IMG/VR virus record: IMGVR_UViG_3300021399_000099
Location: 128,001-192,000 of that record
Reading direction: 5' to 3' (one strand)
Source: a virus
Lineage: Duplodnaviria > Caudoviricetes
DNA: 64,000 nt
In this document: piece after piece, positions 1 to 64,000 of the stretch
Layout of the letters: every line of letters starts with the position of its first letter
Numbering within the stretch: the first letter of the stretch is position 1
The notes under the pieces: generated by a model
What the model was told of the DNA's origin: nothing
What the model saw: the letters and a program-made list of their open reading frames with translations, nothing else
The model's database searches: none
Program-made: the position numbers and the translations under genes

Positions 1-234
1 CATACAGACAAGCTGGAAACGGAAATCATCCTTCCTCGTTATTTCGTGGGTTTTAATATATTCCCTGAGGTGTTTCATTAGGGACTTTGTGCCGACATAC
101 TTAAGATATAGCGGCATGAAGTCCCTGTTAAACTCCATCGCTTCCTTATCACGGTAACTTTCCGGTTCCCTGTCAAGATACTTAGCATAGTGCTCCAGAT
201 ACCATGGAAGCTCACGCACATTCTTATCCTCCAT
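1..234 (-). CDS. hypothetical protein (partial, runs off window)
   Basis: ATG at 234 (MEDKNVRELPWYLEHY...), frame open to position 1. Confidence 0.55.
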   Translation of the reverse strand, partial: MEDKNVRELPWYLEHYAKYLDREPESYRDKEAMEFNRDFMPLYLKYVGTKSLMKHLREYIKTHEITRKDDFRFQLVCM

Positions 235-850
235 AGTACAGAATGGTTGGGTTATCCTTATGTATTTCAATACCAGGCCACTTCTTTTTGAAGTCCCTCA
301 CATCAAACGGAGACACAAGTAAATGAGTGCCGTTAGGGGTAGGAACAACCAGAATTTCTCCGCTAGTCTTCCCTCGCCCCTCATTATATTCGTTCATAAT
401 GAAGTCGATATATGGCTGAATTTCCTTGTCGTCCTTAATGTCGTCCAGGTCCATAACCCACCTCTTGTTGATTCCGCACCCGCCAGGCACACTGTATTTA
501 CCGGCACAAGTCTCTGGCAGTGAAAGCAGGGCCTTGTAGTTACCATTTTCGACAATATCTGCCAGTTCCTTAAATGCCTTGATAGCACACACCTTGTAAG
601 AGGAAGGGTTTGTGGCAATATAAGCCCTGGCATTGAACGTCTCACAAAGTTTGACAATAATATCCTTATGAGACAACAGATATTCCCTGGACTCAATGAA
701 CATCGTACGGATAATCTTCGGCTTCTCGCCGGTATCCTTCGTACGGGTCATAATCTGGAGCATATAGAACACGTCACCTGCTAGCTCATCAACCAAATCC
801 TCCTTAAAAAGGAAAGTATTTGCAATCAAATCAAAATTATCTACTTTCAT
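224..850 (-). CDS. conserved phage protein, possible AEP/primase-like fold
   Basis: 208 aa; motifs WVMDLDD and VPTPNGTHLL resemble AEP DxD and TxxGxH. Confidence 0.4.
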   Translation of the reverse strand: MKVDNFDLIANTFLFKEDLVDELAGDVFYMLQIMTRTKDTGEKPKIIRTMFIESREYLLSHKDIIVKLCETFNARAYIATNPSSYKVCAIKAFKELADIVENGNYKALLSLPETCAGKYSVPGGCGINKRWVMDLDDIKDDKEIQPYIDFIMNEYNEGRGKTSGEILVVPTPNGTHLLVSPFDVRDFKKKWPGIEIHKDNPTILYYGG

Positions 851-894
851 AACTTAATGATAATATACAAAAAAATATTCAAAGTACAAAACTG

Positions 895-1101
895 TTAGCG
901 GTAAAGCTCCCAGTCGTCCGCAGTTACGTCGTCCAGGGAGAAACACTTGTCGGTAAAGCAAAAAGACGCATACTTACCGGCAATATCTGTCATTCCCCAG
1001 ACCTTATCACCGTTTGACATAATATATACGCCATCATTCCAAGACGTACGCCTGACCTTCTTCCCGTAAATCAGTGGCTGAATAATCTCTTCAAAAGTCA
1101 T
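895..1101 (-). CDS. DUF2829 / Tad2-like anti-defence sponge protein
   Basis: MTFEE..L..GKKVRR.SW...DVTADDWE pattern typical of DUF2829. Confidence 0.65.
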   Translation of the reverse strand: MTFEEIIQPLIYGKKVRRTSWNDGVYIMSNGDKVWGMTDIAGKYASFCFTDKCFSLDDVTADDWELYR

Positions 1102-1106
1102 AACTC

Positions 1107-1481
1107 TTACTTATTATACCATTTAACATATTCGAAATCCTTCCTTATATATCCGGCACAGATTTGACTTGGAACAGCATGGATGGTACTTTCCTTATCC
1201 TTTGTGGCATAATACCCTTCCCCGTCACTATCACAGAAACCGCCAACCTCACAACACCCGATAAACTCCTTGAGTGGCATAAGGTCGCCAAAGCTCAAAT
1301 GGTCGTGCAGCTCGTATTCATCGGTAATCATATTCAGCTCGCCCATAATGGGTATGACCTCTTTATTCAACTTTTCCACCTCTTTACGCCACTCTTCAAA
1401 CGGTAGTCCGGCGTTCCACAGCTTGTCAAACTCCTTATCCCACTTTTTAAGCTGTTTCTTTAACTCTTTTTTCCTTTCCAT
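1107..1481 (-). CDS. hypothetical protein
   Basis: 124 aa ORF directly behind sigma54-type motif at 1491-1508. Confidence 0.7.
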   Translation of the reverse strand: MERKKELKKQLKKWDKEFDKLWNAGLPFEEWRKEVEKLNKEVIPIMGELNMITDEYELHDHLSFGDLMPLKEFIGCCEVGGFCDSDGEGYYATKDKESTIHAVPSQICAGYIRKDFEYVKWYNK

Positions 1482-1802
1482 AACTCTAATTTACAAAAAA
1501 CGTGCCAATCTGTCAAAAAATGAAGAAAAATAACAAAAAACCCCGGAAATGTCATTTTTTCCGGGGTCTTTCCCTTCAGTGCGTGGCCTTATATGCGATG
1601 TATCTCACAAACCAACCGAAATTACTGTCCTTAACTCGGTTGAAAAGGTAGATGCAAAGGAATACTGGCCAACAGATTACCTGCCAGAAAGACTCAATAG
1701 TGGGAAACAGATTGACCGACTTAGCAGACATACCGAACATCAGCCCGGTATATGCATAAAACCAAATGATTAAAAAAACTGCAGTCATATATCTAAACAT
1801 TT

Positions 1803-2561
1803 TTAAAGTGCTGAACAACCACCCTTTGGAACAAACATCTGGCCGAGCCCCATCTTGAATTTCGTTTTCTGGTGCATAGATTCGATTGCTTCATCAACCT
1901 TCTTATCGCCACTTGTTCCTTTTACAAGATAAGTGTCAATGGCAGCGTAACTGAAACCCCACTTGGCGAATTTCTCATCATCAGGTGCGGAATTTGGAAG
2001 CCCGTCATCTGGAATCTTATCAACCCATTCAGCAGGAAGACCAAGAGCATAACCAACTCCCTTAACCTGGCGGACCGTAAGATTACCAATGGGTTCTACG
2101 TCGCTGGCTCCATCACCATAACGAGTGAAATACCCTACATAGTTCTCGCTGGCATTGCATGTACCAATCACACGACCGTTATTGGACTGGGAAATAGCAT
2201 AGAGGACGGTCATTCTAAGCCTCGGGGGAATATTCTGCTCGGTCTGTTTGCTCATATGTCCCGGAAAAACCGTCTTAATCTCATCAGTAAGACTCCCGAT
2301 AGGGAACTCAAGAAACTTGATACCAAGATATTCAGCAATCTTGTCAGCATCGTTAAGTCCTTGCCCAGTGTCCGGAATACCAACGCCAATAACCCTATCT
2401 TTACCAAGGGCTTCCACACAAAGAGCTGCCACGATGGTGCTATCCTTACCGCCAGAAAGTCCGATTACGGCATTGCAATCTGGACCGTTCTTTTCAAACC
2501 AGTCCTTAATCCACTGAACCAGTTCGTTTTTCAAACCATTAAATCTTTCCGTCATAACCAT
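1803..2561 (-). CDS. nadE: NH3-dependent NAD+ synthetase
   Basis: GLSGGKDS PP-loop, RLRM, GTCNASE..VGYFTRYGDG. Confidence 0.93.
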   Translation of the reverse strand: MVMTERFNGLKNELVQWIKDWFEKNGPDCNAVIGLSGGKDSTIVAALCVEALGKDRVIGVGIPDTGQGLNDADKIAEYLGIKFLEFPIGSLTDEIKTVFPGHMSKQTEQNIPPRLRMTVLYAISQSNNGRVIGTCNASENYVGYFTRYGDGASDVEPIGNLTVRQVKGVGYALGLPAEWVDKIPDDGLPNSAPDDEKFAKWGFSYAAIDTYLVKGTSGDKKVDEAIESMHQKTKFKMGLGQMFVPKGGCSAL

Positions 2562-2838
2562 AACGATTTTTAGTGATATAATCCTTCATAATAACGGCAT
2601 GAACCGTCAATGACAGTTTAAATAAACTCCCAATGCACTCTTCTGGCAACTTATACCCTTCCTTTAAATAAACAACGTTATCTATTAAGACTGAATCATA
2701 TAAGTCCAAAAAGTCTTCCTTTTGACAAATATCGGGGAATCCTACGCATTTCTGGTATAAAGCCTCCCGGTATTTTTCCGGGAGGTCTGTCATTGGCTTC
2801 TGTTCCATATGCTCTTAATCTGCATTTCTATTTGTTTG

Positions 2839-3747
2839 TTATAAACTTTTTACTTTGTTCCACTTTCTTTCTAAAAAATCGACATCATCACAAAAAGTTG
2901 CAATTTTCTTAATGTCATCTCTATTACCGATGACTAAAGCGGCCGTTCCTTTTTTTGTTATTTTTGTTGTTACTGAGGATACGCCATAGTCTCTTTTTAA
3001 AATTTCGGCAAAAAAATCAAGGTTTCCTTTCCACGAACTATGAAGTTCAATTTTAAGTTGTGGATAACCTTTTGATAACCATATGCAACCGTCTCCATCT
3101 ACAAATCCTATGAAAAAATAAACAAAATCATTTTGAAAAATCTCTAACTTTGGAGGGAAGTAGGTTTTTGCGGTTTCTTCCATACAAAGAGTTTCCCTCC
3201 AAGATTCAATCCTTGGTTTGTCATTCCCTTGTATCTTTACAAAGCCTTTATTATCTTCCTTTACTGTGACTGATAATCGTTTTGCTATTTTTTCAAGGTG
3301 TGCTCTATCAACATTTTTCAATGATATTATCAGCGTATTAGTTTTTGAAAGGTGCCCATCGGCCATAATAAATCCCCACCAATATAGACTTTCTTTTGTT
3401 AGTGCATTCAAATCTAAAAAAGACAAATCACATTTCCTACTTCGGTCTATTTTTGCCCGATATCCAAGCCAATGCGCGTGTAGTTCTATTTTTTGGTAAG
3501 TTCTCCCAGGAAACGCTTTCAGTAAGTCTTCCATGGAGTATGTTTCCCAGGCTTCTTTCAACTTTGCATTTTCTTCGGCGGTCCAACGGTCATAGTGATT
3601 TGACTTTATATGGAGAGCATCTATTTTAGCCTTTATCTGTTTTCTTGTTTTTCCCGGAAGGAGTTCAATACATTTGTAAATCCCTCCTTCCGGAAAATTT
3701 TCATAAAGAATCTGTTTTTCTTCGTCTGTCCAAGTTCTTTTACCCAT
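2839..3747 (-). CDS. free-standing LAGLIDADG homing endonuclease with N-terminal Myb-like repeats
   Basis: YWWGFIMADGH and FFIGFVDGDG motifs; WT.EE repeats. Confidence 0.8.
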   Translation of the reverse strand: MGKRTWTDEEKQILYENFPEGGIYKCIELLPGKTRKQIKAKIDALHIKSNHYDRWTAEENAKLKEAWETYSMEDLLKAFPGRTYQKIELHAHWLGYRAKIDRSRKCDLSFLDLNALTKESLYWWGFIMADGHLSKTNTLIISLKNVDRAHLEKIAKRLSVTVKEDNKGFVKIQGNDKPRIESWRETLCMEETAKTYFPPKLEIFQNDFVYFFIGFVDGDGCIWLSKGYPQLKIELHSSWKGNLDFFAEILKRDYGVSSVTTKITKKGTAALVIGNRDDIKKIATFCDDVDFLERKWNKVKSL

Positions 3748-3802
3748 GTTATATAGTGCTTTAATATAAATATATAACATTTAGTAAAAAAATCAAGGCA
3801 TA

Positions 3803-5353
3803 TTAAAACTTTCCGTCATTAAGGCGATTTCTAATATCGGCAAGACTCTCTTCTTTTATCATTTTACCGTCTTTGAAAACTGTTTCCATAAGGGTGTTCT
3901 GCATTGATTCTTCCCAAGTTAAACCGTCCTTATAGGTGATTTTCTTGTTCCACTTATCTCTCCAAAACACGGCACAGCATCCCTTCTGGGACTTTTTGAA
4001 ATTACCGCCTCCGGCTTCCCTATCAGTTTTAGGGTCCTTATAGATTGGAATCTTCGTAACAACGCCATTCTTGTCTGTGAATTCAGCGTAAATCGGCTTA
4101 ATGGCCATCGAAAAAGTGTCCCTCGTGAAAGGTTTGAGCATTCCATCTTCCTCAATACAATGCATGGAGAAGGAGCCCACACCCAGAGAAACATTGTTTG
4201 CGGCGAAACCGTTTTCCTCAAGAATTCGGTAAATCTCCTCGGCTCTCTGCACTGTAATAGAATCGCCATAAAGGGCCTTTACGTGCGGATTAAGGACCTT
4301 GTAACCCTTGGAGTTAGTTGTACCTCCAAAAATCTTCCAGAGTTCAAATACGGTCTCCGTAACCACCTTTACACAGTCGCCAGAGTCACCACGGACAAGC
4401 AGGCATCCGTTATGGGCAAGGATTTCGTCTTTAAGCGTAGGAAGAATGTTCTTTACCACATTCCAGTAATCATACGAATCGGAGACGCAGCTGAACGAAG
4501 TGTTGGGGTAAAGTTCGGTAAGGGCACGCTTGATAAAGATACGCTCGCGGTGAGGGTCAATGTCGGCGTACTCGTAATCCGGGTTATCGACCGTATCCTT
4601 TGCAGAATTGGAGCACATAACGAAATGCTCGGTGGAGACGGCGCCAAAGGCAACCTCTTCCTTTTCACAGTCGCAGTTGTAATAGTGCTCGAGATAGGGT
4701 ACGACGGGAACAGTGGCGCTATTCACGAAGGACAGACACCATGCTGAACCGGCCTTAAGTGCCGCGTCAAGGCCCTGGTCGCCACGGAAATCAAAGTTAC
4801 CGAGGGCGCGACGGCGAGGTACATTATCATCGCATGTCTTGTCATACCAATAATTTACAATCTCACGGTAAGTATGACCTACGGTAGCACAGACCATAGG
4901 ATACCACATCTCAGCGGAAATCAACGACTCCAGTGCCTGACCGAGCCAAGCGAAATCCGGATGGGTGTTGGTGATACCGAAAATGGGGCAATGAATTGGA
5001 ACGATGGTACCTTCCGGCAGGGAAACTACCTCAATGGGGAGATAGCCGAGACGATGAAGGTTTCTAATCTTTCCATAGTCACAAAGGTCTTTTCCAAGGG
5101 TATTATCCATAACCCTGGCATATTCGGCGACCACTTCTTCCTCAGTCTTTTTGAAGAAGTTCTCGTTGAAGTAGTCGATGAGCCAGGTCTTGCAGAATGC
5201 CTGGAGACCAAAATTAACCACTCCGTCCCAGCGATTAACGCGGGAACTTCTGGGGGTGAAATACGATACGCTCTTCGTCATACCCGGGTCAAGCATTTCG
5301 CTATGAACTGCCTTGTAGAAATCTTTGAGTAGTAATGCGTTACAATTAAACAT
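3803..5353 (-). CDS. NAMPT-family (nicotinamide/nicotinate) phosphoribosyltransferase, Namat/PncB-like
   Basis: DFYK, FDFRG, STEH, SCVSDSYD, VRGDSGD, YGDSIT, GVGSF, KDPKTD, KKSQKG motifs. Confidence 0.9.
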   Translation of the reverse strand: MFNCNALLLKDFYKAVHSEMLDPGMTKSVSYFTPRSSRVNRWDGVVNFGLQAFCKTWLIDYFNENFFKKTEEEVVAEYARVMDNTLGKDLCDYGKIRNLHRLGYLPIEVVSLPEGTIVPIHCPIFGITNTHPDFAWLGQALESLISAEMWYPMVCATVGHTYREIVNYWYDKTCDDNVPRRRALGNFDFRGDQGLDAALKAGSAWCLSFVNSATVPVVPYLEHYYNCDCEKEEVAFGAVSTEHFVMCSNSAKDTVDNPDYEYADIDPHRERIFIKRALTELYPNTSFSCVSDSYDYWNVVKNILPTLKDEILAHNGCLLVRGDSGDCVKVVTETVFELWKIFGGTTNSKGYKVLNPHVKALYGDSITVQRAEEIYRILEENGFAANNVSLGVGSFSMHCIEEDGMLKPFTRDTFSMAIKPIYAEFTDKNGVVTKIPIYKDPKTDREAGGGNFKKSQKGCCAVFWRDKWNKKITYKDGLTWEESMQNTLMETVFKDGKMIKEESLADIRNRLNDGKF

Positions 5354-5405
5354 ATATCTTTCTTTTAAGTTTTATTGCATATTATCTTGCAAATACCGTA
5401 CCAAA

Positions 5406-5657
5406 CTAGAGCTCCTCGGTCTCAACATAGGTCGTTTTTACAATCTTTTCGATTTTAACGACGTTGGACTTGGCCCAGTAACCGGGTGACGGATGTCTTT
5501 CCTTGATATCTTGGAAACTTGGCATGTACCATTTGAAGTAGCCATTTTTCTTAATGGTATTCAGTTTCCGTTTTTCATTTGCACCAAGCTGAAGGGTGTG
5601 GAAGTCGTCGCCGGTAATCAGGTAGTACTCCTGAGTTTCTTTCGTAATATTTGCCAT
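5406..5657 (-). CDS. hypothetical protein
   Basis: 83 aa ORF with its own sigma54-type motif at about 5689-5706. Confidence 0.6.
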   Translation of the reverse strand: MANITKETQEYYLITGDDFHTLQLGANEKRKLNTIKKNGYFKWYMPSFQDIKERHPSPGYWAKSNVVKIEKIVKTTYVETEEL

Positions 5658-5706
5658 AATTAAATCTTTATTGTTACAGCATTAACTGTACAAATATCGT
5701 GCCAAA

Positions 5707-6549
5707 CTATGCATTCAGCACGATAACTTTTTCATTATACCCGGTATAGAGGCTGTCCGTGGTATAAATGTAATCCACAGTACCGTTCTCGAGGCGTTTA
5801 AGCAGGGTTCCCTTCTCCGGGTCAAGCACACTGTTCTCCGTGTGGGTAGCATAAGCGTAGATATGTTCAAAGCCAAACTCCTTAAGCTTATCGGCGCTGT
5901 ATGCCAGGGTTCCACCGTAGGAAATAATGTCGTCAATCATAATGACGCTGCGACCAGAGCACTGGGAAGCATCAGGTTCATATCCTTCCGGTGTAGTTAT
6001 TCGGAGGCCTTTGATTTTCCCGGTCTCCCAATCACGAACCTTATGACCGATTAAGACATTTTTCTTGTTCGGGAAAAGGTCGCCGTAACGCTTGTAGGCA
6101 CCCTCGTCCGGGAAATAGAGATAATCATCGTTACCAAGGCCAATCCGTCTCACTGTATCGAGAATGAAATCCATAGGGCTCATAACCCATACGTTCTTGA
6201 TGAGTGCCGGGGTAACATTGGAGTGCGGGTCAAGTACATACACCCGATAAAACTCGAGGCTGTTGATTATGTCACAGAAGTATTTAAGTGTGAATACCTC
6301 GCTACTGTCCTTAATTCTGTCCATTCTGGCGTTGGGGACATAAAAGAGGTTAAGTACGAACAGCATATCCGGGTGAAGGCCCTTTAGATGCTTGGTAATA
6401 TAAATAAGGGTCAAAAGTTCCCCATCGTTCTCATAACGCCAAGTGATATGGTTGGCAGATGCAACGTTGAGGTAAAAATCTTGTTTCAGCAGCTGTGTTC
6501 CGTCCGGAAAGTGCTGAACTTCAACTTTTTGATTATTTACTAGAATCAT
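5707..6549 (-). CDS. prs: ribose-phosphate pyrophosphokinase-like protein (Prs / Adps-like)
   Basis: HFPDG, YVPNARMDR, LDPHS, PDEGAYKRY, IDDIISYGGT. Confidence 0.88.
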   Translation of the reverse strand: MILVNNQKVEVQHFPDGTQLLKQDFYLNVASANHITWRYENDGELLTLIYITKHLKGLHPDMLFVLNLFYVPNARMDRIKDSSEVFTLKYFCDIINSLEFYRVYVLDPHSNVTPALIKNVWVMSPMDFILDTVRRIGLGNDDYLYFPDEGAYKRYGDLFPNKKNVLIGHKVRDWETGKIKGLRITTPEGYEPDASQCSGRSVIMIDDIISYGGTLAYSADKLKEFGFEHIYAYATHTENSVLDPEKGTLLKRLENGTVDYIYTTDSLYTGYNEKVIVLNA

Positions 6550-6752
6550 ATCTTAATGTTTTTTTAAAAACCCATTCCTTCCCAAGGTTCGTCAAGGAGG
6601 CTTTCAACGGAACAATTATTCAGTGATGCTATTTCCTCGAGTTCCTTAATCCGCTCACTGGCCTTCTCTGCATCGACATAGGCCCATTCGCCGCCACCGT
6701 TAATGGCATCATAATAATCTTTATAAGGGTTATTGCTCATAATCTTGTCTTT

Positions 6753-7304
6753 TTAGATAACGTCAATCTGGCACATCTGCATGGTCTTGCAGGCAGCGAA
6801 ATGGGTCTCAGGGGTTACACCGGCGCAGCAGTCCTCAACGACCTTGACAGTGGCCTTGTCATAGAACGCAGCCTTAACCATCAGAGCATTGGAAACCACA
6901 CAGATATCGGTACAGAAACCGACAAACTCAATGTCAAGGTTGGCCCAAAGAGAAACACGCTTGATTTCGTCAATGAGGTCAAAGGAGCCAAAGGTAGGTT
7001 TCTCTACACGAACAACATTGATATTACGAATCTTTGCGTCATCAAGGGCTGCCTGGACGTTGGCTTCAATGTTCCAACCGTCAGTACCCTTTACGCAATG
7101 CACAACGGGAAGCTTCTGCCCCTCGTTAGTCTGGAGATAATCTTCTTCGTGGGTGTCCATGGTGTAAAAGATTGCATCACCGTTGAACTCACGAATCTTT
7201 TTGACAATGTTTGGAACGTTCTTGATAGCCTTTTCGTTCCTGAGGGCGCCAGTAATAAAATCGTTCTGGCAGTCGATAACGACCAAAATTTTTCTTGTTT
7301 CCAT
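6753..7304 (-). CDS. pncA: nicotinamidase (isochorismatase family)
   Basis: VIDCQNDF, DTH, HCVKGTDGW, KPTFGS, GFCTDICV. Confidence 0.88.
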   Translation of the reverse strand: METRKILVVIDCQNDFITGALRNEKAIKNVPNIVKKIREFNGDAIFYTMDTHEEDYLQTNEGQKLPVVHCVKGTDGWNIEANVQAALDDAKIRNINVVRVEKPTFGSFDLIDEIKRVSLWANLDIEFVGFCTDICVVSNALMVKAAFYDKATVKVVEDCCAGVTPETHFAACKTMQMCQIDVI

Positions 7305-7924
7305 ATTTTTGAAATTGAATGTTGTATTTTTAATGATATATACAAATACCGTGCCAAACTTACTTCCTTATTTTAACGGGTCATCACATTTAACCCACTC
7401 CCTTCTTTCTTTTTCGTACATTTTCCACCCCTTCCCATCCTCATAGTAATAGGAAAGAACGTTCCAGTCGGTATTATCTGTACCTGGAATATACTCCTTA
7501 ATGTATGCACTGATTCTCCAGAGCTTGATGATTCCTTTATCGTACATATCCAGGAAAATCTTCTTGCACGTATCATCAGCGAAACTGGCGTGTAGCGTTC
7601 CCCAATCTCCATAACTTGATAGAGATAAGCCATCCAACCCCTTTGCATTATAGGAACAATCACTGGCCATTTCCGGTTTATATCCAAGTTTTTCAATGTA
7701 CCTATGGTCTTCACCGGAACATTTATAGTCTATTGAATGCCCCTTCTCAAACGCAACATTAAACGGGTAAGGTAAATTATTCTCCATTTTCATCCTCTTT
7801 ATTGTCCTCTTCTTTGTAATACCACTCCAGATAGACAGAGTAGTTCCAGTCAATTTTGTCATAGTTCTCCTCTATCCATTTCAGCAGAGCTTTCTTGGAT
7901 GCAAACTCCTGGCCATACAGTTGT

Positions 7925-8584
7925 CTATTCATCATCTTCCTCTGCCTCCTCTCTGTCAATCTCTTCCCAAGTATCGGTCCAGTATTCGTCCGGTGGAAGT
8001 TTAAAGTCCGGGTCCCCATGTTCATGCCACCACCTCTCGACGGTCTCCCTATTGCTGCAGGGGGCGTAGTTGCTGACATTGAAATAGAAGACATTCAAGT
8101 CCCGGTTCCAGTTATAGAAACTGTTGGCCATATCCATAAACTTCTCGACGGTCTTGTAGGTTTCCTCGTCCATCGGTTCCGGGTGGTCATATCCTCTGTG
8201 TCCCGGGTCGTTTTCATTCTTACCCTCAATCCATTTATCCACAATGGGTTCCTTAAAATAACCCTTAAGGACCTCAATGATATCTGGTAGCTGGGATTTC
8301 ATCTGGTATGCATCGACAAAGTCTTCCTCGATAGATTCGTATGCTTTCCGAGGCAGGTAGTGGGCATTATAGAGATGGGCCTTCTCCCTTTCCTCCTTTG
8401 TCATCTTGGCGTGCTGTTCCTTGTACTCCTCAAAGGTAATGGAGGGATACGACGCCCGGAACATAAGGTCAAGACAGTCGTCAATGGCCCTTTCAATAAG
8501 CCCATCGTGCGAAATTACGGGTCTGGACAGATATTGTTTCCCGTTTTCCTTAAAAATCTCATTCATCGTCTTTCCTGTTTTCAA
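7925..8584 (-). CDS. hypothetical protein
   Basis: 219 aa ORF in a tightly packed operon. Confidence 0.7.
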   Translation of the reverse strand: MKTGKTMNEIFKENGKQYLSRPVISHDGLIERAIDDCLDLMFRASYPSITFEEYKEQHAKMTKEEREKAHLYNAHYLPRKAYESIEEDFVDAYQMKSQLPDIIEVLKGYFKEPIVDKWIEGKNENDPGHRGYDHPEPMDEETYKTVEKFMDMANSFYNWNRDLNVFYFNVSNYAPCSNRETVERWWHEHGDPDFKLPPDEYWTDTWEEIDREEAEEDDE

Positions 8585-8897
8585 GTTCTTTTAAAATCAT
8601 TTCTCGTAATGTTGGGGTGTCCCTTACGATGTAGCAACCGTGATAGTTCCCCAGGTGAAACTTTGCGTGGTGCTCCGTTTCCAGTCTTTTAGCCACCGTT
8701 TCTAATAGCATCCTGTCGGACTGGCGTGTTCCATAATGGTCATAGGCATATATCTTGGTGCCCATCGGCTGTGTAAAAAACTCTTGTATCGTCCTGTCAG
8801 CCAATCTTGTTGTTTCCCCGGTCGCCCTGCTCAATAATTCTTGCAACTCTTCGTCTGTTTTACTTTTTAAGAAGTTGTCATAATATTCGCTGTTCAT
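8559..8897 (-). CDS. hypothetical protein
   Basis: 112 aa, coupled to the thyX stop. Confidence 0.65.
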   Translation of the reverse strand: MNSEYYDNFLKSKTDEELQELLSRATGETTRLADRTIQEFFTQPMGTKIYAYDHYGTRQSDRMLLETVAKRLETEHHAKFHLGNYHGCYIVRDTPTLREMILKELENRKDDE

Positions 8898-10009
8898 TAT
8901 GTTGTAAGGTCTTTATCACTTATAGCCACATCAAACGGTGCAAACAAATCACGTTCCAAGTCTTCAGTGGTCAAGTATCCACGCTCGACAAATTCGTCAC
9001 GCAGGGGGTTTGCCAGCTGAATGGACATCGGGTGGGCCTTACCGGTGGCTGCTATATCGCTACGGAGGCGGAAAAAGTGTATCCACGCGTCCTTGAAACC
9101 GCAGAGAACCAGTTCAGTCTTTGTAGATAGCGGGAGAACGCCCCTTGCCTGGTCCGGTATCCACGGCTTCTTTTCCTCTTCGGCAATCCCCTCTATATGG
9201 CTCCAATCGTTTGTAAGCCCATTGTATGCGTTTTCGGCAGAATTAAGTGCAATGAGCCATTGGTCAATCCTGTCATTTTTAGGCCTACCGCCGTACTTTA
9301 CGATTCGCATAGGGACTCGAGTCGGGGGGTCATCTTCCGTTGCTTTTTCAAAAAGTTCATTTCCCCCAACATCAACCCAGTCTCCGTCCCACCATATGAC
9401 ATTTTCTCCCTCGGCAAGCTTATCTTTTCCAATCCACGGCGGTATAACGAAACAACACTGGTTGCCATATTTCTTTCTGTTGTAATTCACATACCTGGTG
9501 CTTTCCTGGACCATTGACATCACCCTATGACGCAGGAAGTCTCGTCCAAGTCCAATATCGGTAATGAACTTCACGGTATAACGCTTCTCGTGGTATTCAG
9601 TTGGCTCACAGAGATACTTCAGGTCGTCAAGGCGGTTGTTCTCCACAAGGACACGATAGTTGGTGGTGATGTACCATTTAGAATTATAAAGTGCTCCTAT
9701 CTTGCTGTATTTATTGTTGCTGTAAAATCGTACGATGCTTTGGGTGGCTCCCCAATCTTTAAGTCCTGTCGGGTGTCCATTCTCATCAACATCTACTGGC
9801 GGCTCTTCAATACACAAATACACCGTCCCGAACTCCAGCACCGCACCGTGCCCTTCCTTCACCCTATTTTCTACAAACTTTCTGGCGGTCTCTCCACCTT
9901 TCACTTCACTCTTATAGGAGGTCTTGCCACAGCGTTCTATAATGTCATAGATACCCTGTAGTCCCGGCCCCTGTTCAATAATTTCGTAACTTGGTCTAAC
10001 TAATTTCAT
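8897..10009 (-). CDS. thyX: FAD-dependent thymidylate synthase
   Basis: GHGAVLE, RHRVMSMVQESTRY, ARGVLP, FFRLR, AHP motifs. Confidence 0.92.
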   Translation of the reverse strand: MKLVRPSYEIIEQGPGLQGIYDIIERCGKTSYKSEVKGGETARKFVENRVKEGHGAVLEFGTVYLCIEEPPVDVDENGHPTGLKDWGATQSIVRFYSNNKYSKIGALYNSKWYITTNYRVLVENNRLDDLKYLCEPTEYHEKRYTVKFITDIGLGRDFLRHRVMSMVQESTRYVNYNRKKYGNQCCFVIPPWIGKDKLAEGENVIWWDGDWVDVGGNELFEKATEDDPPTRVPMRIVKYGGRPKNDRIDQWLIALNSAENAYNGLTNDWSHIEGIAEEEKKPWIPDQARGVLPLSTKTELVLCGFKDAWIHFFRLRSDIAATGKAHPMSIQLANPLRDEFVERGYLTTEDLERDLFAPFDVAISDKDLTT

Positions 10010-10078
10010 GATACTATACTTTATAAATTAAAAGTACAAAAATTCCTGGACTTTGCCAAAAATCTTTGTACTTTCTTT

Positions 10079-11008
10079 TTACTTAAGGTTGTCAATCCCG
10101 TTTTCGGCGTACCATTCGCGGAATTTCTTGTATTCCTCCTCGCCTACTTTGTTGATGGCCACCTGCAAGTCGTTGTAATCGCAGTGCTTAATCTTGACGA
10201 TAATCCGCTTGCCGCGAGGGTCCTTGATAGGAACGACCGGTCTGGCTACAATGCCTTCCTCAAGATAGTCGGGGTTTGAAACATCCGGCACGAGGGTCTT
10301 AAATCCCTTCTTAACCATCTCTTCTGCCTCCTCAATGGTCATCTGGCCAATGTAGGGTGCAACTGTGAGACCAAGTTTCTCGGCATAGTCGTTCAGCATA
10401 TCAATGGGAACCCACCAACCCTGCACACAGATGTCGAAGATGGAGAAACGGTTCTTATCCTTGTCATAGTTGCCGCCAGACTGAATCTTCTTACCGAAGA
10501 ACTCACCATAGATATAAACGGGAACCTCTTCTACGTGGATAACGCCATACTGTGGGTGTTCTCTGTATTCGTTGATGGTGATGGGGTTCGGGTCAGGGTC
10601 ACCAGCAGAAGAATCATACAAAAGAATCTGGTTCTTATCATTCATTACAGGAGCAAACTTAGCACTCTCAGGCGGGAACAGCTCAGCAAGAATGGGCTTA
10701 ATCCTTTCAATCTCAGCATCAAGGAATGCCTTCTGCCCGGTACCTACGATGTCAGCATTGTCAGTCTTGCCACCAGGGAAACATTCTCCAGTGGAAGGGA
10801 AATAAACAATCTTACTATTGGTACCGTCTATTTTACTAAAACAATCAAACTTCAAACCCTTGATGTATTCCATAAAATCGTCAGAGTATTCATCGACAAT
10901 GATTTTATTCATAAACACCTTCCAGTCCTTGTTAGGAAGAGTGACCTTTCCAAGATTTTGATATCTTTTATACAAAGTGTTGATTTTTGTGTAAGTTTGT
11001 GTCTTCAT
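10079..11008 (-). CDS. RNA ligase (Rnl2-like nucleotidyltransferase)
   Basis: KIDGTN (motif I), YGEFFG, FDI, EGIVARP, KIK. Confidence 0.8.
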   Translation of the reverse strand: MKTQTYTKINTLYKRYQNLGKVTLPNKDWKVFMNKIIVDEYSDDFMEYIKGLKFDCFSKIDGTNSKIVYFPSTGECFPGGKTDNADIVGTGQKAFLDAEIERIKPILAELFPPESAKFAPVMNDKNQILLYDSSAGDPDPNPITINEYREHPQYGVIHVEEVPVYIYGEFFGKKIQSGGNYDKDKNRFSIFDICVQGWWVPIDMLNDYAEKLGLTVAPYIGQMTIEEAEEMVKKGFKTLVPDVSNPDYLEEGIVARPVVPIKDPRGKRIIVKIKHCDYNDLQVAINKVGEEEYKKFREWYAENGIDNLK

Positions 11009-11020
11009 AACTTTTGTATT

Positions 11021-11401
11021 TTAAATTAACTTTTCTAAACAATACTTAATAGCTGCTTCACAAGCTTGTTCATATGTGCTGTTTCCAACGATAGCAATAT
11101 AATCATCTCTTTCGTACGCGGTTTCTCTTCTTCCATCATATATTCTTCCAGTATAGTCACCACCGTAGAAATCATACTTTGGAACAACATGAATATTATG
11201 CACTTCCCTCAACCACTTCATTGCCATTTGGAGAGTTGGCGCTGTGACGTAATTATTTTGTTCAAGGTTCGTGCTACAATTCGTGTTAAAACGACACAGT
11301 TCTCCATTGTCTAATCTATAATGGCTATATGATGGGCAATCAAACCCCTTTTTCTTCAATAGTTTCGCTGTTTCAAAACTAACGTAATCTTCTGTAATCA
11401 T
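11021..11401 (-). CDS. conserved Bacteroidetes-phage hypothetical protein (paralogue of 30088-30450)
   Basis: MITEDYVSFETAKLLK.KGFD...PTLQMAMKWLREVH shared with the paralogue. Confidence 0.75.
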   Translation of the reverse strand: MITEDYVSFETAKLLKKKGFDCPSYSHYRLDNGELCRFNTNCSTNLEQNNYVTAPTLQMAMKWLREVHNIHVVPKYDFYGGDYTGRIYDGRRETAYERDDYIAIVGNSTYEQACEAAIKYCLEKLI

Positions 11402-12110
11402 ATTGTTTTTTTTTATGTTTCATCCAATATATTACAAAAACCGTGCCAAACTATTTCGAATCCACAAAATCAAGGAACTCAATATTCTTAAACCTGCAGT
11501 AGAATACAAACCATTCCTTGTTTTCGATAGTTTCTCTGTTGTTGTTCAAGTAATATATGTTATCGTAGCTTTTCCAAGAATTATAAAACATGCGACCAAA
11601 CTTATCGATTTCGTCACCTTTTCTCGTAAGCACCGCCTGCCCATTATTCAACAGGTCATAAAGCCGGTCATAATCCTTGCTGACCTTGTAATCAAAGCAC
11701 ACTGTCGTAACGTCATTTTTATCCGCAGATTTAATGTTTTTCCTTGCAACATCGTTTATTAAGATGCCAAGCCCAAGGCCCAAAACAAAAATTAAGAAAA
11801 TCACAAAAATGGTAGAGACATAACTAACATTTAACATATTCATAAAAAAAATTAATAATTATTACCTTTATAATAAAAATGATATAAAAACCAACGAACT
11901 TAATCGTTGGTTACTGCCACTAATTCTCCTCAAATAATTCCAGCAAATACATAAAAACGTCAGCTATTGCGTGATACCTGGTACAACGGTAAGTATCTAC
12001 GTTGTAATTGGCATAGCCGAGTTTCCTGTATTCATTAAACTTCTTTTCGAGTTCTTCCTTTGTGATGGTCAATTTATCGCCATTAACCTCGTAACTCTCT
12101 ATATCAAAAG

Positions 12111-12434
12111 TCATTGGGCGGTCTCCTCCGTATCTATTTTTCCATCATCGTCCTTCCACATATATTCCGGGTCGTCATAGAGCACAATCGGTCCGTCAGG
12201 ATAGTATGGAAGTGCCCTGATGGTGTTATACTCAATCCATTCCATCGCATCTTCGTATGACATTTCGTCCTCTGTCATCAGGCACTCAATCATTTTGTCA
12301 AAACTATATACGGCACGGCCATCACTCGACATACCGATATAGGCATCGACATAGGCCTTATCATCAAACACTATAACGTCCTCATATCCAAGGTCGCACA
12401 GGTGGTCCTTTAATGCTTGCAGTTTGTCTTTCAT
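12111..12434 (-). CDS. conserved phage hypothetical protein
   Basis: 107 aa; AVYS..KM...EDA.EWIEYN. Confidence 0.65.
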   Translation of the reverse strand: MKDKLQALKDHLCDLGYEDVIVFDDKAYVDAYIGMSSDGRAVYSFDKMIECLMTEDEMSYEDAMEWIEYNTIRALPYYPDGPIVLYDDPEYMWKDDDGKIDTEETAQ

Positions 12435-12667
12435 ATTGTCTTATCGTTTTCTATATTCTTCAATCAACTTGTTGGCGTCTTCGAGACTCATTTCCATCAG
12501 TTCCTTGTGTCTTCCGCCCTTCCACCCATTACAGAACTCGCAGGGGTCTTCCAGCTCGTCCCAGTCGTCATCGTTGTTGGGGTGTTTGTGGCATCCGTCT
12601 GGTCTTCCAGGGTTCTCATAATAGAGGCAGACCGGCAATGTATCGTATTCTTCGCGTGTCATATCGT

Positions 12668-12964
12668 TTATTCATTATTGTGTTTCTCGTTCCACTCTTT
12701 TAATCTTTCCTTCAGGCGTGATAGTTTGCGCTCCTTTTCCTCGCGGAACTCGTCAAGACCGAAATAAACTGCCATTTGTTCCATCATAATCGAAACATCA
12801 ACGAGTTCGGTAATGATTTCGTCCTTTGTTACCCTTCCCCTTCTTGCTTTTGCCAGGGCGGACAACATCTCCCCGGTTTCTTCCATAACCATTGCGACCT
12901 GGGCTTCAATACCCCAGCTGTCAAGTGCTTTCGTGTAAAGTAAAACTTTCTCTGTATCAGTCAT
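12668..12964 (-). CDS. MazG-like nucleotide pyrophosphohydrolase
   Basis: EETGE...ELVDV motif. Confidence 0.7.
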   Translation of the reverse strand: MTDTEKVLLYTKALDSWGIEAQVAMVMEETGEMLSALAKARRGRVTKDEIITELVDVSIMMEQMAVYFGLDEFREEKERKLSRLKERLKEWNEKHNNE

Positions 12965-13079
12965 ATCTTCTTAAAACTTAAATCTGTATCTCTATAGTAC
13001 AAAAAATAATAGTGATTTCAAAAACAAATTGATGTTTTGTCTCCGGGAAGATATTTATGATAGATAAAATATACAGAAT

Positions 13080-14303
13080 ATGGGAAAATACTTAACACTA
13101 TTTGGCACACATAGTTCTTACGAGGAATATATTGACGGACCGGATGCAATACTGCCGAACGTATCTTATTGTAAAGATGTAAAGGATGTACATTTTAATC
13201 CTGTACATCATTATTCTAAAGATTATTTAACTTTTAAAGTTATATCTGCAGGAACCATTGTTTGGAAAGCACAGAATTCCGCTTATACGACAACAATCGA
13301 ATATAGTTTAGATAGTGGGGAAACCTGGGCCGAGATTACTTCAAATACGGGGGATTCAGCACCTAGTATCTCTGTAAGTGCTGGAGATGTTGTTCAATTT
13401 AAAGGAGATAATGCAACTTATAGTTCCGGTTTTTCAAGGTGTAATTCTTTCAGTGCCTCGACAGCGAAGTTTGAAGCCGAAGGTAATATTATGTCACTTA
13501 TAGATAGTACTGGATATACAACAGCTACAACTCTTGCAAATAGTTATACATTCTATTATTTATTCCGTGAATGTACTGGTTTAACTTCTGCTGAAAATCT
13601 TGTATTACCTGCTACTACATTGGCAAACAATTGTTATCAAAATATGTTCATTCGTTGTACTGGGTTAACATCAGCACCTGAACTTCCTGCAACAACATTA
13701 GCTAATAATTGTTATGATGGTATGTTCTTTGGTTGTACAGGGCTAACATCAGCACCGGAACTTCCTGCTACTACATTGGCAACACAGTGTTATAATAATA
13801 TGTTCTATGGTTGTACAAGCCTCACAACAGCGCCCGAACTTCCTGCTACTACATTGGCAAACAATTGTTATCAAAGTATGTTCAAAGGTTGTACAAATTT
13901 AACTTCAGCGCCAGAACTTCCAACAACTACATTAGCACGTGCTTGTTATAATAGTATGTTCGGTGATTGTACATCATTAACTAAAGCACCTGAACTTCCC
14001 GCTACTACATTGGCAAGTAGTTGTTATGCGGTTATGTTCCAAGGTTGTACATCTTTAACTACCGCACCTGAATTACCCGCTACTACATTGGCAGAGAATT
14101 GTTATAGATATATGTTCAATGGTTGTACAAGTTTAAATTATATCAAGTGTCTTGCAACAGATATCTCTGCAACTGGTTGTATAACTAATTGGGTGAATGG
14201 CGTTTCATCAACAGGTACCTTCGTAAAAGCCGCCTCTATGTCATCTTGGACAACTGGCGTAGATGGTGTTCCTACAAACTGGTCAGTACAAGACGCATCG
14301 TAA
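13080..14303 (+). CDS. BspA-like leucine-rich-repeat protein
   Basis: 24-aa repeats APELPATTLA..CY..MF.GCTSLT. Confidence 0.85.
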   Translation: MGKYLTLFGTHSSYEEYIDGPDAILPNVSYCKDVKDVHFNPVHHYSKDYLTFKVISAGTIVWKAQNSAYTTTIEYSLDSGETWAEITSNTGDSAPSISVSAGDVVQFKGDNATYSSGFSRCNSFSASTAKFEAEGNIMSLIDSTGYTTATTLANSYTFYYLFRECTGLTSAENLVLPATTLANNCYQNMFIRCTGLTSAPELPATTLANNCYDGMFFGCTGLTSAPELPATTLATQCYNNMFYGCTSLTTAPELPATTLANNCYQSMFKGCTNLTSAPELPTTTLARACYNSMFGDCTSLTKAPELPATTLASSCYAVMFQGCTSLTTAPELPATTLAENCYRYMFNGCTSLNYIKCLATDISATGCITNWVNGVSSTGTFVKAASMSSWTTGVDGVPTNWSVQDAS

Positions 14304-14323
14304 AAATACAAATAAGCAGTAAA

Positions 14324-14357
14324 AAACAAGGACCTGAAACAAAATCAGGTCCTTTTC
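14324..14357. terminator. bidirectional intrinsic terminator
   Basis: AAGGACCTGA-loop-TCAGGTCCTT flanked by A and T runs between convergent genes. Confidence 0.75.
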
Positions 14358-14366
14358 TTATTTTAT

Positions 14367-15029
14367 TTATCCATTTCCGGAAATCGCATTAAGCTTTTCA
14401 ATTGCTTCACGTCTGGTTCTTTCCTCGTTCTTGGCCAGTTGCATCTTCTCCCTTATCTGGGCCCATGAAACCGGTGTGTATCCATTGTTATCAACACCCA
14501 CGTCGTACTGGTTCCATTGGAGTTCCTTTCCGCCGGTCATAACGTTTCCAATCCCGTCAGGACCTGAGTGAATGTGCCCGAACAACTCTAAAACCTTGTG
14601 GTCCAGGTTGTTAGAGAAACTTAGGAACGGGAAGTGGTTAAGGATTACCGTCCATCCCTCAATGATAAGGATTTTTTGAAAGTCAATGCTGTCAAACCTT
14701 TCAACGAGCGTTCCTTCCCTGAATACTCTGTCCGGGTCGTGGTTTCCAAGAATGAGGTGGATATGCCCGTTAAGCCTCCCGGGTTCAAGACACCAGTTCC
14801 ACTTCTCAACATTACCGAAGCAGAAATCCCCGAGATTATATACATGGTCTTCCGGCCCAACAACGCTGTTCCAGTTATTTACAAGTGCCTCATTCATTTC
14901 CTCAACCGACCCGAAAGGCCTGTTGCAATACTTAAGGATGTTCTCGTGCCAGAAATGTAGGTCGCTAGAGAAGTAAATCTTTCCAACCTCTTCCGGTCTA
15001 ATCTTTGTTATGTAATCACTCTTGTTCAT
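14367..15029 (-). CDS. calcineurin-like metallophosphoesterase
   Basis: SDLHF.H, LGDF, GNHD, HFP, GHIH, DVGVD. Confidence 0.85.
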   Translation of the reverse strand: MNKSDYITKIRPEEVGKIYFSSDLHFWHENILKYCNRPFGSVEEMNEALVNNWNSVVGPEDHVYNLGDFCFGNVEKWNWCLEPGRLNGHIHLILGNHDPDRVFREGTLVERFDSIDFQKILIIEGWTVILNHFPFLSFSNNLDHKVLELFGHIHSGPDGIGNVMTGGKELQWNQYDVGVDNNGYTPVSWAQIREKMQLAKNEERTRREAIEKLNAISGNG

Positions 15030-15034
15030 AATCT

Positions 15035-15523
15035 TTAAACTTTTCTGTTCTTGTAATTGTCAATGGCCGCAGGAAGTATCCTCTTGTAATTCTCATCCTT
15101 AAAGAGCGGTGATGTAAGTATCATATCTGCTGTTGTCCTGTTCGTCGCAAATGCTATGTTATATAATGATGCAAGTCTTGTAAGAGCGGACACATCATTT
15201 TGATGCCCTTGCATAATAAGATTGTCACAGAAGAAAAACAATACATCAATCTTTCCTTCGGCAATCATTGCGCCAATCTGCTGGTCGCCACCGAGAGGCC
15301 CGCTGAGCAAACAAGTAACCTTTTCACATAATGGTAGTTCATATTGGGTGGGATTACCCCATTGGTCTCTTTCTATCGGCTGTGGGACTTTTATATTTTT
15401 AATTAATCTACCCGTTGTTCCTGTTGCAAACAAATTGTGGTTTTTTAACTCATTTATGTTGTACTTAACCCACTCAATCAACTCTTTCTTCCTTCCGTCG
15501 TGTGCTACTAATGCTATATTCAT
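15035..15523 (-). CDS. mgsA: methylglyoxal synthase
   Basis: IALVAHD.KK, ATGTTG, SGPLGGDQQIG, H..DV.AL.RLA, ATNRTTAD. Confidence 0.92.
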   Translation of the reverse strand: MNIALVAHDGRKKELIEWVKYNINELKNHNLFATGTTGRLIKNIKVPQPIERDQWGNPTQYELPLCEKVTCLLSGPLGGDQQIGAMIAEGKIDVLFFFCDNLIMQGHQNDVSALTRLASLYNIAFATNRTTADMILTSPLFKDENYKRILPAAIDNYKNRKV

Positions 15524-15663
15524 ATCTAATTTCTCCTTATTCAATGTAAATGTACCACCACATAAACTGCCTTGTATATCCATTGTTAAACCACCAACAG
15601 AAATCGCGGCGCATTCCAAACTCTACCTTCCCAATCTTAAAACTAAAAAGATAATCACCCATA

Positions 15664-16239
15664 TTATTTTATGCAATTTTTAAAAATCGATACCATTATG
15701 GAACTGTCAGTGAAACCGGACCGCCCATATGCCTCAATCTCAAACTGGGAGGTGGTCTTTTCAAGTTCGTTCAGTATTGCGGCAACGTTCTTAGGCGTAT
15801 ATTCAATCTTCTCCCCATGACCATTATATGTCACATACGCATACTTGGTCTTAATCTTCTTGCCAATGTATCCAAGAACGTCCTTCTGGGTGCCATATTC
15901 AGTGGTAACCTTTTCGCCCGTGTAGTCATATACCTTATACACGTACTTGGTGTCTGATTTGACTGAAGCCGGGAGCTTAATCTCCTCAACATAAACGTCG
16001 TCACTGAAAAACGCATTGCTGGCATTCCTTGTACCCTGGTCAGCGAGAATGGACTTTACATTGTCGGCATATTTCTTCTCGTGCTTCCAATATTCCTTCT
16101 GGTCCATATTCGTGATTACCTTTTCGGCCTCGTCCTTCTTGCAGACAAAGTTATTAAGGATTTTTATGTTACGATAGTCCCAAGTTGAATTGGGCTCCAC
16201 AACTTCCAGGGATATTATTTTTTCCTTTTTTCTGGGCAT
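15664..16239 (-). CDS. hypothetical protein
   Basis: likely start MPRKK at 16239. Confidence 0.6.
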   Translation of the reverse strand: MPRKKEKIISLEVVEPNSTWDYRNIKILNNFVCKKDEAEKVITNMDQKEYWKHEKKYADNVKSILADQGTRNASNAFFSDDVYVEEIKLPASVKSDTKYVYKVYDYTGEKVTTEYGTQKDVLGYIGKKIKTKYAYVTYNGHGEKIEYTPKNVAAILNELEKTTSQFEIEAYGRSGFTDSSIMVSIFKNCIK

Positions 16240-16284
16240 TTTTATTATTTCCTTATATTTATGTATGATAAAAAGTTTTAACCT

Positions 16285-16437
16285 ATGGCATGTGCATGTA
16301 AAAACAAAGCTGCTAACAACGCCCAAGTAACAAAGGTAAAGCAGGTCGTAAAGACCAAGAACGTTACCCCTTCGGCTGCAGCATCTCAAACCGGTCATAA
16401 AGTAACGAAGAGAGTAATCTACCGCCGCTCTGTATGA
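16285..16437 (+). CDS. small basic protein MACACKNK... (50 aa)
   Basis: ATG to TGA open frame preceded by TATTTAT motif; too short for the ORF track. Confidence 0.55.
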   Translation: MACACKNKAANNAQVTKVKQVVKTKNVTPSAAASQTGHKVTKRVIYRRSV

Positions 16438-16838
16438 AGGGGTGAGGACCCACGCGTTTAATCCTGGGTCTGGTCAAACAAGGCCTCGTATTCTTCCTTT
16501 GTTATCTCATTCCCATCGGCGTCATAATATGCCTCGCCGTACTCGTATGAGTTGTCGTCTCCAATAGATGCCCAAGAACATTTCGAAGGCGTCTTTTTTA
16601 TTTCTCCCTCAATCCAAGCCGATGGAATATTGATTGTTTGTTCCGGCAGGGCATCAAGAATACAGGACAACTGCTGAAGTGTTCCAACCATAAGTCCTTC
16701 CATACGGAATAAAGCCTTCCTTTCACCGTCCTCGTCTTTTTTTCCCGGAGTCCTGGCGTTTATTAGGTCGGTAATGCAGGAATCAATATCATTGTAGAGT
16801 TCCTGAGTTGATTGTCTTAATTTAATAAGTTCCATATG

Positions 16839-17597
16839 CTACAACTTTTCAAGGTCATCGTGAAGTTCTGCAATCCCGTCAGCCACCATAACATATCCAA
16901 ATTCTCTTAATATTGCTTCGGCGGTCGATAAATCATCCATCTGCACCTCGCTGGGCTTCCAAGAAGGATAGAGGGCTTTGAGCCAACCTATTAGTTTTTC
17001 CTTTTCCTCCCTGCTAATCAATCGTTCCGTTCTCCACCAATTTTGTACATATGACGCTTCGACAAGAATTGCAGCGATTCTGTTAAGATTGTTTATATCC
17101 TCCTCGCTCCACTCTTGCTTTGACTGAGGGCGGAGAGATTTTAATTTTTCAAGTATGCCATTTCGTGTAATGTTATATTTCGCAAGTTCTTCTTCTGGTA
17201 TCCAAGCCGTAAATCCCCATAGCATCTTCTCATCCTCCTCGCTCCACTCTGCAGGCTGCGGGTCAATAACATTGATATGCTTTTTCAGCCAATTGTCAAT
17301 CTGGTATTGAGTAATGCCAAAATGAACAACCCCATCGCGAATTGCCTCGTCTGAAATAACGGGCTTCTGCTCTTTCAGTCTTTCAAGATAAGCACGAATT
17401 GCAGGAACATCTTCTATTGCCACACAACTAGACCGGCCTTTATCCCAATCGTAACAGCAGCGGAGTATTATCTGTCTTATTCTCTCATCTTCGCTCTCCT
17501 TCAATTCAATGACAACCTTACCACCTTCAATTCTGGCTTCGTAACCTTCGGGAATTTCATACTCGTATCTCTTGGGTATATTTGTATTGTTATTCAT
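16839..17597 (-). CDS. hypothetical protein with EWSEED repeats
   Basis: N-terminal EIPEGY.ARIEG.KVIIE..ESEDE shared with 29429-30085. Confidence 0.7.
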   Translation of the reverse strand: MNNNTNIPKRYEYEIPEGYEARIEGGKVVIELKESEDERIRQIILRCCYDWDKGRSSCVAIEDVPAIRAYLERLKEQKPVISDEAIRDGVVHFGITQYQIDNWLKKHINVIDPQPAEWSEEDEKMLWGFTAWIPEEELAKYNITRNGILEKLKSLRPQSKQEWSEEDINNLNRIAAILVEASYVQNWWRTERLISREEKEKLIGWLKALYPSWKPSEVQMDDLSTAEAILREFGYVMVADGIAELHDDLEKL

Positions 17598-18038
17598 ATC
17601 TACTTTTTTCTTTTAAAATCCTCTTTTAGTTCTTCCAGCTTTCGAAGTTCCTTAATGTGGTCCGGCTTGAGAAACTCTTCCATAACTTCAGATTTGCAAA
17701 TCAATGTCGAAATCAAATCCTCACTCATTGCAAGAAGCTCAAACATTTCATCACCGAAGTCATCCCAATCAACTTCGTGCGGATAGTTCTCCGACTCGGC
17801 AATCTTGCTCTCAAAATATTTCAGCCGCAAAATCAAAAGACGGCTTAGGATTACCGCACGATAGGAAATGCTGTCCGTTTCGTGGTATAGTTTCCAGAGT
17901 TCGTCTTTTGACTTTTCTTGTTCATTGCTGCTGCAGCTTACGTGGGCCACCTTTAAAATCCTAGGAAATAATTTTCCCCATTTCCACCAACTCATAATTT
18001 TAACTTTTCTTATTGCATATGCAAATATTGTGCCAAAC

Positions 18039-18257
18039 TCAGTTTTTCAAGAAGAAAATAAGCAACGCAATTAAAATGAGTACGACCAAACCACCGGTAA
18101 TCCAAAGCGGAGACAGGACCCATAACCAAGACCACTCAATTATATGACAAAGTTTCAGTACAATGAACGCAATTGTCAAAAGACCGATAAACCCAATGCC
18201 ACCGGAAGCTGATGCGTGGCTGGTGCTGCTACTACTGTTGTTAATATAGGTTCCCAT
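18039..18257 (-). CDS. small membrane protein
   Basis: GGIGF.GLLTI.FIVLKL...WSW.WVLSPLWI conserved phage TM pattern. Confidence 0.7.
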   Translation of the reverse strand: MGTYINNSSSSTSHASASGGIGFIGLLTIAFIVLKLCHIIEWSWLWVLSPLWITGGLVVLILIALLIFFLKN

Positions 18258-18258
18258 A

Positions 18259-18933
18259 CTATTTCTTTGTTATGATTTTATCTACTAGACCATAATCAAC
18301 AGATTCTTGGGCATTAAACCAATGGTCTCTGTCAGCATCCTTCTCAATCTCCTCAAAGGACTTGCCGGTATTTACAGCAAGAATGTTGTAAAGGGTATTC
18401 TGTATCTTCTGGCTTTCTTTTGCGGCAATCTGAAGGTCGGCATTCTGTACGCGACCAGTAGCCGAGCTCACCTGGTGTATCATCACACTACCGTTTGGAA
18501 GGATAAAACGCTTACCTTTTGCACCGGACGACACAAGGATTGAGCCCATAGAGGCACACATACCCATACAATAAGTGGAGACATCCGGGTCAATAAAGTT
18601 CATTACGTCATAGATTGCAAGTCCGTCGATGCAGCTGCCGCCTGGAGAATTAATGAACATCTTAATATCCTCTTCCTTATCGGTAATTGAATTAAGATAG
18701 AGAAGCTGGGCGTTAATGATATTGGCCACGTCCTCGTTAATTTCGCTCCCAAGAAAAATTATCTTGTCATACATTAATCGGGAAAACACAGACATCGGGG
18801 CGCAATTCAGTGTCCTTTCCTCAAGGATATATGGTTCAATAATTCCGTTTCTCAGGTTATATTTTGCATAACCGTCAAGTTTGTTGGTGCCAATGCCCTG
18901 CGACATGGCGAATTTTTCAAAATCTGTCATCAT
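18259..18933 (-). CDS. clpP: ATP-dependent Clp protease proteolytic subunit
   Basis: SVFSRL, INSPGG, GMCASMGS, MIHQ, DRDHW. Confidence 0.92.
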   Translation of the reverse strand: MMTDFEKFAMSQGIGTNKLDGYAKYNLRNGIIEPYILEERTLNCAPMSVFSRLMYDKIIFLGSEINEDVANIINAQLLYLNSITDKEEDIKMFINSPGGSCIDGLAIYDVMNFIDPDVSTYCMGMCASMGSILVSSGAKGKRFILPNGSVMIHQVSSATGRVQNADLQIAAKESQKIQNTLYNILAVNTGKSFEEIEKDADRDHWFNAQESVDYGLVDKIITKK

Positions 18934-18946
18934 AATTTATTGTTTT

Positions 18947-19783
18947 TTAAGGATTTAATAAAATTTCTTCGTTATTATCTACTGCATCAAGGTCCGTGAT
19001 GGTATATTTATAAAAGCACGTCGTCTTGTTCGGGGTCTCAACGAATTCAAAGCCACCCGTCTCAACATCATATAACACAAATCCGTGGCCAGAAACCGTT
19101 TCACCGTAGTTTTTCTGCTTAAGACTTGAACAATACACGATATTCGTTCCATTGCCCGGGATTACTTGCTGTTTATGTATATGTCCGGCAATCACAAAAT
19201 CCGTACCATCGAATAGATTGACATTTAACGCGTTCTCGGAAACCATATTGGTAGGTGTTGTGGCCCCGTTTATTTCGCCGTGAATGAGACCGATATATTT
19301 CACATTGCTATCTTGCCTTGTCTCCTTGTCCGCTACGAACCCGGGCTTTTCAAAACTGGTAAATGTTGAATAAAGGCACCACACCACATTATCGTCCTTT
19401 ACAAACCCAGACTTATATCCAAACTCCATATCCAGGTATCTTGTGTGCTTGAAAGTCGCCATTTCAAATATTGGAGTTATGCTGTCCATCTTTGAAAGGT
19501 TTTGCAGGTTAAGGTCGTGGTTTCCGGCGATTACAATGGTGGGGCATATATCATCAAGCTCCTGTAAGAACCAGTATCCGGCAAGAAGCCCCTCATTTGA
19601 TATCGTTATCTTATCATCAAAGAGGTCTCCCCCGACTACAATCCTTACATATTCTGGACCTCCGGCTTCTTCCACAATCTTCTTTGCCTGACCGAAAAAT
19701 GTCTGTGCAACATCTTTTAAGTCATCCAGCCCCTTAAAATTAGGGATATGAATATCAGCTATGCCTATTATCTTCTTTATCAT
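18947..19783 (-). CDS. Mre11/SbcD-like (gp47-like) nuclease
   Basis: ADIH, GGDLFD, AGNHD, GHIHK, YGE..GHG. Confidence 0.75.
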   Translation of the reverse strand: MIKKIIGIADIHIPNFKGLDDLKDVAQTFFGQAKKIVEEAGGPEYVRIVVGGDLFDDKITISNEGLLAGYWFLQELDDICPTIVIAGNHDLNLQNLSKMDSITPIFEMATFKHTRYLDMEFGYKSGFVKDDNVVWCLYSTFTSFEKPGFVADKETRQDSNVKYIGLIHGEINGATTPTNMVSENALNVNLFDGTDFVIAGHIHKQQVIPGNGTNIVYCSSLKQKNYGETVSGHGFVLYDVETGGFEFVETPNKTTCFYKYTITDLDAVDNNEEILLNP

Positions 19784-20464
19784 TGTTTTTCTTCCTTACT
19801 TTTAAAATAAGTTATTAATTCATTGATGGCTTTTTCAACTATAATTTTAGTGATTTCCGGTTTAACTCCAAATAACATATCAAAAGAAATCTGTCTTTGG
19901 GCCATTAATGGGACTTTTTCTAATGGGGTGTTGATTTTGGTTTTCCCTACAATAAGTAAAAAACAAAGTTCCCAATCCCACGAAAAACGCACCTCATAAT
20001 TTTTATTCCCGTCTTTGATGCTTGTCCATGGGCCGGTTTCTATTTCTTTGCCATTATAATCAATCATTTTTTTGTAATATATGTCATAACCGAAAAGCTT
20101 CCCATCTTTGGATATATTGTCTAAGTCAATCGTTATCATAATTACCACTTGTCGTCAAATATGCAACCCCTGATACCATAAAGATTATGATAGTGAGTAC
20201 ATGCTTCTTCGAAATTTTTCTGACTTTTCTCCTTGTCCCCAGAAACTTCCCAAAAGAAACACGCCTTATTTTCGGTGTTCTCAAAATCAACGAATTCTTT
20301 TTCGTTGTCCTTAACAGTTTGCAAATTCGTGTTAAGATACGGACAACCCAAAAGGTTTTCACCGAGCGGGTCTCCACCATCTATGACTTCCATCAGCCGA
20401 AGTGTTTTTCCTTCGCGTTCTATTTCAATGCCATAAGCATCATCGTTTTTATAAATTGCCATAT

Positions 20465-21481
20465 TTAAACTAATAACTCTATCTCGCTGAACTCCTTGAC
20501 TTGTCTGAATGCCTTAATCATCCCCTGCTTGCCCGCGGCTTCGTATATCTCACCGAAGTCCTTGTATGGTATCTCGTCCGTCCCAAGTCTCAAGTATCTT
20601 ATTTTTCCACGTAACCTACCGATATTCAATAAGTTATATATCCTCTTCGTTTCACTCAGTTCTGTATCTCCATCAAGGCAGATTACTATGTTCGCCCGGG
20701 CCCTATCATATAACTCCTGGAATATTTTCGTGTCCTTTGAGAGCGTCTTTCCTAAAAGTGCGATTGAATTCGGGTAATAAAGGCAGTCAAGGGCGCCCTC
20801 ACACAGATATATTGTTGCATCCCACTGTATAAGACTCTCCTGGAATACGATTTCGTTCTTGTCGTTCTTTGAGTTCCAGTATTTCATCTTTTTGGGGTTG
20901 CCGCTGAAATCTCTTCCAACCCAATAGTTAAGGTCTCCAGCACTATCGTATGAGGGTATTATAATCCGGTCCCTCATCTGCCATTTCTCTTCATCCCAGG
21001 TTGTATAGCCGATATTATGCTGGTCTATAATGTCTTGCGTAATGTGTCGCTTTTTAAGATATTCAACAAGCTTTTTCTTACGACATTTTGACAGGTCTAT
21101 CTTCGTAAATGTATCGGGTAACTTAATGTAATCGTTCAAGTAAGCATTCTCAGCCATATCCTTGAACAACCCGATATTGTAGTACTTACTTTCCTTGATG
21201 TCCTTTACGGCAGCATAATAGTCCTTGAGGGCTTCAGTACCGCCATATTCTTTTACCAGACGAGATATTGGACCGGAAAATCCGCACCGCCAACAATGAC
21301 ATTTACCCAACGAGAATGAGGTTTCCATATTTTTCTTCCCGTCAGGTACGCCACCGTTTTCCTCGGCACACTCCGGGCAATCCCATTGATACTGTGAGGT
21401 ACCGTTGTCAAAGAACCCCTGTTTGCTCTCTCCAAGGAAACCGGCTAATATGTTGTAAATCCTGCTAAACATATACAACAT
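20465..21481 (-). CDS. DNA primase (Zn finger + TOPRIM)
   Basis: CPEC...CHCWRC, RIIIP, EGALD, LDGD, KDFGE. Confidence 0.85.
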   Translation of the reverse strand: MLYMFSRIYNILAGFLGESKQGFFDNGTSQYQWDCPECAEENGGVPDGKKNMETSFSLGKCHCWRCGFSGPISRLVKEYGGTEALKDYYAAVKDIKESKYYNIGLFKDMAENAYLNDYIKLPDTFTKIDLSKCRKKKLVEYLKKRHITQDIIDQHNIGYTTWDEEKWQMRDRIIIPSYDSAGDLNYWVGRDFSGNPKKMKYWNSKNDKNEIVFQESLIQWDATIYLCEGALDCLYYPNSIALLGKTLSKDTKIFQELYDRARANIVICLDGDTELSETKRIYNLLNIGRLRGKIRYLRLGTDEIPYKDFGEIYEAAGKQGMIKAFRQVKEFSEIELLV

Positions 21482-21556
21482 AATAATACAAACAATTATT
21501 GTAAAAACAAAACGAGCCGCACTTTCGTGTAGCTCGTCGTTAGGTATGTGTAAATA

Positions 21557-23381
21557 TTAATATTCCCCGCAGTTTCCGTCATCGTAAGTCCTGAAGCCCT
21601 CGTTCTCGGTCATCTGGTAGGTCTTATAGAGTTTTCTTCCACCGATACGGACAGATACACCCATTTCAAGGAAAGTGACCTGGAAACGACCATCAACCCT
21701 CTTTTCAAGTTCATAGTAACCTGTATAATCGGCAGGATATTCAAGCCCCTGCATCTCCTTGCTCTCATCATGCACGATGTACCTGGTCTTGCCTGCGGTC
21801 ATGGCCTCCTTGATAGCGGGGGTCAGTTCAGCAAATTCAAGGAGTTCCTTTGCTGGCATAAGCTGACCAGACCTGGATATAATAATCTGTGGGCCATAAA
21901 AATATGACCATCTACCATCTTCTTCCCTTACCGTATAATATGTATTCGGGCTGGTATTATCACCAAGGGCGTTATATTGGGCCCTGGTACCTCTCCAAAA
22001 TGAAATTTTATTGTTTGTTAATGCCATAAGTATCAATATATTAGCAATTTATTCTATTCCAGCGTCTTTCCAGTCCTCATAATCCGCAGCGCCAGGCTCT
22101 CCACCGTCTTCCCAAGTTCCTGGATAATTTTTAGGATTCCATCCGGGTGCAACCGAAGTGTCATAGGTACCGGTTTCCTCGTCATATGGGTAATAGTACC
22201 AGTAATCAACCGGATTATGCTCTCCACCTTCGTTGAGTACGGTTACAACCATACCAAGTTTAAGCTCGTTTCTGTTGGTGAATTTGGCTTTCAGCTCTTC
22301 TACTGTTTCAACTGGCTGCATCTTATGGTCAAGATAACCTTTACCAGTGTATTTGAGCTGTTTTGTCATGTTTGTCACGTTTGCTTCTGCCATAGTCCGT
22401 GTCTAATTACTTCTTTATGTTTAATATATATGTAAGTTCGTAGTCGTCGCAAGGGTCTGGTTCAATGGAATAAGGACATTGTGCCCCAGAAAGGTCCCTA
22501 CGCATCCACTTTACGAATTTTTTTCCACTAACGGTGATGTCTCCCTTTTCCCAGTTATCTGTGTCTGTGGTAAAGTCTTCCTTAATCTCAGCGATGGCCT
22601 TCTTGGTAATGAAGACGAAGTCATAAGAGTGTTCGTTAAAGTACTGTTGCTCAACATCTTCCGGCATATATTGTTCAACTACACTACCAAGGGCGACGAA
22701 ACCCACTTCAGCGCTGTCCTGGTCGGCAAAATTAGCCTCGTCATAAGATGCGACATAATCAAAGCCTTGGCCCTGAGCATCTATAATTGCCTGGTAATCA
22801 TCTCCTGTAAGGGTGTCTGTTTTCGTGCATAGTATAGAGAAGGCATAGACCGTTCCGTCCTCGTCTCCGCCACCGCCGCCATAAGTTACTGAATATTCAT
22901 ATGATTTATCCTCAGCTGTCTTGCCGGCATCACTTCCATCTTCCTTGAAACCGACATTCACTTCGTCAATACTGTATGGAAATGCGGTTGTTAAGGTAGA
23001 AACGTCGAATGTAGCGTTGTCAGAACCCTCATCAACTTTTACTTTGAAAGAGTATTCGTCGCCGTTATCATCTGTAAAGGTAACAAATACATAAAGAGGT
23101 GATGCTACCGGTAAATCGAATGACACAGAAAACAGTCCGTCATTTTCAATATTGGCTGAACCATTGTTTTTACTGATTTTACCACCGCCACCGCATTCGC
23201 CACAGTTCTGTATGGTCTTGACTGTAACTGCGGTAGAATTCTTATATTCCTCGGGTGAAAGACCGCAAAGGTCGAGAACCTGTGCCCCCCATTGCCATCT
23301 TTCTTCAACCCTATTATCGGCTTCCCATACTCCAGGTGCTTCAAAATCCACCAAACTTTCTCTTGGGTCTCCTAAATACAT
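21557..23381 (-). CDS. three acidic, probably virion-associated proteins (21557-22036, 22049-22393, 22407-23381)
   Basis: co-oriented ORFs behind TATTTAT motif at about 23440; function inferred. Confidence 0.5.
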
Positions 23382-23511
23382 AATCTATATTTCTTTATCC
23401 TGTTATTCGTTTAAAGTGCCTTTGACACTTTTTATTACATAAATAGTTTAAATAATGGAAATATACTGGGAAGATAAAGATAAAACCAGGCTTGTGACCT
23501 GGTTTTAACAA

Positions 23512-24261
23512 TTATTCAATATGTCCCTCCATTTCAAAAACATATGGAGGATAAAGTGGGTAATAATTTTCATCAAGCAATGATACACAACGAAGCTTGG
23601 TGTCCTTCTTGTACATCTTTGTTAGGGTATGGTTAGAGCTATGTATATGTCCGTAAAGGCACACTTTTGGTTCGGCTCGCTTAATCGCCTTTGCCAGGAC
23701 TTTATTTCCGGCGTCTTCTCCAGCCCACCGCCCCATGGTAATCTTTCCATGTCCTTGGATTGCAGGGGCGTCATGGGTTAAAAGAATATCAAGACCTTCC
23801 GGAATATTATCATAGTGCTTCTCCAAAAAATTGTCACTACGCATAAATGCCCAGTTACCAAAAATCTTACACCATGGCGTGCCGTATATCTTAAGCTTTT
23901 CAACGTTTCCGTCATCATTTACCTTTTCAAAGATATACTCGTCATCTTCCAGATAAACAAGGCGACCATCGCAAGGTTTTAAAACATCAGTATAAATAGA
24001 AGAATAACCTTGATTCGGGTTCGGCTCCTGTTCCAGATAAAAGTCGTGGTTGCCGCCGATAAACACTACTCGGCTAAATCGGTCCGCAAATGGAAGAGAC
24101 CTTACCCATTCAGCAAAAGCCGTTGATAGCCAGTTTCGCTGATAGGCGTTGTAATGGTCGTGTGCCGGACAAATATCTCCGCCGATTAACATTAGGTCAA
24201 AAGGTTCCGTAATCGTCGGCAAATTCCCATGCGGGTCACTAAAAGCTATAATTTTAATCAT
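23512..24261 (-). CDS. metallophosphoesterase
   Basis: SDPHG, GGDI, GNHD, YGTPW, THDAP, GHIH. Confidence 0.85.
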   Translation of the reverse strand: MIKIIAFSDPHGNLPTITEPFDLMLIGGDICPAHDHYNAYQRNWLSTAFAEWVRSLPFADRFSRVVFIGGNHDFYLEQEPNPNQGYSSIYTDVLKPCDGRLVYLEDDEYIFEKVNDDGNVEKLKIYGTPWCKIFGNWAFMRSDNFLEKHYDNIPEGLDILLTHDAPAIQGHGKITMGRWAGEDAGNKVLAKAIKRAEPKVCLYGHIHSSNHTLTKMYKKDTKLRCVSLLDENYYPLYPPYVFEMEGHIE

Positions 24262-26378
24262 TTTTCATCTAATATATTTTCAAGTTTATACCGTGCCATA
24301 ATATTAAGAATAAAAATTAGTTATGAACTCATAAACCTTCTCTATGTGGTTCCAATCAAAATCCATCCAACAATGATAAGTTTCACTCCAAACCTGCACA
24401 TCCTTTGAATCTGAGCGTATAATTCTCTTCTCAAGGTGCAATTCGTCTTTGAATGGATGCCGATACCAGCAAAGTGCCTTAGCTTTGTTCCATACCCTTT
24501 TATTTTTTTTAGATTTTGCCATATTTTAATTATTTTATTCGGCATCAAATGCGAATCCGTTTTCTTTAAGGTACTTTACGTATTCTTCATAAGAAGAAAA
24601 CCTTTCAGGATAAAAATTCCAACTATTCATATTTCCAATAAGTTATGATATATGCCTTTGTGGTGTCAGCATTGTTTATGGTAATCGTGCTGTCAATCCT
24701 ATATTCAACAACATCACTAACTACTGTTGATACCGGCTCATTCTTTTCTTTTGCATGAGAGTCATCTATGGCATTTTTCAATGGATAAAGATTAAGGATG
24801 CCCAGTACAAGAAGAGCTAAACCGTGGCCAAAATTTTCCATCACAAACTGTGCAATAGCCGCAATACAGCAAAGCACGATTGTTAAAACCGCAAAAATAA
24901 TCCTAACTGTAATCATAATTTTTATTCTTTGGTGATTGTTAATTTAATCTTGCCCCCGTATTATTTTTCGTAAGGCCATGCAAAGCCGTCCGGAGATGTG
25001 GGTATCAGCATATAGTGAGTGGGCATATTAGGAAGATAGCCCTCTACCGCCTCACCATATTCATACTTGCACCAAGTTTTACGCGTTCCGTCCGGCTGTA
25101 TCTGGTACGTTTCATAATCATCCCCCTCTTCGAGACAAGTGGCATAACAATCCTGGTCATTAACCCATTTGGCCGAGAAAAACCCCGTATCGGAAAGAAA
25201 ACCAATCCTTGTTCCGGCCGGGTTAAAGTCTTCATTAACCCACTCTTTATTGTAACCAATTACCTCCTGTCCATAAGGCAGCGGATGGTCTTCATCAACT
25301 TTAATCCAAGTACCAGGCATATTATCCTGTAAAGAATGAATAATGGAGACGACTTTAGTATATCCACTTAATTCTGCCACCCATTCTTTATAATTGGCTG
25401 CATAATAAAGTTTATTCATTAATGATATAAGCTCGTCTTTCAACTTTCCTATCTCGGCAATCAATTTATCTGCATCGATGTATTTGTTCATAATTTTTAA
25501 TATTTGTTAAGGAACATTAATCTTGTTATCTTTTAACATACTTAGAAAAGATTTCATCACGCATTTTCCCGGTAATGAAAACACTATCCGTAATAGGCAC
25601 CGCTTCGTTACCGTCTTGTGAGATTATCAGTCCCATAAAAGTATCCGAGGTCATAACGGCCCTGGAAACGGTATTTATAACGGTGTCTTTATTTATTACA
25701 AACACGCTGGACCCATGCTCAACAAAACACCTGGAAATAGTTTTACGGGTCTGTTTTGCTACTTGTGTCTCAATGCTGTCAGTCCTCACCCTGCAGTCGA
25801 TAAAATAGGTCGTTGAATCATCCGGAACATATACATCACGGAAAAAATCTATGCCATATGAATGGATATCCAGTGACGTTCTGCTACAAGAGCCGACAAT
25901 CACCATAAACGAGAGGGCGATAAGACTAAGCTTCGCCATCTTTAATGAAAGCAATTTCTTCTTCATCATACCAATATTCAAGTTTAAGCGGTTTAAAACT
26001 AAAAAGCATCCTCTCATACGAATACTTGTCACATATCTTATTTACCATTTTTTTCTTCTCTCGATACTCTCCCCATCTCTGCTTCAGCTCGTTGTCATCT
26101 TTAATCCCATCGAGCCAGTGAATAATGTTATCGTAGGCCCCATCACTGATTTTTGTCTGGAAGTGAAAAACCTGAGTGTTCCTCACAAGGAAAAAATAAA
26201 TCGCAATGCCCAATGCGGTAAATAAAAAAATGTTAGCTACGTTCATAATACTTAATTTTTAATGTTTCACGTTCTATATTGCAAGAATCGTGCCAAACTG
26301 ATTAAAATATACAAAAAAGATAGAAAAAAACAAAACCCCAGGTTTCCCCGGGGTTTCATAGAATAGAAGGTGTTCGCA

Positions 26379-28109
26379 TTAGATTTTAATAATCTGAGTG
26401 TGACCCTCAGTGTAATCGGTAACATCAATAGTTACCTGGATAGGGTTGTTCGTGATGTCAATATCGTCTTTCTCACCATTTGCGTCGCCAGGATTGTCTT
26501 TGCCATTACCTGTTGAAGTGATATTAATAATGTACTTGTAATACTTACCAGCTTCAAGCCCAGCAGCGGGGAGTGCGATAGGAACCCTTACATCATAAAC
26601 CGTGGTACCTTTATAAGTATAGCTAAGTTTTACGACAAAGTGTGTAAGGCCAGTATCACCAGGTATTGCATAGAATGTAGTAGGCGAATAAATAGCTTCT
26701 GCCTCTGTAGTGCCAACAGGAACATTTGATGTGGGAAGCGAGAACTGAATAACATCGGTTACAGCGACACGATTATCAAATGTGAGTCCGGTAGATACTG
26801 TTGCATCAGCAGTCTTGGTGTGTGCAAGATGAGCATAACCATTTGTTGCATCTGCCTTTGCTGAGAATACACGGATTCCATCAATGCCAGTAACTGCAGG
26901 CTGATAAGGAGTACCAGGAGTAATAGTGCAAACCTGAGTAGATGCTTCAACATTGCTTGAAAGGAATACAAGCACCTGATTAGCATTAGCATCGCTTACG
27001 TTAATACGGACAACTCTCCATCCTTCATTATAAGCTTTTTCAAACATTGACCAAAATGATTCAGCAGGAGAACCACCATACCAATCTGTTTGATGTGCTT
27101 TTAGTGCGGTTGAAAATGCATCATTACCAGCGGCAAATTCAGCCTTATCAACTCCATCAGCAAGCTTCATCATAAAGATGTTCTTATTAGAGGCAGCACT
27201 TTCCCAATCTTCTGTTGTTTCAGTCTTTGAAGTGCTATTGACAACTTGATTAAGTCTATAATATACAAACTGAGCATTTACGGCGTCTTTGATAGAAAGA
27301 AGCCAATCCTTAGCCATGTAATTAAGAGTGGCATTATTAGAGCCAACATAAAGAGGATTTGGCTGATTCTTTGTAAGCTTAGGAGAATTAGCACCATAAA
27401 AACCGATAGCAACCTGAACCTCACTACCTGCAGCAAGTTCATCAATAAACTTAGTGGTCTTCTTGGTATAGGTCTCTGTATCAGGTGTTGCTGGAACCTC
27501 AGGAGTAGTAGGTGTATAATCTAAAATCTTTGTATTAGAATCATCACTAATAAACCCAAGATAAAGGAGTGCATTACCGTGTTTGAACGGAAGATTTACC
27601 ACACTACCATAATTAACCTTTGCAACATCAGTCCTTGCCCAAAGGAACTCCTTAGGTGAATCAGCTGTAAGCGTTCCGGTAACTCTATTGTCATCAGCCA
27701 CAAAGGATTCAACACCGACCTTAACAGCACCGTTATTTACCTTGGCATCAGTAGTAGGAATAATACCAATGAAAGAGTATGAATCGGCATTGTTCTTAAA
27801 ATACTGAAGTTCTTGCCCATTTACGCCTTCATATACATATGAATTAGTATTGTTGGCCTGTACAGTGAAAGGATTCATAACCGTCTCGTTAAGTGTATTC
27901 CAAGCGTAAAGACTGAACTCGTCGTAGCCGTTACCGGCGGTTGTAGCAACACTAGCCTTGGTTTCGAGGGTACGGTCACCAAAAAGGATGGCGTACTCAC
28001 CCTTAGAATTGGTTGGGGTTCTATTGGTAAATGTGCTTTCAATTTTTGCACATGAGGCAATCGTCATAACTGTTGCAACGATTGCGAGGAAAATGTTTTT
28101 GTTTTTCAT
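26379..28109 (-). CDS. fimbrillin-like (type V pilin) lipoprotein
   Basis: lipobox IASC, L.FKH, C-terminal LEAGKYYKYII.I; 576 aa. Confidence 0.65.
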   Translation of the reverse strand: MKNKNIFLAIVATVMTIASCAKIESTFTNRTPTNSKGEYAILFGDRTLETKASVATTAGNGYDEFSLYAWNTLNETVMNPFTVQANNTNSYVYEGVNGQELQYFKNNADSYSFIGIIPTTDAKVNNGAVKVGVESFVADDNRVTGTLTADSPKEFLWARTDVAKVNYGSVVNLPFKHGNALLYLGFISDDSNTKILDYTPTTPEVPATPDTETYTKKTTKFIDELAAGSEVQVAIGFYGANSPKLTKNQPNPLYVGSNNATLNYMAKDWLLSIKDAVNAQFVYYRLNQVVNSTSKTETTEDWESAASNKNIFMMKLADGVDKAEFAAGNDAFSTALKAHQTDWYGGSPAESFWSMFEKAYNEGWRVVRINVSDANANQVLVFLSSNVEASTQVCTITPGTPYQPAVTGIDGIRVFSAKADATNGYAHLAHTKTADATVSTGLTFDNRVAVTDVIQFSLPTSNVPVGTTEAEAIYSPTTFYAIPGDTGLTHFVVKLSYTYKGTTVYDVRVPIALPAAGLEAGKYYKYIINITSTGNGKDNPGDANGEKDDIDITNNPIQVTIDVTDYTEGHTQIIKI

Positions 28110-28114
28110 CTTTC

Positions 28115-29341
28115 TTATTTTTTAAAATGTTTCTTATTTATACAAAAGTCTCTCTTAATGGTTATTCCAACATAAGTCGGTCCAATATAAAACGCTTTGT
28201 AACTATTTTCAAAAAATTCTTTATTAATGGTCTTGCTTATTGCAATCACCTTTGGCTCATCATTACTTATCTGTTCATTATTTGTGCCGCTATTTATCTT
28301 TCCGTTTTGATACTCACCAAAAACGACATTCATACGACCCTGCTCACTATAAAAGTAATCTGCATAGTAAGACCTCTCAAAAAGACCGAACCGTATTATC
28401 GGGCAAATCTTCCAGTGCGGCCATAAACTGAAAGCCCAACCAACGCCTAGACCCCCTCCATAAAATACACCAATCTTTCCAACATCAGTAAATAGCTCAG
28501 TATCAAAATATCCAGCATTTCCAAAAGCTTCAATAAATAGTTTATCGTAGTTGTTATTGAAGTACTTCCTAATCCCAATGTGCCATGAGTCTGTATCGTA
28601 TTCTCGACCTGTAATCTTCCATTTTGAAAAAGACCCTTCAACAAAGAAAGACATCCGGTTAAAATATACTTCAGCTCCTATATTGGCCCGTAACAACATG
28701 TCCGAAAGGAGGTCATTATAGACCGCAAAAACCGGTTTAACATGAATATCGTTAGCGTAATCTGTTGTATTATTAACGTAGTCAGTCGTATTATTAGTGT
28801 GGTCAGTCGTATAATAATTATATGTATTATAAACATTGTTTATTACCTGAGTAACCACGGTATCTTTACGTGATGGTTCGGGTTTGTTCGGCAGTTCCTC
28901 TGGCTCCGGTCTATGGAAGTGTATTTCAACATATGTGGCCCTAAGCTTCTGATAATCAGACTCATCTAAGCCAGTCTTTTCCAAAAATAGAGAGTAATCA
29001 TTGTTCTTTACAATCTTTTCTCTCGGGACGATATTCGATATATAAGAATAAATCTTACCGGCTCTCATATCCGCCAAACGAACATTATTCTGCACATTTC
29101 CCTCTGGTGACGCCGAACCAATGAGTAAAATACGGTCGACTAAGACTTTTTTACTACGTATAGCTGGTACAATATCAGTAATGTAGTTATAATAGTTGTC
29201 GTTCTTTATTATCTGGTCTGTATTTACCCTAAATTCAATTGTAAAGGACATGACTTCACTATCCTTGTCCTGGCTCGCAACACTAAACGAGCTAAGCAAG
29301 AAAATAGCCAAAATAAATATTACATTTTTTATAAAATTCAT
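28115..29341 (-). CDS. DUF3575 outer-membrane protein with OmpA-like N-terminus
   Basis: GSASPEG...N..LA..R, NLG/NIGAE, YIGPT..GITI. Confidence 0.7.
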   Translation of the reverse strand: MNFIKNVIFILAIFLLSSFSVASQDKDSEVMSFTIEFRVNTDQIIKNDNYYNYITDIVPAIRSKKVLVDRILLIGSASPEGNVQNNVRLADMRAGKIYSYISNIVPREKIVKNNDYSLFLEKTGLDESDYQKLRATYVEIHFHRPEPEELPNKPEPSRKDTVVTQVINNVYNTYNYYTTDHTNNTTDYVNNTTDYANDIHVKPVFAVYNDLLSDMLLRANIGAEVYFNRMSFFVEGSFSKWKITGREYDTDSWHIGIRKYFNNNYDKLFIEAFGNAGYFDTELFTDVGKIGVFYGGGLGVGWAFSLWPHWKICPIIRFGLFERSYYADYFYSEQGRMNVVFGEYQNGKINSGTNNEQISNDEPKVIAISKTINKEFFENSYKAFYIGPTYVGITIKRDFCINKKHFKK

Positions 29342-29428
29342 ATCCTTATATATAGAGCATAAACTCAAGCTTTCTTTTTTAAAAAAAATACAAAAATTTT
29401 TTAAACAAGCCAAATCAATAGCAAAAAT

Positions 29429-30085
29429 TTACTTAATATTTCTTGGCTCCTTCAAATTGTCCCACCACTCTTTAACATATGATGGCATTGTTTCAATGAG
29501 CTGTTTTATTTCATCTGCTGTCGCCCTAAAGAAGGAAGAGCAGCCGGGAGCCCAGTCACCGTAAGCCGTGCCGTCTATGGCTGTTATCCCCCATTTACAC
29601 CTGGGGGCTGATTTTGACAAGTCTCCATCACCATAATCAAACGAAGAGACGAGCATAATGCCCTTCTTGCCGTTGCGATAATACGTAACGACGTCACCCA
29701 CAGAAACAAAGTCAATCGGTATTCTTTTTTCTTCGTCTGGAACATCCGGGTCGCTCCTATAAATTTCAGCAAGTTTCCCATTTTCATCCATAATACCCGC
29801 AGATTTAAGAAACCTTATAGCTGATGTCCTATTTTTGGTCACCTCCTTTGCAATCTCTTCCAGAGACTTTTGCTCTTTCTTTTTATTAAGATACTCAACC
29901 CATTTTGCGTATCTATGCGACGTTTTCACCTTATCAATGGCTGTTTTATGCCATATTCCATCGACAAGAAATTCAATAATCTCTTTCCTTGTTTTCTCAT
30001 CCTCGCTCTCCTTCTCCTCAATGATAACCTTGTTTCCTTCAATCCTGGCTTTGTATCCTTCTGGTATTTCAATTTCTTTTATCAT
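29429..30085 (-). CDS. hypothetical protein
   Basis: 218 aa; N-terminus shared with 16839-17597. Confidence 0.65.
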   Translation of the reverse strand: MIKEIEIPEGYKARIEGNKVIIEEKESEDEKTRKEIIEFLVDGIWHKTAIDKVKTSHRYAKWVEYLNKKKEQKSLEEIAKEVTKNRTSAIRFLKSAGIMDENGKLAEIYRSDPDVPDEEKRIPIDFVSVGDVVTYYRNGKKGIMLVSSFDYGDGDLSKSAPRCKWGITAIDGTAYGDWAPGCSSFFRATADEIKQLIETMPSYVKEWWDNLKEPRNIK

Positions 30086-30087
30086 AA

Positions 30088-30450
30088 TTAAATCAAATTT
30101 TCAAGGCAATATTTTATAGCCTCTTCGCAGGCTTCTTCATATGAATTTGTTTTATATGGCTTTTCTCCATTATGAGCAAATATATACCAAATATACGGAA
30201 ATGCTGAATTGTTATAACGAAAAACTACAATATGTAAATTATGCACTTCCCTTAACCATTTCATTGCCATTTGAAGTGTTGGGCATGCATAGCAATCCGC
30301 ATTCAAAACGGTATTATAGTAACTATCAACATCCAGCCCGAAGAATATCTTATCCTCTCCATTATGGTATAGGGCGTGACACGGTTCGTCAAACCCTTTC
30401 TCCTTCAAGAGTTTTGCCGTTTCAAAACTGACGTAATCTTCTGTTATCAT
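30088..30450 (-). CDS. conserved hypothetical protein (paralogue of 11021-11401)
   Basis: near-identical N- and C-terminal motifs. Confidence 0.75.
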   Translation of the reverse strand: MITEDYVSFETAKLLKEKGFDEPCHALYHNGEDKIFFGLDVDSYYNTVLNADCYACPTLQMAMKWLREVHNLHIVVFRYNNSAFPYIWYIFAHNGEKPYKTNSYEEACEEAIKYCLENLI

Positions 30451-30623
30451 ATTTGCTACTCAATTTTTTTCTTTATCCTGTTTGTGTCTAAATGACATGT
30501 TACAAATGTTTTTGAAAGAGCGACTTTGTATTCACATTGTTTGCAAATTTCATAAGATATTTTCCCAATATCTTTATTACAGCATTTTTCGCCGTATAAA
30601 GTATCAACTAATACTGCCATAGT

Positions 30624-30968
30624 TTATTCATTTTTATACATATCTTTAGGTGCTTCAAGAGCAAGTCCTTTTTCAATTAATCCACGATAATCAAACATGT
30701 TCTTATTAAGCCAATCAACATCTTCGCCATAATTTCCTAATCTTATATTATCCAATTCATCTTGTTCATCATCTGTCATGGAAGACATTTGACGGAGATA
30801 CGGTTTAAAAATCTCACCTTCTGAATATTCAAGGAAATGAGCAAAATCGTCTAACTCGTTTTGTTTGAAAGTAATATCACAATTGTCACAATATCTATGT
30901 ACAATAAAACCATACGGCAACCTTGCACAAAGGTCTTTAAGCAATAGTTCTTTATCTTCTTGTGTCAT
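30624..30968 (-). CDS. conserved Bacteroidetes-phage hypothetical protein
   Basis: LLKDLCARLPYG...FDYRGLIEKGLALEAP. Confidence 0.7.
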   Translation of the reverse strand: MTQEDKELLLKDLCARLPYGFIVHRYCDNCDITFKQNELDDFAHFLEYSEGEIFKPYLRQMSSMTDDEQDELDNIRLGNYGEDVDWLNKNMFDYRGLIEKGLALEAPKDMYKNE

Positions 30969-31120
30969 ATTCTAATAATATTTTACAAATGAGGAATTCG
31001 CGCTTATTTCTTCCCCTTCTAATAAAATTCTTACGCCAAGATACGTTTCATCACAACTTTTATAAGGATAAAATTCTATTTTAAGATTTTCAGAAATATA
31101 TTTTTTAATATCTTCTTGTG

Positions 31121-31534
31121 TCATGACTTTTCGTATTTCTTTATTTGCTCTCTAATTTCCTCACATTTCGCATTAGTGAGGTTTCTGGCCGCAGGGTGAG
31201 GAACAAACATAATTGGCTTCCCCTGCGCTTCAATTTCCGTCATATATTTATTTACTGTTTCCTTCGCCTGTTTTCCACATACGAGGACCATGTCAAAGTA
31301 CTTTATCCTTTTTATCACCTTTTTAAAGTGTTCGTAATTGGGCTTTGGTTTTTCCCTTGAGGTCTTCGTTACCACATCGGTTGTGTTGGAAAACATAAAA
31401 AAGTTGTCGCCCACCATTTTCCTGATGGTTTTTGCACTTTTATTGAAAGGGTTGGGAACAAATGTAATGGGTAGTTCCCTGTCACCCCATGCGTTTTGCA
31501 GTATGCATAATATTCTCATCGTGTTATTTATCAA
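31121..31534 (-). CDS. possible uracil-DNA-glycosylase-fold protein
   Basis: VCGK.A and PHPAAR motifs. Confidence 0.4.
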   Translation of the reverse strand: MINNTMRILCILQNAWGDRELPITFVPNPFNKSAKTIRKMVGDNFFMFSNTTDVVTKTSREKPKPNYEHFKKVIKRIKYFDMVLVCGKQAKETVNKYMTEIEAQGKPIMFVPHPAARNLTNAKCEEIREQIKKYEKS

Positions 31535-33198
31535 ATTCGGCTAGCCATTTTTGCTTGTCGGCTTCAATTTTTTCTATGTCTTTTGTTAAAACTTCTTGAA
31601 GTAGGTTTTTTACTGCTTCCTTGGACGTGCCGAAAATTTTATATTCATGACCATCACATCCATAAACAAATGCTTCGTAGTTGCTTTCGTCGTTGCGTAT
31701 TACATATTCGCCGTCACCGTTTAAAGACATTAACATTTCTCCTGACGGTTTCAGTTCTACTTTCCCATCATCGGTAAGCAAAAATATCTTAGCAGAACGA
31801 ATTTCGTGAAGTCCATATTCGTACAATTCACTATACCACCAAACCCATACAGAGTCGCCCGCCTTCAACTCTGAAAATTTCTTACCCATAATTTAATAAT
31901 ATTATATTTTTGAATATATTATAAGACTATCCAGTTCATCTAACTCTTTTAATGCCAAATATGCCTCCTGAGCCTTTCGGTTACGCAGACTTGTTGCTGC
32001 CGGGATATCAACCCCAACAACACACTCCATCAGTTCCCGTACGAATTTTTGGTACTCTTCCTCGATGTTTTTGTCATTGTGCCTAATATTGTCAAACAAG
32101 AAACAATCGTAGAAATCTTCGCTTCCTTCAGGACTATTCTTAGGATAGGCATAAAAGGCATACAGCCAAATTTCCCCATCGTCATGTTTTGAATAATCAT
32201 AATTGAAAGAAACTACATCAGCATCGACGATTCTCATGTCTTGCTTATATTTTTCAAGGATTTCCTGATACTTCTTTCTGTCAATCTTATATGGGACATT
32301 ACTTTTGAATCCGGTATCAAGAATCGGTTCAAGGAAATAAGTCTCGTAACTGCCTGTTCCTGGATTATAATACATAATTCTTAATATTTGCCGTTTATCC
32401 TATTTTAAAAAGTTCTTTCCACCCAAAAATTGTAAGTTCCAGTCCTTCCGCATGAACTATATTACTTGAAAACTGACATAATGTGGCATTGTAATCCAAT
32501 GAGTCGTAGTCGGCGAAAAAATGCTCATTTATCGTTCCGTCTTTCCGGGTTATTCTCAGCTTATACATGACTTATTAAATATTTTTAAAATCATCTTCCG
32601 GACCATCCCAGGGAATAGTGCCGATGACATATTGCCCGAACATATTCCAACCATCCGGCAAAATCATAAACTCCCAGGGATTATTCTGCTCGGCCTTGGT
32701 AATTTCATCCCGGATAGCTTTTTCTTTCTTCCTTTTAGCCTCCAGTTTATCCAGTCGGGCTTTTTCCTCCCTGGCACGCTGTCTTGCTTCATCTTCTTCT
32801 ACCATCTTACGCCACCTTGCCTCGCGTTCCATTTCTTCTCTGAGCTCCTTCTCGCTTTTCTCCCTTATGTGAATGAAAATAGGTATAATCATAATATAAT
32901 CAGTTTAAAGTACGTAAGTGCAGGACCAATCAAATAGTCCCTTTTCTTCGTCAAAATGTACGAAAAGACCGACTTCCTTTCCGTCAATTGTAATTGGACC
33001 AGCATCGTCTGAATTCCAAATCAACACTGAATCATCAAGTCTGGTAGCATCTTCCCATGCACCAAGGTTTTTTACTTCATTATAGAAGTCTTCCCCTTTG
33101 TAGATAAAACCATTCTTGATTTTTTCAATCACCCCGGTTATTTCTTCCGGGGTGAGTTTGCACCATTGAAGGGCCCCATAAATCGTTGCACTCATGAC

Positions 33199-34050
33199 TT
33201 ATGCTGCTATTGCTTCGGGCATAAACCTTTCGGCAACAGCCCAAAGTCTCTGGTTATAATCAACATCCTTCTTAATAGACGAAATGGGTCGTTGCTTACG
33301 GGCTTTGCCGTTTTTCCCAGTCGCAGAAAAACCGCCCTTAATCATCTTTTCCTGCAGAACATTGAACACGTTCCAAAGAGTGTTTCCATTATCTTCCGGA
33401 CGAACGGGGGTGAGAAGTTCGGCGATGGTAGCTTCATCTACTTTTGCTGTAGTCTTCTCGTCGATACCCTTGCGGATTTTGTAGGTCTCAATGGCCAGGC
33501 TTCGCTTCTGCTCATCGGAAAGGATTGTCTGGTTCATTCCATTTATCCTACCGATAATTCCAGGAACTGTATCGATAACCCTTGCGACAATTCCACGAAG
33601 TTCTTCAAAGCTATAGTTAATGTGACGGATAGAAAATGAAGAGAACTCAGCATCGCAGACCACGAGCCCATTTGAACAGATGCACCGATACAGACCCATC
33701 ATAAACTTGAAGGAATTGAAACCGTCGTGGCTGTTCTGAAGGATGATACGGACATATGCCTCGGTACCCCCGTTGGGGTTGATAATCTTCACCTTGTCGT
33801 TTTGAAGTGCTACCATATGGAAGGAACGGATGCCCTTGGAGCCCTTTTTCTCACGACACTGCTTAGCCTGGACAGGGTACCAACCAAGTTTTTCAAGGTC
33901 TTCTATTACCGTCCTCGTACTGGCCTGGACATACTTACCAGAAACGCCTGGGTTTGTGGGTGATACGGCAAAAGCAAATGGACAAGCTTCTCTAACTTCG
34001 TCCATCGTCATTCTCTTCATTGAATCAGAGAGGGAAATCATTGTACTCAT
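33199..34050 (-). CDS. DUF932/DUF945 family protein
   Basis: NSHDG..SF....GLYRCICSNGL, LWNVFNVLQE. Confidence 0.85.
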   Translation of the reverse strand: MSTMISLSDSMKRMTMDEVREACPFAFAVSPTNPGVSGKYVQASTRTVIEDLEKLGWYPVQAKQCREKKGSKGIRSFHMVALQNDKVKIINPNGGTEAYVRIILQNSHDGFNSFKFMMGLYRCICSNGLVVCDAEFSSFSIRHINYSFEELRGIVARVIDTVPGIIGRINGMNQTILSDEQKRSLAIETYKIRKGIDEKTTAKVDEATIAELLTPVRPEDNGNTLWNVFNVLQEKMIKGGFSATGKNGKARKQRPISSIKKDVDYNQRLWAVAERFMPEAIAA

Positions 34051-34434
34051 ATGTAAAAAAATTAAAGTTTAAAATTATATTATGGCATATGCAATAATCG
34101 TGCCAAACTTACTCACCCAGCCAATTTTTTAGGTCAGTAATGTCGTCTATACAGTCAAGTCTATCGTTAGTGTATGCCCAGATAAGCCTGATGGTATTTT
34201 TATCTTCATCAGCTGTATAATCTATAATGGATAATGGTTCCTGTTTAAACCTCATTATATGTACCAATGGGGTTTTCGCCCGCTTTTCACACAAGCCAAC
34301 CAGGAAACCGAATTCTTCCAAAAGTATTTCGACTTCTTCTCTACACATAACGTAATCCTTTTTACATAATATAATACAAAAACTGTGCCAAAAAACAAAA
34401 ATGACAGCAAAAAGTGAAAAATTTGCTGTCATTT

Positions 34435-34507
34435 GTGCCAGATACAGGATTCGAACCCGCATATCAACGTTTTAGGGACGCCCGCTTTACCAATCAGCTA
34501 ATCTGGC
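34435..34507 (-). tRNA. putative amber suppressor tRNA (anticodon CUA)
   Basis: full cloverleaf; anticodon arm GGCGT-CCCTAAA-ACGTT; C33 also seen in this phage's Gly(UCC) and Arg(CCU) tRNAs. Confidence 0.7.
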
Positions 34508-34541
34508 AGTTAAAAAGGGAGGAACCATGTCCTCCCAAGTA

Positions 34542-34829
34542 TTATTCAACCGGTCTTAATGTCTGAAACATCAGCCCCGTATTCTCTTCCAACGCTATCG
34601 CCGTAACCGTTCCGTTCATATCTGGCTCACGGAAAGCGGAATATTTAATCCCTCGTTCTTCTAGCATCTCCATCCACTTGTCTGTGTCGGCATAAAGATA
34701 GATGAGGTAATTGTTATTCCAAGTCTGGTTCGGGTTATCAATCAACCACTGAGCAACAGCGTGACCGGCTTGCACACAACCGTAAATCGGGCTAAGTCTC
34801 TTATTCACCAACACATACAACCTCTTCAT
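34542..34829 (-). CDS. peptidyl-tRNA hydrolase Pth2-like protein
   Basis: LYVLV...VQAGHAVA...F.EPD...TAIA. Confidence 0.7.
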   Translation of the reverse strand: MKRLYVLVNKRLSPIYGCVQAGHAVAQWLIDNPNQTWNNNYLIYLYADTDKWMEMLEERGIKYSAFREPDMNGTVTAIALEENTGLMFQTLRPVE

Positions 34830-35286
34830 AGTTTTCCACGGAGACTGTTCTGTATTCTCCTCCCCACGCGTCTTTTCTTGTTTCATAATTCTTAAACTCA
34901 TAACCGTATTCCTGAAGTATGCAATTGATTTGACTCAGATATTGACAGAGAGGGTGCTTTCCATTCAATTCTTCACATGTTGTATAGCGTTGCCCATGTA
35001 TTCCGTTAGGATAAGCCCAGTATCTGCTTTTGTCATAAATGAGGAGCTTGGCGTTCTTTTCGGTGACGTCAAAACTCTTTCCCCTGAGCAAATTGTAGGC
35101 AGCATACCTGATTCTAAGTCTTTCCTTAATGTCTTTGACTGCATCTACTGCCTTCCAAGCGGGCATTGTCCTCTCACCGGTAAAATACACGGTTTTTCTC
35201 TGAGGTTTGATTGATTTCTGTTCTTTTTCAAGTTCGGCAATATCTTTACGCATAGCCGAGATAGCGTTTTTAAGATTTGTTTCCAT
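34801..35286 (-). CDS. hypothetical protein
   Basis: 161 aa; LR..YAAYNLLRG; start codon lies in a predicted hairpin. Confidence 0.7.
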   Translation of the reverse strand: METNLKNAISAMRKDIAELEKEQKSIKPQRKTVYFTGERTMPAWKAVDAVKDIKERLRIRYAAYNLLRGKSFDVTEKNAKLLIYDKSRYWAYPNGIHGQRYTTCEELNGKHPLCQYLSQINCILQEYGYEFKNYETRKDAWGGEYRTVSVENYEEVVCVGE

Positions 35287-35586
35287 AATATTCGTTGTTT
35301 TTAAAATTATTTAATTAGTTTATTTTGCTTCAGAAACATTAGTTTATTTTGCTAAACTGCTTAAAAACAACGATTTATGGAGGCGCGTTAATTAAAACCT
35401 AGTATGTCATAGCTTTACGCATAGCCGAGATAGCGTTTTTAAGATTTTCTTCCATAATATTTGTTGTTTTTAAAATTATTTAATTAGTTTATTTTGCTTC
35501 AGAAACATTAGTTTATTTTGCTAAACTGCTTAAAAACAACGATTTATGGAGGCGCGTTAATTAAAACCTAGTATGTCATAGCTTTA
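35244..35586 (-). repeat. 169-bp tandem duplication containing amber-interrupted leader uORF
   Basis: two copies offset by 169 nt with two substitutions. Confidence 0.9.
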
Positions 35587-35865
35587 TATATTTTATTCAT
35601 TACTAAAGTACAACTTTTTTGGCAAGAAAACAAGGTTTATTGCCGGAAATGTGTAACTTTTTTATAAAAACCTCAAAATAGATTACTCCACTTTGAGGTG
35701 AAACTATACAAGAAAGTATAGCGGGAAAAATAAAGTAGGTTCGGGCGTCTTCCTTCGCTTTCAGACATTCAGTATAGCCAGCGTTCTGCGACGTCTGTCA
35801 GGGCTTAACTAACCTATTATCATCCTTCCTTTTAACCCACAAGAACAACGTGTGGGCCTACTTTG

Positions 35866-36021
35866 TACCTGTAGTGGGATTCGCACCCACATCTCCCTGT
35901 CCCTATTGGGCGCCACTTCGAGCTTTTTCCACTTGCTGATTCGACCGGCAGCTATATGCATTTCACTGACAATCTTCCAGTAGTTTAGTACTTTACTCAC
36001 CACATTTTAGTCGATACAGGC
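35866..36021 (-). ncRNA. tRNA-like RNA with large central insert
   Basis: acceptor GCCTGTA/TACAGGT and T-arm GTGGG-TGCGAAT-CCCAC. Confidence 0.5.
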
Positions 36022-36061
36022 GATTCGTACGAATGGGTCCCCTATGTGTTCAGGGACTTTG

Positions 36062-36146
36062 AGCCAAAGATAGGAATTGAACCTATGTAACAACGGCGTT
36101 CTAATTAAAGAAGTTGCAGATAACCAACATACTGCGTTACTCTGGC
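36062..36146 (-). pseudogene. degenerate tRNA-like RNA
   Basis: acceptor and T-arm intact; D and anticodon arms non-standard. Confidence 0.5.
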
Positions 36147-36257
36147 ATATTACAAACACCATTATAGGACGGATTGCGACATTTTCACGGCTTGTCACAC
36201 TTCGGTGCGCAGGTAAGTACCGTCCCCACCAACCTCAATAATGGTGTTAAAATATTG

Positions 36258-36329
36258 AGCCTCCTATCCGAATCGAACGGATATCTCGAGATTACAAATC
36301 ACGTATAATAACCTTTATACTAAGGAGGC
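36258..36329 (-). tRNA. tRNA-Thr(UGU)
   Basis: cloverleaf, loop TTTGTAA. Confidence 0.85.
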
Positions 36330-37084
36330 GTAAAGCCAAGATTTATAAGGAAAACCCTGGCAAAAAACCTTGACGGATGCTTCATGCGGTGGTCCCGTCC
36401 TTCCACCCTTATGCCACGGGAAATTCACAATACATTAAGCATGTGATATACATAAAGCACTCTTTTAACATCCCGAAGGACAACAGACTATTTTGGTGAC
36501 GACGCATACCAGCCGTCTGCAATGGCCCACCACGCATGGGTTCGTACTCTTGTCCGGCTAACCCATGAGCCGTCATAATCCGTACACCTGGAATGGACTA
36601 TGCTCATACCACTTTTGTCTGTGGGTCATATATGGCCTCGTCGGCCAAGACACCCACAAACCTCACCAGGGAGCATATCTCTTAAAAAACAATTGTATCC
36701 CGGTGCCCTTATTGCCGCCTTACCCCCCGGATGGCTGGAACTTTTGAACCTTCACGGCACCACTAAACAGCCGTCTTTGGCATACCTGCTCAATTGTCAT
36801 ACTGCCACATTCGTGGGCTTACGTCTATCTGGGGTACATCGTAAAATTGAAACCTGGCCAGTAACCATCTTGTCGGTCTTTTAGGGGTCTTGCCGACTTT
36901 CCCAGCCACTAAACTTGACTAATGTTTAGGCCACCTTTGATGCAAGTCAATAAGCACAAGACGGTATTTCAATTTACGAACGAGCCAGGGAGGATAACTT
37001 TCATTTGCAACCCGACTCTTAACCCGCCAACCGTTTTACTACAATTGTTACATAAATATACTTACTTTTCCTAAGAAAAACAAG

Positions 37085-37429
37085 TTACTCCTTCTTTTTA
37101 ACTCCACCTCTAATGATTGCTTCCCAAGCATCGAATATGGACTTGATGGCATCCCAATCATAGAAGCCATTTGCAGCACCACCAGCAAGAAGACCTGCAA
37201 CACCGCCAGCAACGTACTCAGCCCAAACATAAGGGAGTCCAAAAGAAAGACCGCCAGTAAGGACGAAACCGAGGGCGATTAAAACCGCAACAACCCAAGA
37301 AATAAGGTGTCTTACCCAAGCCTTGTTAATCTTAAAAAGACCATTAATTGTTGAAGTAAGTGCCTGTGTGCCAACGATAATGGAAGGTACAGCAATAAGG
37401 AGCTGGCTAATTAAAGTTGTAATAACCAT
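37085..37429 (-). CDS. holin-like membrane protein
   Basis: 3 TM segments, AANGFYD, basic C-terminus. Confidence 0.6.
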   Translation of the reverse strand: MVITTLISQLLIAVPSIIVGTQALTSTINGLFKINKAWVRHLISWVVAVLIALGFVLTGGLSFGLPYVWAEYVAGGVAGLLAGGAANGFYDWDAIKSIFDAWEAIIRGGVKKKE

Positions 37430-37513
37430 AATAGTTTTTTTTATAGAATTATTTTTAATAGACTTACCAATCTGGCGTCTATTATAAATATCTCCTATTA
37501 TCCCTTTTAACAG

Positions 37514-38248
37514 TTAATAAAGCCACTTATTTTCGAGAGCATAGAACCAGGCAATCAAGCCGGCGGTGATAAGAAACCACACAATCCAAAAGGCAACCGT
37601 TCCTGCATTAAGATTCCTCTCGCTCTCTTTTATATATTGTTCGGCTGTTGTTCCGTTTATAAAATGAGAATTTGGGTACTTCTTTTCCGTTGCTGTACCA
37701 ACCATGAGGCCGTCATAGGAGACCGGAGCCGTATAATAAACATATCTGGTATCGTTTTCAAAAAATCCGGTCTTAACCTTTATGATGGTGTCTTTTTTGA
37801 CCCCGATTTTATATATCTCCGGCAACGTAAAAACCTTTCCGAGAAATCTTGCCTTGTTTGATTGGTAGGTCCATCGCTTCATTTCATCCCAAGAATAATA
37901 GGTCCTGGTACGAACGGTTGTACGCCCCTTGCTATCCGTGGTGGTATAAGTTTCGGTATGAAGTCTGTGTTCCTCCTTTACCTTTATCACTTTTGCATAA
38001 ACTCCGGGCAGCTCCCCCAATCTCACCGTGTCAATTATGGTCAATGTACCATTTGCCAGATAGCGCCCAACATTGGTTCGACCTATATAGTCAAACTCGT
38101 CATCCGTATCCACGACAGCACTTGAAGCCACCGCAAGATGACGTTCCGTAGCCTTTGACATTATGGGTGCCGAACTCCAGACACCAATACCAACCATAAT
38201 GGCAAGTATTGTGACACTGGCCAAAATTTCTCTTTTTGTGATTTCCAT
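37514..38248 (-). CDS. membrane protein associated with LemA
   Basis: N- and C-terminal TM helices. Confidence 0.7.
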   Translation of the reverse strand: MEITKREILASVTILAIMVGIGVWSSAPIMSKATERHLAVASSAVVDTDDEFDYIGRTNVGRYLANGTLTIIDTVRLGELPGVYAKVIKVKEEHRLHTETYTTTDSKGRTTVRTRTYYSWDEMKRWTYQSNKARFLGKVFTLPEIYKIGVKKDTIIKVKTGFFENDTRYVYYTAPVSYDGLMVGTATEKKYPNSHFINGTTAEQYIKESERNLNAGTVAFWIVWFLITAGLIAWFYALENKWLY

Positions 38249-38253
38249 TTTAT

Positions 38254-38790
38254 TTAAAAGGATACTTTAGGTGCATCAACAGAAGTGTTTTCAAAAGAAA
38301 GGCGTTCATATTCCTTAACTTCGTAACCGGTAAGGGACAGAATCTGTTTTGACGGAAACTGACGTGTAAATCTATTATATCTGGTCACTTCCGTGTTATA
38401 AGCCTTTCGTACCTCGACAATCTTATTCTCAGTAATGGCAAGCTCATTCATAAGGTCCTGGTAGTTTTTCTGGGACTTAAGGTCTGGATAAGCCTCAGCA
38501 ACAGCCGCAATCATAGTCTTAATCTCTTTAATATCTGCATCTCCACCATTGGAACGTGCTTTAGCCAACTCTACGAGGGTCTTGTATTCATGCTCGTCAT
38601 AGGCCTTAACACACTCCACAAGATTCGGGATAAGGTCAAACCGCCTCTTCTCCTCAGCTCTTACGGCTGATTCTGTATTACCGATAACCTCTTCGTGAGA
38701 AATTGCTCGGTTTTCAACACCTTTGATAATAAAAATGCCGGTAAGGACAACAGCTACAATGGCTGAAATTAAAATCAATGCTTTTTTCAT
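38254..38790 (-). CDS. lemA: LemA family protein
   Basis: KRRFDLIPNLV..VKAY..HE, EAYPDLKS, TENKI...R.AYN. Confidence 0.88.
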   Translation of the reverse strand: MKKALILISAIVAVVLTGIFIIKGVENRAISHEEVIGNTESAVRAEEKRRFDLIPNLVECVKAYDEHEYKTLVELAKARSNGGDADIKEIKTMIAAVAEAYPDLKSQKNYQDLMNELAITENKIVEVRKAYNTEVTRYNRFTRQFPSKQILSLTGYEVKEYERLSFENTSVDAPKVSF

Positions 38791-38883
38791 TTCTTAAAGT
38801 TTTAAATGTTATACTTGTTATATCTAACATACTACAAAAATCGTGCCAAAACAAAAAAACTCCGCCAAAAATGACGGAGTTTG

Positions 38884-39409
38884 TGCCCAAGATGGGAGTC
38901 GAACCCATACGGCCTTTCAGGCCAAGGGATTTTACGTACCACCATAGTTTTCGCTACCAAAACAACTTTGGACATACGGGTTGGATTTTCAAGGCTTTTA
39001 CACCCCCAGGTTGTTTTGTTTGTGGTCTGGACTCTATCTTAACCATATTGAAATCTAGCTAGATACCTACAATGTAACTATGTCGTAACTGTGTTTTCAT
39101 TTTACAGCTTGCTTCCATAATATCAAGCAACTCAGCAATTTCAACTTAGGTTCCTCCTGTATAGTCTCTACACACTGTCTATTATTAATCCAAATGCTTT
39201 CACATGCAATGCAGAAGTATTTTTCCATTTGGATTATTTTAACATTGGCTCGGTATTAGCATATTAGAATTATTTACTCAAGGGATTTTACAATCCTATT
39301 CCAACTTAGCTTTCACCGAATTAGAGAGGTTCTACATCCAAGGTTTCCCCTGGTGCAACCCAAATGCTTTTTGCAGAGTCCCTCGTGTCTACCATTTCAC
39401 CACTCGGGC
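38884..39409 (-). tRNA. tRNA-Leu(UAA) split by group I intron
   Basis: exons 39377-39409 and 38884-38934 join to AGGGA-CTTAAAA-TCCCT. Confidence 0.88.
38935..39376 (-). mobile_element. group I intron (442 nt, no ORF)
   Basis: follows exon U, ends in G; R element TAGAGACTA and S element AAGATAGAGTCC. Confidence 0.85.
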
Positions 39410-39414
39410 ACTTG

Positions 39415-39514
39415 TAGCGGGTTTGGGAGTCGAACCCAATATCCTGAGGTTATGAGCCTTAGATGATAGCGGACTTGCTGTTATGCGAAGCCCTATCCGT
39501 TTCACTCCCCCGCG
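39415..39514 (-). tRNA. tRNA-Met(CAU), initiator-like, with extended D-loop hairpin
   Basis: loop CTCATAA; about 25-nt insert containing ACAGCAAG. Confidence 0.7.
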
Positions 39515-39531
39515 GTGTTATCTTTCTTTTG

Positions 39532-39604
39532 TAGGGCCGACGGAATTCGAATCCGTGTGATAGGAATGAAAATCCTATATCCTGGACCACTAGATGACAG
39601 CCCC
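39532..39604 (-). tRNA. tRNA-Glu(UUC)
   Basis: cloverleaf. Confidence 0.85.
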
Positions 39605-39967
39605 ATATATTAAAAAATGCTTCTACTGCATCGCTGCGACTGAGGAACCCCGGCTTTACGAGGATTGCATTACTATTGGGAATCTCTTCCTTTACATAGT
39701 TTTACCCACCTGTTGGCAAGGCGCTTCTGTTGTGGCTTATGGATTATACCCACAATCTCAAGATACACCGGCAACCCGACACTTTGTGGAACGGTTTCAT
39801 ATTACATTGGCGTACGTACGATAACCAATGCTATTACCCAGTATCACTTGGCAAGGTCCTACTCTAAAATAGGACAGAAGCACTTGGACCCCCGGGACGG
39901 TTACACTCCGCCTTGCTCCCAGTAAAATCCGGGGCTTCATAAACAAAAAGCCTCCGGGGGATGTATC

Positions 39968-40084
39968 AGGAAACAATTCAATGTTTTAATCCGCTAAACT
40001 AACGAGTGAGCCATTCTCGTGCCGGATTCGAACCGACGACTCTTCTTTTAGATAGAAAAATTGAAAAACTGCTGTGCGTTTCCT
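39968..40084 (-). ncRNA. circularly permuted tRNA-like RNA with GGAAAC-N3-CAGCA module
   Basis: order: module, anticodon arm (CTA), T-arm, loop-closed acceptor, D-arm, GTTTCC. Confidence 0.65.
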
Positions 40085-40097
40085 TGTTTTTGGCTCT

Positions 40098-40174
40098 TGG
40101 CGGTGCGTATGGGACTCGAACCCATGACCTTCGGCGTGACAGGCCGACATTCTAGCCAGCTGAACTAACGCACC
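40098..40174 (-). tRNA. tRNA-Asp(GUC)
   Basis: cloverleaf, CCA encoded. Confidence 0.92.
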
Positions 40175-40271
40175 AGCAAAATAAAGAGCATTAACTTCCG
40201 GCCTTTGACTTGCTCGCTAACAGGCATTATCACCGTCCAGGTATCCTGACACCGCAGAGGTTGCTTTCTTG

Positions 40272-40342
40272 AGCGGGTAAGCAGAATCGAACTGCCCTCC
40301 TTAGCTTGGGAAGCTAATGCACTGCCACTGTGCTATACCCGC
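40272..40342 (-). tRNA. tRNA-Gly(CCC)
   Basis: cloverleaf. Confidence 0.88.
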
Positions 40343-40659
40343 GATACGATTTAAGGCTAGCTTCGCGAACCGTTTGTATCTTCACGTCATTTACATTAAC
40401 GAGGGATTCGTGCGTTTCCCGGTATCCCCACCGCCACGGAATGTCACCATCCGGGTTATACTCATTTGTCCCTTCTCATATAGTCCGGGAAACCTATTTA
40501 ATAGGCCGAGTATATTAAGAGCCATATCAGTTGTTGCAACCCTGATATGTTGTTACCGACGTGCGACCACCAATTGTTAACACTGCCTTTTACTTTGAGG
40601 GTTCCCTGATTACACTGAGCTCTTATGTACTTATGCGGGAACTCTTTCGGTATCTCTTG

Positions 40660-40734
40660 TGGGCAGTGAGAGATTCGAACTCCCGAATCATCTGAATGTA
40701 AATCAGAGGTCCTAAACCGCTAGACGAACTGCCC
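40660..40734 (-). tRNA. tRNA-Val(UAC)
   Basis: loop TTTACAT. Confidence 0.8.
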
Positions 40735-40964
40735 TTTTTACACCCATATTTCCTTCATGTCGTCACTGGCATCTGCACGGGTGTATCTTTATTTGTGCAG
40801 TACTAACCCTGTTATCACCCCTTTCGTAGCCCGTGCGCCCTATATTTGGTTAATGACGCCGTTCTCACACGATACTCATAATAACTTTTAACCCCAGACC
40901 ACATTGCACGTTGCCCAAATCCGCAATGGTTCTCCCGGGGTGGGAAAGGAAATCGGACAAGACG

Positions 40965-41050
40965 TGAGTCAGGATGGATTCGAACCAACGACCCTTGCGG
41001 TTACTATGCTAAGCATTTTCCGCTGCTCTCCCACTCTGAGCTACTGACTC
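40965..41050 (-). ncRNA. tRNA-like RNA with 19-nt anticodon loop
   Basis: normal acceptor, D and T arms; loop AAAATGCTTAGCATAGTAA. Confidence 0.65.
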
Positions 41051-41234
41051 AAAAATAGCATAGTAATCATTTCTTCATCAGGTGTTTCCACTCTGATTAA
41101 ACCCTGGTAATTCCAGACCGGTGCTGACACACAGACAGGTGGTTTTATCTCCGGAGACCAATCCTGAAAGGTTCATTGACTTCGGTGCAGCCTTACTATT
41201 TTTACCGGAGTGATATCAAGTTCCGGTGCTATTG

Positions 41235-41306
41235 TAGCGGGAGAGGGATTCGAACCCACGGCCTCCAGGTTATGAGCCTGACGAGCTACCTCTGCTCTAC
41301 CCCGCG
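41235..41306 (-). tRNA. tRNA-Met(CAU), initiator-like
   Basis: C1 mismatch, loop CTCATAA. Confidence 0.85.
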
Positions 41307-41312
41307 ATGTTG

Positions 41313-41386
41313 TTGCGCAGGAAGGACTCGAACCCCCGACCTCCAGCTTATGAGGCTGGCTAGCTACCAACTGCTATCACCGCGCA
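41313..41386 (-). tRNA. tRNA-Met(CAU)
   Basis: loop CTCATAA. Confidence 0.8.
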
Positions 41387-41444
41387 ATGTCTTTCTATTA
41401 TTATACAAAAACTATACCAAACTAACAAATTTTTGTAAAAATTG

Positions 41445-41573
41445 TTGCGAGTGGAGGAATCGGACCCCCTCTAGTCCCTTATGATGGAGTTTCGCTTGTA
41501 AAATTGCTGCCTGGTTTCATGTCTGAAATCGTTTGTTTGCTTTTTTACCGTGCTACCATTACACTAACTCGCA
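41445..41573 (-). ncRNA. tRNA-like RNA (CAU loop) with CAGCAA module inserted in anticodon stem
   Basis: GCGAGT/ACTCGC acceptor; insert TTTCAGACATGAAACCAGGCAGCAA. Confidence 0.6.
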
Positions 41574-41691
41574 ATGTTAGTCCCCCATGTCGCTGGAGGA
41601 CAGCCCACGCCACTTTACCTATAAGCGGTAACTACGAACTCGATAACGGATTAGTCGCCTCCGTCGGATTTCTAATGTACACTCATCCGAG

Positions 41692-41812
41692 AGCCGGTAG
41701 CTGGATTCGAACCAGCGACCCACGGGTTAAAAGCCATTGAGAACGTTGCTGTTGGTTTCCATGCCTGGAAGCACTTCATATACGTTGCTCTACCTGACTG
41801 AGCTATACCGGC
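41692..41812 (-). ncRNA. tRNA-Lys(UUU) with 47-nt CAGCAA-module insert at 29/30
   Basis: removing the insert restores ACGGG-CTTTTAA-CCCGT. Confidence 0.72.
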
Positions 41813-41824
41813 AAAATATTGTTG

Positions 41825-41940
41825 CTGGGGAAAGAGGAATCGGACCTCTGACTACGGCTCCCAAATGCATAACGTATCTGCTGTAAGCTTCCATTACTGG
41901 ACGCGTAAAATACGTTGTGTTGCCACTACACCATTCCCCA
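41825..41940 (-). ncRNA. tRNA-like RNA (UGG loop) with CAGCA-module insert
   Basis: same insertion point after ACG; TCCAGTAATGGAAGCTTACAGCAG. Confidence 0.62.
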
Positions 41941-42013
41941 AAAGTCATGGCCATTCTTCACATCAGTACCATTTCCACTGAACCTAAGGCGTAACTAATT
42001 GAATGACCATCTG

Positions 42014-42083
42014 TTCTGTTACAGGATTCGAACCTATCCCTCCCGCTTTACCAGCGAGCGAGCTGACCAATACACCAAACAGA
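42014..42083 (-). pseudogene. atypical tRNA (loop TGGTAAA)
   Basis: cloverleaf present, anticodon register ambiguous. Confidence 0.5.
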
Positions 42084-42190
42084 TTTTACGAAGTATCGTC
42101 CCTAATTATTACTCACCTGCACGGCTTTCTTGTTCAGTATTTTCCAACGCCACCTACTAACATTGTGCAGATGCTTTCAGAATTTACTTG

Positions 42191-42262
42191 AGCGGGTAAT
42201 CGGAATCGAACCGACATCCCAGGCTTGGAGGGCCTATGCACTAACCGTTGTGCTATACCCGC
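42191..42262 (-). tRNA. tRNA-Gly(UCC)
   Basis: loop CCTCCAA (C33). Confidence 0.85.
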
Positions 42263-42965
42263 ATAATGACCTTTTATGTACAATATCCCCAGAGGTCTAA
42301 CTGTGCCAACCTACGATTTGGGCTGCATATTTGACTTTCGTCAGGGATAACAGCATCTTCGTTCCCGCTGCAGTCGGGCTAAAATACAACCTTGCCAAGT
42401 CGCTTTTTACGGATTAGCAATAACCGTAACCTCGGTCCCCACAATATCGTAAGCGGGCCTGTCCCACACGTCCGACTCCGAAGAATAGCCACTCACATCC
42501 CACCACCTTGTTTCGACAATTATTAAGAAGTGCGAATGACTTATTAAGCCTCCTTCCTTTAATGTCAATCATGTGCCAAAGTCTTGTCCGCTATCACGGA
42601 AGGATACACACCGGTTATTGCATCCTGCTTGTGCTCACTTTTACGGATAAGTGAGAACCGTCTTGGAGCGGGCCCGGTGACCAGCCGGGGGTCATCCCGC
42701 ATATGCTTTCACGGAATTGCATTAACCGTATTACGCTCCTAATGCAATATTTTATAGAAAGACTAGGAAATCTTTCAACCTCCTTTCCGGCGAGGGACTG
42801 CACTTGTACTTGGTGCGGCTGCGTTATATTCCGTAGTGGTCAAGCACTGGGGCTTGCACCCACTTTTTACGGCCTTATTAAACAAACATCTTACAGCGGG
42901 CCCAGTTGGTTTCAGATATCGTTTAATTAACCCTCCCATGGCTTCGAATCCTCCATGGGTGTGCT

Positions 42966-43042
42966 TGGTCGGGATGAAAGGACTCGAACCTTCGACCCCC
43001 TGCTCCCAAAGCAGGTGTTCTAGCCAACTGAACTACATCCCG
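42966..43042 (-). tRNA. tRNA-Pro(UGG)
   Basis: cloverleaf, CCA encoded. Confidence 0.92.
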
Positions 43043-43341
43043 ATAATGCCAGTCTCTGTTTGCTTTCGGTAAAGGCTGGCAAAACTACCTTTTTCCATAG
43101 GAAGCTACTCTAGAACTCACTTCCAGCCAGGACTCCGGCCATTTCAGACTCAGGCGAGCGCGATAGTAGCATCCCGTTTGAGGAACCTCGTCTTTACGAT
43201 GAAAAGTTAAACTACACGGCAATCTCAAGTTATTGCCCCTCTGTCTCCATAACCGCTTTCGCCTCACGCCCATGGACATTCCTACGTGCTGATTGCCTTG
43301 CGAGGACAACCAAACCACCACCTCGTTTAACTTAAAAGTCC

Positions 43342-43474
43342 GGGAAACATTTTAACTTGGCAAGGAGGGGATTCGAACCCCTATTCCTCGTGAGGAACCC
43401 CGGTTTTCCGCGCCGGGTGCGTCTATCCTATTTCGCCACCCCGTCTTAGCTTTTATAGCTGCTGTTAGTTTCCC
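43342..43474 (-). ncRNA. Ser-like tRNA enclosed in GGGAAAC-N3-CAGCA...GTTTCCC module
   Basis: module stem extends the acceptor end; long variable arm. Confidence 0.6.
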
Positions 43475-43501
43475 TTAAATGCCTGTAAATCAATAAATTT
43501 G

Positions 43502-43871
43502 TGGAGCTGACGCGACTCGAACGCGTGTCTTCAGGCATACCAATACGCTTTCTACATGCTTATTTCGGCTTAAAATCCAATAATCAAGAGCCGAGCACAA
43601 CTTGATTATCTTTCTGAATCCAATCTTCCAGACCACTTTGTTTGCAATTACACTCCCATTGGGACGGATAACAAAGAAAACAGTCCCGAGAATGTTCGTC
43701 CCGACCCTGCCTTGGGGCCGATGGATTAAGCTAACTCACCTGGTGAATTAAGCAGCGAAAGAATACGCATAAGCGTCAACTATTTTTTTGAAGTTCTGAT
43801 TAAAGTGGTTTCCTCCAATCCACTGCATGCTTACGGACCGCATATATCTGAATCAAAACCAGAACAGCCCC
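43502..43871 (-). ncRNA. ssrA: tmRNA
   Basis: 5' GGGGCTG..TGGTTTTGA, 3' GTTCGAGTCGCGTCAGCTCCA; tag frame ...DAYAYSFAA-stop. Confidence 0.92.
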
Positions 43872-44015
43872 ATAAATAAAGCAACGTTGCCGAATCGAAC
43901 TTTATTGTGGTGCTCAATTTTTCCACACCACTCACCGCTTCGAGCTACTCTTTCTTGCGCTCTAAGACATATCCTCGGGTGTCGCAAGTGTCGTTTAAAC
44001 ACCAACATTGCTTTG

Positions 44016-44089
44016 TGGACCGGATGGGATTCGAACCCACAACAACTAGAATGCAAATCTAGCGCTCTACCAATTGGAGCTACCAGCCC
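44016..44089 (-). tRNA. tRNA-Ala(UGC)
   Basis: G3:U70, loop TTTGCAT. Confidence 0.88.
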
Positions 44090-44392
44090 ATAATGTGATT
44101 TTTGTCTCCATCAAATAGTTACTCATTGGTTATCCGGTTGCAACCGCACCTCAGACACTTGTCTTACCCGCACGGCCCTACTTCACTATTGACTTTAACC
44201 ATTCCTGAGTTTTTTAACCTTTCTAAACTCCTTTCATCGGCTATTCACCTGCCTACTCACTAAATATAGTTTTTAAGGAGTAACGTTACCTCTCCCTTAG
44301 TGCTCATTTGGCTGCGCAACCGTGGTCTCGCACATAGCCACCGATATTAACGCATATCTCCACGACGCGCTTTAAGGACGGCGTAATCCTTG

Positions 44393-44478
44393 CGGAGAGC
44401 GGAGGTGTCGAACCCCATACGTTTCACCGTACGAATAGTTTTCAAGACTACCTTCGGAGCCGTCCGAATTCACTCTCC
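44393..44478 (-). tRNA. tRNA-Ser(UGA)
   Basis: long variable arm. Confidence 0.82.
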
Positions 44479-45405
44479 AAGATTGTTTCGTTTTCTATAG
44501 TCAGACATTGCGTGTTTTCCAACCCCAAAATGTTTTGCTATACTTTTCCACGTTAGTCCAGTTTCCCTAAGTTTTATTACTTCGGCTTTTGAAATATTAT
44601 CAGTTTTTCTTTTTATATGTTCTTCTTTAATTTTTCTACCCTTTACCCACCCATTTTTAACATATTCTGCGAGGTCTTCCTTTTTTATTTTTAGGTTTTT
44701 TACGCCATTAGTAATCCAACATGTACCGTACTGTGAATTTTTAACACCAATTTGGTCGCCGTTTGCTCTGTGCGAATTTGACATCTTTTCTTTTGTTAAC
44801 TCGGAATGGTTTCTTCCCACCCAAACAGCTTTTAATTCCCCGTTTAAATATCTTTCATCATCAAGATTAACAGACATCGTATTGCCGCTCATATCATAAA
44901 CGGTTATTCTTCCTTTAGATTGATGAAGATACCTTTCTTGGTTATTTTTATATTCAGAGGTTTCAATAAGCTTATATTTTTCCTCTTCGGTGTCAAAAAC
45001 TGCGATTTTTCCTTTAGAAAAGGGAACATATTTTCCGGAAAGATAATCTTCATCATCCGGCTTAATCCTATAAAAAACACCATTTTCGTCTCTAACCAAG
45101 ATTGTTCCGGTGGTGACACCAAAATCACCACCAATTTTTAAGTTATAACAATTGGTATCCAAAACACAAGATTCGGTCACTACTTCATTTTCATATTCGG
45201 ATGCCTGCTCTCGTGTTTTAAAATATTTTAGGATTGTCTTTTTAAAATTTTCCTTACCAAACTGTCTATACGCCCTTTTCAATCTCCTTCCAGACCCCAT
45301 ATAGCCATCCTCAATGTCGTTTGTTGAGTGTATCCCAAAATAATAATTTCCGTTTAACTGGTTTTCAATCTTATAAAAATAATGATATTTGTAATCACGT
45401 TCCAT
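44470..45405 (-). CDS. GIY-YIG (Seg-like) homing endonuclease in tRNA array
   Basis: YFYKIEN..NGNYYFGIHS...GYMGSG, YNLKIGG, NUMOD-like repeats. Confidence 0.85.
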   Translation of the reverse strand: MERDYKYHYFYKIENQLNGNYYFGIHSTNDIEDGYMGSGRRLKRAYRQFGKENFKKTILKYFKTREQASEYENEVVTESCVLDTNCYNLKIGGDFGVTTGTILVRDENGVFYRIKPDDEDYLSGKYVPFSKGKIAVFDTEEEKYKLIETSEYKNNQERYLHQSKGRITVYDMSGNTMSVNLDDERYLNGELKAVWVGRNHSELTKEKMSNSHRANGDQIGVKNSQYGTCWITNGVKNLKIKKEDLAEYVKNGWVKGRKIKEEHIKRKTDNISKAEVIKLRETGLTWKSIAKHFGVGKHAMSDYRKRNNLGE

Positions 45406-45471
45406 ATGTTCGTATTTATAATATAAATATAACGAACACGCGAAACCATGTAAATATTTTTCAAAAAAAAC

Positions 45472-45538
45472 GGGAAACGGTTGTTGTTTTCAAAGCCAAA
45501 AATTGAATATTAACGTTAAAACTTGCTGTGTGTTTCCC
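45472..45538 (-). ncRNA. minimal GGGAAAC-N3-CAGCAA module RNA
   Basis: terminal stem GGGAAAC/GTTTCCC. Confidence 0.6.
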
Positions 45539-45675
45539 TTATGTTTCTAATTACCACTATTCCCTTCTGGATTTCGTTATCCACTTTGGTCAGTACTGGG
45601 AAATCGGACATCCTGACTTTGGTGCGGAATCTGGAATTGCACCGCTCCTACTTTCCTGATTTTATGGTAATTACG

Positions 45676-45759
45676 TGCGGCAGGTGAGACTCGAACTCAC
45701 ACGGGAATAATGCCCACCAGTCCCTCAAACTGGCCTGGCTACCATTACAGCACTGCCGC
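45676..45759 (-). tRNA. tRNA-Leu(GAG)
   Basis: long variable arm. Confidence 0.85.
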
Positions 45760-45829
45760 ATAATGTCTGTTTCTTATCCTTTTCGGTCACCCTTAATAAG
45801 TGTTGAACAGACCTAAAGTCTCCCTAGTA

Positions 45830-45952
45830 TGCTGAGAGTTGGATTCGAACCAACGCGTGTCAATTCCGTCGCACCAGAATTGTGATAGCGGGCTTCCCCA
45901 TAGTTGCGATTCCGGGGTCCTCCGCTGTGTTCAGCCACTTCACTACCTCAGC
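45830..45952 (-). ncRNA. tRNA-like RNA with expanded anticodon and variable arms
   Basis: intact acceptor, D and T arms; loops TCGCA and TGCGA complementary. Confidence 0.6.
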
Positions 45953-46066
45953 CTTCGAGACCATATTTTTACCCGGCTGGTTAGACCGGTCCGACTTGTC
46001 AATGAACTTGCTTTATTAATATACAAAAACTGTGCCAAAAACACAAATTTTTTGCAAAAAATTTTG

Positions 46067-46147
46067 TCCGGATGGCTGGATTCGAACCAGCGAGGCGTTT
46101 GCGGGGCCTTATGAGAGCCCTCCGATACCAGCTTCGGGCACATCCGG
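46067..46147 (-). tRNA. tRNA with CAU anticodon (Met/Ile2) and long variable arm
   Basis: GGGCT-CTCATAA-GGCCC. Confidence 0.72.
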
Positions 46148-46154
46148 ATGCCTA

Positions 46155-46469
46155 TTACTTAAAAAGACCTTCGATTTTTCCTTTTATTTTCTTTATATCA
46201 TCCTCAATTTCCTGAATAAGGTCATAATCGGAATCTTCCTTGTCAATTTCGGCTATTACTTTTTCAATGCCAATTATTTCACCCTTAAATATTTCGAGTG
46301 TTTCCGGGTCGTTTTTAGCGTTATCGTCGTTATTAATTTGTTTGATATGCTTTTCTATGTCCGAAAAACATGCCCTCATCTTATGAAGTTCATGATGCTT
46401 TGTTTCCTTATAAGTCACATAACACCCTAGAACAATTAGCAATACAAATATTAAAATTATCCAAAACAT
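46155..46469 (-). CDS. hypothetical membrane-anchored protein
   Basis: N-terminal TM helix, coiled coil. Confidence 0.6.
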   Translation of the reverse strand: MFWIILIFVLLIVLGCYVTYKETKHHELHKMRACFSDIEKHIKQINNDDNAKNDPETLEIFKGEIIGIEKVIAEIDKEDSDYDLIQEIEDDIKKIKGKIEGLFK

Positions 46470-46486
46470 AATACTATAATTTTTAA

Positions 46487-47587
46487 TTAGTTAGCAGGGG
46501 TGCAAGGATTCAAACCCTGACCAACGGTTTTTAGTATTTCCGGCATATATTTCTTAATGAAATCCATAAGCGTTTGTCTGTTAATACCGGTAGTTTTACT
46601 TAATTTAGTTAGCCACCCTCTTTCACTAGTATCTATTCCCGCCTCTACTATTATTTTTTTTCTATTTCTTATTTTTTCTTTATCTTCTTCCTTTTTTTTA
46701 ATTTGGCTATCTTTTCTCCTCTTTACTGACTCAATAGCCTTTTCTTTCGTATAACAAGTTGCATAAAAATCTGGGTCGTTTTTCATTAAAAATTCCCTAA
46801 CATGTAATTGGGTCATTCCAACCAATTCGCCAGCTTTCTTTACCCACCCCCATTTTTGAAAATCTATCCCACTATTTTTTATAGTTTCAAGTTTTTCGGT
46901 TGTTGTTTTTATTTTTTCCTCTTCTTTTTGAATTTTTTTATTTAGCTTTTCTTCAACCTCTTTTATTATTTCCTTTGCTGTTCTTTTCTTTGCATTTTTC
47001 CCGCAATAGTTATCAGTTAAAGCATGACAGTTTGGGCATAAAATCTGTAGGTTTTCAATAGAATTGTTGGTTCTGTCTCCGTCTATGTGATGAACTTGTA
47101 GTGGTATCGGTTCCCCTTCCCATTCAACTCTTCCACATCTTTCGCACACCCTTTCTTTAATCCCAAACTTAAACAAGTAACCAGATATTCTGCTACTTGA
47201 TATTAAGCTTTCCTTTTTAAAAATATCTTCTTCTTTTAAAGAGTTTTTATGCTGGTTGCTTTTCCCCTTTCTATTAAAATGAGTGGTATCTAACCCATAT
47301 TTTTTGGCGATTTTTTTAAATTCTAAATATGTATTACTTCCTACACTCAAATTAAGCTCTTTTGCCACCTCTGAAAAATTGTTTTTTACTTTAATCAGTT
47401 CACAAACCGCTTTCTCCCTTTTTTCTTTTTCTTTTTGGTTTTGCGTAATGTGTTTTTGGTCTTCCATGAATTTTGGCGCAAGAACCAGTTTAATATATCT
47501 TTTATCCTCGTTTAAAATTTTAGAAATTTCTTCCCTTGTTTTTCCTTCATCATATAAGGCATATACCTTTTTCATTCGCTCGTTCAT
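46487..47587 (-). CDS. HNH homing endonuclease
   Basis: CERCG...LQVHHIDGDRTNN..ENLQILCPNCH. Confidence 0.88.
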   Translation of the reverse strand: MNERMKKVYALYDEGKTREEISKILNEDKRYIKLVLAPKFMEDQKHITQNQKEKEKREKAVCELIKVKNNFSEVAKELNLSVGSNTYLEFKKIAKKYGLDTTHFNRKGKSNQHKNSLKEEDIFKKESLISSSRISGYLFKFGIKERVCERCGRVEWEGEPIPLQVHHIDGDRTNNSIENLQILCPNCHALTDNYCGKNAKKRTAKEIIKEVEEKLNKKIQKEEEKIKTTTEKLETIKNSGIDFQKWGWVKKAGELVGMTQLHVREFLMKNDPDFYATCYTKEKAIESVKRRKDSQIKKKEEDKEKIRNRKKIIVEAGIDTSERGWLTKLSKTTGINRQTLMDFIKKYMPEILKTVGQGLNPCTPAN

Positions 47588-47662
47588 CTCTTTTTATTTT
47601 TGCTATATATAAATATATACGAACTTGGAAAAAAAATCAAGGTTTTAATTTTTTTTTACCTG

Positions 47663-47747
47663 CAAGAGTGGGAGGATTCGAACCCCCGAGGACATTACTC
47701 CTTCTGGTTTTGGAGACCAGTGCCATCAACCACTCGGCCACACTCTT
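47663..47747 (-). tRNA. tRNA-Trp(CCA) with long variable arm
   Basis: CTGGT-CTCCAAA-ACCAG. Confidence 0.82.
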
Positions 47748-47756
47748 ATATTTTAC

Positions 47757-47821
47757 GGGAAACTGTTTTTAATGTCGGCGTTACAGGCTGATTTTCAAAA
47801 GTAACTTGCTGTCTGTTTCCC
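47757..47821 (-). ncRNA. module RNA carrying a Tyr(GUA) anticodon stem-loop
   Basis: GGGAAACAGACAGCAAG...TCAGC-CTGTAAC-GCCGA...GTTTCCC. Confidence 0.65.
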
Positions 47822-47831
47822 TATATTTTAT

Positions 47832-48302
47832 TTATCTTCTTGCCTTATAGTCGGCCATCGTAGTTGATAGCGGGCAGAGCGTCTTCCATCTACATTCAAA
47901 TCCCTCTGACTCAACCCATCCTTTAGCCGCACTAAAGGCTACGTTAGACCCAGCATCCTCATCCGGACTAATGTCAATGTCAATATACTTAACAAAGATG
48001 CCAGAATCCCTCATTAACTTTGCTACATCAAGAGAAGCCATTGTTTCGTCCATCATTCTGTCAAAAATCTCAGACTTCTTATATCTTCTACTTCTCCAAG
48101 TCCTGGAAATAACGTGCGCCCCATGTCCATGCTCACCATCGCCACTGTCGTAAAGGGCGACAATTGTAGCAAAACAAGTGTGCCCGCCGTGGCATTGAGA
48201 GTCCGTACTAACCATAATCTGGATATTACGGTGTGTGTGGCAGTAGTTGCCTACATAAGTTACCAGGTCTATTTTCTCCCCATTAAATTTCTTGAACTCC
48301 AT
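47832..48302 (-). CDS. RNase H-like YkuK/DUF458 family protein
   Basis: VSTDSQ, GHGAH, RMMDE..SL, IDIDI, ADY. Confidence 0.75.
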   Translation of the reverse strand: MEFKKFNGEKIDLVTYVGNYCHTHRNIQIMVSTDSQCHGGHTCFATIVALYDSGDGEHGHGAHVISRTWRSRRYKKSEIFDRMMDETMASLDVAKLMRDSGIFVKYIDIDISPDEDAGSNVAFSAAKGWVESEGFECRWKTLCPLSTTMADYKARR

Positions 48303-48342
48303 ACTTCATACTCCTTAACTTTTATAAATATTATCCTTTTTG

Positions 48343-48707
48343 CGGAAGACTGAGGTGCCGACCCCCACACCATACAGTGCGCTTCGCTTTCAAGACGAGC
48401 CCCAAGGCCGCTCAGGTTAATCTTCCATATTTGTGCGGATAGCGGAGGTCCCGACCCCCACCCCAAAAGGAGCGTACCGCTTTCGAGACGGACTTGAGCC
48501 CCGCCCAATTCACTATCCGAGGAAGAGACTGGTACCGACCCAGACCCGTTTTTTAGACGAGCAGACACCTTTCCAGAGTGCTCCGGTAACCCCGACCGGT
48601 TCCTCTTCCAATATGGCGGTGAGGGAGGGGCTCGAACCCTCGCGCCGGGTTTTAACCGACCTAACGGTTTAGCAAACCGTCCCCTTCACCAACTTGGGTA
48701 CCTCACC
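48343..48707 (-). tRNA. four tandem tRNA-Ser: UGA 48343-48426, CGA 48436-48518, GGA 48520-48609, GCU 48614-48707
   Basis: long variable arms; anticodons read directly. Confidence 0.8.
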
Positions 48708-48711
48708 ATAG

Positions 48712-48782
48712 TTGGGATATTTAGATTCGAACTAAAATAACAACTTTCAGAGAGTTGCATGTTACCATTACATCATACCCCA
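48712..48782 (-). tRNA. tRNA-Gln(CUG)
   Basis: loop CTCTGAA. Confidence 0.82.
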
Positions 48783-48790
48783 ATATTTAC

Positions 48791-48855
48791 AGGAAACATT
48801 TGTTCAGAATGTTAGATTAAAAGTCTAGTCCTTAAAAACTTGCTGTATGTTTCCT
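48791..48855 (-). ncRNA. module RNA carrying a Lys(UUU) anticodon stem-loop
   Basis: AGGAAACATACAGCAAG...TAGA-CTTTTAA-TCTA...GTTTCCT. Confidence 0.68.
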
Positions 48856-48857
48856 TG

Positions 48858-48929
48858 AGCGGGTAGCCAGAATCGAACTGGCGTTTCCAGCATGGCAAGC
48901 TGGCGCACTAGCCACTGTGCTATACCCGC
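48858..48929 (-). tRNA. tRNA-Gly(GCC)
   Basis: cloverleaf. Confidence 0.88.
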
Positions 48930-49097
48930 GAATGCACTTACTAAACCCATAATAACTGGTACCGCTTTTCATTACGGACAACATCGGTGCAATGTTTGCC
49001 ATAGGCATCATTGGATTTAACATCTTTCTCCATTTCAGGTCCATCAGCATCTTCCTCAACCGCAGAATCAAGTCCTGCTTTCATAGTATGGCTTTTG

Positions 49098-49172
49098 TCG
49101 GGAAGACCGGATTCGAACCGACATGCTCCTGCCTCCGATGCAGGCGAGATAAAACCATTCCTCTACTTCCCG
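49098..49172 (-). tRNA. tRNA-Pro(CGG)
   Basis: CCTGC-ATCGGAG-GCAGG. Confidence 0.8.
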
Positions 49173-49176
49173 TTAT

Positions 49177-49260
49177 TGGTGGCACTACCGGATTCGAACC
49201 GGTGTTTGGAATACTCCCCAGAGCCACAATCTGGTGCCTAACCTCTCGGCCAAGTGTCAC
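49177..49260 (-). tRNA. tRNA-His(GUG) with long variable arm
   Basis: loop TTGTGGC, CCA encoded. Confidence 0.8.
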
Positions 49261-49261
49261 G

Positions 49262-49340
49262 CGGGCACGACCCGAATCGAACGGGTGCCTTCAGAGCTTC
49301 AATCTGACGCGCAAATAACAACCACCTACGCTACATGCCC
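49262..49340 (-). tRNA. tRNA-Phe(GAA)
   Basis: TCAGA-TTGAAGC-TCTGA. Confidence 0.78.
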
Positions 49341-49347
49341 ATTATTG

Positions 49348-49601
49348 TGGAGGCCCCCGGAGTCGAGCCGGGTTCTCCGGATTGTTTGATGCATAGGATT
49401 CGAACCTATATTCCCTGCGATGGGGCAACCTTTATGAAGAATACCTGCCTCTTCTTGGATTCGTTTTCACATCTCAGACCGTTACTCCGCTTATCTTTTC
49501 ACAGTCTCCGCGGAACTCCTCCCGATGGTATGCCACTTCCCATTCAGCATCAAAGTGTCCATAATTCAGTCCGGTGCATAGACCACCTCTGCCAGACCTC
49601 C
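49348..49601 (-). tRNA. tRNA-Phe(GAA) interrupted by a 181-nt tRNA-like insert
   Basis: exons rejoin to CCGGA-CTGAAAA-TCCGG; insert 49384-49564. Confidence 0.72.
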
Positions 49602-49704
49602 ATAATTGCCAGGCGAAGCTAACCTGGCCCCGAGATTAATCCTGGCTCATCATCTCGGTGTGATAACTTAAAGCCATATCCGTTTATCACTAAGCTTACT
49701 TTTG

Positions 49705-49778
49705 TGGGCAAGGCAGAACTCGAATCTGCGCTCTCCTGAATATCAGTCAGGTGCTTTCACCAACTAAGCTACTCGCCC
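49705..49778 (-). tRNA. tRNA-Ile(GAU)
   Basis: cloverleaf. Confidence 0.85.
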
Positions 49779-49788
49779 AATATATTTG

Positions 49789-50545
49789 TACCCCCGGTGG
49801 GATTCGAACCCACACTACATAGACCCTAAATCTATTGCCATCTTCCAGTTGGGCTACGGAGGCATTTTGGTGCTCAATTCTTATAAGGCGTCTGCAGAGC
49901 ACCACCCACGCCAGTATTCTACAAAAATCGTGCCAAACTTTGTAGCCCCGGTCAGATTCGAACTGACACTTTACAGATTTTGAGACTGTTGCCATCTTCC
50001 AGTTGGGCTACGGGGCCATAAAAAGCACTCCTACTTACATCCCTTAGTCCCCGTTTTTGGTATGTCGGGACATAGTAAAGTCTGTGCTTAGTACCCTTGG
50101 TGAGATTCGAACTCACACTGTATAGGTCCTTAACCTATTGCCGGCTTCCAGTTGGGCTACAAGGGCATATATAAGTTTTTGTATCATACCTTACTATTGA
50201 GGTTGAATATTTAATATTCATTTATACTTAGGATAACTTTAAACCTTCTTTTGGTACCTCCGGTGGGATTCGAACCCACACTTGACAGGTCTTTAAGTCC
50301 TTTGCCGCTTCCAGTTGGGCTACGGAGGCATTTAACAGGCTCATCAGCGTATCCGTTACTTTCAGGCTTTCAGCTAAATAGCGTTCTGCGACGTCTGTCA
50401 GGGCTTTGTTTAGCCTAGCACCCTCCTCCGATTTAAAGAATCCCGAACCAACGTGGATTCTACCTGTTTGTACCCCCAGTGGGATTCGAACCCACACATA
50501 AATACGGTCTGAACGTAAAGCCTCTACCAATTGGGCTACAAGGGC
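49789..50545 (-). tRNA. five short-variable-arm tRNA-Leu: UAG 49789-49863, CAA 49943-50017, AAG 50092-50166, UAA 50252-50329, CAG 50471-50545
   Basis: shared TAGCCCAACTGGAAG D-arm; anticodons read directly. Confidence 0.8.
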
Positions 50546-50550
50546 ATATG

Positions 50551-50685
50551 ATAAAATTATATATTCAATGTAGTAATGGCCACTTCTACAAATTTTACAG
50601 CCAGTGTTTTAACCTCATAAACTATCATATTTGACTACTCTGCAGATTTGAACTCACTTCTCTGACTTGTAATACATAATTTTAT
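50551..50685 (-). ncRNA. permuted tRNA-like RNA in long terminal stem
   Basis: ATAAAATTAT/ATAATTTTAT stem; T-loop GTTCAAATC precedes D-arm TAGTTT..AAAAC. Confidence 0.45.
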
Positions 50686-50686
50686 G

Positions 50687-50761
50687 AGCTCCTAACCGGA
50701 TTCGAACCGATACTTAAACTTTACAAGAGTCTCGTGCTCAGCCATTAAACACCATAGGAGC
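50687..50761 (-). tRNA. tRNA-Thr(UGU)
   Basis: loop CTTGTAA. Confidence 0.82.
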
Positions 50762-51033
50762 ATATGGTTTTCTTTTAAATGCGGTCATGTCCTTCCATGC
50801 TTATTGCCACTTGGGTCTAACCCAAGACATGGGGTGTCATAACTTGGCAGGCTAACCAAGCCTGATTCATTTATCTTTGTTTGGGCTCACGCGATTATTG
50901 CGCCGAAGCGGGAAAATGTCTCCGATTAAAAACCGCTCCTTTTGAGGTTGATAGTGGGAGCGACCACACTACCTTTTTACCTCTCAGCAAGTTACACCTC
51001 AGGGACTTGCAATCTCCTTTCAGTGCTTCCTAG

Positions 51034-51128
51034 TGGGCAGGGAGGGATTCGAACCCTCTTACTGCGAAGTCCGCTACGACTATTTGTTAACGCAGATTGG
51101 TTTTACAGACCAGTGCCGTTACCTACCC
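51034..51128 (-). tRNA. D-armless tRNA-Tyr(GUA) with giant variable arm, copy 1
   Basis: GGGTAGG-TAACGGCA-CTGGT-CTGTAAA-ACCAA. Confidence 0.7.
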
Positions 51129-51141
51129 ATTTTGGTTTTTG

Positions 51142-51319
51142 CGGGGATAGCAGGGCTCGAACCTACAACCTATTGATTAAGACCCGATAAGAGGAATCGA
51201 ACCTCTGTTACCATGTGTCGTAAGACTAGGTGTCCTATACCACTAAACGATACCGAGTTGGTTAATTTCGGATAACCGCCCCGTTTCAGTCAATTGCTCT
51301 ACCATTGAGCTATATCCCC
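51142..51319 (-). tRNA. tRNA-Asn(GUU) with 106-nt intron containing nested tRNA-like domain
   Basis: exons rejoin to ATTGA-CTGTTAA-TCAAT; intron 51181-51286. Confidence 0.75.
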
Positions 51320-51327
51320 ATTGTTTG

Positions 51328-51411
51328 CGTTTGGTGCAGGATTCGAACCTACGGTGTTCTTCACACGGCACATTAACAGTGTGCTGCCTTAAACCACTCG
51401 GCCAACCAAAC
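51328..51411 (-). tRNA. tRNA-Asn(GUU) with long variable arm
   Basis: GCACA-CTGTTAA-TGTGC. Confidence 0.82.
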
Positions 51412-51418
51412 ATATTTG

Positions 51419-51497
51419 TCGCGAAGACTGGACTCGAACCAGCATCCCCCTGCCTCCTATGCAGGCCGCTTACAAAAACCAATTAGCGTACTTCGCG
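51419..51497 (-). tRNA. tRNA-Pro(AGG)
   Basis: CCTGC-ATAGGAG-GCAGG. Confidence 0.75.
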
Positions 51498-51509
51498 TTA
51501 TATTTTATG

Positions 51510-51581
51510 AGCCCCTTGTCGGAATCGAACCAACATCTAGGCGTTACGAATGCCTTATAATAGCCGTTATACTAAAAGGGC
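51510..51581 (-). tRNA. tRNA-Thr(CGU)
   Basis: loop TTCGTAA. Confidence 0.8.
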
Positions 51582-51684
51582 ATATAATGATAACCGTAGT
51601 TGGGTTTGTCAAAGTACCTTTATCTGCCATATTCTCAAGAGCCCAACCTTGTGGCATTGATTATGTACATGCAGTTATCATTTG

Positions 51685-51757
51685 TGGCGGTAACCGGAGT
51701 CGAACCGATATCTGGTGGGTCAAAGCCACCCATACTCAGCCTTTGTACGATACCGCT
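51685..51757 (-). tRNA. tRNA-Gln(UUG)
   Basis: GGTGG-CTTTGAC-CCACC. Confidence 0.8.
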
Positions 51758-51758
51758 G

Positions 51759-51832
51759 TGGACACATGTGGGATTCGAACCCCTCCTTCACAGTGCAAGT
51801 GTGAGGTGCTACCAAGTTACACTACACGGCCC
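51759..51832 (-). tRNA. tRNA-Ala(UGC)
   Basis: TCACA-CTTGCAC-TGTGA. Confidence 0.75.
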
Positions 51833-51936
51833 ATATTTGTGGAACTTACGGATTCGAACCGCCTGTTATCGGGTCTTCCCTCGTTATTTCACCCCGTGAG
51901 CATCCGCCCCCAACTGGCTTTAAGTCCCATATTTTG

Positions 51937-52031
51937 TGGGAGAGGTGAGACTCGAACTCACTTACCGCGAAGGCCAATACGGCTATTTGGTGACGCGGGT
52001 TGGTTTTACAGACCAGTGCCGTTACTCTCCC
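51937..52031 (-). tRNA. D-armless tRNA-Tyr(GUA) with giant variable arm, copy 2
   Basis: same 95-nt architecture as 51034-51128 with compensatory changes. Confidence 0.7.
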
Positions 52032-52039
52032 ATAATTTG

Positions 52040-52224
52040 TGGCTCCGAAGAGGATTCGAACCTCCATTCAGACAGTAGCCTTCCGGATTGGCACTTGTCC
52101 CTGTGTTTATTCTTGCGCCCAACCTTTGGCAGCTCGCGACACTGTTGTTCCTCACTGTCAGGTAACCCCTATTACACACTTCCCTCACCATGCAAGGGCG
52201 ACTTTACCGTTTGTCTATCAAGCC
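52040..52224 (-). ncRNA. tRNA-like RNA with about 110-nt variable-region insert
   Basis: acceptor, D-arm and T-arm recognisable. Confidence 0.55.
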
Positions 52225-52231
52225 ATATTTG

Positions 52232-52411
52232 TACTCCTATCGGGAGTCGAACCCGAATCCCCGGACTGAGAATCCGGTCGCCTGAACCATTAGCAGATAG
52301 GAGCATATATTTCAGTATGTCAAAGAACATATTGGTACTGGGGACGGGACTCGAACCCGCATTTACCGACTTGAAAGGCCGATTACCTAAGACCAATTAG
52401 TAGACCCCAGC
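52232..52411 (-). tRNA. tRNA-Glu(CUC) 52232-52304 and tRNA-Glu(UUC) 52333-52411
   Basis: cloverleaves. Confidence 0.85.
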
Positions 52412-52417
52412 ATATTG

Positions 52418-52612
52418 TGGTGAGGGTAGGATTCGAACCTACAATAGCCAAATTAAAGGCAGCGAGTGTACGAGTTCGCTTTGCTCACCTACCACGCTCG
52501 TAACGTGGAATCACAAACTTATCTACATATCAATTATAGTTTCAATAAGATGTACGGTCAAATCTACCTCTATAATCTCAGTTAGCTTCGTCTGAAACTT
52601 TGCTGCCTCACC
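52418..52612 (-). ncRNA. Tyr-like tRNA with about 110-nt D-region insert
   Basis: GGTGAGG/CCTCACC acceptor, T-arm, loop ACTCGTACAC. Confidence 0.58.
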
Positions 52613-52649
52613 ATATATATCAATGAACTTTTATATCAATGAACTTTAG

Positions 52650-52723
52650 CGGTCCTGACCGGATTCGAACCGGCACCACGCACCGTGACAGGGTGGCATT
52701 GTAAACCATTCAACCACAGGACC
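52650..52723 (-). tRNA. tRNA-Asp(GUC)
   Basis: loop CTGTCAC. Confidence 0.85.
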
Positions 52724-52731
52724 AATATTTG

Positions 52732-52844
52732 TGGAGATAGATGGCATCGAACCATCACCCGTTATTTTTTCTCAGATTTGTACTCTGACCGAACTTGCAG
52801 CTTTCGCCTTGGGCCCGCACTCTGCCATATTGAGCTATATCCCC
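52732..52844 (-). ncRNA. Ala-acceptor (G3:U70) tRNA-like RNA without a normal anticodon arm
   Basis: GGGGATA/TATCTCC acceptor; multi-hairpin centre. Confidence 0.55.
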
Positions 52845-52852
52845 ATTTAATG

Positions 52853-53267
52853 TGCGTCCAATGGGACTCGAACCCATAACGCCTTACGGACCCCTCTGAT
52901 TAAAAGTCAGATGCGCTACCAATTGCGCCATGGACGCCTAATTTTCAAAGAACTTTTCTAATATATTACAAAAGCCATGCCAAACTTTTTCAGTTCTTAT
53001 AATTTTTTTGTCGGGACAGAAAGATTCGAACTTTCATTGCTACTGTATCAGAGTAGTATCCTAAGACCGTTTAGATGATGTCCCGTTATGTTTCAAATAA
53101 CTTTTGTGGTCCCGGTGGGATTCGAACCCACAACCCGACGGGTAAGAGCCGCCTACGCTAATCCAGTTGCGCCACGAGACCATATTTATTTGTGCCCCCG
53201 GTGGGACTCGAACCCACAATCACGCACCTTAAAAGGGTGGAGCTTTAACCAATTCAGCTACAAGGGC
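52853..53267 (-). tRNA. tRNA-Lys(UUU, long V arm) 52853-52937, Ile(GAU) 53011-53085, Lys(CUU) 53107-53181, Lys(UUU) 53193-53267
   Basis: cloverleaves; anticodons read directly. Confidence 0.85.
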
Positions 53268-53352
53268 TTTCCAAGAACCTATTTGCCGGCTTAATTTATT
53301 ACCTGTAACCGGCAGGCTCCATTTTCTTTCTTAGCCCTCGTATCTTGGAGAG

Positions 53353-53589
53353 CTAAAGATTGTATTTTCGTTTAAACTCTTTCATATCTATTTCTTCTTT
53401 TTTAACTTCCGTTCTTTTTCCGTTAATGACAACTTCAATGGGGAACTGTGATTCGTCCCAGAAATACTCTTCCGGCTTCACCTTTGTTCCGTCTTCAAAA
53501 AACAATTCACATTCTCCCCTTTCAATCATCTTCCTAACCATCAAGGTTGCAACATAAATTGCTTCTATTTTTTGTTCGTTGTCTGTCAT
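53353..53589 (-). CDS. hypothetical protein
   Basis: 78 aa behind sigma54-type motif 53601-53620. Confidence 0.6.
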   Translation of the reverse strand: MTDNEQKIEAIYVATLMVRKMIERGECELFFEDGTKVKPEEYFWDESQFPIEVVINGKRTEVKKEEIDMKEFKRKYNL

Positions 53590-53815
53590 ATTGTCTATAT
53601 TATCAAAAACCGTGCCAAACTTTACTTTTGAAACGGACTTTTTAATCCTTTCGTGTAAGGTATGTAGTAAAGTACTTGATTATCAGTCAAATTCTCGTAC
53701 CACTCGTCAAAGTACTTAAGAAACTTCTTATGTACGTTATACCTCCACTCGTTCCAAAGGTATTCTTTTAACTTATCGTTTTGCCCCGCTTTCCATAACT
53801 ATATTCTTTATTTCG

Positions 53816-54133
53816 AGCCCAGAGCCGGATTCGAACCGGCGAATGTCAGTTTTGCAGACTGATAGGTTAGACCACTTCCCCATCTGGGCATATTTTGTGG
53901 AGCGGACGGGGTTCGAACCCGCAACTCCATCCCTCATATAACTGAATGGCTTTTCCGTTTTTAAAGCTACCACCCCATTTTGTACCCCGGGCCGGAATCG
54001 AACCGACATCTTATGTTCCGTAGACACACGCTCTAATCCGTTGAGCTACCAGGGCATTTTTGTAGTCCCAATGCGAATCGAACGCATATCGTAGGAATCG
54101 GAATCCTAAATTCTTCCGTTAAACTATGGGACC
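53816..54133 (-). tRNA. tRNA-Cys(GCA) 53816-53889, atypical Ala-acceptor tRNA 53898-53976, Arg(ACG) 53983-54055, Arg(CCG) 54063-54133
   Basis: cloverleaves. Confidence 0.8.
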
Positions 54134-54314
54134 ATGGTAGCCGTGACTTTAATTACGCAGTTACACGGCACCCCTATCTCTGCGAGCAACCATTACGGTT
54201 TCTGTTAGGGTTATGTTGCTATCAACCCGTCAGGCCGTCGTCCCTGCTCTAGCGCTGCTTCCGCGACAGACACAATTTCTTCCCTATCTCAGTCTAAGGG
54301 GAACCTGACTATTG

Positions 54315-54389
54315 AGCCCTCAGTCGGATTCGAACCAACACTTTTACCATACCACAGTAATGTACTCAACCATTAAATACGATAAGGGC
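54315..54389 (-). tRNA. tRNA-Thr(GGU)
   Basis: TTACT-GTGGTAT-GGTAA. Confidence 0.75.
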
Positions 54390-54397
54390 TTAAAACG

Positions 54398-54575
54398 TAC
54401 CCCCGTGCAGATTCGAACTGCAATTAAGAGTTTAGGATTGGGTAGCGGGAATTGAACCACGCGACACACTGAGGAATTGCTTCCACCGGCTCTGACCACC
54501 TGAGCTATACCCGATAATTTGTTTCGGTAAATTACTCCGTGTAAGACTCTGGTCCTTCCATTGAACGACAGGGGC
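54398..54575 (-). tRNA. tRNA-Arg(UCU) with 107-nt intron containing nested tRNA-like domain
   Basis: exons rejoin to AGAGT-CTTCTAA-ACTCT; intron 54436-54542. Confidence 0.72.
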
Positions 54576-54746
54576 ATATTTCAAAATGATGTCTTCCCAC
54601 CAGAATGATATCCTTCTGTTTTTTACGTGGGATGGTATCTGTCATTTTCCAATCTCGGGAGTTTCTCATCGGAAAGCGCTTAATCCGTATGCACCACCTT
54701 CTTCATTAGACGACTTGACATCATTATATATTTCAAAGAACTTGTG

Positions 54747-54820
54747 TGTGGCTGGATGGATTCGAACCAACGGCTTTCTGCACGTCAAGCAGATGTACTT
54801 ACCCACTATACGACAACCAC
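54747..54820 (-). tRNA. tRNA-Val(GAC)
   Basis: loop TTGACGT. Confidence 0.82.
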
Positions 54821-54948
54821 ATAAAGCGACAACCCGCGAATTCTATCTTGCACAACGGTATCATAGTTAAGGCTGGCCGAAGAGTTACCCCTCGATTTAA
54901 AGTTCCCATGAACACACCTTAACACCTCACTATATTTCAAATAACTTG

Positions 54949-55020
54949 TACCCGGGAGACGACTCGAACGTCCAATCTTCGCTTTAGGGGAGCGCTGCAT
55001 TTCCATTATGCTACCCAGGC
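54949..55020 (-). tRNA. tRNA-Arg(CCU)
   Basis: loop CCCCTAA (C33). Confidence 0.75.
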
Positions 55021-55034
55021 ATATAATCTTATAT

Positions 55035-55120
55035 TACAAATACCGTGCCAAACTTTTCAAACTACTAAAAAAAATTTCATTTGTTTCTGGACCACTATAT
55101 TACAAATACCGTGCCAAACT
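55035..55120 (-). promoter_or_regulatory. tandem sigma54-type promoters heading the tRNA array
   Basis: TTTGGCACGGTATTTGTA twice (55035-55053, 55101-55119). Confidence 0.75.
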
Positions 55121-55135
55121 TGAGTTGTGGGTATT

Positions 55136-55246
55136 AAAAAACCTCCGAATCTTGGGTTTTTCCTTGCCGGAGCCTTAGATTGGAGGTGAAGTTAAGATGT
55201 ATGTTGTGGTTAGAAACCTATGTGCGATTTTTTTCTAAGTTCGCAT
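55136..55246 (-). promoter_or_regulatory. amber-containing leader overlapping an intrinsic terminator (attenuator candidate)
   Basis: ATG CGA ACT TAG ... CCT CCA ATC TAA; hairpin CCTCCAATCT/AGATTCGGAGG followed by T-run. Confidence 0.6.
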
Positions 55247-55498
55247 CACTCCTACTTCTCCCCTTGCTCCGGGTGCCTCATACCATTCATTACCTTTAAG
55301 GTAACTTCCACAGAGTACGGCAGCGGCCAGGTCAATTCTGGTGAAATCGACTGGGCGTGAAAACTGCTTCGTATTATGTAACATCTGTGTCATTGAATGT
55401 ATGATTTTTTTTGTTTTTGATTTTTGTTCGCTATATAAATAGTACAAAAAATAAAAAAGAAAAGCAAGAGAAAAATATTTTTTTTTTAAATTTTTTTC

Positions 55499-55993
55499 TT
55501 AAAACTTCTTTTTTCTGCCCTTTTCCTTCTTCTGGGCGGCTCTTTCTGCCTTTTCCTGGGCTTTCTTCTCAGCCATCTGTGCGAGTGTATATTGTGCAAG
55601 GAGTGCCGAATCAACTGCAGCGTTCTTGAACTTCTCGTACATACCTACCGGGACCGTAATGCTGGGGGCACCGATGATAATCTTCTCCTTTTCGCTGTCA
55701 TAGGAAATCTGGTCCATTGCAAGACGCAGCCACATATATTTGTTATCCAAACCGTTCTCGTCAGGTCCGTCCGGGAGAAGGTCAAAAGCTTCCCCATTAA
55801 CAAGCACAAGAATGAGGTCCTCACGACCGGAAAGATATTCGGCATATTCGTTCGCCCTGACAATCTTTACGACTTCCTTAAGATTCACAACGTCAAGTGT
55901 TTCAAAATCAACGAATTGTGAAAGACCAAGCTCGTGTGCAATCTCATCAACAAGTTTTACGATACTTTCATCTGCCTTAAAAAACTTTGCCAT
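55499..55993 (-). CDS. hypothetical protein
   Basis: 164 aa with basic C-terminal tail. Confidence 0.7.
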   Translation of the reverse strand: MAKFFKADESIVKLVDEIAHELGLSQFVDFETLDVVNLKEVVKIVRANEYAEYLSGREDLILVLVNGEAFDLLPDGPDENGLDNKYMWLRLAMDQISYDSEKEKIIIGAPSITVPVGMYEKFKNAAVDSALLAQYTLAQMAEKKAQEKAERAAQKKEKGRKKKF

Positions 55994-56086
55994 ATTCAGT
56001 TAAATGTTTAAATTATTTATTATTGTATTTTTTTACCTTATATTGTATTGTAAAGGAAATATACAAACTATTTTTTAAAAAACCAA

Positions 56087-57076
56087 ATGGCTGAAAGAAC
56101 AATCACCGAAAAAGAAAGACTGAGAAGGGAACGCCTTGCTGAGAGACGCAGGGTGGGGTTTCTTGCGTATCTTGAGCGGAGAAAGAAGGAAAAGGAAGAG
56201 AGGAAGGAGCTTGAAAGGTTGGAAAAGGAAAGAAAGAAGTTGGAAAGGGAGGCGGAAAAAAGGGAAAGGAAGAAAAAACCCGTCGTTAAAAAAAGGAAAG
56301 TCGGTAGGCCAAAGAAGCGTGGCCCCAAGAAAAAGAGGAAATACATATCCAGGAAGCCGAAAATCGACAAGAGAACCTTAAGGATATACGACTATAAGGT
56401 GGTGTCGTGCCATAACGGGAAACAAAACGGCTATGTCGGTGTATATGTAAGACCGGAAGAAGCGTACGAAGCCATTGAAAGGCTTATGGAGGGGCAAGAG
56501 GACATAATTTTCCCGGCAAGGATTCAAATCACGGACACAATCCACGATTCAAGGAACGAATACCTTATACTTGAAAGGAACAGGTACGGCGATAAGGAGG
56601 CCCCACTTTTAAGGAACTCATATGGGAAACTTGTAAAGCAGGAAACCAACTCGGACACCTGGATTATTATGGATAAGATAAGGTACGATGTGGAGGAGAC
56701 GTTCTGGGTATATGGTTACGACCCGTCAAGGGGAAGAAAGACGTTCGAATGGATATACAATAATATAATAACGGGTAACATCGAAAGTTCCTATGACATA
56801 AAAAGGGTGATATTGTACAAGAACAAAATCATCATAAAGGACGATGTCGGGGGGCTCGATATCGTATTCTGCAAGACACCAAGTGAGGGAATACGCTTCT
56901 ATAACCTATTGGGTGAATGGGTGTTAAAGAACAAGATGAAGAAACATATCTTCTTGCTCGGGGACTATAGCAAAATTGGAGATAAGCGGAGGGCCCTGGA
57001 AAAGGAACTTGTTGAAAAGACCGGCTGGACGATACGGAAAATACAGATGAGCACAAGTAAAAAATGCAGATTATAG
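56087..57076 (+). CDS. hypothetical protein with highly basic N-terminus
   Basis: 329 aa; KRKVGRPKKRGP AT-hook-like motif. Confidence 0.75.
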   Translation: MAERTITEKERLRRERLAERRRVGFLAYLERRKKEKEERKELERLEKERKKLEREAEKRERKKKPVVKKRKVGRPKKRGPKKKRKYISRKPKIDKRTLRIYDYKVVSCHNGKQNGYVGVYVRPEEAYEAIERLMEGQEDIIFPARIQITDTIHDSRNEYLILERNRYGDKEAPLLRNSYGKLVKQETNSDTWIIMDKIRYDVEETFWVYGYDPSRGRKTFEWIYNNIITGNIESSYDIKRVILYKNKIIIKDDVGGLDIVFCKTPSEGIRFYNLLGEWVLKNKMKKHIFLLGDYSKIGDKRRALEKELVEKTGWTIRKIQMSTSKKCRL

Positions 57077-57142
57077 TTTTTAGTGTTTGCTGGACTATTT
57101 ATGATAGATAATAAAATAATAAAAACAGATAAACAACAAACT

Positions 57143-57961
57143 ATGGCAAATCTAACTTATTTCAAAAAATTCAGTACCAAGAGTGATTATGACACTTATA
57201 TCGGGGGAGACCCTGTATTACCTAATGTAAGTATTGTTGCAAATGAAGACGTGTATTTCAAAGACGGGGAAGGTCCGGTACCACCACATGATTATTCACA
57301 AGATTATTTGACATTTGTAATGCTTGAGGATGATGCCACAGTAAGTACAAGCTATGATGACATCTTTTTCTCGAGCGACAACGGGGAAACGTGGCTCAAT
57401 GGAGAAATTACTGGTTTAAGTGCAGGGGACAAAGTTTTAATTAAAGCCAATAGACCCGCGTTTGTGGGTAGCAATAAAACCGCCTTCAGCGTCGACAAAA
57501 ATTTCAATGTTGAAGGAAATATTATGTCATTAACTTATGGGGATAATTTCAAAAACCAAACCACACTTCCTCCTTATGACGAGCAGCATGAGTATGGCGA
57601 ATTTTGTGGAATTTTCTTTTATTGTAGTAGTTTAATTTCCGCTGAAAATCTTGTATTACCCGCCACAACATTGACAGAGAAATGTTATAGTGACATGTTC
57701 ATTGAATGTACATCCTTAACAACAGCACCTGAACTTCCTGCCGCAACATTGGCAGAGAATTGTTATAATAATATGTTCCAGCGTTGTATCTCCTTGAATT
57801 ACATCAAATGCCTTGCAACAAATATATCAGCAGATAATTGTACATATAATTGGGTAAATGGCGTTGCTGCAACCGGTACCTTCGTAAAAGACGCTTCCAT
57901 GACCGATTGGACATCTGGTAGTGACGGTATTCCTAATGGTTGGACAGTACAAGACGCTTAA
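57143..57961 (+). CDS. BspA-like LRR protein
   Basis: shared N-terminal MANLTYFKKF module and LRR repeats. Confidence 0.85.
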   Translation: MANLTYFKKFSTKSDYDTYIGGDPVLPNVSIVANEDVYFKDGEGPVPPHDYSQDYLTFVMLEDDATVSTSYDDIFFSSDNGETWLNGEITGLSAGDKVLIKANRPAFVGSNKTAFSVDKNFNVEGNIMSLTYGDNFKNQTTLPPYDEQHEYGEFCGIFFYCSSLISAENLVLPATTLTEKCYSDMFIECTSLTTAPELPAATLAENCYNNMFQRCISLNYIKCLATNISADNCTYNWVNGVAATGTFVKDASMTDWTSGSDGIPNGWTVQDA

Positions 57962-57996
57962 TTGAAATAAAATAATAAAAATAGATTGTAAAAAGT

Positions 57997-59577
57997 ATGG
58001 CAGAATTAACTTATTTCAGAAAATTCAAAACAAAGAATGAATATGACACTTACATTGGTGATACTCCTGTATTACCTAATGTAAGTATTGTTTCTGACAG
58101 TGATGTATATTTCACAGACAGAGATACACCAGAACCGCCATCCCCATATTTGTCAATGCCTTTAACGATTGAAGTTACTGCCGGGACAGGAACATTAGCG
58201 TTTAATAGGGTAGAATTAAAATACAAATTAAATGACGGAGAATGGATATTGGACGATAACCCGGTCATTTCTGTGTCAAGTGGCGATATTATACAAGTTA
58301 AACAGGATTACCAAGCCCCTAGCGGCCCTGGAAGTGGCAGTGGTTCAGGAAGCGGTAGCGGCTCTGGCAGTGGTTCAGGAAGCGGTGACGATGGGCCACA
58401 GTTGTTTACCGCCGACGGCTCTTTGTTGTATGTTGTTTATGGTAATATAATGAGCATATATCAAGAAGATGGCTTTGAAAGTTTAACCTCATTTGCCGGA
58501 GGAGAAGAAAATGTGTTTTCCGAATTGTTTCAACTTTGCACCGGTTTAACTTCAGCTGAAAATCTTATATTACCTGCTACTACATTGACAAGTAATTGTT
58601 ATCAATATATGTTCCTTGGTTGTACAGCATTAACCGCAGCCCCTGAACTTCCTGCTACAACATTGGCAGGTTATTGTTATGGTCGTATGTTCTCTGGTTG
58701 TACCTCATTGACCTCAGCACCGGCACTTCATGCAACAACATTGGCAGAGTATTGTTATACTGGTATGTTCCTTGGTTGTACATCCTTAACCACAGCACCT
58801 GAACTTCCTGCTACAACATTGGCAAGTAATTGTTATAGTAGTATGTTTTATGGTTGTAGGTCATTAACAACAGCGCCAGCACTTCCCGCTACCACATTGG
58901 CAAGTGGTTGTTATGATGGTATGTTCTGTTATTGTACATCATTAACAACAGCCCCTGAGTTACCTGCAACAAAATTGGCAAATAGTTGTTATTTTAATAT
59001 ATTCAATGGTTGTACATCTTTAACCACACCGCCTGAATTACCAGCAACAACATTGGCAGATAGTTGTTATTATGGTATGTTCGCCGAATGTGCATCCTTA
59101 ACAACAGCGCCTTCATTACCTGCTACTACATTGACAGAGAGATGTTATGAACGTATGTTCCAAGGTTGTACATTATTGACAACAGCACCTAAATTACCAG
59201 CAACGACATTGGCAAGTTATTGTTATCAAGGTATGTTCCAAGGATGTACGTCATTAACCACAGCTCCTGAACTACCTGCTACTACATTAGCACAGTATTG
59301 TTATAGGAGTATGTTCCAAGGTTGTACAAGTTTAACAACAGCACCTGAATTACCTGCAACCACATTGACAAAATATTGTTACAATGGTATGTTCTCTGGT
59401 TGTACGTCATTAAATTACATTAAATGCCTTGCAACGGATAAATCAGCAATTTATTGTACGACTTCTTGGGTAAATGGTGTTGCTTCAACTGGTACATTTG
59501 TTAAAAATCCAAATATGTCATCTTGGACAACCGGCATTAGTGGTATCCCTTCAGGGTGGACCGTACAAAACGCTTAA
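57997..59577 (+). CDS. BspA-like LRR protein (about 11 repeats, GS linker)
   Basis: 72-nt tandem repeats; (GS)n linker at about 58330-58386. Confidence 0.88.
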   Translation: MAELTYFRKFKTKNEYDTYIGDTPVLPNVSIVSDSDVYFTDRDTPEPPSPYLSMPLTIEVTAGTGTLAFNRVELKYKLNDGEWILDDNPVISVSSGDIIQVKQDYQAPSGPGSGSGSGSGSGSGSGSGSGDDGPQLFTADGSLLYVVYGNIMSIYQEDGFESLTSFAGGEENVFSELFQLCTGLTSAENLILPATTLTSNCYQYMFLGCTALTAAPELPATTLAGYCYGRMFSGCTSLTSAPALHATTLAEYCYTGMFLGCTSLTTAPELPATTLASNCYSSMFYGCRSLTTAPALPATTLASGCYDGMFCYCTSLTTAPELPATKLANSCYFNIFNGCTSLTTPPELPATTLADSCYYGMFAECASLTTAPSLPATTLTERCYERMFQGCTLLTTAPKLPATTLASYCYQGMFQGCTSLTTAPELPATTLAQYCYRSMFQGCTSLTTAPELPATTLTKYCYNGMFSGCTSLNYIKCLATDKSAIYCTTSWVNGVASTGTFVKNPNMSSWTTGISGIPSGWTVQNA

Positions 59578-59645
59578 TAAAACAAAAAAAATAAAGTTAA
59601 AGCACAAAAAGCCGTAATTCTGCGGCTTTTTTAATTAAAAGCAAC

Positions 59646-61205
59646 ATGAAGAGTTGTATACTAACAATAGTTAAAAACGAACAGGAATATCTTGATGAGT
59701 GGATAAGATACCATTTAAAACTAGGTATCGACCACATCTTTGTTTTTGAAGATATTGACAGTAAATCTCATAAAGATATCACGGATAAATATAAAGATAG
59801 CGTATCGTTATATAGCACGTTTTCAAACTTAAATGAAAGTGATAGGAATAAAGCGCTTGAATTAAAGAAAACAAGGAAGTGGAACGTACAGCATATATAT
59901 TTAAGAAATTCTTTGCTATGGCTCAAAAATACATTTGCTGACATATACGATTGGTGCTTTGTAATAGATAATGATGAGTTTATAACGTTTGAGGACAAAA
60001 CTAACACGTTGGAAGATATTTTCCGACTATATGAAGATTATGATGCTTTTACAATGCAATGGGAGTGTTACGGAGCTAACGGGCTTGTAAAAAAACCGGA
60101 TTACAAAAACAATAGCTTAATTGAAATATACAAAGAAAAAGCCAGTGGTTACGTGCCAGATACTGCTGATTCCCTACTCAAAACATGCTACAACATAAAA
60201 AAATATAAAAATGAATTCTTCTTCAATCAGCATCATCCAAACAATAAGTGTAATTGGTGTAATACGAATTTCAAAAAGGATTATAGAAATCCAGGCCACA
60301 ATAACGTTTATTTAAGGCATTATATAACCAGGTCTTGGGAGGAATATGTTTGGAAAAGGAAAGAAAGGGGGTTTATGTGGGGCAGAATGAGGGATTTTGA
60401 CCTTTTCTTTACTGTTAACCCGGATATGAACAATTTAAAGGCTGAACTTGTTGGAAATGTTAAAAAGGAAGTCTTGGTTGTGCTTCCATATAAGCAAGGT
60501 GGGTCGCAGGGAAATGAAATTAGGCTGGCGCTGCGCGGGTGGAAAAAATTTTGTCAATTTAAATATCGTTTCGTGGTGATTGGGGAATTTGATGAATCAC
60601 TTGATACCGAATTTCCGTGGGCCGAATTTATATTCATACCACAAGGTAATAAAATAGAGGGGCAGTATACGCAACACATCAACGTTCAAAATTGTATGGA
60701 AATTATAAATAAAAGATACGATAAAGAATATGATGGTTTTATATGGATGGTGGATGATAACTATGCGATTAAACCGTTTGAATTGGAAGATATAATGCAA
60801 ATTCATTATCATTCAAATAGTTTTACCGGTGACGAGAACAAACCAACATCTTTCTGGCAACACGATAAATGGAAAACCAGACAACTATTAGACCAAAACA
60901 ATTTACCGTGTAAGAATTATACAACGCACTATCCATGTTATTTTGAATTTAAAAAGTTAAAGGAAATATGGGACAAGTTCGGTATGAGAGAAGAAAGCTA
61001 TGTCCTTGAAGACATTTATTTTAATTATTTCCCGCACGAGGAGCCGATACTTGATTCAACAATACGTTTAGGAATCTGGGATAAAAGAATATTTGAACGA
61101 GAATTTCAAAAAGCTATTGAAAATCCGGATATCAAGTTCGTTTGCAATAGCGTCGAAGGATGGAGCAAGGAACTGGAGGACGAATTATGGAAAATTGTTA
61201 AATAA
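59646..61205 (+). CDS. glycosyltransferase (GT2/GT92-like) fused to a second GT-like domain
   Basis: VKNEQEYLDEWI.YH..LG.DH, IDNDEF, HYIT; second WMVDD domain. Confidence 0.78.
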   Translation: MKSCILTIVKNEQEYLDEWIRYHLKLGIDHIFVFEDIDSKSHKDITDKYKDSVSLYSTFSNLNESDRNKALELKKTRKWNVQHIYLRNSLLWLKNTFADIYDWCFVIDNDEFITFEDKTNTLEDIFRLYEDYDAFTMQWECYGANGLVKKPDYKNNSLIEIYKEKASGYVPDTADSLLKTCYNIKKYKNEFFFNQHHPNNKCNWCNTNFKKDYRNPGHNNVYLRHYITRSWEEYVWKRKERGFMWGRMRDFDLFFTVNPDMNNLKAELVGNVKKEVLVVLPYKQGGSQGNEIRLALRGWKKFCQFKYRFVVIGEFDESLDTEFPWAEFIFIPQGNKIEGQYTQHINVQNCMEIINKRYDKEYDGFIWMVDDNYAIKPFELEDIMQIHYHSNSFTGDENKPTSFWQHDKWKTRQLLDQNNLPCKNYTTHYPCYFEFKKLKEIWDKFGMREESYVLEDIYFNYFPHEEPILDSTIRLGIWDKRIFEREFQKAIENPDIKFVCNSVEGWSKELEDELWKIVK

Positions 61206-61944
61206 ATACCTTTCTAAGACCCTCACGGATATTCGTGGGGGTTTTGTTTATGTTCTCGTGAGTTTCATCTACAACCTGCCTTTCTTTGTCGGCTTGTCTA
61301 ACTTCTTGTGTCTTAATGACTTTCAGGGGCTTATATTTTTTAACTTCATCAACAAATTCCGCAACGCTATTTTCTTCCGGATTGACCACATTATAGAGCC
61401 CGTCCGGTAGCGTAATCGCCCTTTCAACGCACTCGCACACGTCGCCAACATATGTAAAGTGCCTGTAATTCAATCCGTTATTATATAGCGTTATCTCATC
61501 ATTTTTCAAACAAATCCCCAGCAAAGTATCTTTCCGGCTGTTCTTCCCATATACATTATGAAACCTCAGCCCGACCCCATAATCTTTCGCATACATGTCA
61601 TCAAACATCTTGGAAAATCCGTAAGGTGACGTGACATTGACCGAACAACTGCTGCTTGCATAAAGGAATTTCTTCCCAAGTTTCCGGCATAAGTCAAATA
61701 TATGCATGAAAGCCAATATGTTATCTTCAATTATGGACTTGTAATCCTCGTTCCACACGCTTGTTTGAGCCGCCAGATGGATTACGCAATCAACGGCGGC
61801 GATATCACCTTCCGTCAATGCTGATACCTCTTTTCCTTCAACCCTATCGACGCCAATAATGTCATATCCCTTGCCGGTAAGATAGCTGACAAGGTGCGAC
61901 CCGATAAAGCCCTTGTGCCCTGTAATTAAAACTCTTTTCATCAC
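61198..61944 (-). CDS. NAD-dependent epimerase/dehydratase
   Basis: ITGHKGFIG, HLAA, YASS, YGFSK, LRFHNVYG. Confidence 0.88.
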   Translation of the reverse strand: MMKRVLITGHKGFIGSHLVSYLTGKGYDIIGVDRVEGKEVSALTEGDIAAVDCVIHLAAQTSVWNEDYKSIIEDNILAFMHIFDLCRKLGKKFLYASSSCSVNVTSPYGFSKMFDDMYAKDYGVGLRFHNVYGKNSRKDTLLGICLKNDEITLYNNGLNYRHFTYVGDVCECVERAITLPDGLYNVVNPEENSVAEFVDEVKKYKPLKVIKTQEVRQADKERQVVDETHENINKTPTNIREGLRKVFI

Positions 61945-61980
61945 ATTTATAAATATTTATTGGTATAAGATAAACAGCAT

Positions 61981-62775
61981 ATGAAAGTGGCGATAATAGC
62001 GATTGCAAAGAACGAAAATCTATACATAAACGAGTGGCTTGAGTATCATTTCAACCTGGGCTTCGACAATATCATAATCTGCGAGAACGATGACGAACTG
62101 ATATTGAAAGACATTATACACGACGACAGGGTAATCATTGAAGATTTCACAAAGATATATGGAGTGCAACAAATGGCTTACCAGGAAACATTCAGGAAAT
62201 ATAAGGACAAGTTCGACTGGTTCCTTTTCATTGATATAGATGAGTTCCTGGTGCTTGAAAACCATGACAACGTAAAGGATTTCATTAAAAGTTACGGGGA
62301 GGAACCGAACTGTATAAAACTGACCTGGAGGCATTTTAATGACAACGGGGAACTTGACGTGATTGATGGAAACTACAACGTTTTTAACCGCTTTAAGACT
62401 GTGGTTGATACAAAGATGGACAGAATGACAAAACAATTCATAAAAGGTAATATCTCGGAGGACGACATAAAATTTCTTCACCAGCATGAAATATTGGGGA
62501 AGGACATCCGAGCGATAGACGTGCTTGGGAATAAGGTATATTATGGGCGTGAATTAAGGGGTGGTCCAATAAACAAAGTCGCCTGGATAAACCATTACCG
62601 GACAAAGACAATCGGGGAATATGTAAGACAGAAGTATTTTAGAGGGGGACCAAATAGAAACAACGTAAGGTACCACAGATTAAGTTATTTCTTTGAGACA
62701 AATGAAAAGACACCAGAAAAAGTTGAATACGCTGAAAAACTTATAAAAGAAATCGAAGAAAGTATGAAACAATAG
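61981..62775 (+). CDS. glycosyltransferase (GT2/GT92-like)
   Basis: AKNENLYINEWLEYH..LGFD, IDIDEF, NHY. Confidence 0.82.
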   Translation: MKVAIIAIAKNENLYINEWLEYHFNLGFDNIIICENDDELILKDIIHDDRVIIEDFTKIYGVQQMAYQETFRKYKDKFDWFLFIDIDEFLVLENHDNVKDFIKSYGEEPNCIKLTWRHFNDNGELDVIDGNYNVFNRFKTVVDTKMDRMTKQFIKGNISEDDIKFLHQHEILGKDIRAIDVLGNKVYYGRELRGGPINKVAWINHYRTKTIGEYVRQKYFRGGPNRNNVRYHRLSYFFETNEKTPEKVEYAEKLIKEIEESMKQ

Positions 62776-62829
62776 GATAAGTTTTACTATTTATGTTAGA
62801 TAATAAAATAATAAAAACAGATAAACAAC

Positions 62830-63942
62830 ATGGCAAATCTAACTTATTTTAAGAAATTCGAAACAAAGAACGAATATGACACTTACATTGGTGGAACTCC
62901 CGTATTACCTAACGTAAGCATTGTAGCAAATGAAGACGTATATTTTAAAGATGGTGAGGGACCGGAACCATCGCATGATTATTCACAAGATTATTTGACT
63001 TTCGAGGTTATAAGCGGAGGAACAATTCAAACGCAACTGGATGGCATTTTACTTTCAAAAGACAATGGAGAAAATTGGGATACCAAGATTACGGGTTTAA
63101 CAAGTGGTGACAAGGTAATTGCAAAGGGAGACGTTCATTCTTTTGGTGAAAATAGTGAGGCTTCGTTTAATTTTGGGGACACAATAGTTAACGTTTGTGG
63201 AAATATTATGTCAATATATGACTCACAAAATTTTAGAACAATAACGACATTCAGTTATGGTGGTAATTTTAAACTTTTATTTACAAATGGAACCCAAATA
63301 ATATCAGCAAAAAATCTTGTGTTACCCGCTACTACATTGGCACAGAATTGTTATAGTGGTATGTTCAGCCGTTGCACATCCTTAGCACAAGCACCTGAAT
63401 TACCTGCAATGACATTAGCACAGTATTGTTATCAAAGTATGTTCGCTGAATGTACCTCATTAACAACCGCGCCTGAATTACCTGCTACTACATTGGAAGG
63501 TTATTGTTATCAAAATATGTTCGTAGGTTGTACAGGATTGACAACAGCACCTGAATTGCCTGCTACTACATTGGCAAAAGATTGTTATGAAAATATGTTC
63601 GCTGGCTGTACGTCATTAACAACAGCACCAGGACTACCTGCTAGTACATTGGCAGAAGATTGTTATCAATATATGTTCGAAAATTGTACATCCTTAACAT
63701 CAGCACCTGAATTACCTGCAACTACTTTGGCAAGGTATTGTTATTATGGCATGTTCGGTGGTTGTAGCAATCTTAATTATATTAAATGTCTTGCAACAGA
63801 TATATCAGCAATGGGTTGTACATTAGGTTGGGTAAGGGATGTTGCTTCTTCTGGTACCTTCGTTAAGCCAAGCACAACCGACTGGAGTTCAAAAACCGGC
63901 ACCAATGGTATTCCAAGTAACTGGTCAGTACAAGACGCTTAA
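62830..63942 (+). CDS. BspA-like LRR protein
   Basis: same N-terminal module and repeats as the paralogues. Confidence 0.88.
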   Translation: MANLTYFKKFETKNEYDTYIGGTPVLPNVSIVANEDVYFKDGEGPEPSHDYSQDYLTFEVISGGTIQTQLDGILLSKDNGENWDTKITGLTSGDKVIAKGDVHSFGENSEASFNFGDTIVNVCGNIMSIYDSQNFRTITTFSYGGNFKLLFTNGTQIISAKNLVLPATTLAQNCYSGMFSRCTSLAQAPELPAMTLAQYCYQSMFAECTSLTTAPELPATTLEGYCYQNMFVGCTGLTTAPELPATTLAKDCYENMFAGCTSLTTAPGLPASTLAEDCYQYMFENCTSLTSAPELPATTLARYCYYGMFGGCSNLNYIKCLATDISAMGCTLGWVRDVASSGTFVKPSTTDWSSKTGTNGIPSNWSVQDA

Positions 63943-64000
63943 TTTAAAAAACGGGGAGATTTTTCTTCCCGTTTTACTATTTATATTTGATATTACGATA

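Follow-up and report, generated by a model that had tools for sequence, protein, structure and literature searches.

Could a phage restore NAD+ through nicotinate and deamidated intermediates, using a derivative of the counter-defence pathway NARP1? Canonical NARP1 consists of Adps and Namat and is known from phages SpbetaL1, Bas63, Fado and ICP1 and from Paenibacillus foliorum (bioRxiv 10.1101/2024.02.11.579819; PMC12774641; PMC13586617). The question arises from four genes on the minus strand of the window, by which we mean the whole 64,000-nucleotide stretch analyzed (positions 128,001 to 192,000 of IMG/VR record IMGVR_UViG_3300021399_000099). The phage of origin is large and comes from gut or rumen.

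Gene content and layout of the locus

The features of the locus, in the order in which the minus strand is read, are as follows.

7341..7356, minus: sigma54-like promoter motif TGGCACG-N4-TTGTA, ~37 nt upstream of the nicotinamidase start
6753..7304, minus: PncA-type nicotinamidase (isochorismatase fold), 183 aa; PF00857, E 3.7e-21
6564..6740, minus: 58-aa ORF, no family, unconserved in related loci
5707..6549, minus: Adps-family Prs-like enzyme, 280 aa (predicted ADP-ribose pyrophosphokinase); phrog_619, E 1e-61
5689..5704, minus: sigma54-like promoter motif, starting 1 base past the Adps-like TAG stop, upstream of the 83-aa ORF
5406..5657, minus: 83-aa ORF, no family, unconserved in related loci
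5388..5403, minus: sigma54-like promoter motif TGGTACG-N4-TTGCA, ~35 nt upstream of the PRTase start
3803..5353, minus: Namat-clade PRTase variant, 516 aa (predicted nicotinate ADP-ribose transferase); phrog_448, E 2.9e-152
4715..4717, minus: PRTase Ala213 codon, aligned with Namat Asp215 and human NAMPT Asp219
4634..4636, minus: PRTase Ser240 codon, aligned with the Namat Ala242 pocket residue
4118..4177, minus: PRTase selectivity-clamp helix region, residues 393-412; GSF and TRD kept, with a 9-residue insertion between them
2839..3780, minus: LAGLIDADG homing endonuclease, 313 aa; PF14528, E 4e-10; phrog_4645, E 7.8e-21
2539..2808, minus: 89-aa ORF, no family, unconserved; overlaps the NadE start by 23 nt
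1803..2561, minus: single-domain NH3-dependent NAD synthetase NadE, 252 aa; PF02540, E 2.5e-49
895..1101, minus: Tad2-like small protein, 68 aa; PF11195, E 3.4e-8 (34.4 bits; cut-off 25)

The co-oriented cluster of pncA, Prs-like, PRTase and nadE genes described in a sequence-only reading is thus present, each gene at the position given there. Their clustering is not due to chance, since the same set was found again in 24/24 informative related loci, with nicotinamidase in all 24 and NadE as well in 23. The homing endonuclease between PRTase and NadE is a mobile insertion outside the pathway and is missing from the equivalent position in related loci. The 89-, 83- and 58-aa ORFs had no Pfam, NCBIfam or PHROG match and no counterpart in related loci (for the 58-aa ORF, by tblastn against 35 loci). 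The Tad2-like protein, encoded 700 bp downstream of the module, is a candidate Thoeris signal sponge and a neighbor rather than a part of the pathway. The sigma54-like pattern, which constitutes repeat family D1 in the window, has 11 matches there, every one of them on the minus strand; chance alone would give 0.02.

At 20.8 bits, the nicotinamidase does not reach the 174-bit cut-off of the NCBIfam PncA equivalog model. Its PDB matches include the nicotinamidases 1ILW/1IM5, 3O90 and 3PL1, and alignment to P. horikoshii PncA showed an intact metal site (DxH...HC) and intact catalytic Asp, Lys and Cys residues, all of them also conserved in 19 homologues from related loci. NadE, with PDB matches 2E18, 3FIU and 1EE1, has no glutaminase domain, and its SGGKDS P-loop is conserved across 19 homologues. 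The Prs-like protein scored 232 bits on an HMM whose 14 training sequences were Adps from canonical NARP1 loci and fell under the cut-off of the Prs model TIGR01251 (64 versus 113 bits); it also keeps every mutationally validated residue of ICP1 Adps, namely F18, R87, H121, D161, K185, D212 and D213 (PMC13586617).

On balance, and with some reserve, we favor the view that the module is a nicotinate-type derivative of NARP1. The nicotinamidase would convert nicotinamide freed by defence NADases to nicotinate and NH3, while the Adps-family enzyme would pyrophosphorylate ADP-ribose (ADPR), the other NADase product, to ADPR-PP. The transferase would then join nicotinate and ADPR-PP directly into NaAD (deamido-NAD), which NadE would amidate with NH3 to yield NAD+, a route that would require no phage adenylyltransferase. 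Such a module would act in counter-defence; the further suggestion that NaAD forms a pool shielded from defence NADases found no support.

The pyridine pocket and its clade

The solved structure that best matches the PRTase is SpbetaL1 Namat (9W5X/9W5W, E 1.4e-99), with human NAMPT reaching only ~1e-36. The equivalents of Namat D13, Y15, F189, R192, H245, R306 and D308, the catalytic core, are kept, and the gene adjoins an Adps-family gene, the arrangement by which Osterman et al. operationally define Namat (bioRxiv 10.1101/2024.02.11.579819). The nicotinamide amide is contacted by an Asp, residue 215 in Namat and 219 in human NAMPT. An alignment by eye had read NSAT in the place of the NAMPT motif GTDT, and a phmmer alignment to 9W5X gave the same pairing, with Asp215 replaced by Ala213. 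This change is accompanied by a co-varying one elsewhere in the pocket, where Namat Ala242 is replaced by Ser240. In Namat, D215A lowers NAD+ synthesis 8.1-fold (PMC12774641); for human NAMPT, loss of activity with D219A and a substrate switch with D219S are tabulated in PMC4919578 from Khan et al. 2006. With an Ala-to-Ser change alongside, the pocket seems to have been remodelled, the amide-binding Asp having been lost and a Ser gained. We strongly infer, from these two residues and the gene context, that the PRTase uses nicotinate.

To place these substitutions, position counts and a tree were made from 166 PRTase relatives (67 variant-clade, 99 canonical), down to ~37% identity. At the Asp215 position the variant clade has Ala in 46, Ser in 20 and Val in 1 of 67 sequences, while outside it Asp occurs in 97 and Glu in 2 of 99; at the Ala242 position, Ser is found in 64/67 variant and Ala in 97/99 canonical sequences. 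All 67 non-Asp sequences form a single clade (support 0.999) and require one change on the tree. Gene content follows the same division. Among IMG/VR variant loci, NadE and/or nicotinamidase lies within 10 kb in 20/20 and both in 18/20, and deep-branching representatives have an isochorismatase, a Prs-like gene and NadE in 4/4 informative cases. Conversely, neither NadE nor nicotinamidase was found in any of the 26 informative canonical, Asp-type NARP1 loci (15 phage; 11 bacterial, from 12 examined), nor in 11 canonical viral records searched throughout, save for one marginal 22.6-bit PF02540 match. The canonical phage loci have an Adps-like match within 10 kb in 14/15, the remaining one (L033) beginning at the PRTase gene. 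One complete 355-kb genome carries the variant PRTase, Adps and nicotinamidase without NadE. Because NadE and nicotinamidase became associated with the variant PRTase in a single evolutionary event, the many variant loci are not independent observations.

Co-substrate, adenylyltransferase and rival routes

Whether the transferase takes ADPR-PP bears directly on the proposed route. By the selectivity-clamp motif defined in PMC12774641, the clamp residues are conserved equally in the variant clade and in canonical Namat, with the SCL Arg in 55/67 and the SCH position-3 aromatic in 65/67 variant sequences. The clamp helix carries an insertion in 56/67 and has canonical length in 11/67, and the earliest-branching variants retain the complete canonical motif. 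In the window PRTase, the 9-residue insertion falls in the adenine-clamp helix and the position-7 aromatic, which contacts adenine in SpbetaL1 Namat (PMC12774641), is lost. At three variant loci, the partner Adps comes from a lineage clustering with the canonical Adps. SpbetaL1 Adps converts ADPR to ADPR-PP and gave no product in a Prs-type control reaction (Osterman et al., bioRxiv 10.1101/2024.02.11.579819); the control substrate is PRPP in that paper's text and ribose-5-phosphate in its figure legend. Namat enzymes also accept PRPP in vitro (PMC12774641; Osterman et al., bioRxiv 10.1101/2024.02.11.579819). On this evidence, the PRTase is moderately likely to take ADPR-PP rather than PRPP.

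The module holds no adenylyltransferase, NadR or PnuC gene, and there is no adenylyltransferase anywhere in the window, so the reported absence of NadD, NadR and NadM there was correct. A search of the rest of the genome, which that reading had called for, found PF01467 matched only once in the record of 216,910 bp (G000:C1:65771-66220), outside the window and 62 kb away, in a 415-aa protein with weak NMNAT-like motifs only. Eight variant-carrying viral genomes are at least 90% complete, and six of them lack a PF01467 gene, one has a CoaD and one a distant NMNAT. In the Asp-to-Ser sub-clade that lost the clamp Arg, a NadM-type NMNAT directly follows NadE in 4/5 loci, and in two other variant loci PnuC and NadR do so. 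The absence of an adenylyltransferase is therefore not a clade-wide rule, given this sub-clade and the weak NMNAT-like gene in the window's genome. Overall, the sequence-only reading finds partial support: the pocket change, nicotinamidase and NadE that are restricted to the clade, together with the Adps-family partner, favor its core idea of a deamidated, nicotinate-using NARP1 derivative.

A less probable, though still serious, alternative is phage-boosted Preiss-Handler salvage, in which PncA would supply nicotinate, the PRTase would form NaMN with PRPP from the Prs-like enzyme or the host, host NadD or a phage NMNAT would make NaAD, and NadE would complete NAD+. The use of PRPP by Namat in vitro fits this route, as do the NMNAT beside NadE in the sub-clade without the clamp Arg, the NMNAT-like gene of the window's genome, the altered clamp helix and the gut jumbo phages catalogued with KEGG-annotated pncB, nadD and nadE and also pncA clusters (PMC11662467). 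However, the partner enzyme is by its scores an Adps rather than a Prs, SpbetaL1 Adps was inactive in the Prs-type control, and the clamp Arg and position-3 aromatic are conserved as in ADPR-PP-using Namat. Moreover, 6/8 complete genomes lack an adenylyltransferase-like gene yet nearly all have NadE, an asymmetry that an equal need for host NadD and NadE would leave unexplained. A direct NaAD route would account for the carriage of NadE but not NadD seen in complete genomes.

We consider it improbable that the module is an ordinary NARP1 using nicotinamide or both bases, with nicotinamidase and NadE as a side branch into host PncB/NadD and pocket changes that are neutral or serve another purpose. 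The gene association is one clade-level event and the base-specificity change is a prediction from sequence, which fits this reading, but a nicotinamidase in the module would compete with Namat for nicotinamide, Asp never occurs inside the clade and is nearly invariant outside it, the Asp-to-Ala mutation cripples Namat and inactivates NAMPT, and the accompanying Ala-to-Ser change is a sign of remodelling. More improbable again is a Francisella-type route, in which nicotinate and PRPP would give NaMN, the phage NadE would give NMN and an NMNAT would give NAD+. Francisella NadE (3FIU) is an NMN synthetase, and the short phage NadE matches it at 95 bits, about equally to other solved NadE, NaAD-specific enzymes included. 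Length is not diagnostic, however, because the short archaeal NadE of M. jannaschii is strictly NaAD-specific; the phage NadE clears the NAD synthase model TIGR00552 (166.5 bits versus a cut-off of 63.65), and most complete module-bearing genomes lack the adenylyltransferase acting on NMN that the route would require. NaAD, rather than NaMN, is the presumed NadE substrate.

Comparison with known NAD+ systems

No paper describing the NaAD route was found, and it is apparently an undescribed variant of NARP1; if true, nicotinate-ADPR-PP transfer implies a new enzyme reaction. NARP2 (NAMPT and a bifunctional NMNAT, vibriophage KVP40) and NARP3 (PnuC and NadR, phage Bas30; PMC13464706) are also phage-encoded and restore NAD+ against NAD-depleting defence, and some relatives of the module have an NMNAT or PnuC and NadR after NadE. 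Unlike these systems, the module in the window lacks NMNAT, NadR and PnuC, and its transferase is paired with Adps, not an NMNAT. Human NAMPT D219S (Khan et al. 2006, as given in PMC4919578) changes the same position, where Ser occurs in 20/67 natural variants, but it is a single substitution engineered into an enzyme that uses PRPP, whereas the natural clade adds Ala-to-Ser and the window PRTase has Ala at the Asp site. The "NAD-jumbo phages" (Microbiome 2024, PMC11662467) are likewise large gut or rumen phages with pncA and nadE-type genes and a nicotinate/NaAD route; their clusters are KEGG-defined by pncB, nadD and nadE, while the module has a NAMPT/Namat-fold transferase and an Adps-family gene and no nadD. 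ADPR, NARP and a changed pocket go unmentioned in PMC11662467.

The closest system is NARP1 itself, which shares both enzyme families as neighboring genes. The PRTase is nearest to solved Namat and keeps its catalytic core, clamp Arg, GS-aromatic and TRD, the validated Adps residues are kept, and the module would likewise start from ADPR and nicotinamide. It differs in the Asp215-to-Ala and Ala242-to-Ser changes, the clamp-helix insertion and the added nicotinamidase and NadE, which occur in none of the canonical loci examined. The predicted transferase product is NaAD rather than NAD+, and the module would spend two ATP where NARP1 spends one.

Organization of the NAD+ module

The window covers bases 128001-192000 of a 216,910-bp IMG/VR virus record with an estimated completeness of 61%; TAA is the usual stop of its long genes, which lie on the minus strand. 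Family searches bore out the cluster of four enzymes that had been proposed from the sequence alone, i.e., a nicotinamidase, a Prs-like protein, a NAMPT-family PRTase and NadE, all of them real genes and co-oriented on the minus strand, but a homing endonuclease and small ORFs had been overlooked in that gene list.

Features in and around the module (window coordinates)
895-1101, minus strand: Tad2-like protein (Thoeris anti-defense), 68 aa; PF11195, E 3.4e-8, above cut-off
1803-2561, minus strand: NadE, 252 aa, last gene of the module; PF02540, E 2.5e-49; TIGR00552 above cut-off
between NadE and the endonuclease, minus strand: 89-aa ORF
2839-3780, minus strand: LAGLIDADG homing endonuclease, 313 aa, free-standing, between PRTase and NadE
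3803-5353, minus strand: NAMPT-family enzyme (PRTase), 516 aa; phrog_448, E 2.9e-152
5388-5403, minus strand: sigma54-like motif ahead of the PRTase
5689-5704, minus strand: sigma54-like motif, followed by an 83-aa ORF
5707-6549, minus strand: Prs-like (Adps-like) protein, 280 aa; phrog_619, E 1e-61; weak Pfam Prs matches
between the Prs-like and isochorismatase-fold genes, minus strand: 58-aa ORF
6753-7304, minus strand: isochorismatase-fold protein (predicted nicotinamidase), 183 aa; PF00857, E 3.7e-21
7341-7356, minus strand: sigma54-like motif ahead of the isochorismatase-fold gene
8897-10009 and 10079-11008, minus strand: ThyX-type thymidylate synthase and RNA ligase, just upstream of the module
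1492, 5388, 5689, 7341, 11433, 26280, 34090, 38833, 49920, 55035 and 55101, all minus strand: sigma54-like motif copies

The sigma54-like motif, TGG(C/T)ACG-N4-TTG(C/T)A, occurs 11 times in the window, where chance would give 0.02 copies, and every copy is on the coding strand. Three copies lie ~35 nt upstream of NAD+-module genes, which suggests that the module forms three transcription units under an unusual promoter class. At two of these three, the TAG stop of the preceding gene ends one base ahead of the motif; amber (TAG) readthrough as a change to the gene models was rejected, since it adds just 10 residues to the Adps-like gene and 7 to the 83-aa ORF. The endonuclease and small ORFs do not recur in related loci, and the 89-, 83-, 58- and 164-aa ORFs were dropped as pathway parts, having neither a family match nor conservation among those loci.

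About 700 bp downstream of NadE, the Tad2-like gene is a candidate signal sponge beside the NAD+ module. One distantly related cluster has an RNA ligase of the T4 Rnl2 type (L045:7494-8435) inside it, with the nicotinamidase on one side and the PRTase on the other. Many relatives of the PRTase have a length of 800-1100 aa and interrupted matches (probable inteins), and the N terminus of one carries an HNH-AP2 endonuclease region; sites of selfish elements are window 2839-3780 (minus strand) and the PRTase representatives P0127, P0138, P0189 and P0162 (L047:10001-10960). The PRTase gene is a frequent target of selfish elements.

The transferase pocket and a proposed deamidated route

The nearest solved structure to the PRTase is SpbetaL1 Namat (9W5X/9W5W, E 1.4e-99, vs. 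~1e-36 for human NAMPT), and this places the enzyme in the NAMPT family's Namat branch; the PncB model TIGR01513 scored 18.8 bits, below its cut-off of 297, the fold being that of NAMPT/Namat. With residues numbered as in the published Namat structure (PMC12774641), the catalytic core (D13, Y15, F189, R192, the catalytic His, R306 and D308) is kept in full and is invariant or nearly so among relatives of the same variant type (65 to 67 of 67 sequences). The pocket differs. Namat Asp215 (NAMPT Asp219), which hydrogen-bonds nicotinamide, is Ala213 here, as the by-eye alignment of GTDT to NSAT in the sequence-only reading had it, and none of the 67 variant-clade sequences has Asp at this position; Namat Ala242 is Ser240. 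Namat D215A lowers NAD+ synthesis 8.1-fold (PMC12774641), while the table in PMC4919578, drawing on Khan et al. 2006, lists human NAMPT D219A as inactive and D219S as a substrate-preference switch.

The isochorismatase-fold protein aligns to the solved nicotinamidases 1ILW/1IM5, 3O90 and 3PL1. Compared with P. horikoshii PncA 1ILW, it retains Asp, Lys and Cys of the catalytic site along with the metal site Asp-x-His...His-Cys; we take these residues to have the roles known for PncA, and nearly all of 19 homologues share them. It belongs to a divergent phage family (phrog_19305), with 20.8 bits against the curated PncA model NF008623, under the cut-off of 174. NadE scored 166.5 bits with TIGR00552 (cut-off 63.65), has the PP-loop SGGKDS and matches PF02540 only, with no glutaminase; by sequence it is a single-domain, NH3-type NAD synthetase. 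Its PDB matches are about equal and do not discriminate between NaAD and NaMN (P. horikoshii 2E18, 102 bits; Francisella 3FIU, 95; B. subtilis 1EE1, 84). Francisella NadE is an NMN synthetase and the short archaeal NadE is strictly NaAD-specific (PMC3376133); no residue-level rule for this choice was found in the literature searched.

We then compared loci. A scan of IMG/VR gave 35 with PRTase relatives at 35-77% identity. All 20 Asp-less loci (pocket motif N-S/T-A-T or K-T-S-T, always with Ser at the Ala242 position) have NadE and/or an isochorismatase within 10 kb, and 18 have both; for the 15 canonical loci with GTDT and Ala, the counts are 0/15 for NadE and 0/15 for isochorismatase. Whole-record searches of 11 canonical viral records returned isochorismatase in 0/11 and a credible NadE in 0/11 (a single marginal match, 22.6 bits). 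A genome-contig scan with the variant representative P0146 yielded bacterial NARP1 of the canonical Asp type alone (Curtobacterium, Putridiphycobacter and others), and neither gene was present at 11 informative bacterial canonical loci (Curtobacterium, others). Isochorismatase, Prs-like gene and NadE are all present in 4/4 deep-branching variants with usable contigs (P0146, P0153, P0162 and P0237; 37-47% identity to the window PRTase).

An exhaustive search found, among 50%-identity representatives, 88 with the pocket pair (Asp, Ala), 34 with (Ala, Ser), 17 with (Ser, Ser) and a few others, the two positions thus changing in concert. The 67 variants group in a single clade (support 0.999) of the 166-sequence tree, with one change on it, so the association of variant PRTase, NadE and nicotinamidase is one ancient event rather than many independent ones; it has been retained through deep divergence and on many different genome backbones. 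The clade makes up at least 57 of the nearest 150 50%-identity cluster representatives, and large uncultured phages of the gut and rumen are the source of its members. A megablast search of GenBank phages with the region gave no match, and at the protein level the sole GenBank phage record in the variant range was MT835544.1 (human fecal, 58% identity); all cultured phages were at or below 41%, and we therefore found no cultured representative.

The complete 354,809-bp genome of G001 (the record of locus L002), with terminal repeats, encodes the variant PRTase, Adps and nicotinamidase, and a whole-genome search found no NadE and no cytidylyltransferase-like gene; this 355-kb relative presumably relies on host NadE, which is consistent with a deamidated product. 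At L044:128-4614, a compact five-gene module consists of an NrtR-like regulator (winged-helix domain above cut-off), an Adps-like gene, an isochorismatase, a variant PRTase with a canonical clamp, and NadE; its context appears to be bacterial chromosomal, because a 900-aa chemoreceptor gene adjoins. Taken as a whole, we consider it very probable that the module works via nicotinate.

ADPR-PP or PRPP as the second substrate

That the transferase joins nicotinate to ADPR-PP and so yields NaAD directly is the best single explanation, and one that we favor by a modest degree; its weakest link is the use of ADPR-PP rather than PRPP. Pointing to ADPR-PP are the Adps-family partner with its residues and lineage, the SpbetaL1 Adps control, the conservation of the clamp and the scarcity of adenylyltransferases. 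Upstream of the PRTase start (5353), and separated from it by 354 bp and the one 83-aa ORF, is the Adps-like gene (5707-6549). This pairing holds in 24/24 variant loci that extend upstream of the PRTase (20 from IMG/VR plus P0146, P0153, P0162 and P0237) and, within 10 kb, in 14/15 canonical loci; L033, which begins at the PRTase gene, and the P0188 contig L042, with just 318 bp upstream, are uninformative. The protein scored 232 bits against an HMM of the 14 canonical-locus Adps and 64 bits against TIGR01251 (Prs), below the cut-off of 113, and these scores, with the phrog_619 match, place it in the Adps sub-family, not Prs; a PDB search with it matched Prs enzymes only. The ICP1 Adps residues backed by mutagenesis or structure (F18, R87, H121, D161, K185, D212 and D213; PMC13586617), located with the sequence from the ICP1 genome record, are kept in the window protein and in 24/24 variant-locus homologues (F18 as F or Y), while ICP1 F92 is conserved in neither the variant nor the canonical group. 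These seven positions are shared with Prs and are therefore, on their own, no proof of ADPR use. At three variant loci the Adps lineage groups with canonical Adps, and SpbetaL1 Adps gave no product in a Prs-type control, for which the text names PRPP and the figure legend ribose-5-phosphate (bioRxiv 10.1101/2024.02.11.579819).

The published clamp-loop rule places a stacking Arg, Lys or Tyr at the third position (PMC12774641). Arg38 of the window PRTase aligns with Namat Arg40, and conservation of this Arg (55/67 variants) and of the clamp-helix position-3 aromatic (65/67) is as in canonical Namat. Within the helix motif (GS-X-phi-X-phi-X-phi-TRD, aromatics at positions 3 and 7), the window enzyme keeps GSF and TRD, has Cys at position 7 and carries a 9-residue insertion ahead of the conserved Phe-TRD; 11/67 variants have no insertion and keep the canonical spacing, and the early-branching variants inspected among them, e.g., P0146, retain the complete canonical motif.

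The absence of an adenylyltransferase from the window, claimed in the sequence-only reading, held up in a PF01467 search (0 genes), which likewise revealed no NARP2-type link of the transferase with an NMN adenylyltransferase there. For nadD, nadR or nadM in the rest of the genome record the answer was less clean, with one PF01467 match, a weak NMNAT-like protein 62 kb off.

G000:C1:65159-66406 (L001:889-2136, plus strand in L001): 415-aa protein with a C-terminal nucleotidyltransferase domain; weak family scores

It carries the motifs GRFQPFHLGH and ISGTAIR, typical of NadM-type NMNAT, and its N-terminal 200 residues have no assignment; we do not call it an NMNAT, as an Atlas search gave only viral cytidylyltransferase-like families without known function. 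Eight variant-carrying genomes have a completeness of 90% or more: six of them lack any cytidylyltransferase-superfamily gene, CoaD is present in one and a distant NMNAT in another. In 4/5 loci of the Asp-to-Ser sub-clade, a NadM/archaeal-type NMNAT (~190 aa) directly follows NadE.

NMNAT genes after NadE
L016:16083-16667
L017:14559-15146
L019:15547-16089
L020:8631-9044

In this sub-clade the clamp Arg is lost and GAF replaces GSF; its route may run through NaMN. An NMNAT where the clamp has decayed fits clamp-intact enzymes, the window's included, not needing one, as seen in a single lineage. At two further variant loci (L012:11832-13576 and L013:14194-15938), PnuC and a NadR-like NMNAT/kinase, the NARP3 pair, directly follow NadE, so that a single cluster combines two routes of NAD+ restoration.

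The main rival holds that the window enzyme makes NaMN and that host NadD completes the route. It has a published precedent (PMC11662467), Namat accepts PRPP in vitro (PMC12774641; bioRxiv 10.1101/2024.02.11.579819), and the altered clamp helix also speaks against ADPR-PP, as do the NMNAT genes of the Asp-to-Ser sub-clade, the two PnuC-NadR pairs and the weak NMNAT-like protein of the window's genome; we regard this rival as rather unlikely. If it were true, the finding would be that a NAMPT-fold enzyme has taken on the role of a nicotinate phosphoribosyltransferase, which is a lesser result, though likewise undescribed.

Relation to known NAD+ pathways

NAD+ depletion is among the commonest bacterial anti-phage strategies, and we know of no experimental system that has examined NAD+ counter-defense in large uncultured gut and rumen phages. 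A counter-defense role of the module is suggested by its homology to NARP1, by NADase products as substrates and by the Tad2-like neighbor. The contrast of Asp + Ala with Ala/Ser + Ser would also provide a base-specificity rule for the NAMPT/Namat fold that is readable from sequence; it would help to annotate many virome "NAMPT" genes and could be of use for making NaAD or NAD+ enzymatically.

Gut jumbo phages have been reported to carry genes of salvage and of the Preiss-Handler route by KEGG annotation (pncB, nadD, nadE and pncA), in a study that did not consider ADPR, Adps or a changed pocket (PMC11662467; Microbiome 2024). Three phage NAD+-rebuilding pathways have been described so far, NARP1 (Adps + Namat), NARP2 (NAMPT + NMNAT) and NARP3 (PnuC + NadR), and the papers on them that we consulted name no NadE, PncA or nicotinate as a phage-pathway part; in the literature searched we found no further NARP names, no nicotinate ADP-ribose transferase and no NaAD or NadE variant of NARP1. 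Beside these three, it is about as likely as not that the Namat-clade variant is a new nicotinate ADP-ribose transferase (ADPR-PP to NaAD) that, with nicotinamidase, Adps and NadE, forms a fourth pathway, widespread in gut phages and also present in what appears to be a bacterial operon that includes an NrtR-like regulator; if so, it would add both a fourth route and a reaction absent from that literature, nicotinate + ADPR-PP to NaAD, and would bypass NaMN and every adenylyltransferase.

What the first reader, a model, noticed from the sequence alone, without database searches (positions are those of the whole stretch)
35244..35586. Duplicated amber read-through translational switch upstream of the Pth2-like/suppressor-tRNA unit
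Seen on the minus strand: uORF ATG ACA TAC TAG GTT TTA ATT AAC GCG CCT CCA TAA (M-T-Y-amber-VLINAPP-stop) at 35579-35544 and again at 35410-35375. Its end (TCCATAA-A-TCGTTGTTTTTAA) pairs with TTAAAAACAACGA-ATA-TTATGGA, burying the downstream ATG. Only a ribosome that reads through the amber reaches the 5' arm. The ATG freed by copy 1 (35455) runs in frame into the amber of copy 2, which frees the real gene at 35286, so the two sensors are in series. Inference: a riboregulator that senses UAG read-through or RF1 status and controls a hypothetical protein and a peptidyl-tRNA hydrolase, beside a CUA tRNA.
Basis: partly seen in the sequence, partly recalled or inferred. Interest (0 to 1): 0.88.

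Follow-up and report, generated by a model that had tools for sequence, protein, structure and literature searches.

The report
Amber-codon-gated leader switch, tandemly duplicated
A large rumen or gut phage carries a short leader gene that most likely lets the next two genes be translated only when the UAG stop codon is read through by the phage's own suppressor tRNA. I found no published natural switch of this kind, and the duplication in this genome is a recent extra.

Summary
A 169-nt unit occurs twice in tandem (165/169 identical). Each copy holds the uORF M-T-Y-UAG-V-L-I-N-A-P-P-stop, whose end starts a helix that buries the next ATG.

The core interpretation is strongly supported by comparison, though no experiment exists. 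I retrieved homologues of the downstream 161-aa protein by protein alone. 56 of 57 loci with enough upstream DNA keep such a leader (44 distinct leaders, protein identity down to about 30%).
- ATG, UAG and a final Pro-stop always share one frame, although lengths differ.
- Substitutions after the UAG are mostly synonymous.
- The helix covaries.
- An amber-suppressor tRNA(CUA) follows the operon in 41 of 44 relatives.

The genome itself uses TAG as a normal stop.

Most likely mechanism: read-through places a slowly terminating ribosome on Pro-Pro-stop. That melts the helix and switches on the unknown protein and a Pth2-fold hydrolase.

The "two sensors in series" reading is weak. Relatives have one copy, uORF2 has its own ATG, and the duplication occurs only in this strain and one other.

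Earlier reports of this scan describe the same design in at least six other phage genomes. Seven literature searches found only a synthetic analogue.

The parts
35605..35633 (-). Promoter-like site upstream of leader copy 1 and outside the repeat: TTGTTT, 17 nt, TACTTT
   Evidence: Read. Relatives have TTGTTT-N17-TATAAT/TATTAT at the same place before their single leader. The consensus scan did not list it. Inference.
35409..35577 (-). Repeat unit 1: leader copy 1 plus a 46-nt remnant of the gene's 5' end
   Evidence: Identical to copy 1 of L001.
35544..35579 (-). uORF1: M-T-Y-UAG-V-L-I-N-A-P-P-stop, with TAG at 35570-35568
35530..35550 (-). 5' arm of hairpin 1, starting in the last Pro codon and the stop of uORF1
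35451..35473 (-). 3' arm of hairpin 1. It buries the decoy ATG at 35455-35453 and has one mismatch in the stem.
35240..35408 (-). Repeat unit 2: the leader copy that corresponds to the single leader of relatives, plus the real 5' end of the gene
35375..35410 (-). uORF2: M-T-Y-UAG-V-L-I-N-A-P-P-stop, with TAG at 35401-35399
   Evidence: Homologous uORFs in 56 of 57 loci.
35361..35381 (-). 5' arm of hairpin 2 (TCCATAA.TCGTTGTTTTTAA)
35305..35360 (-). A-rich, mostly unpaired loop with two copies of GCAAAATAAACTAAT. Possible ribosome standby region (inference).
   Evidence: The AAACTAAT motifs are conserved in related leaders.
35282..35304 (-). 3' arm of hairpin 2, burying the start codon of the 161-aa gene (ATG 35286-35284)
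34801..35286 (-). Gene for P0001: 161 aa, no known family. The model shows an N-terminal helical hairpin and a small alpha/beta domain.
34542..34829 (-). Gene for a 95-aa protein with a Pth2-like fold. It overlaps the end of P0001 by 29 nt, so translational coupling is likely.
34517..34536 (-). GC-rich stem-loop followed by a T-run, 9 nt before the tRNA. A stem-loop at this place is conserved with different sequences in all clades.
34435..34507 (-). tRNA with anticodon CUA (amber suppressor)
   Evidence: (Rfam tRNA, 55 bits). The same position is kept in relatives.
34396..34437 (-). Inverted repeat followed by a T-run just after the tRNA. Likely the terminator of the unit.
   Evidence: (I2).

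Best explanation
The leader is a translational switch gated by amber read-through.

The unit is one transcript: promoter, leader, P0001, Pth2-like protein, stem-loop, tRNA(CUA).

1. Ribosomes start on the short uORF.
2. If RF1 terminates them at the UAG (codon 4), they stop at least 11 nt short of a long-range helix. That helix pairs the uORF's last Pro codon, its stop and the next 10-15 nt with the start region of P0001. The gene stays off.
3. If the phage's suppressor tRNA decodes the UAG, the ribosome runs on to Pro-Pro-stop. Termination there is expected to be slow.
4. The ribosome then sits on the 5' arm. The start codon, next to an A-rich unpaired loop, becomes free, and P0001 is translated. 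The overlapping Pth2-like gene follows by coupling.

Output therefore reports the balance between suppression and RF1 termination.

What is shown: the anatomy, its conservation, the coding signature through the UAG, helix covariation, and synteny with tRNA(CUA).

What is inferred: read-through by this tRNA, pausing at Pro-Pro-stop, activation rather than repression, and the purpose of the switch. The purpose may be to induce helper proteins only when suppression is active, or to regulate suppression by feedback.

The tandem duplication is a recent, strain-level addition. Copy 2 is the conserved working unit. Copy 1 gates only a gene remnant that feeds ribosomes into uORF2.
For: Retrieval was by the downstream protein only, so it is unbiased for the leader.
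- 56 of 57 loci with at least 150 nt upstream have an ATG..TAG..Pro-stop uORF.
- They give 44 distinct leaders, 37 distinct uORF sequences and 24 peptides.
- ATG-to-TAG is 6, 9, 12 or 21 nt. TAG-to-stop is 18-33 nt. All are multiples of 3. TAG is never replaced by a sense codon or another stop.

Coding signature after the TAG:
- 274 of 703 differing codon pairs are synonymous in frame. In the two other frames the figures are 34/769 and 39/771.
- Minimal substitutions by codon position are 14, 18 and 30.

Pro-Pro-stop is present in 34 of 37 distinct uORFs. The rest have Ala-Pro-stop or Gly-Pro-stop. It is kept even where the pairing register or partner differs, for example a Shine-Dalgarno sequence instead of the AUG.

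Helix:
- The start region is paired to the leader in 44/44 minimum-energy folds.
- The 5' arm starts -9 to +4 nt from the uORF stop.
- The gap from TAG to the arm is never below 11 nt.
- Cognate arm pairs average -16.4 kcal/mol against -9.1 for non-cognate pairs. 0 of 20,000 permutations did as well.

Synteny and context:
- tRNA(CUA) lies just downstream in 41 of 44 scanned relatives, including the most distant clades.
- The second protein has a Pth2 fold.
- The genome is not TAG-recoded, so UAG read-through is a special event rather than routine decoding.

From the literature:
- A C-terminal Pro-Pro interferes with termination in E. coli (PMC3834316; PMC6412442).
- A synthetic leader with an inserted UAG works as a switch (PMC6412442 citing Liu et al. 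2011).
Against: - There is no experimental evidence of any kind. The only RNA evidence is one metatranscriptome contig over 34901-35352, which may be DNA carry-over and shows no ends.
- The amino acid carried by the tRNA, and its efficiency, are unknown. Its anticodon loop has C at position 33, where U is expected, so it may be a weak suppressor.
- Pausing at Pro-Pro-stop is known from E. coli, not from the likely Bacteroidota-type host.
- The window's motif is N-A-P-P. It lacks the Arg that RAPP-type arrest requires.
- Part of the conservation of CCR-TAA is explained by pairing with UUAUGG.
- Leaders are related by descent, so counts overstate independence.
- One homologue (L042) lacks the uORF.
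- The function of P0001 is unknown, so the purpose of the switch is a guess.
Confidence: 0.72

Rival explanations
1. The two leader copies form a designed two-step cascade. Read-through in uORF1 frees the decoy ATG. Its ribosomes must read through the second UAG to free the real gene. This would give a steeper, squared dependence on suppression.
For: - The decoy ORF is in frame with uORF2's TAG.
- The duplication is real, and it is kept in two strains.
- In the fold of the whole region, the 5' arm of copy 1 can also pair with the 3' arm of copy 2, so uORF1 could act on the real ATG directly.
Against: - All other relatives have a single leader, including one with the same upstream context in an independent study.
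- uORF2 has its own ATG in an identical context, so the second step does not depend on the first.
- Hairpin 1 carries a mismatch and is no more stable than shuffled sequence (z = -0.9).
- An in-frame junction has a one-in-three chance of arising by accident.
- Copy 2 of the window looks like a recent conversion product of an L001-like arrangement.
Confidence: 0.15
2. The uORF ends at the UAG. M-T-Y-stop is a three-codon mini-ORF and the hairpin is a constitutive damper of translation. Conservation downstream of the UAG would then reflect RNA structure or a protein-binding site, not translation.
For: - TAG is a normal stop in this genome, ending 85 of 347 long ORFs.
- The block ATGACAYACTAGGTTTTAAT is nearly invariant at nucleotide level among close relatives.
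- Part of the Pro-stop region is constrained by pairing.
Against: - ATG, TAG and the final stop stay in one frame through four ATG-TAG lengths and six TAG-stop lengths.
- The excess of synonymous differences appears only in that frame.
- Changes such as ATT to GTA and GCN to GTN are conservative at the amino-acid level.
- Pro-Pro-stop is kept where the pairing register changes.
- In distant clades only the TAG itself is shared, not its context.
- The linkage to tRNA(CUA) would be unexplained.
Confidence: 0.08
3. The sensor acts mainly on RNA synthesis or stability rather than on P0001 protein. Translating P0001 and the Pth2-like gene after read-through would protect the long transcript from Rho or RNases. 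More of the tRNA(CUA) encoded at its 3' end would then be made. This would be a positive feedback loop that commits the cell to suppression.
For: - The tRNA lies only about 35 nt after the last ORF in most relatives. It follows a conserved stem-loop and there is no room for its own promoter, so it is probably co-transcribed.
- A synthetic UAG-gated tna leader works through Rho.
Against: - The helix buries the start codon and is not followed by a U-run, so it is not a terminator.
- P0001 is conserved with the leader even where the Pth2-like gene is absent. This points to P0001's protein as the regulated output.
- Rho dependence cannot be tested here.
- This rival is compatible with the main explanation rather than exclusive of it.
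Confidence: 0.12
4. The duplication is an assembly artefact.
For: Short-read assemblers can mis-handle 169-nt repeats. Logan's contigs break at the repeat.
Against: - The repeat unit's contig has twice the depth of both flanks, 41 against 21.
- L001, from another assembly, carries the duplication with copies 87% alike, which cannot be a collapse or expansion error.
Confidence: 0.04

Closest known systems
Leader-peptide translational attenuation (ermCL-ermC, cat and cmlA leaders; SecM-secA, MifM-yidC2)
   Same: A short translated leader whose ribosome, when held at a defined place, melts a helix that sequesters the start region of the next gene.
   Different: The gate is not a drug or a secretion defect. 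It is whether an in-frame UAG is decoded. The pause site lies at Pro-Pro-stop. The start codon itself, not a Shine-Dalgarno sequence, is buried in this clade.
RAPP/RGPP-type arrest peptides (ApdA, ApdP, ApcA, SecM RAGP; PMC10951233, PMC12992588)
   Same: A small uORF ending in x-Pro-Pro close to its stop, upstream of a regulated gene. Some relatives here end in RVPP, RAP-stop or RGP-stop.
   Different: The window's peptide ends in N-A-P-P, without the Arg reported as irreplaceable. It has no signal sequence and is only 11 codons long. Arrest is untested.
C-terminal Pro-Pro termination pausing (YbeL-PP model, E. coli; PMC3834316)
   Same: Pro-Pro immediately before the stop codon, which interferes with peptide release.
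   Different: In E. coli this is a quality-control problem leading to tmRNA tagging. Here it would be used as a timing device, and the host is different.
prfB (RF2) autoregulation by an in-frame UGA
   Same: An early in-frame stop codon is used as a sensor of termination efficiency.
   Different: prfB uses a +1 frameshift inside the regulated gene itself and senses RF2. Here the event is in-frame read-through in a separate uORF. It senses suppressor against RF1, and the product is not a release factor.
Synthetic UAG-gated tna leader (Liu, Qi, Yanofsky and Arkin 2011, as described in PMC6412442)
   Same: [quoted passage not shown]
   Different: That system is man-made, acts on Rho-dependent transcription and senses an unnatural amino acid. 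This one is natural, translational, and linked to the phage's own tRNA.
Stop-codon recoding in phages (code 15; Borges et al. preprint 10.1101/2021.08.26.457843)
   Same: A phage-encoded suppressor tRNA next to code-change genes, with the idea that suppression times gene expression.
   Different: This genome is not recoded. The only conserved in-frame TAG found is in the leader. That paper does not describe a leader.

Membership tests
Leader-peptide translational attenuation | A short uORF that is actually translated | tested here: met
   Frame conservation through indels, and 39% synonymous differences in frame against 4-5% out of frame. This is evolutionary evidence, not direct.
Leader-peptide translational attenuation | A helix that sequesters the downstream start region, with its 5' arm at or under the end of the uORF | tested here: met
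   44/44 leaders. The arm starts -9 to +4 nt from the uORF stop. Cognate arm pairs are far more stable than non-cognate pairs, with 0 of 20,000 permutations as good.
Leader-peptide translational attenuation | Signal-dependent ribosome pausing in the leader that raises downstream translation | not testable with these tools
   Needs toeprinting, reporters or ribosome profiling.
RAPP/RxPP arrest peptides | Arg three residues before the second Pro (R-A/G-P-P) | tested here: not met
   The window has N-A-P-P. Close relatives have N-A/V-P-P. Only some distant relatives have RVPP, RAP-stop or RGP-stop. Arg is reported as irreplaceable (PMC12992588).
RAPP/RxPP arrest peptides | Pro-Pro at the arrest site near the C-terminus of a small uORF | tested here: met
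   34 of 37 distinct uORFs end in Pro-Pro-stop.
prfB-type stop-codon autoregulation | An in-frame stop bypassed by a +1 frameshift, with an upstream Shine-Dalgarno-like stimulator | tested here: not met
   The coding signature continues in frame 0 after the TAG, not in +1. The genome uses hardly any Shine-Dalgarno sequences, at 8% of starts.
Pth2 peptidyl-tRNA hydrolase (second gene) | Pth2 fold | tested here: met
   The model (pLDDT 84) matches 2zv3, 1q7s, 3erj, 1xty, 1rlk and 1wn2 with probability 1.0 and TM 0.58-0.74 by the model.
Pth2 peptidyl-tRNA hydrolase (second gene) | Sequence membership (Pfam PTH2 or PDB profile match) and catalytic residues | tested here: inconclusive
   No Pfam hit at E <= 0.1. 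No PDB hit with a 10-sequence profile. PHROG 3668 'hydrolase' matches at 1e-9. Catalytic residues were not examined.
TAG-recoded (code 15) phage | Many genes with in-frame TAG, so that ORFs lengthen when TAG is read as sense | tested here: not met
   TAG ends 85 of 347 long ORFs. Reading TAG as sense gains no more ORF coverage than reading TGA as sense. Coding-like in-frame extensions follow 9/77 TAG stops and 19/195 TAA stops.
TAG-recoded (code 15) phage | Phage-encoded tRNA(CUA) | tested here: met

The most novel reading that the evidence does not exclude
This is a natural sensor of the state of the genetic code. A widespread phage module (leader, P0001, usually a Pth2-like protein, and tRNA-CUA) measures, on the ribosome, whether UAG is being read as sense or as stop. 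It uses that reading to control proteins dedicated to managing suppression. It could act as a feedback or commitment circuit, and it could represent the regulatory step before full stop-codon recoding evolves.
Probability: 0.55. Interest if true: 0.9.

Novelty: new variant of a known kind. Interest (0 to 1): 0.8.

Why it matters
Suppressor tRNAs are common in phages that still use the standard code, and their role there is unexplained. This module gives such a tRNA a conserved natural target, the UAG of its own operon's leader, and a plausible control logic.

If confirmed, it would be the first natural riboregulator whose input is stop-codon read-through by a cognate suppressor. It would sit beside prfB autoregulation as a second way in which cells or viruses measure termination.

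It would also:
- make the early steps of code reassignment in phages testable;
- point to P0001, a protein of unknown fold conserved with the tRNA, as a factor of suppression biology;
- offer a compact, evolved part for synthetic circuits based on amber suppression.

Tried and rejected
- **Close relatives in curated collections.** blastn and tblastn against the phage collection found nothing. Three scans of IMG/VR also found nothing: one protein-pattern scan and two DNA-motif scans. All relatives came from metagenome assemblies.
- **Rfam.** No family matches the leader.
- **P0001 function.** There was no Pfam or PHROG hit. Foldseek against the PDB gave no match with E <= 0.001. VIA-align matched only the generic helical hairpin, with Z <= 5.5. 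The ESM Atlas gave nothing by features and TM <= 0.33 by the query by shape.
- **TAG recoding.** Five TAG-bridged ORFs from the window gave no Pfam hit. The extension statistics show no excess after TAG.
- **Apparent TGA read-through.** Nine TGA-terminated ORFs had coding-like in-frame extensions lacking an ATG. They proved to be antisense shadows of genes on the other strand, whose frame scores as high or higher. I rejected this.
- **RNAalifold on a MAFFT alignment of 25 leaders.** It recovered only the invariant outer helix, because indels misalign the inner arms. I used a cognate against non-cognate duplex test instead.
- **Identity of the tRNA.** It has no close paralogue among the phage's tRNAs, so the amino acid stays unknown.
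- **RNA evidence.** One metatranscriptome contig covers 34901-35352, but contigs show neither ends nor strand.
- **Complex prediction.** I did not run P0001 with RF1 or with the Pth2-like protein, because I do not claim binding.
- **Alternative readings rejected.** An intrinsic-terminator reading of the leader hairpin fails because no U-run follows it. A DNA or RNA motif reading of the TAG fails because the context differs between clades.

Full report
**Setting.** The window is bases 128001-192000 of a single 216,910-bp contig.
- It carries 47 tRNA genes and a tmRNA on the minus strand.
- GC content is about 41%.
- Only 8% of gene starts have a Shine-Dalgarno-like motif. Upstream regions are A-rich. 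That pattern fits a Bacteroidota-type host, which is my inference from memory of that group's initiation signals.
- Runs holding the sequence come from rumen and animal-gut metagenomes.
- TAG ends 85 of 347 long ORFs. Reading TAG as sense does not lengthen ORFs more than reading TGA as sense does. Coding-like in-frame extensions are no more frequent after TAG (9/77) than after TAA (19/195).

So this is a standard-code phage that nevertheless carries a tRNA with anticodon CUA, at 34435-34507.

**Observation.**
- A 169-nt unit is repeated in tandem, at 35240-35408 and 35409-35577, with 165/169 identical positions.
- Each unit holds the uORF ATG ACA TAC TAG GTT TTA ATT AAC GCG CCT CCA TAA.
- The last Pro codon, the stop and the next 14 nt pair with the sequence just upstream of and including the next ATG.
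- For copy 2 that ATG is the start of a 161-aa ORF, P0001 (35286-34801).
- For copy 1 it is the start of a 46-nt remnant of that ORF. The remnant runs in frame into uORF2.

The motif occurs nowhere else in the genome. A generic ATG..TAG..Pro-stop pattern precedes only this one of 396 ORFs.

**Is the duplication real?**
- In the best-holding DNA run, the contig of the repeat unit has depth 41 against 21 and 20.6 for the flanks.
- An independent assembly, L001, has a downstream protein 98% identical and carries the same duplication. Its copy 1 is identical to the window's copy 1. Its copy 2 is only 87% like copy 1 and resembles the single leader of L002.
- The window's copy 2 equals copy 1 over its first 115 nt and matches L001's copy 2 at the sites where the two window copies differ in the last 54 nt. 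It therefore looks like a conversion product.
- A relative in another study has a single leader in the same upstream context.

The duplication is real, young and restricted to this lineage.

**Comparative test of the leader.** P0001 has 91 homologues in the protein collection. I fetched their loci by protein identity and by a protein-pattern scan of metagenome contigs. Neither method looks at the leader.
- 56 of 57 loci with at least 150 nt of upstream sequence carry an ATG..TAG..Pro-stop uORF at the same place. The exception, L042, has lost the uORF region.
- The 44 distinct leaders give 37 distinct uORF sequences and 24 peptides. Examples are MTH*VLINAPP, MTH*IKLIPP, MVH*VYFPP, MTH*ILSLNPP, MRH*VEVKRVPP, MKHL*IDKFKPP, MKKISNY*VDSLASIPP and MK*VRRIRAP.
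- ATG-to-TAG is 6, 9, 12 or 21 nt. TAG-to-stop is 18, 21, 24, 27, 30 or 33 nt. All three landmarks always share one frame.
- TAG is never replaced.
- After the TAG, 274 of 703 differing codon pairs are synonymous in that frame, against 34/769 and 39/771 in the shifted frames. Third positions carry the most substitutions: 30, against 14 and 18 for the first and second positions.

This is the signature of a peptide translated through the UAG.

**The helix.**
- In all 44 leaders the minimum-energy fold pairs the start region of the P0001 homologue (-12 to +5) with a leader segment. That segment begins -9 to +4 nt from the uORF stop, with a median of -4.
- In 36 of 44 leaders, at least two bases of the AUG are paired there, against 14% of shuffled controls.
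- The inner helix differs between clades but stays complementary. Examples are GUUGUUUUUAA/UUAAAAACAAC, GUUGUUAUUCA/UGAAUAACAAC, GCUGUUAUU/AAUAACAGC and AUUUUCAAUUUU/AAAAUUGAAAAU.
- Cognate arm pairs average -16.4 kcal/mol and non-cognate pairs -9.1. None of 20,000 permutations did as well.
- In one distant clade the 5' arm CCUCCUUAA pairs with a Shine-Dalgarno-like UUAAGGA instead of the AUG, yet Pro-Pro-stop is kept.
- The gap between the TAG and the first paired base is never under 11 nt and has a median of 17. A ribosome terminating at the UAG would therefore leave the helix intact. One with the uORF stop in its A site would cover the arm. The ribosome reach figures come from my own knowledge.

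**The module.**
- A tRNA(CUA) lies directly downstream of the unit in 41 of 44 scanned relatives, including the clades with only about 30% protein identity.
- The second gene (34829-34542, 95 aa) overlaps P0001 by 29 nt. It has a confident Pth2-like model: probability 1.0 against 2zv3, 1q7s, 3erj and 1xty. Sequence profiles do not reach Pth2.
- The tRNA starts about 35 nt after the last ORF. A stem-loop precedes it, and that stem-loop is present with different sequences in all clades. Co-transcription and RNase P release are therefore likely, which is an inference.
- P0001 gives a confident model (pLDDT 92) with no informative structural match.

**Mechanism.** The best-supported reading is a translational switch gated by amber read-through.
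- Termination at UAG leaves the start codon buried.
- Decoding of the UAG by the suppressor takes the ribosome to Pro-Pro-stop.
- A C-terminal Pro-Pro is known to interfere with termination in E. coli (PMC3834316; PMC6412442).
- The paused ribosome melts the 5' arm and frees the start codon beside an A-rich unpaired loop.

The direction (activation), the pause and the identity of the decoding tRNA are inferred. The purpose is open. The switch may induce a Pth2-like enzyme and its partner only when read-through is creating extra load on ribosome rescue. It may instead give negative or positive feedback on suppression.

**The cascade.** Relatives manage with one leader, and uORF2 has its own ATG. 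Hairpin 1 carries a mismatch and is no better than shuffled sequence (z = -0.9). The in-frame junction is a one-in-three accident. The whole region can also fold so that arm 1 pairs with the real start, so copy 1 may add some input. A designed two-step series is not supported.

**Known relatives and novelty.**
- The architecture is that of leader-peptide translational attenuation and of arrest-peptide uORFs.
- The window's N-A-P-P lacks the Arg that defines RAPP-type arrest, so it is not a member of that family.
- It is not a prfB-type frameshift, because the coding signature stays in frame 0.
- Seven literature searches and a reading of the main paper on phage recoding found no natural example.
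- The nearest thing is a synthetic tna leader with an inserted UAG.
- Earlier reports of this same scan describe the same design in at least six other phage genomes. I reached my reading before seeing them. They are AI notes and do not count as evidence.

**Verdict.** The core interpretation is supported by strong comparative evidence. The cascade interpretation is weak. No experiment exists.

Noticed in passing
window 34517-34536 (minus strand); the same place in L002-L063: A stem-loop sits 3-9 nt before the 5' end of the tRNA(CUA) in nearly all clades. Its sequence differs between clades but stays complementary. Only the window's clade has a T-run after it. It may protect the 3' end of the mRNA after RNase P cleavage, or it may be an attenuator.
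   Followed up: partly
window 34435-34507: The anticodon loop of the tRNA(CUA) reads C-C-CUA-A-A. Position 33 is therefore C, where U is normal. Most relatives share this, while some (L020, L049, L056) have U. The 3' trailer ACAAA is conserved and CCA is not encoded. No paralogue among the phage's tRNAs reveals which amino acid it carries.
   Followed up: partly
window 35305-35360 and 35474-35529: Each leader loop holds two copies of GCAAAATAAACTAAT, 26 nt apart. Relatives keep two AAACTAAT motifs, and L023 and L035 have three. Copy number therefore varies by about 24-nt steps.
   Followed up: no
L042 (metagenome contig), upstream of 1175: This is the only P0001 homologue without the amber uORF. 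The 3' arm and part of the 5' arm remain, but the uORF region has been replaced by other sequence.
   Followed up: no
L017:6354-6443: This relative has the amber leader but no tRNA(CUA) within 3 kb downstream. ARAGORN instead calls a tRNA with anticodon UUA (ochre-type) 2.9 kb downstream.
   Followed up: no
window 34901-35352: A 452-nt contig from a metatranscriptome of the same study covers the 5' part of P0001 and the 3' half of leader copy 2, with three base differences. It is a weak hint of transcription in a related strain.
   Followed up: partly
genome C1, for example 64677, 67079, 193656, 194154: Several TGA-terminated ORFs are followed by long in-frame, coding-like stretches without an ATG. 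They are antisense shadows of genes on the other strand, not TGA recoding.
   Followed up: yes
window 36062-36146: A sub-threshold tRNA-like match (Rfam tRNA, 25.5 bits, gathering score 29) lies between tRNA-Thr and the leader's promoter, in the ORF-poor stretch upstream of the unit.
   Followed up: no

What the first reader, a model, noticed from the sequence alone, without database searches (positions are those of the whole stretch)
39968..48855. Family of tRNA mimics sharing a GGAAAC-N3-CAGCA(A/G)...GTTTCC module in four topologies
Seen at least 8 times on the minus strand. (1) As terminal stem of about 65-nt RNAs holding a lone anticodon stem-loop: Lys UUU at 48791, Tyr GUA at 47757, weak or Gln-like at 45472. 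(2) Inserted as a hairpin into the 5' strand of the anticodon stem of whole tRNAs: 41445, 41692 (Lys UUU), 41825. (3) As the ends of a circularly permuted tRNA: 39968. (4) Wrapped around a Ser-like tRNA: 43342. ACAGCAAG also occurs in the D-loop insert at 39415. A constant protein-binding-like stem plus a variable tRNA domain recalls bacterial Y RNA (YrlA)/Ro60 RNPs. Lys(UUU) and Tyr(GUA) are known targets of antiphage anticodon nucleases (PrrC and PARIS; retron PtuAB). Inference: an RNP system presenting tRNA decoys or repair substrates.
Basis: partly seen in the sequence, partly recalled or inferred. Interest (0 to 1): 0.87.

Follow-up and report, generated by a model that had tools for sequence, protein, structure and literature searches.

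The report
Phage Y-like RNAs presenting tRNA parts
A huge rumen phage carries eight small RNA genes that share one conserved "handle" joined to tRNA pieces, and this handle travels across many phages with a gene for a Ro60-like ring protein, so they look like an uncatalogued kind of Y RNA, probably involved in tRNA damage, repair or quality control.

Summary
Eight minus-strand copies of a clamp helix followed by NN-ACAGCA(A/G) lie in the phage's 20-kb tRNA array. The helix covaries strongly in 74 distinct relatives.

The Y-RNA/Ro60 reading is supported by genomic association, not by binding data.
- The phage encodes a DUF2828+DUF7788 protein whose confident model matches Ro60 structures over its full length.
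- Within 10 kb of 78 such genes, 71 handle matches were found, all on the gene's strand and often within 1 kb.
- 40 of 50 phage records with the gene carry the handle, including 21 of 22 near-complete ones. Only 1 of 48 control records without the gene does.

The handle matches no Rfam family and differs from the YrlA motif.

Anticodon-like loops recur in relatives, Lys UUU most often. Handle-tRNA fusions usually break at anticodon-stem position 29/30.

Metatranscriptome contigs contain these RNAs with the inserts retained.

The decoy or repair function is untested.

This scan noted the same handle earlier on other DNA (e1-5309353, e1-1959749). I found no paper describing it.

Verdict: a new variant of a known kind, the Ro60/Y RNA ribonucleoprotein.

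The parts
48788..48857 (-). Short handle RNA. Clamp helix AGGAAACAU/AUGUUUCCU, ACAGCAA at 48846-48840, interior hairpin UAGA-CUUUUAA-UCUA (Lys UUU anticodon-loop mimic).
   Evidence: Covariance model R1 scores 77.2 bits. Fold, anticodon-loop scan. A weak tRNA-model alignment covers only the acceptor-like stem and anticodon arm. A metatranscriptome contig of a close relative covers 48780-48900.
47754..47823 (-). Short handle RNA. GGGAAAC/GUUUCCC helix, ACAGCAA at 47812-47806, interior CUGUAAC loop (Tyr GUA-like) on a stem with one mismatch.
   Evidence: R1 scores 65.3 bits. Sequence. The minimum-energy fold prefers GUUAC/GUAAC pairing instead, so this anticodon loop is less certain.
45469..45540 (-). 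Short handle RNA. GGGAAAC/GUUUCCC helix, ACAGCAA, interior hairpin without a clear anticodon-type loop.
   Evidence: R1 scores 60.1 bits. Fold z-score -1.98. No anticodon-like hairpin by the criteria.
43339..43476 (-). Open handle (GGGAAAC...GUUUCCC, ACAGCAG) wrapped around a whole Ser(GGA)-like tRNA at 43358-43445.
   Evidence: ARAGORN tRNA-Ser gga. Rfam tRNA 30.5 bits. R1 16.1 bits, E 0.38. Exact motif match.
41825..41940 (-). tRNA-like gene X. It has an acceptor stem, a D arm and a T arm with loop UCCGAUU. A handle hairpin GCGUCCA-GUAA-UGGAAGC plus UU-ACAGCAG (41904-41878) is inserted at anticodon-stem position 29/30. The anticodon loop has 8 nt.
   Evidence: Sequence. Fold shows acceptor stem, T arm and a GNRA-capped hairpin. 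Hairpin scan.
41692..41812 (-). Complete tRNA-Lys(UUU) with a handle hairpin GCUUCCA-GGCA-UGGAAAC plus CA-ACAGCAA (41772-41746) inserted between positions 29 and 30 of the anticodon stem.
   Evidence: Rfam tRNA 48.8 bits over 121 nt. Fold. A metatranscriptome contig covers 41604-41812 with the insert kept. Plain Lys(UUU) genes also exist at 52852-52937 and 53192-53267.
41445..41572 (-). Met(CAU)-like tRNA with a degenerate handle hairpin GAUUUCA-GACA-UGAAACC plus AG-GCAGCAA inserted at position 29/30.
   Evidence: Sequence. Fold. Motif list. An RNA contig covers 41510-41673 and includes part of the insert.
39965..40086 (-). Open handle enclosing a circularly permuted tRNA. Order: anticodon arm (anticodon CUA), T arm, acceptor stem closed by a loop, D arm.
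   Evidence: R1 25 bits. The core matches the tRNA-like part of Rfam YrlA at 21.6 bits, gathering score 69. An identical 178-nt RNA contig 39906-40083 appears in two studies and ends on the first G of GGAAAC.
39415..39514 (-). Met(CAU)-like tRNA with an enlarged D region that contains ACAGCAAG (39481-39474). It has no canonical clamp helix, so membership is doubtful.
   Evidence: Sequence. Motif list. Not called by ARAGORN or Rfam.

Best explanation
These are Y-RNA-like small RNAs of a huge rumen phage.

Shared handle. The handle is a 7-9 bp clamp helix followed on the 5' strand by an unpaired, invariant ACAGCAA and then an A/U-rich second helix. It is most likely the docking site for the phage's own Ro60-like ring protein (542 aa, DUF2828 + DUF7788). 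That gene lies about 100 kb away on the same strand, at G000:C1 about 66.7-68.3 kb.

Variable part. It is a tRNA piece held at a fixed place next to the handle. It can be a lone anticodon stem-loop, a circularly permuted tRNA with its acceptor stem closed by a loop, a whole tRNA wrapped by the handle, or an ordinary tRNA carrying the handle as a GNRA-capped side arm at anticodon-stem position 29/30.

What is shown: the helix is real and conserved, the protein has the Ro60 fold, and the RNA and the gene are linked across phages.

What is inferred: the protein binds the handle, and the particle thereby ties a Ro60-like ring to tRNA shapes, above all anticodon loops. The likely purpose is to engage tRNA-directed enzymes during infection. 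It may act as a decoy for host anticodon nucleases, or as a scaffold for surveillance or repair of cleaved tRNAs. Which of these applies is open.
For: RNA
- 8 copies, all on one strand, against 0.49 expected by chance.
- In 74 distinct members, 89% of helix cells pair, against 39-47% when the partners are slid. 8 of 9 pairs show changes on both sides. 0 of 500 shuffles reach the observed covariation score.
- ACAGCAA is invariant while the stem letters vary.

Protein
- DUF7788 at 52.7 bits and a weak DUF2828 match; PHROG 850 'RNA-binding protein' at E 3e-47.
- The MIDAS motif DxSxS is invariant in 56 relatives.
- AlphaFold model: pLDDT 90.8, pTM 0.89.
- The top 13 PDB matches are all Ro60/TROVE structures over about 550 aligned columns, including the Thermus phage phiLo Ro60.

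Linkage
- 71 of 71 model hits (E <= 1) around 78 such genes lie on the gene's strand, in 30 loci. Many are within 1 kb upstream or downstream of the gene, in lineages down to about 34% protein identity.
- 40 of 50 records with the gene carry the handle, and 21 of 22 of those at least 90% complete.
- Among control records, 1 of 48 without the gene has a hit. The single control record that has the gene has 6 hits.
- G000, G001 and G004 all have both the RNA and the gene.

tRNA parts
- Anticodon-type hairpins occur in 20 of 61 short members, against 3.25 in shuffles (maximum 12). By that scan CUUUUAA (Lys UUU) occurs 7 times, in about 5 lineages. Counting by eye also 3-bp or mismatched stems that the scan missed, Cys GCA occurs 3 times and Tyr GUA and Thr UGU twice each.
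- Permuted tRNAs in other phages break at position 29/30, the same place as the window's inserts (read by eye).

Precedent
- YrlA Y RNAs pair a Ro60-binding stem with a permuted tRNA-like domain and are encoded next to Ro60 in bacteria and phages (PMC4201824).
- Phage phiLo Ro60 binds stem-bulge-stem Y-like RNAs encoded upstream of its gene (PMC12135203).

Expression hint
- RNA-library contigs cover the non-coding RNA stretches, while the homing-endonuclease ORF bins have no depth in three of the four RNA runs laid.
Against: - No binding experiment or structure exists. The link is correlation, and part of it could come from shared synteny of the Ro60-like gene with tRNA and translation modules in related huge phages.
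- In this phage the gene is about 100 kb from the RNAs.
- The handle motif differs from the known Ro60-binding motifs (GNCGAA/CGAA in bacteria and phages, the bulged helix in animals).
- The protein does not reach Pfam's cut-off for DUF2828 (22.5 against 29 bits) and does not match Pfam TROVE.
- One complete 33-kb phage has a weak handle hit but no such gene.
- Only a third of short members have a clean anticodon-type loop.
- The phage also encodes an RNA ligase family protein, which leaves room for a splicing or repair reading.
Confidence: 0.68

Rival explanations
1. The handle is a splicing and circularisation signal, a bacterial-virus counterpart of the archaeal/eukaryal bulge-helix-bulge motif. 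An endonuclease would cut on both sides of the handle arm. A ligase (the phage RNA ligase or host RtcB) would join the ends. This would remove the insert from split tRNAs and circularise permuted ones, which RNase P and RNase Z would then open into normal tRNAs.
For: - The same element marks both inserts and permuted tRNAs, at one precise position (29/30).
- Permuted tRNAs of red algae are processed this way (established knowledge; reviewed in PMC3400036).
- The phage encodes an RNA ligase family protein at 10079-11008.
Against: - Most family members are short RNAs with no tRNA body to splice.
- One copy wraps an already complete tRNA.
- The handle is linked to a Ro60-like gene, not to an endonuclease.
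- No RtcB in the record.
- RNA contigs retain the inserts, and no joint removing an insert was seen. Contigs cannot exclude rare spliced forms.
- Plain copies of tRNA-Lys(UUU), Met(CAU) and the CUA suppressor exist in the array.
Confidence: 0.12
2. The handle binds some other factor, and its link to the Ro60-like gene reflects shared residence in the tRNA and translation gene modules of related phages. Candidates are a host or phage tRNA-processing enzyme, an RRM protein of the kind that binds Dictyostelium Class I RNA, or the ribosome.
For: - In the huge-phage clade the Ro60-like gene sits among IF3, TyrRS, DnaJ and sigma-factor genes, so part of the co-occurrence comes from kinship.
- In this phage the gene and the RNAs are 100 kb apart.
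- A Class I RNA with a similar layout binds an RRM protein directly (PMC7919456).
Against: - All 71 hits are co-oriented with the gene, and RNAs immediately adjacent to the gene are seen in lineages with only 34-44% protein identity.
- A complete 420-kb phage without the gene has no handle.
Confidence: 0.1
3. They are working translation adaptors. The short forms would be minimal, armless tRNAs using the clamp helix as an acceptor stem. The insert forms would be tRNAs with an extra arm. All would be charged and used on the ribosome.
For: - The Rfam tRNA model aligns 48791-48854 as acceptor stem plus anticodon arm (14.3 bits, E 0.88).
- The insert forms have complete cloverleaves with free acceptor ends.
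Against: - ACAGCAA is invariant whatever the anticodon.
- The same helix encloses whole or permuted tRNAs, where it cannot be an acceptor stem.
- No discriminator-CCA context is present.
- Many members lack an anticodon loop.
- By inference, an arm leaving the anticodon stem at 29/30 would hinder decoding.
Confidence: 0.05
4. The handle is a repeated punctuation, processing or mobile element of tRNA arrays, with no partner-specific role. It could be an RNase site, a terminator-like hairpin or a MITE.
For: It often starts 2-6 nt after the 3' end of an upstream tRNA, and it is repeated in arrays.
Against: - It keeps an invariant unpaired 7-mer beside a covarying stem.
- It encloses functional-looking tRNA parts in register.
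- It occurs singly next to the Ro60-like gene in small phages that have no array there.
- It is strictly strand-specific.
Confidence: 0.05

Closest known systems
YrlA-type bacterial and phage Y RNAs with Ro60/Rsr (Rfam RF02553; Chen et al. 2014, PMC4201824)
   Same: - A 5'-3' stem with an unpaired conserved motif, joined to a tRNA-like domain in permuted order (T arm, acceptor stem closed by a loop, D arm).
- Encoded near, and on the same strand as, a Ro60-fold ring protein with a vWA/MIDAS domain.
- Several RNAs per genome.
- The window's permuted copy aligns to the YrlA tRNA-like core.
   Different: - The handle motif is ACAGCAA, not GNCGAAN0-1G.
- No copy reaches the Rfam gathering score (21.6-23 bits against 69).
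- The protein belongs to DUF2828/DUF7788 and does not match Pfam TROVE.
- These RNAs often carry a true anticodon loop, or are whole tRNAs with free acceptor ends. YrlA lacks an anticodon arm.
Thermus phage phiLo Ro60 with Yrl1/Yrl2 (PMC12135203; PDB 9KOP, 9L5Y)
   Same: - A phage-encoded Ro60-fold protein; it is the top structural match, E 3.5e-8.
- Stem-bulge-stem small RNAs encoded upstream of the gene.
- Proposed role in conflict with the host.
   Different: - Only about 15% sequence identity.
- The phiLo RNAs use a CGAA bulge and have no reported tRNA or anticodon parts.
- Here there are up to eight RNAs, embedded in a tRNA array.
Class I RNAs of dictyostelid amoebae (Kjellin et al. 2021, PMC7919456)
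   Same: - RNAs of about 60 nt with a short stem joining the 5' and 3' ends.
- An unpaired, conserved 11-nt motif directly after the 5' stem strand, and a variable remainder.
- The paper gives near-invariant T, C, C, A, A at motif positions 3, 6, 9, 10 and 11. The phage consensus C-U-W-A-C-A-G-C-A-A has the same letters at those positions when aligned on its last A.
- From memory, the motif is CCUUACAGCAA.
   Different: - Eukaryotic, with their own upstream promoter element.
- The known direct binder is an RRM protein; no Ro60-like partner is reported.
- No tRNA parts are reported.
- The full motif sequence could not be checked in the text held.
Permuted and intron-containing tRNA genes processed through the bulge-helix-bulge motif (red alga Cyanidioschyzon, archaea)
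   Same: One RNA element marks both insertions and circular permutations of tRNA genes.
   Different: - There is no bulge-helix-bulge geometry.
- The position is 29/30 in the anticodon stem.
- Many copies have no tRNA body.
- No splicing endonuclease was looked for, and none is linked to the handle.
- The inserts are retained in RNA contigs.

Membership tests
YrlA / bacterial Y RNA (Rfam RF02553) | Reaches the family's covariance-model gathering score (69 bits) | tested here: not met
   Best matches score 23 bits (41762-41864) and 21.6 bits (39980-40044). Only model positions 24-84, the tRNA-like core, are matched.
YrlA / bacterial Y RNA (Rfam RF02553) | Ro60-binding module with the conserved GNCGAAN0-1G motif (PMC4201824) | tested here: not met
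   The invariant unpaired motif here is ACAGCAA. The aligned handles contain no GNCGAA.
YrlA / bacterial Y RNA (Rfam RF02553) | tRNA-like domain in the order T arm, closed acceptor stem, D arm | tested here: met
   Met for the permuted copies: 39965-40086 and L037, L033 and L073. Not applicable to the short copies.
YrlA / bacterial Y RNA (Rfam RF02553) | Encoded near a Ro60 orthologue | tested here: inconclusive
   In many relatives the RNA lies within 1 kb of a Ro60-fold gene. In this phage the gene is about 100 kb away, and it is a DUF2828/DUF7788 protein, not a TROVE match.
Y RNA in the functional sense (small RNA bound by a Ro60-type ring protein) | Physical binding to the Ro60-type protein | not testable with these tools
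   Only genomic association is available.
Ro60 / TROVE protein family (the partner protein) | HEAT-repeat ring plus vWA domain with a MIDAS motif | tested here: met
   Model pLDDT 90.8. Full-length Foldseek matches to 9KOP, 1YVR, 2I91, 9L5Y, 9NFA and 2NVO, E 3.5e-8 to 5.5e-5, TM 0.34-0.59. D324, S326 and S328 are invariant.
Ro60 / TROVE protein family (the partner protein) | Match to Pfam TROVE (PF05731) | tested here: not met
   No match in G000, G001 or G004. The protein matches DUF7788 and, weakly, DUF2828 and vWA_Ro60.
Bulge-helix-bulge introns and permuted tRNAs | Two 3-nt bulges separated by a 4-bp helix at the exon-intron borders | tested here: not met
   The borders are single-stranded spacers of about 8-10 nt flanking a 7-9 bp helix.
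Bulge-helix-bulge introns and permuted tRNAs | Spliced or circularised products | tested here: inconclusive
   RNA contigs keep the inserts and show no joint removing one. Contigs cannot show that rare forms are absent.
Dictyostelid Class I RNA | Short terminal stem plus an 11-nt motif after the 5' strand, total length about 60 nt | tested here: inconclusive
   The layout and the five near-invariant letters agree. The full motif was not verifiable in the text, and no Rfam model matched. The defining promoter element and the taxon do not apply.

The most novel reading that the evidence does not exclude
The clamp-helix/ACAGCAA handle defines a large, uncatalogued class of Y RNAs that serve the DUF2828/DUF7788 branch of Ro60-like proteins in phages and giant viruses. 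Its members hold out anticodon loops (Lys UUU, Tyr GUA, Cys GCA, Thr UGU, amber CUA) beside the ring protein. In this reading they act as bait or shield against host anticodon nucleases, or as a platform that captures and repairs cleaved tRNAs. The same handle in dictyostelid Class I RNAs would then point to a Ro60-like or related partner for those long-unexplained RNAs.
Probability: 0.25. Interest if true: 0.9.

Novelty: new variant of a known kind. Interest (0 to 1): 0.72.

Why it matters
- Ro60/Y RNA particles are conserved from bacteria to humans, yet their purpose in bacteria and phages is still unclear.
- This would be a second, sequence-distinct kind of handle, tied to a mostly viral branch of Ro60-like proteins comprising about 2,700 clusters at 50% identity.
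- The RNAs make the tRNA connection explicit. They carry real anticodon loops and even complete tRNAs, fused at one fixed position.
- That gives concrete reagents: one protein, eight RNAs and a 7-letter motif. With them one can test whether such particles act on tRNA-directed defence, tRNA repair or tRNA quality control during infection.
- It explains a set of odd 'intron-containing' and permuted tRNA genes in huge-phage arrays that tRNA finders miss or miscall.
- If the resemblance to dictyostelid Class I RNAs is more than convergence, it offers a testable lead on their mechanism.

Tried and rejected
- Self-cleaving ribozyme. I compared the handle by eye with hammerhead, hairpin, twister, pistol, hatchet and HDV-like (theta) cores. 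Rfam scans at E up to 10 on the single elements gave no ribozyme or other family.
- 'Chain' reading. GGAAGC at 41892 is a perfect complement of GCTTCC at 41771, which could link tRNA X to tRNA-Lys. I set this aside because all three inserts form local hairpins capped by GNRA loops. It is not strictly excluded.
- Exact 16-nt pattern scan of viral contigs. It returned mostly chance matches; only 6 of about 120 loci had the 3' strand. Those loci later served as a biased control.
- RtcB is absent from the record, but the record is only 61% complete.
- Megablast of the array against GenBank phages found only single conserved tRNAs.
- Brute-force un-permuting with ARAGORN gave noisy anticodon calls, because the A/U-rich spacers form spurious arms. 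The 29/30 break was therefore read by eye in L037, L033, L073 and L141.
- Literature searches for permuted tRNAs in phages, DUF2828 and the Class I motif string found no paper describing this handle.
- RNA runs. No cover of 47754-47823 or 45469-45540 in the four runs laid. The joint 45854-45947 and the other odd joints look like contigs of other organisms' tRNAs.
- Protein atlas. The family is mostly viral, with no information on amoebae.

Full report
**Setting**

The window is bases 128,001-192,000 of a 216,910-bp IMG/VR virus record, estimated 61% complete. Near-identical DNA is found in rumen and other animal-gut metagenomes of ten studies.

Between 34.4 and 55 kb the minus strand carries a roughly 20-kb array. 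It holds 47 ARAGORN tRNA genes and a tmRNA, a CUA suppressor tRNA among them. Rfam adds several long tRNA matches that contain inserts. Homing-endonuclease ORFs (HNH, GIY-YIG) and an RNase H-like ORF sit inside the array.

Yes. GGAAAC-N3-CAGCAR with up to one mismatch occurs 9 times, against 0.49 expected from shuffles. Seven matches are on the minus strand inside the finding, and a degenerate eighth copy is at 41504-41516.

The same module turned up in other phage contigs with the stem letters changed on both sides: GGGAAC/GTTCCC, GGAAGC/GCTTCC, GGAATC/GATTCC and GGAAAG/CTTTCC.

I built a covariance model (R1) from 12 short copies. It found 81 matches, 74 of them distinct, in the loci held. 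On that alignment:
- 89% of helix cells form standard pairs, against 39-47% when the partners are slid.
- 8 of 9 pairs show changes on both sides.
- No shuffle out of 500 reaches the observed covariation score.

That alignment is fitted to the model, so it leans somewhat towards the structure. The compensatory variants had already been seen by plain pattern search before any model existed.

The consensus is A-A-[G-R-N-N-N-C-N-N]-ACAGCAA-N-UUU ... AA-[N-N-G-N-N-N-Y-C]-U-G. ACAGCAA is invariant and the stem letters are free.

**Anatomy in the window**

1. Three short RNAs of about 65-70 nt: 48788-48857, 47754-47823 and 45469-45540.
   - The first holds a clean UAGA-CUUUUAA-UCUA hairpin, a Lys UUU anticodon loop.
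   - The second holds a CUGUAAC (Tyr GUA-like) loop on an imperfect stem.
   - The third holds no such loop.
2. Three tRNA genes in normal order carry the handle as a side arm: 41825-41940, 41692-41812 (Lys UUU) and 41445-41572 (Met CAU-like).
   - Each arm is a local 7-bp hairpin with one mismatch, closed by a GNRA tetraloop (GUAA, GGCA, GACA).
   - NN-ACAGCA follows each hairpin.
   - Each arm is inserted between positions 29 and 30 of the anticodon stem.
3. 39965-40086 is an open handle around a circularly permuted tRNA.
   - The order is anticodon arm (anticodon CUA), T arm, acceptor stem closed by a loop, D arm.
   - Its core aligns to the tRNA-like part of the Rfam YrlA model at 21.6 bits.
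4. 43339-43476 is an open handle around a whole Ser(GGA)-like tRNA.

The ACAGCAAG at 39474-39481 lies in a Met-like tRNA but has no clamp helix, so I leave it as doubtful.

**Relatives**

In other phages the open handle encloses permuted tRNAs: Thr UGU in L037, L033 and L073, Gly UCC in L073 and Met CAU in L141. Read by eye, these are broken at the same 29/30 position as the window's inserts.

Hairpin-type handles capped by GATA also occur inside tRNA-like genes of distant lineages: L225, L195, L202, L203 and L227.

Among 61 distinct short members, 20 hold a hairpin of at least 4 bp with a 7-nt loop of the form Y-U-NNN-R-N. Shuffled interiors give 3.25 on average, 12 at most. By that scan CUUUUAA occurs seven times, in about five lineages. 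Counting by eye also stems of 3 bp or with a mismatch, which the scan missed, Cys GCA occurs three times and Tyr GUA and Thr UGU twice each.

**The partner**

Earlier notes of this scan on other genomes (e1-5309353, e1-1959749) claimed that a 'stem-NN-ACAGCAA' handle marks RNAs beside Ro60-like DUF2828 genes. I tested that claim here.

The phage has a 542-aa ORF (L149:292-1920:-, at G000:C1 about 66.7-68.3 kb, minus strand).
- It matches DUF7788 at 52.7 bits and DUF2828 weakly at 22.5 bits.
- It matches PHROG 850 'RNA-binding protein' at E 3e-47.
- It does not match Pfam TROVE and has no sequence match in the PDB.
- About 2,670 clusters at 50% identity are related to it, mostly viral.
- Across 56 relatives the vWA MIDAS motif DxSxS is invariant.
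- The AlphaFold model is confident, pLDDT 90.8 and pTM 0.89.
- Its 13 best PDB matches are all Ro60/TROVE structures aligned over about 550 columns. They include frog and human Ro60, Deinococcus Rsr and the Thermus phage phiLo Ro60.

It is therefore a Ro60-fold protein from a family separate from the canonical TROVE model.

**Association test**

Around 78 relatives of this gene in viral contigs (plus or minus 10 kb, 1.4 Mb in total) the model found 71 matches at E <= 1. All are on the strand of the gene, in 30 loci. At least 17 of those loci have an RNA within about 1 kb upstream or downstream of the gene, and some of them come from lineages with only 34-44% protein identity.

In whole records that encode the gene, 40 of 50 have a handle at E <= 0.01, and 21 of 22 of those at least 90% complete.

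As a deliberately biased control I used 49 records picked only because they contain the 16-nt 5' motif by chance.
- One of them encodes the gene, and it has six handles.
- Of the 48 without the gene, one has a weak hit.
- A complete 420-kb phage among them has none.

The control is not matched for size or lineage, and related phages share both features by descent. Even so, the strand rule and the tight adjacency in distant lineages are hard to explain without a functional link. This arrangement, small RNAs encoded beside and co-oriented with the ring-protein gene, is how bacterial and phage Y RNAs were found (PMC4201824, PMC12135203).

**Expression**

Only assembled contigs of metatranscriptomes could be laid.
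- Two studies give the same 178-nt RNA contig, 39906-40083. Its end falls exactly on the first G of GGAAAC of the permuted-tRNA element. This is a weak hint of a 5' end.
- Contigs cover 41604-41812 and 41510-41673 with the inserts in place.
- No joint removes an insert.
- In three of the four RNA runs the bins over the homing-endonuclease ORFs have no depth, while bins over tRNAs and other structured stretches do. That fits stable RNA rather than contaminating DNA.
- Contigs cannot show levels, strands or the absence of rare forms.

**How it most likely works**

Shown: a conserved clamp helix with an invariant unpaired 7-mer, a Ro60-fold protein, and their linkage.

Inferred: the protein binds the handle, as Ro60 binds the bulged stem of Y RNAs. 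The variable part places a tRNA shape, usually an anticodon loop 8-16 nt from the motif, next to the ring.

Several established facts make a role in the conflict over tRNAs the most economical reading:
- Ro60 rings thread the ends of damaged or misfolded RNAs, and Y RNAs act as gates and tethers (PMC4201824).
- The bacterial rsr-yrlA genes belong to an operon switched on by damaged tRNAs (abstract of PMC7790460).
- Large phage tRNA sets are thought, from general knowledge, to offset host tRNA nucleases.

The particle could soak up anticodon nucleases, or it could capture cleaved tRNAs for degradation or for repair by the phage RNA ligase (window 10079-11008). I cannot tell which. The insert-bearing tRNAs keep free acceptor ends and might also be charged.

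**Rivals**

- A splicing or circularisation signal explains the shared 29/30 position. It does not explain the many tRNA-less members, the wrapped complete tRNA, the retained inserts or the linkage to a Ro60-like gene.
- A different binding partner remains possible, since nothing here measures binding.
- Minimal tRNAs, and a mere punctuation or mobile element, fit poorly with an invariant unpaired motif beside a covarying stem.

**Comparison with what is known**

It works like a YrlA-type Y RNA but fails two defining tests of that family, the GNCGAA motif and the Rfam score. Its protein is not a Pfam TROVE member. No Rfam family matches the handle, and I found no paper that describes it.

Its layout and motif also resemble the Class I RNAs of dictyostelid amoebae. 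The five near-invariant letters given in PMC7919456 agree with the phage consensus, but I could not verify the full motif string. That link stays a lead.

Because this scan already noted the same handle on other DNA, this window is a further and especially rich instance, not the first sighting.

**Verdict**

I class it as a new variant of a known kind.

Noticed in passing
window 48340-48610 and 44393-44479 (minus strand): Three long-arm Ser-like tRNAs (anticodon loops CUUGAAA, CUCGAAA, CUUGAAA) have unusual T loops (GGGGUCGGNACCUC) and were missed by ARAGORN. The one at 44393-44479 passes the Rfam tRNA-Sec gathering score (49.5 against 47 bits), although its anticodon is UGA, not UCA.
   Followed up: no
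window 39019-39386 (minus strand): Weak group I intron match (31.1 bits, gathering score 50, E 1.6e-4). It lies directly downstream of a Leu-like tRNA 5' part (39350-39410), so it may be an intron-split tRNA.
   Followed up: no
window 44100-44390, 40340-40590, 40740-40990, 42280-42960, 43060-43340 (minus strand): G+C-rich, apparently structured intergenic stretches between tRNAs, with no Rfam match. Several are covered by metatranscriptome contigs in three or four runs, for example 44106-44379 and 40367-40585. They may be unknown non-coding RNAs.
   Followed up: no
window 34435-34507 and 39965-40086: There are two CUA (amber-reading) anticodons, one on a plain tRNA and one on the permuted handle RNA. 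This suggests amber read-through or recoding matters to this phage. ORFs were nevertheless listed under the standard code without obvious trouble.
   Followed up: no
window 10079-11008 (minus strand): ORF of the RNA ligase family (PF09414, 50.8 bits). A metallophosphoesterase ORF lies at 18947-19783. Together they could be tRNA repair enzymes.
   Followed up: partly
window 41825-41940 and 41445-41572: Both insert-bearing tRNA-like genes have the T loop UCCGAUU, with C where the conserved pseudouridine-55 position would be, instead of UUCGAAU. The first also has an 8-nt anticodon loop, AUUUGGGA.
   Followed up: no
window 43499-43871 (minus strand): Phage-encoded one-piece tmRNA (106.7 bits) with tag peptide DAYAYSFAA. 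It lies directly upstream of the handle-wrapped Ser-like tRNA.
   Followed up: no
window 44470-45405, 46487-47587, 47832-48302 (minus strand): GIY-YIG and HNH homing-endonuclease ORFs and an RNase H-like (PF04308) ORF are embedded in the tRNA array. A tRNA 3' half-like sequence (ggtttgaatcc...) lies at the end of the HNH ORF, near 46500-46540.
   Followed up: no
L166, L168, L175, L176 and other loci around the Ro60-like gene: In the huge-phage clade the Ro60-like gene is flanked by genes for a sigma-70-type factor, DnaJ, IF3, tyrosyl-tRNA synthetase and NAD synthase. This is a translation and stress gene neighbourhood.
   Followed up: partly
L141:2236-2385 and L033:12794-12928 (upstream flanks): The acceptor 3' strand of the tRNA just upstream (GTTTTCC) is itself complementary to the 5' strand of the following handle (GGAAAC). 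This would allow an alternative hairpin across the tRNA-handle boundary.
   Followed up: no
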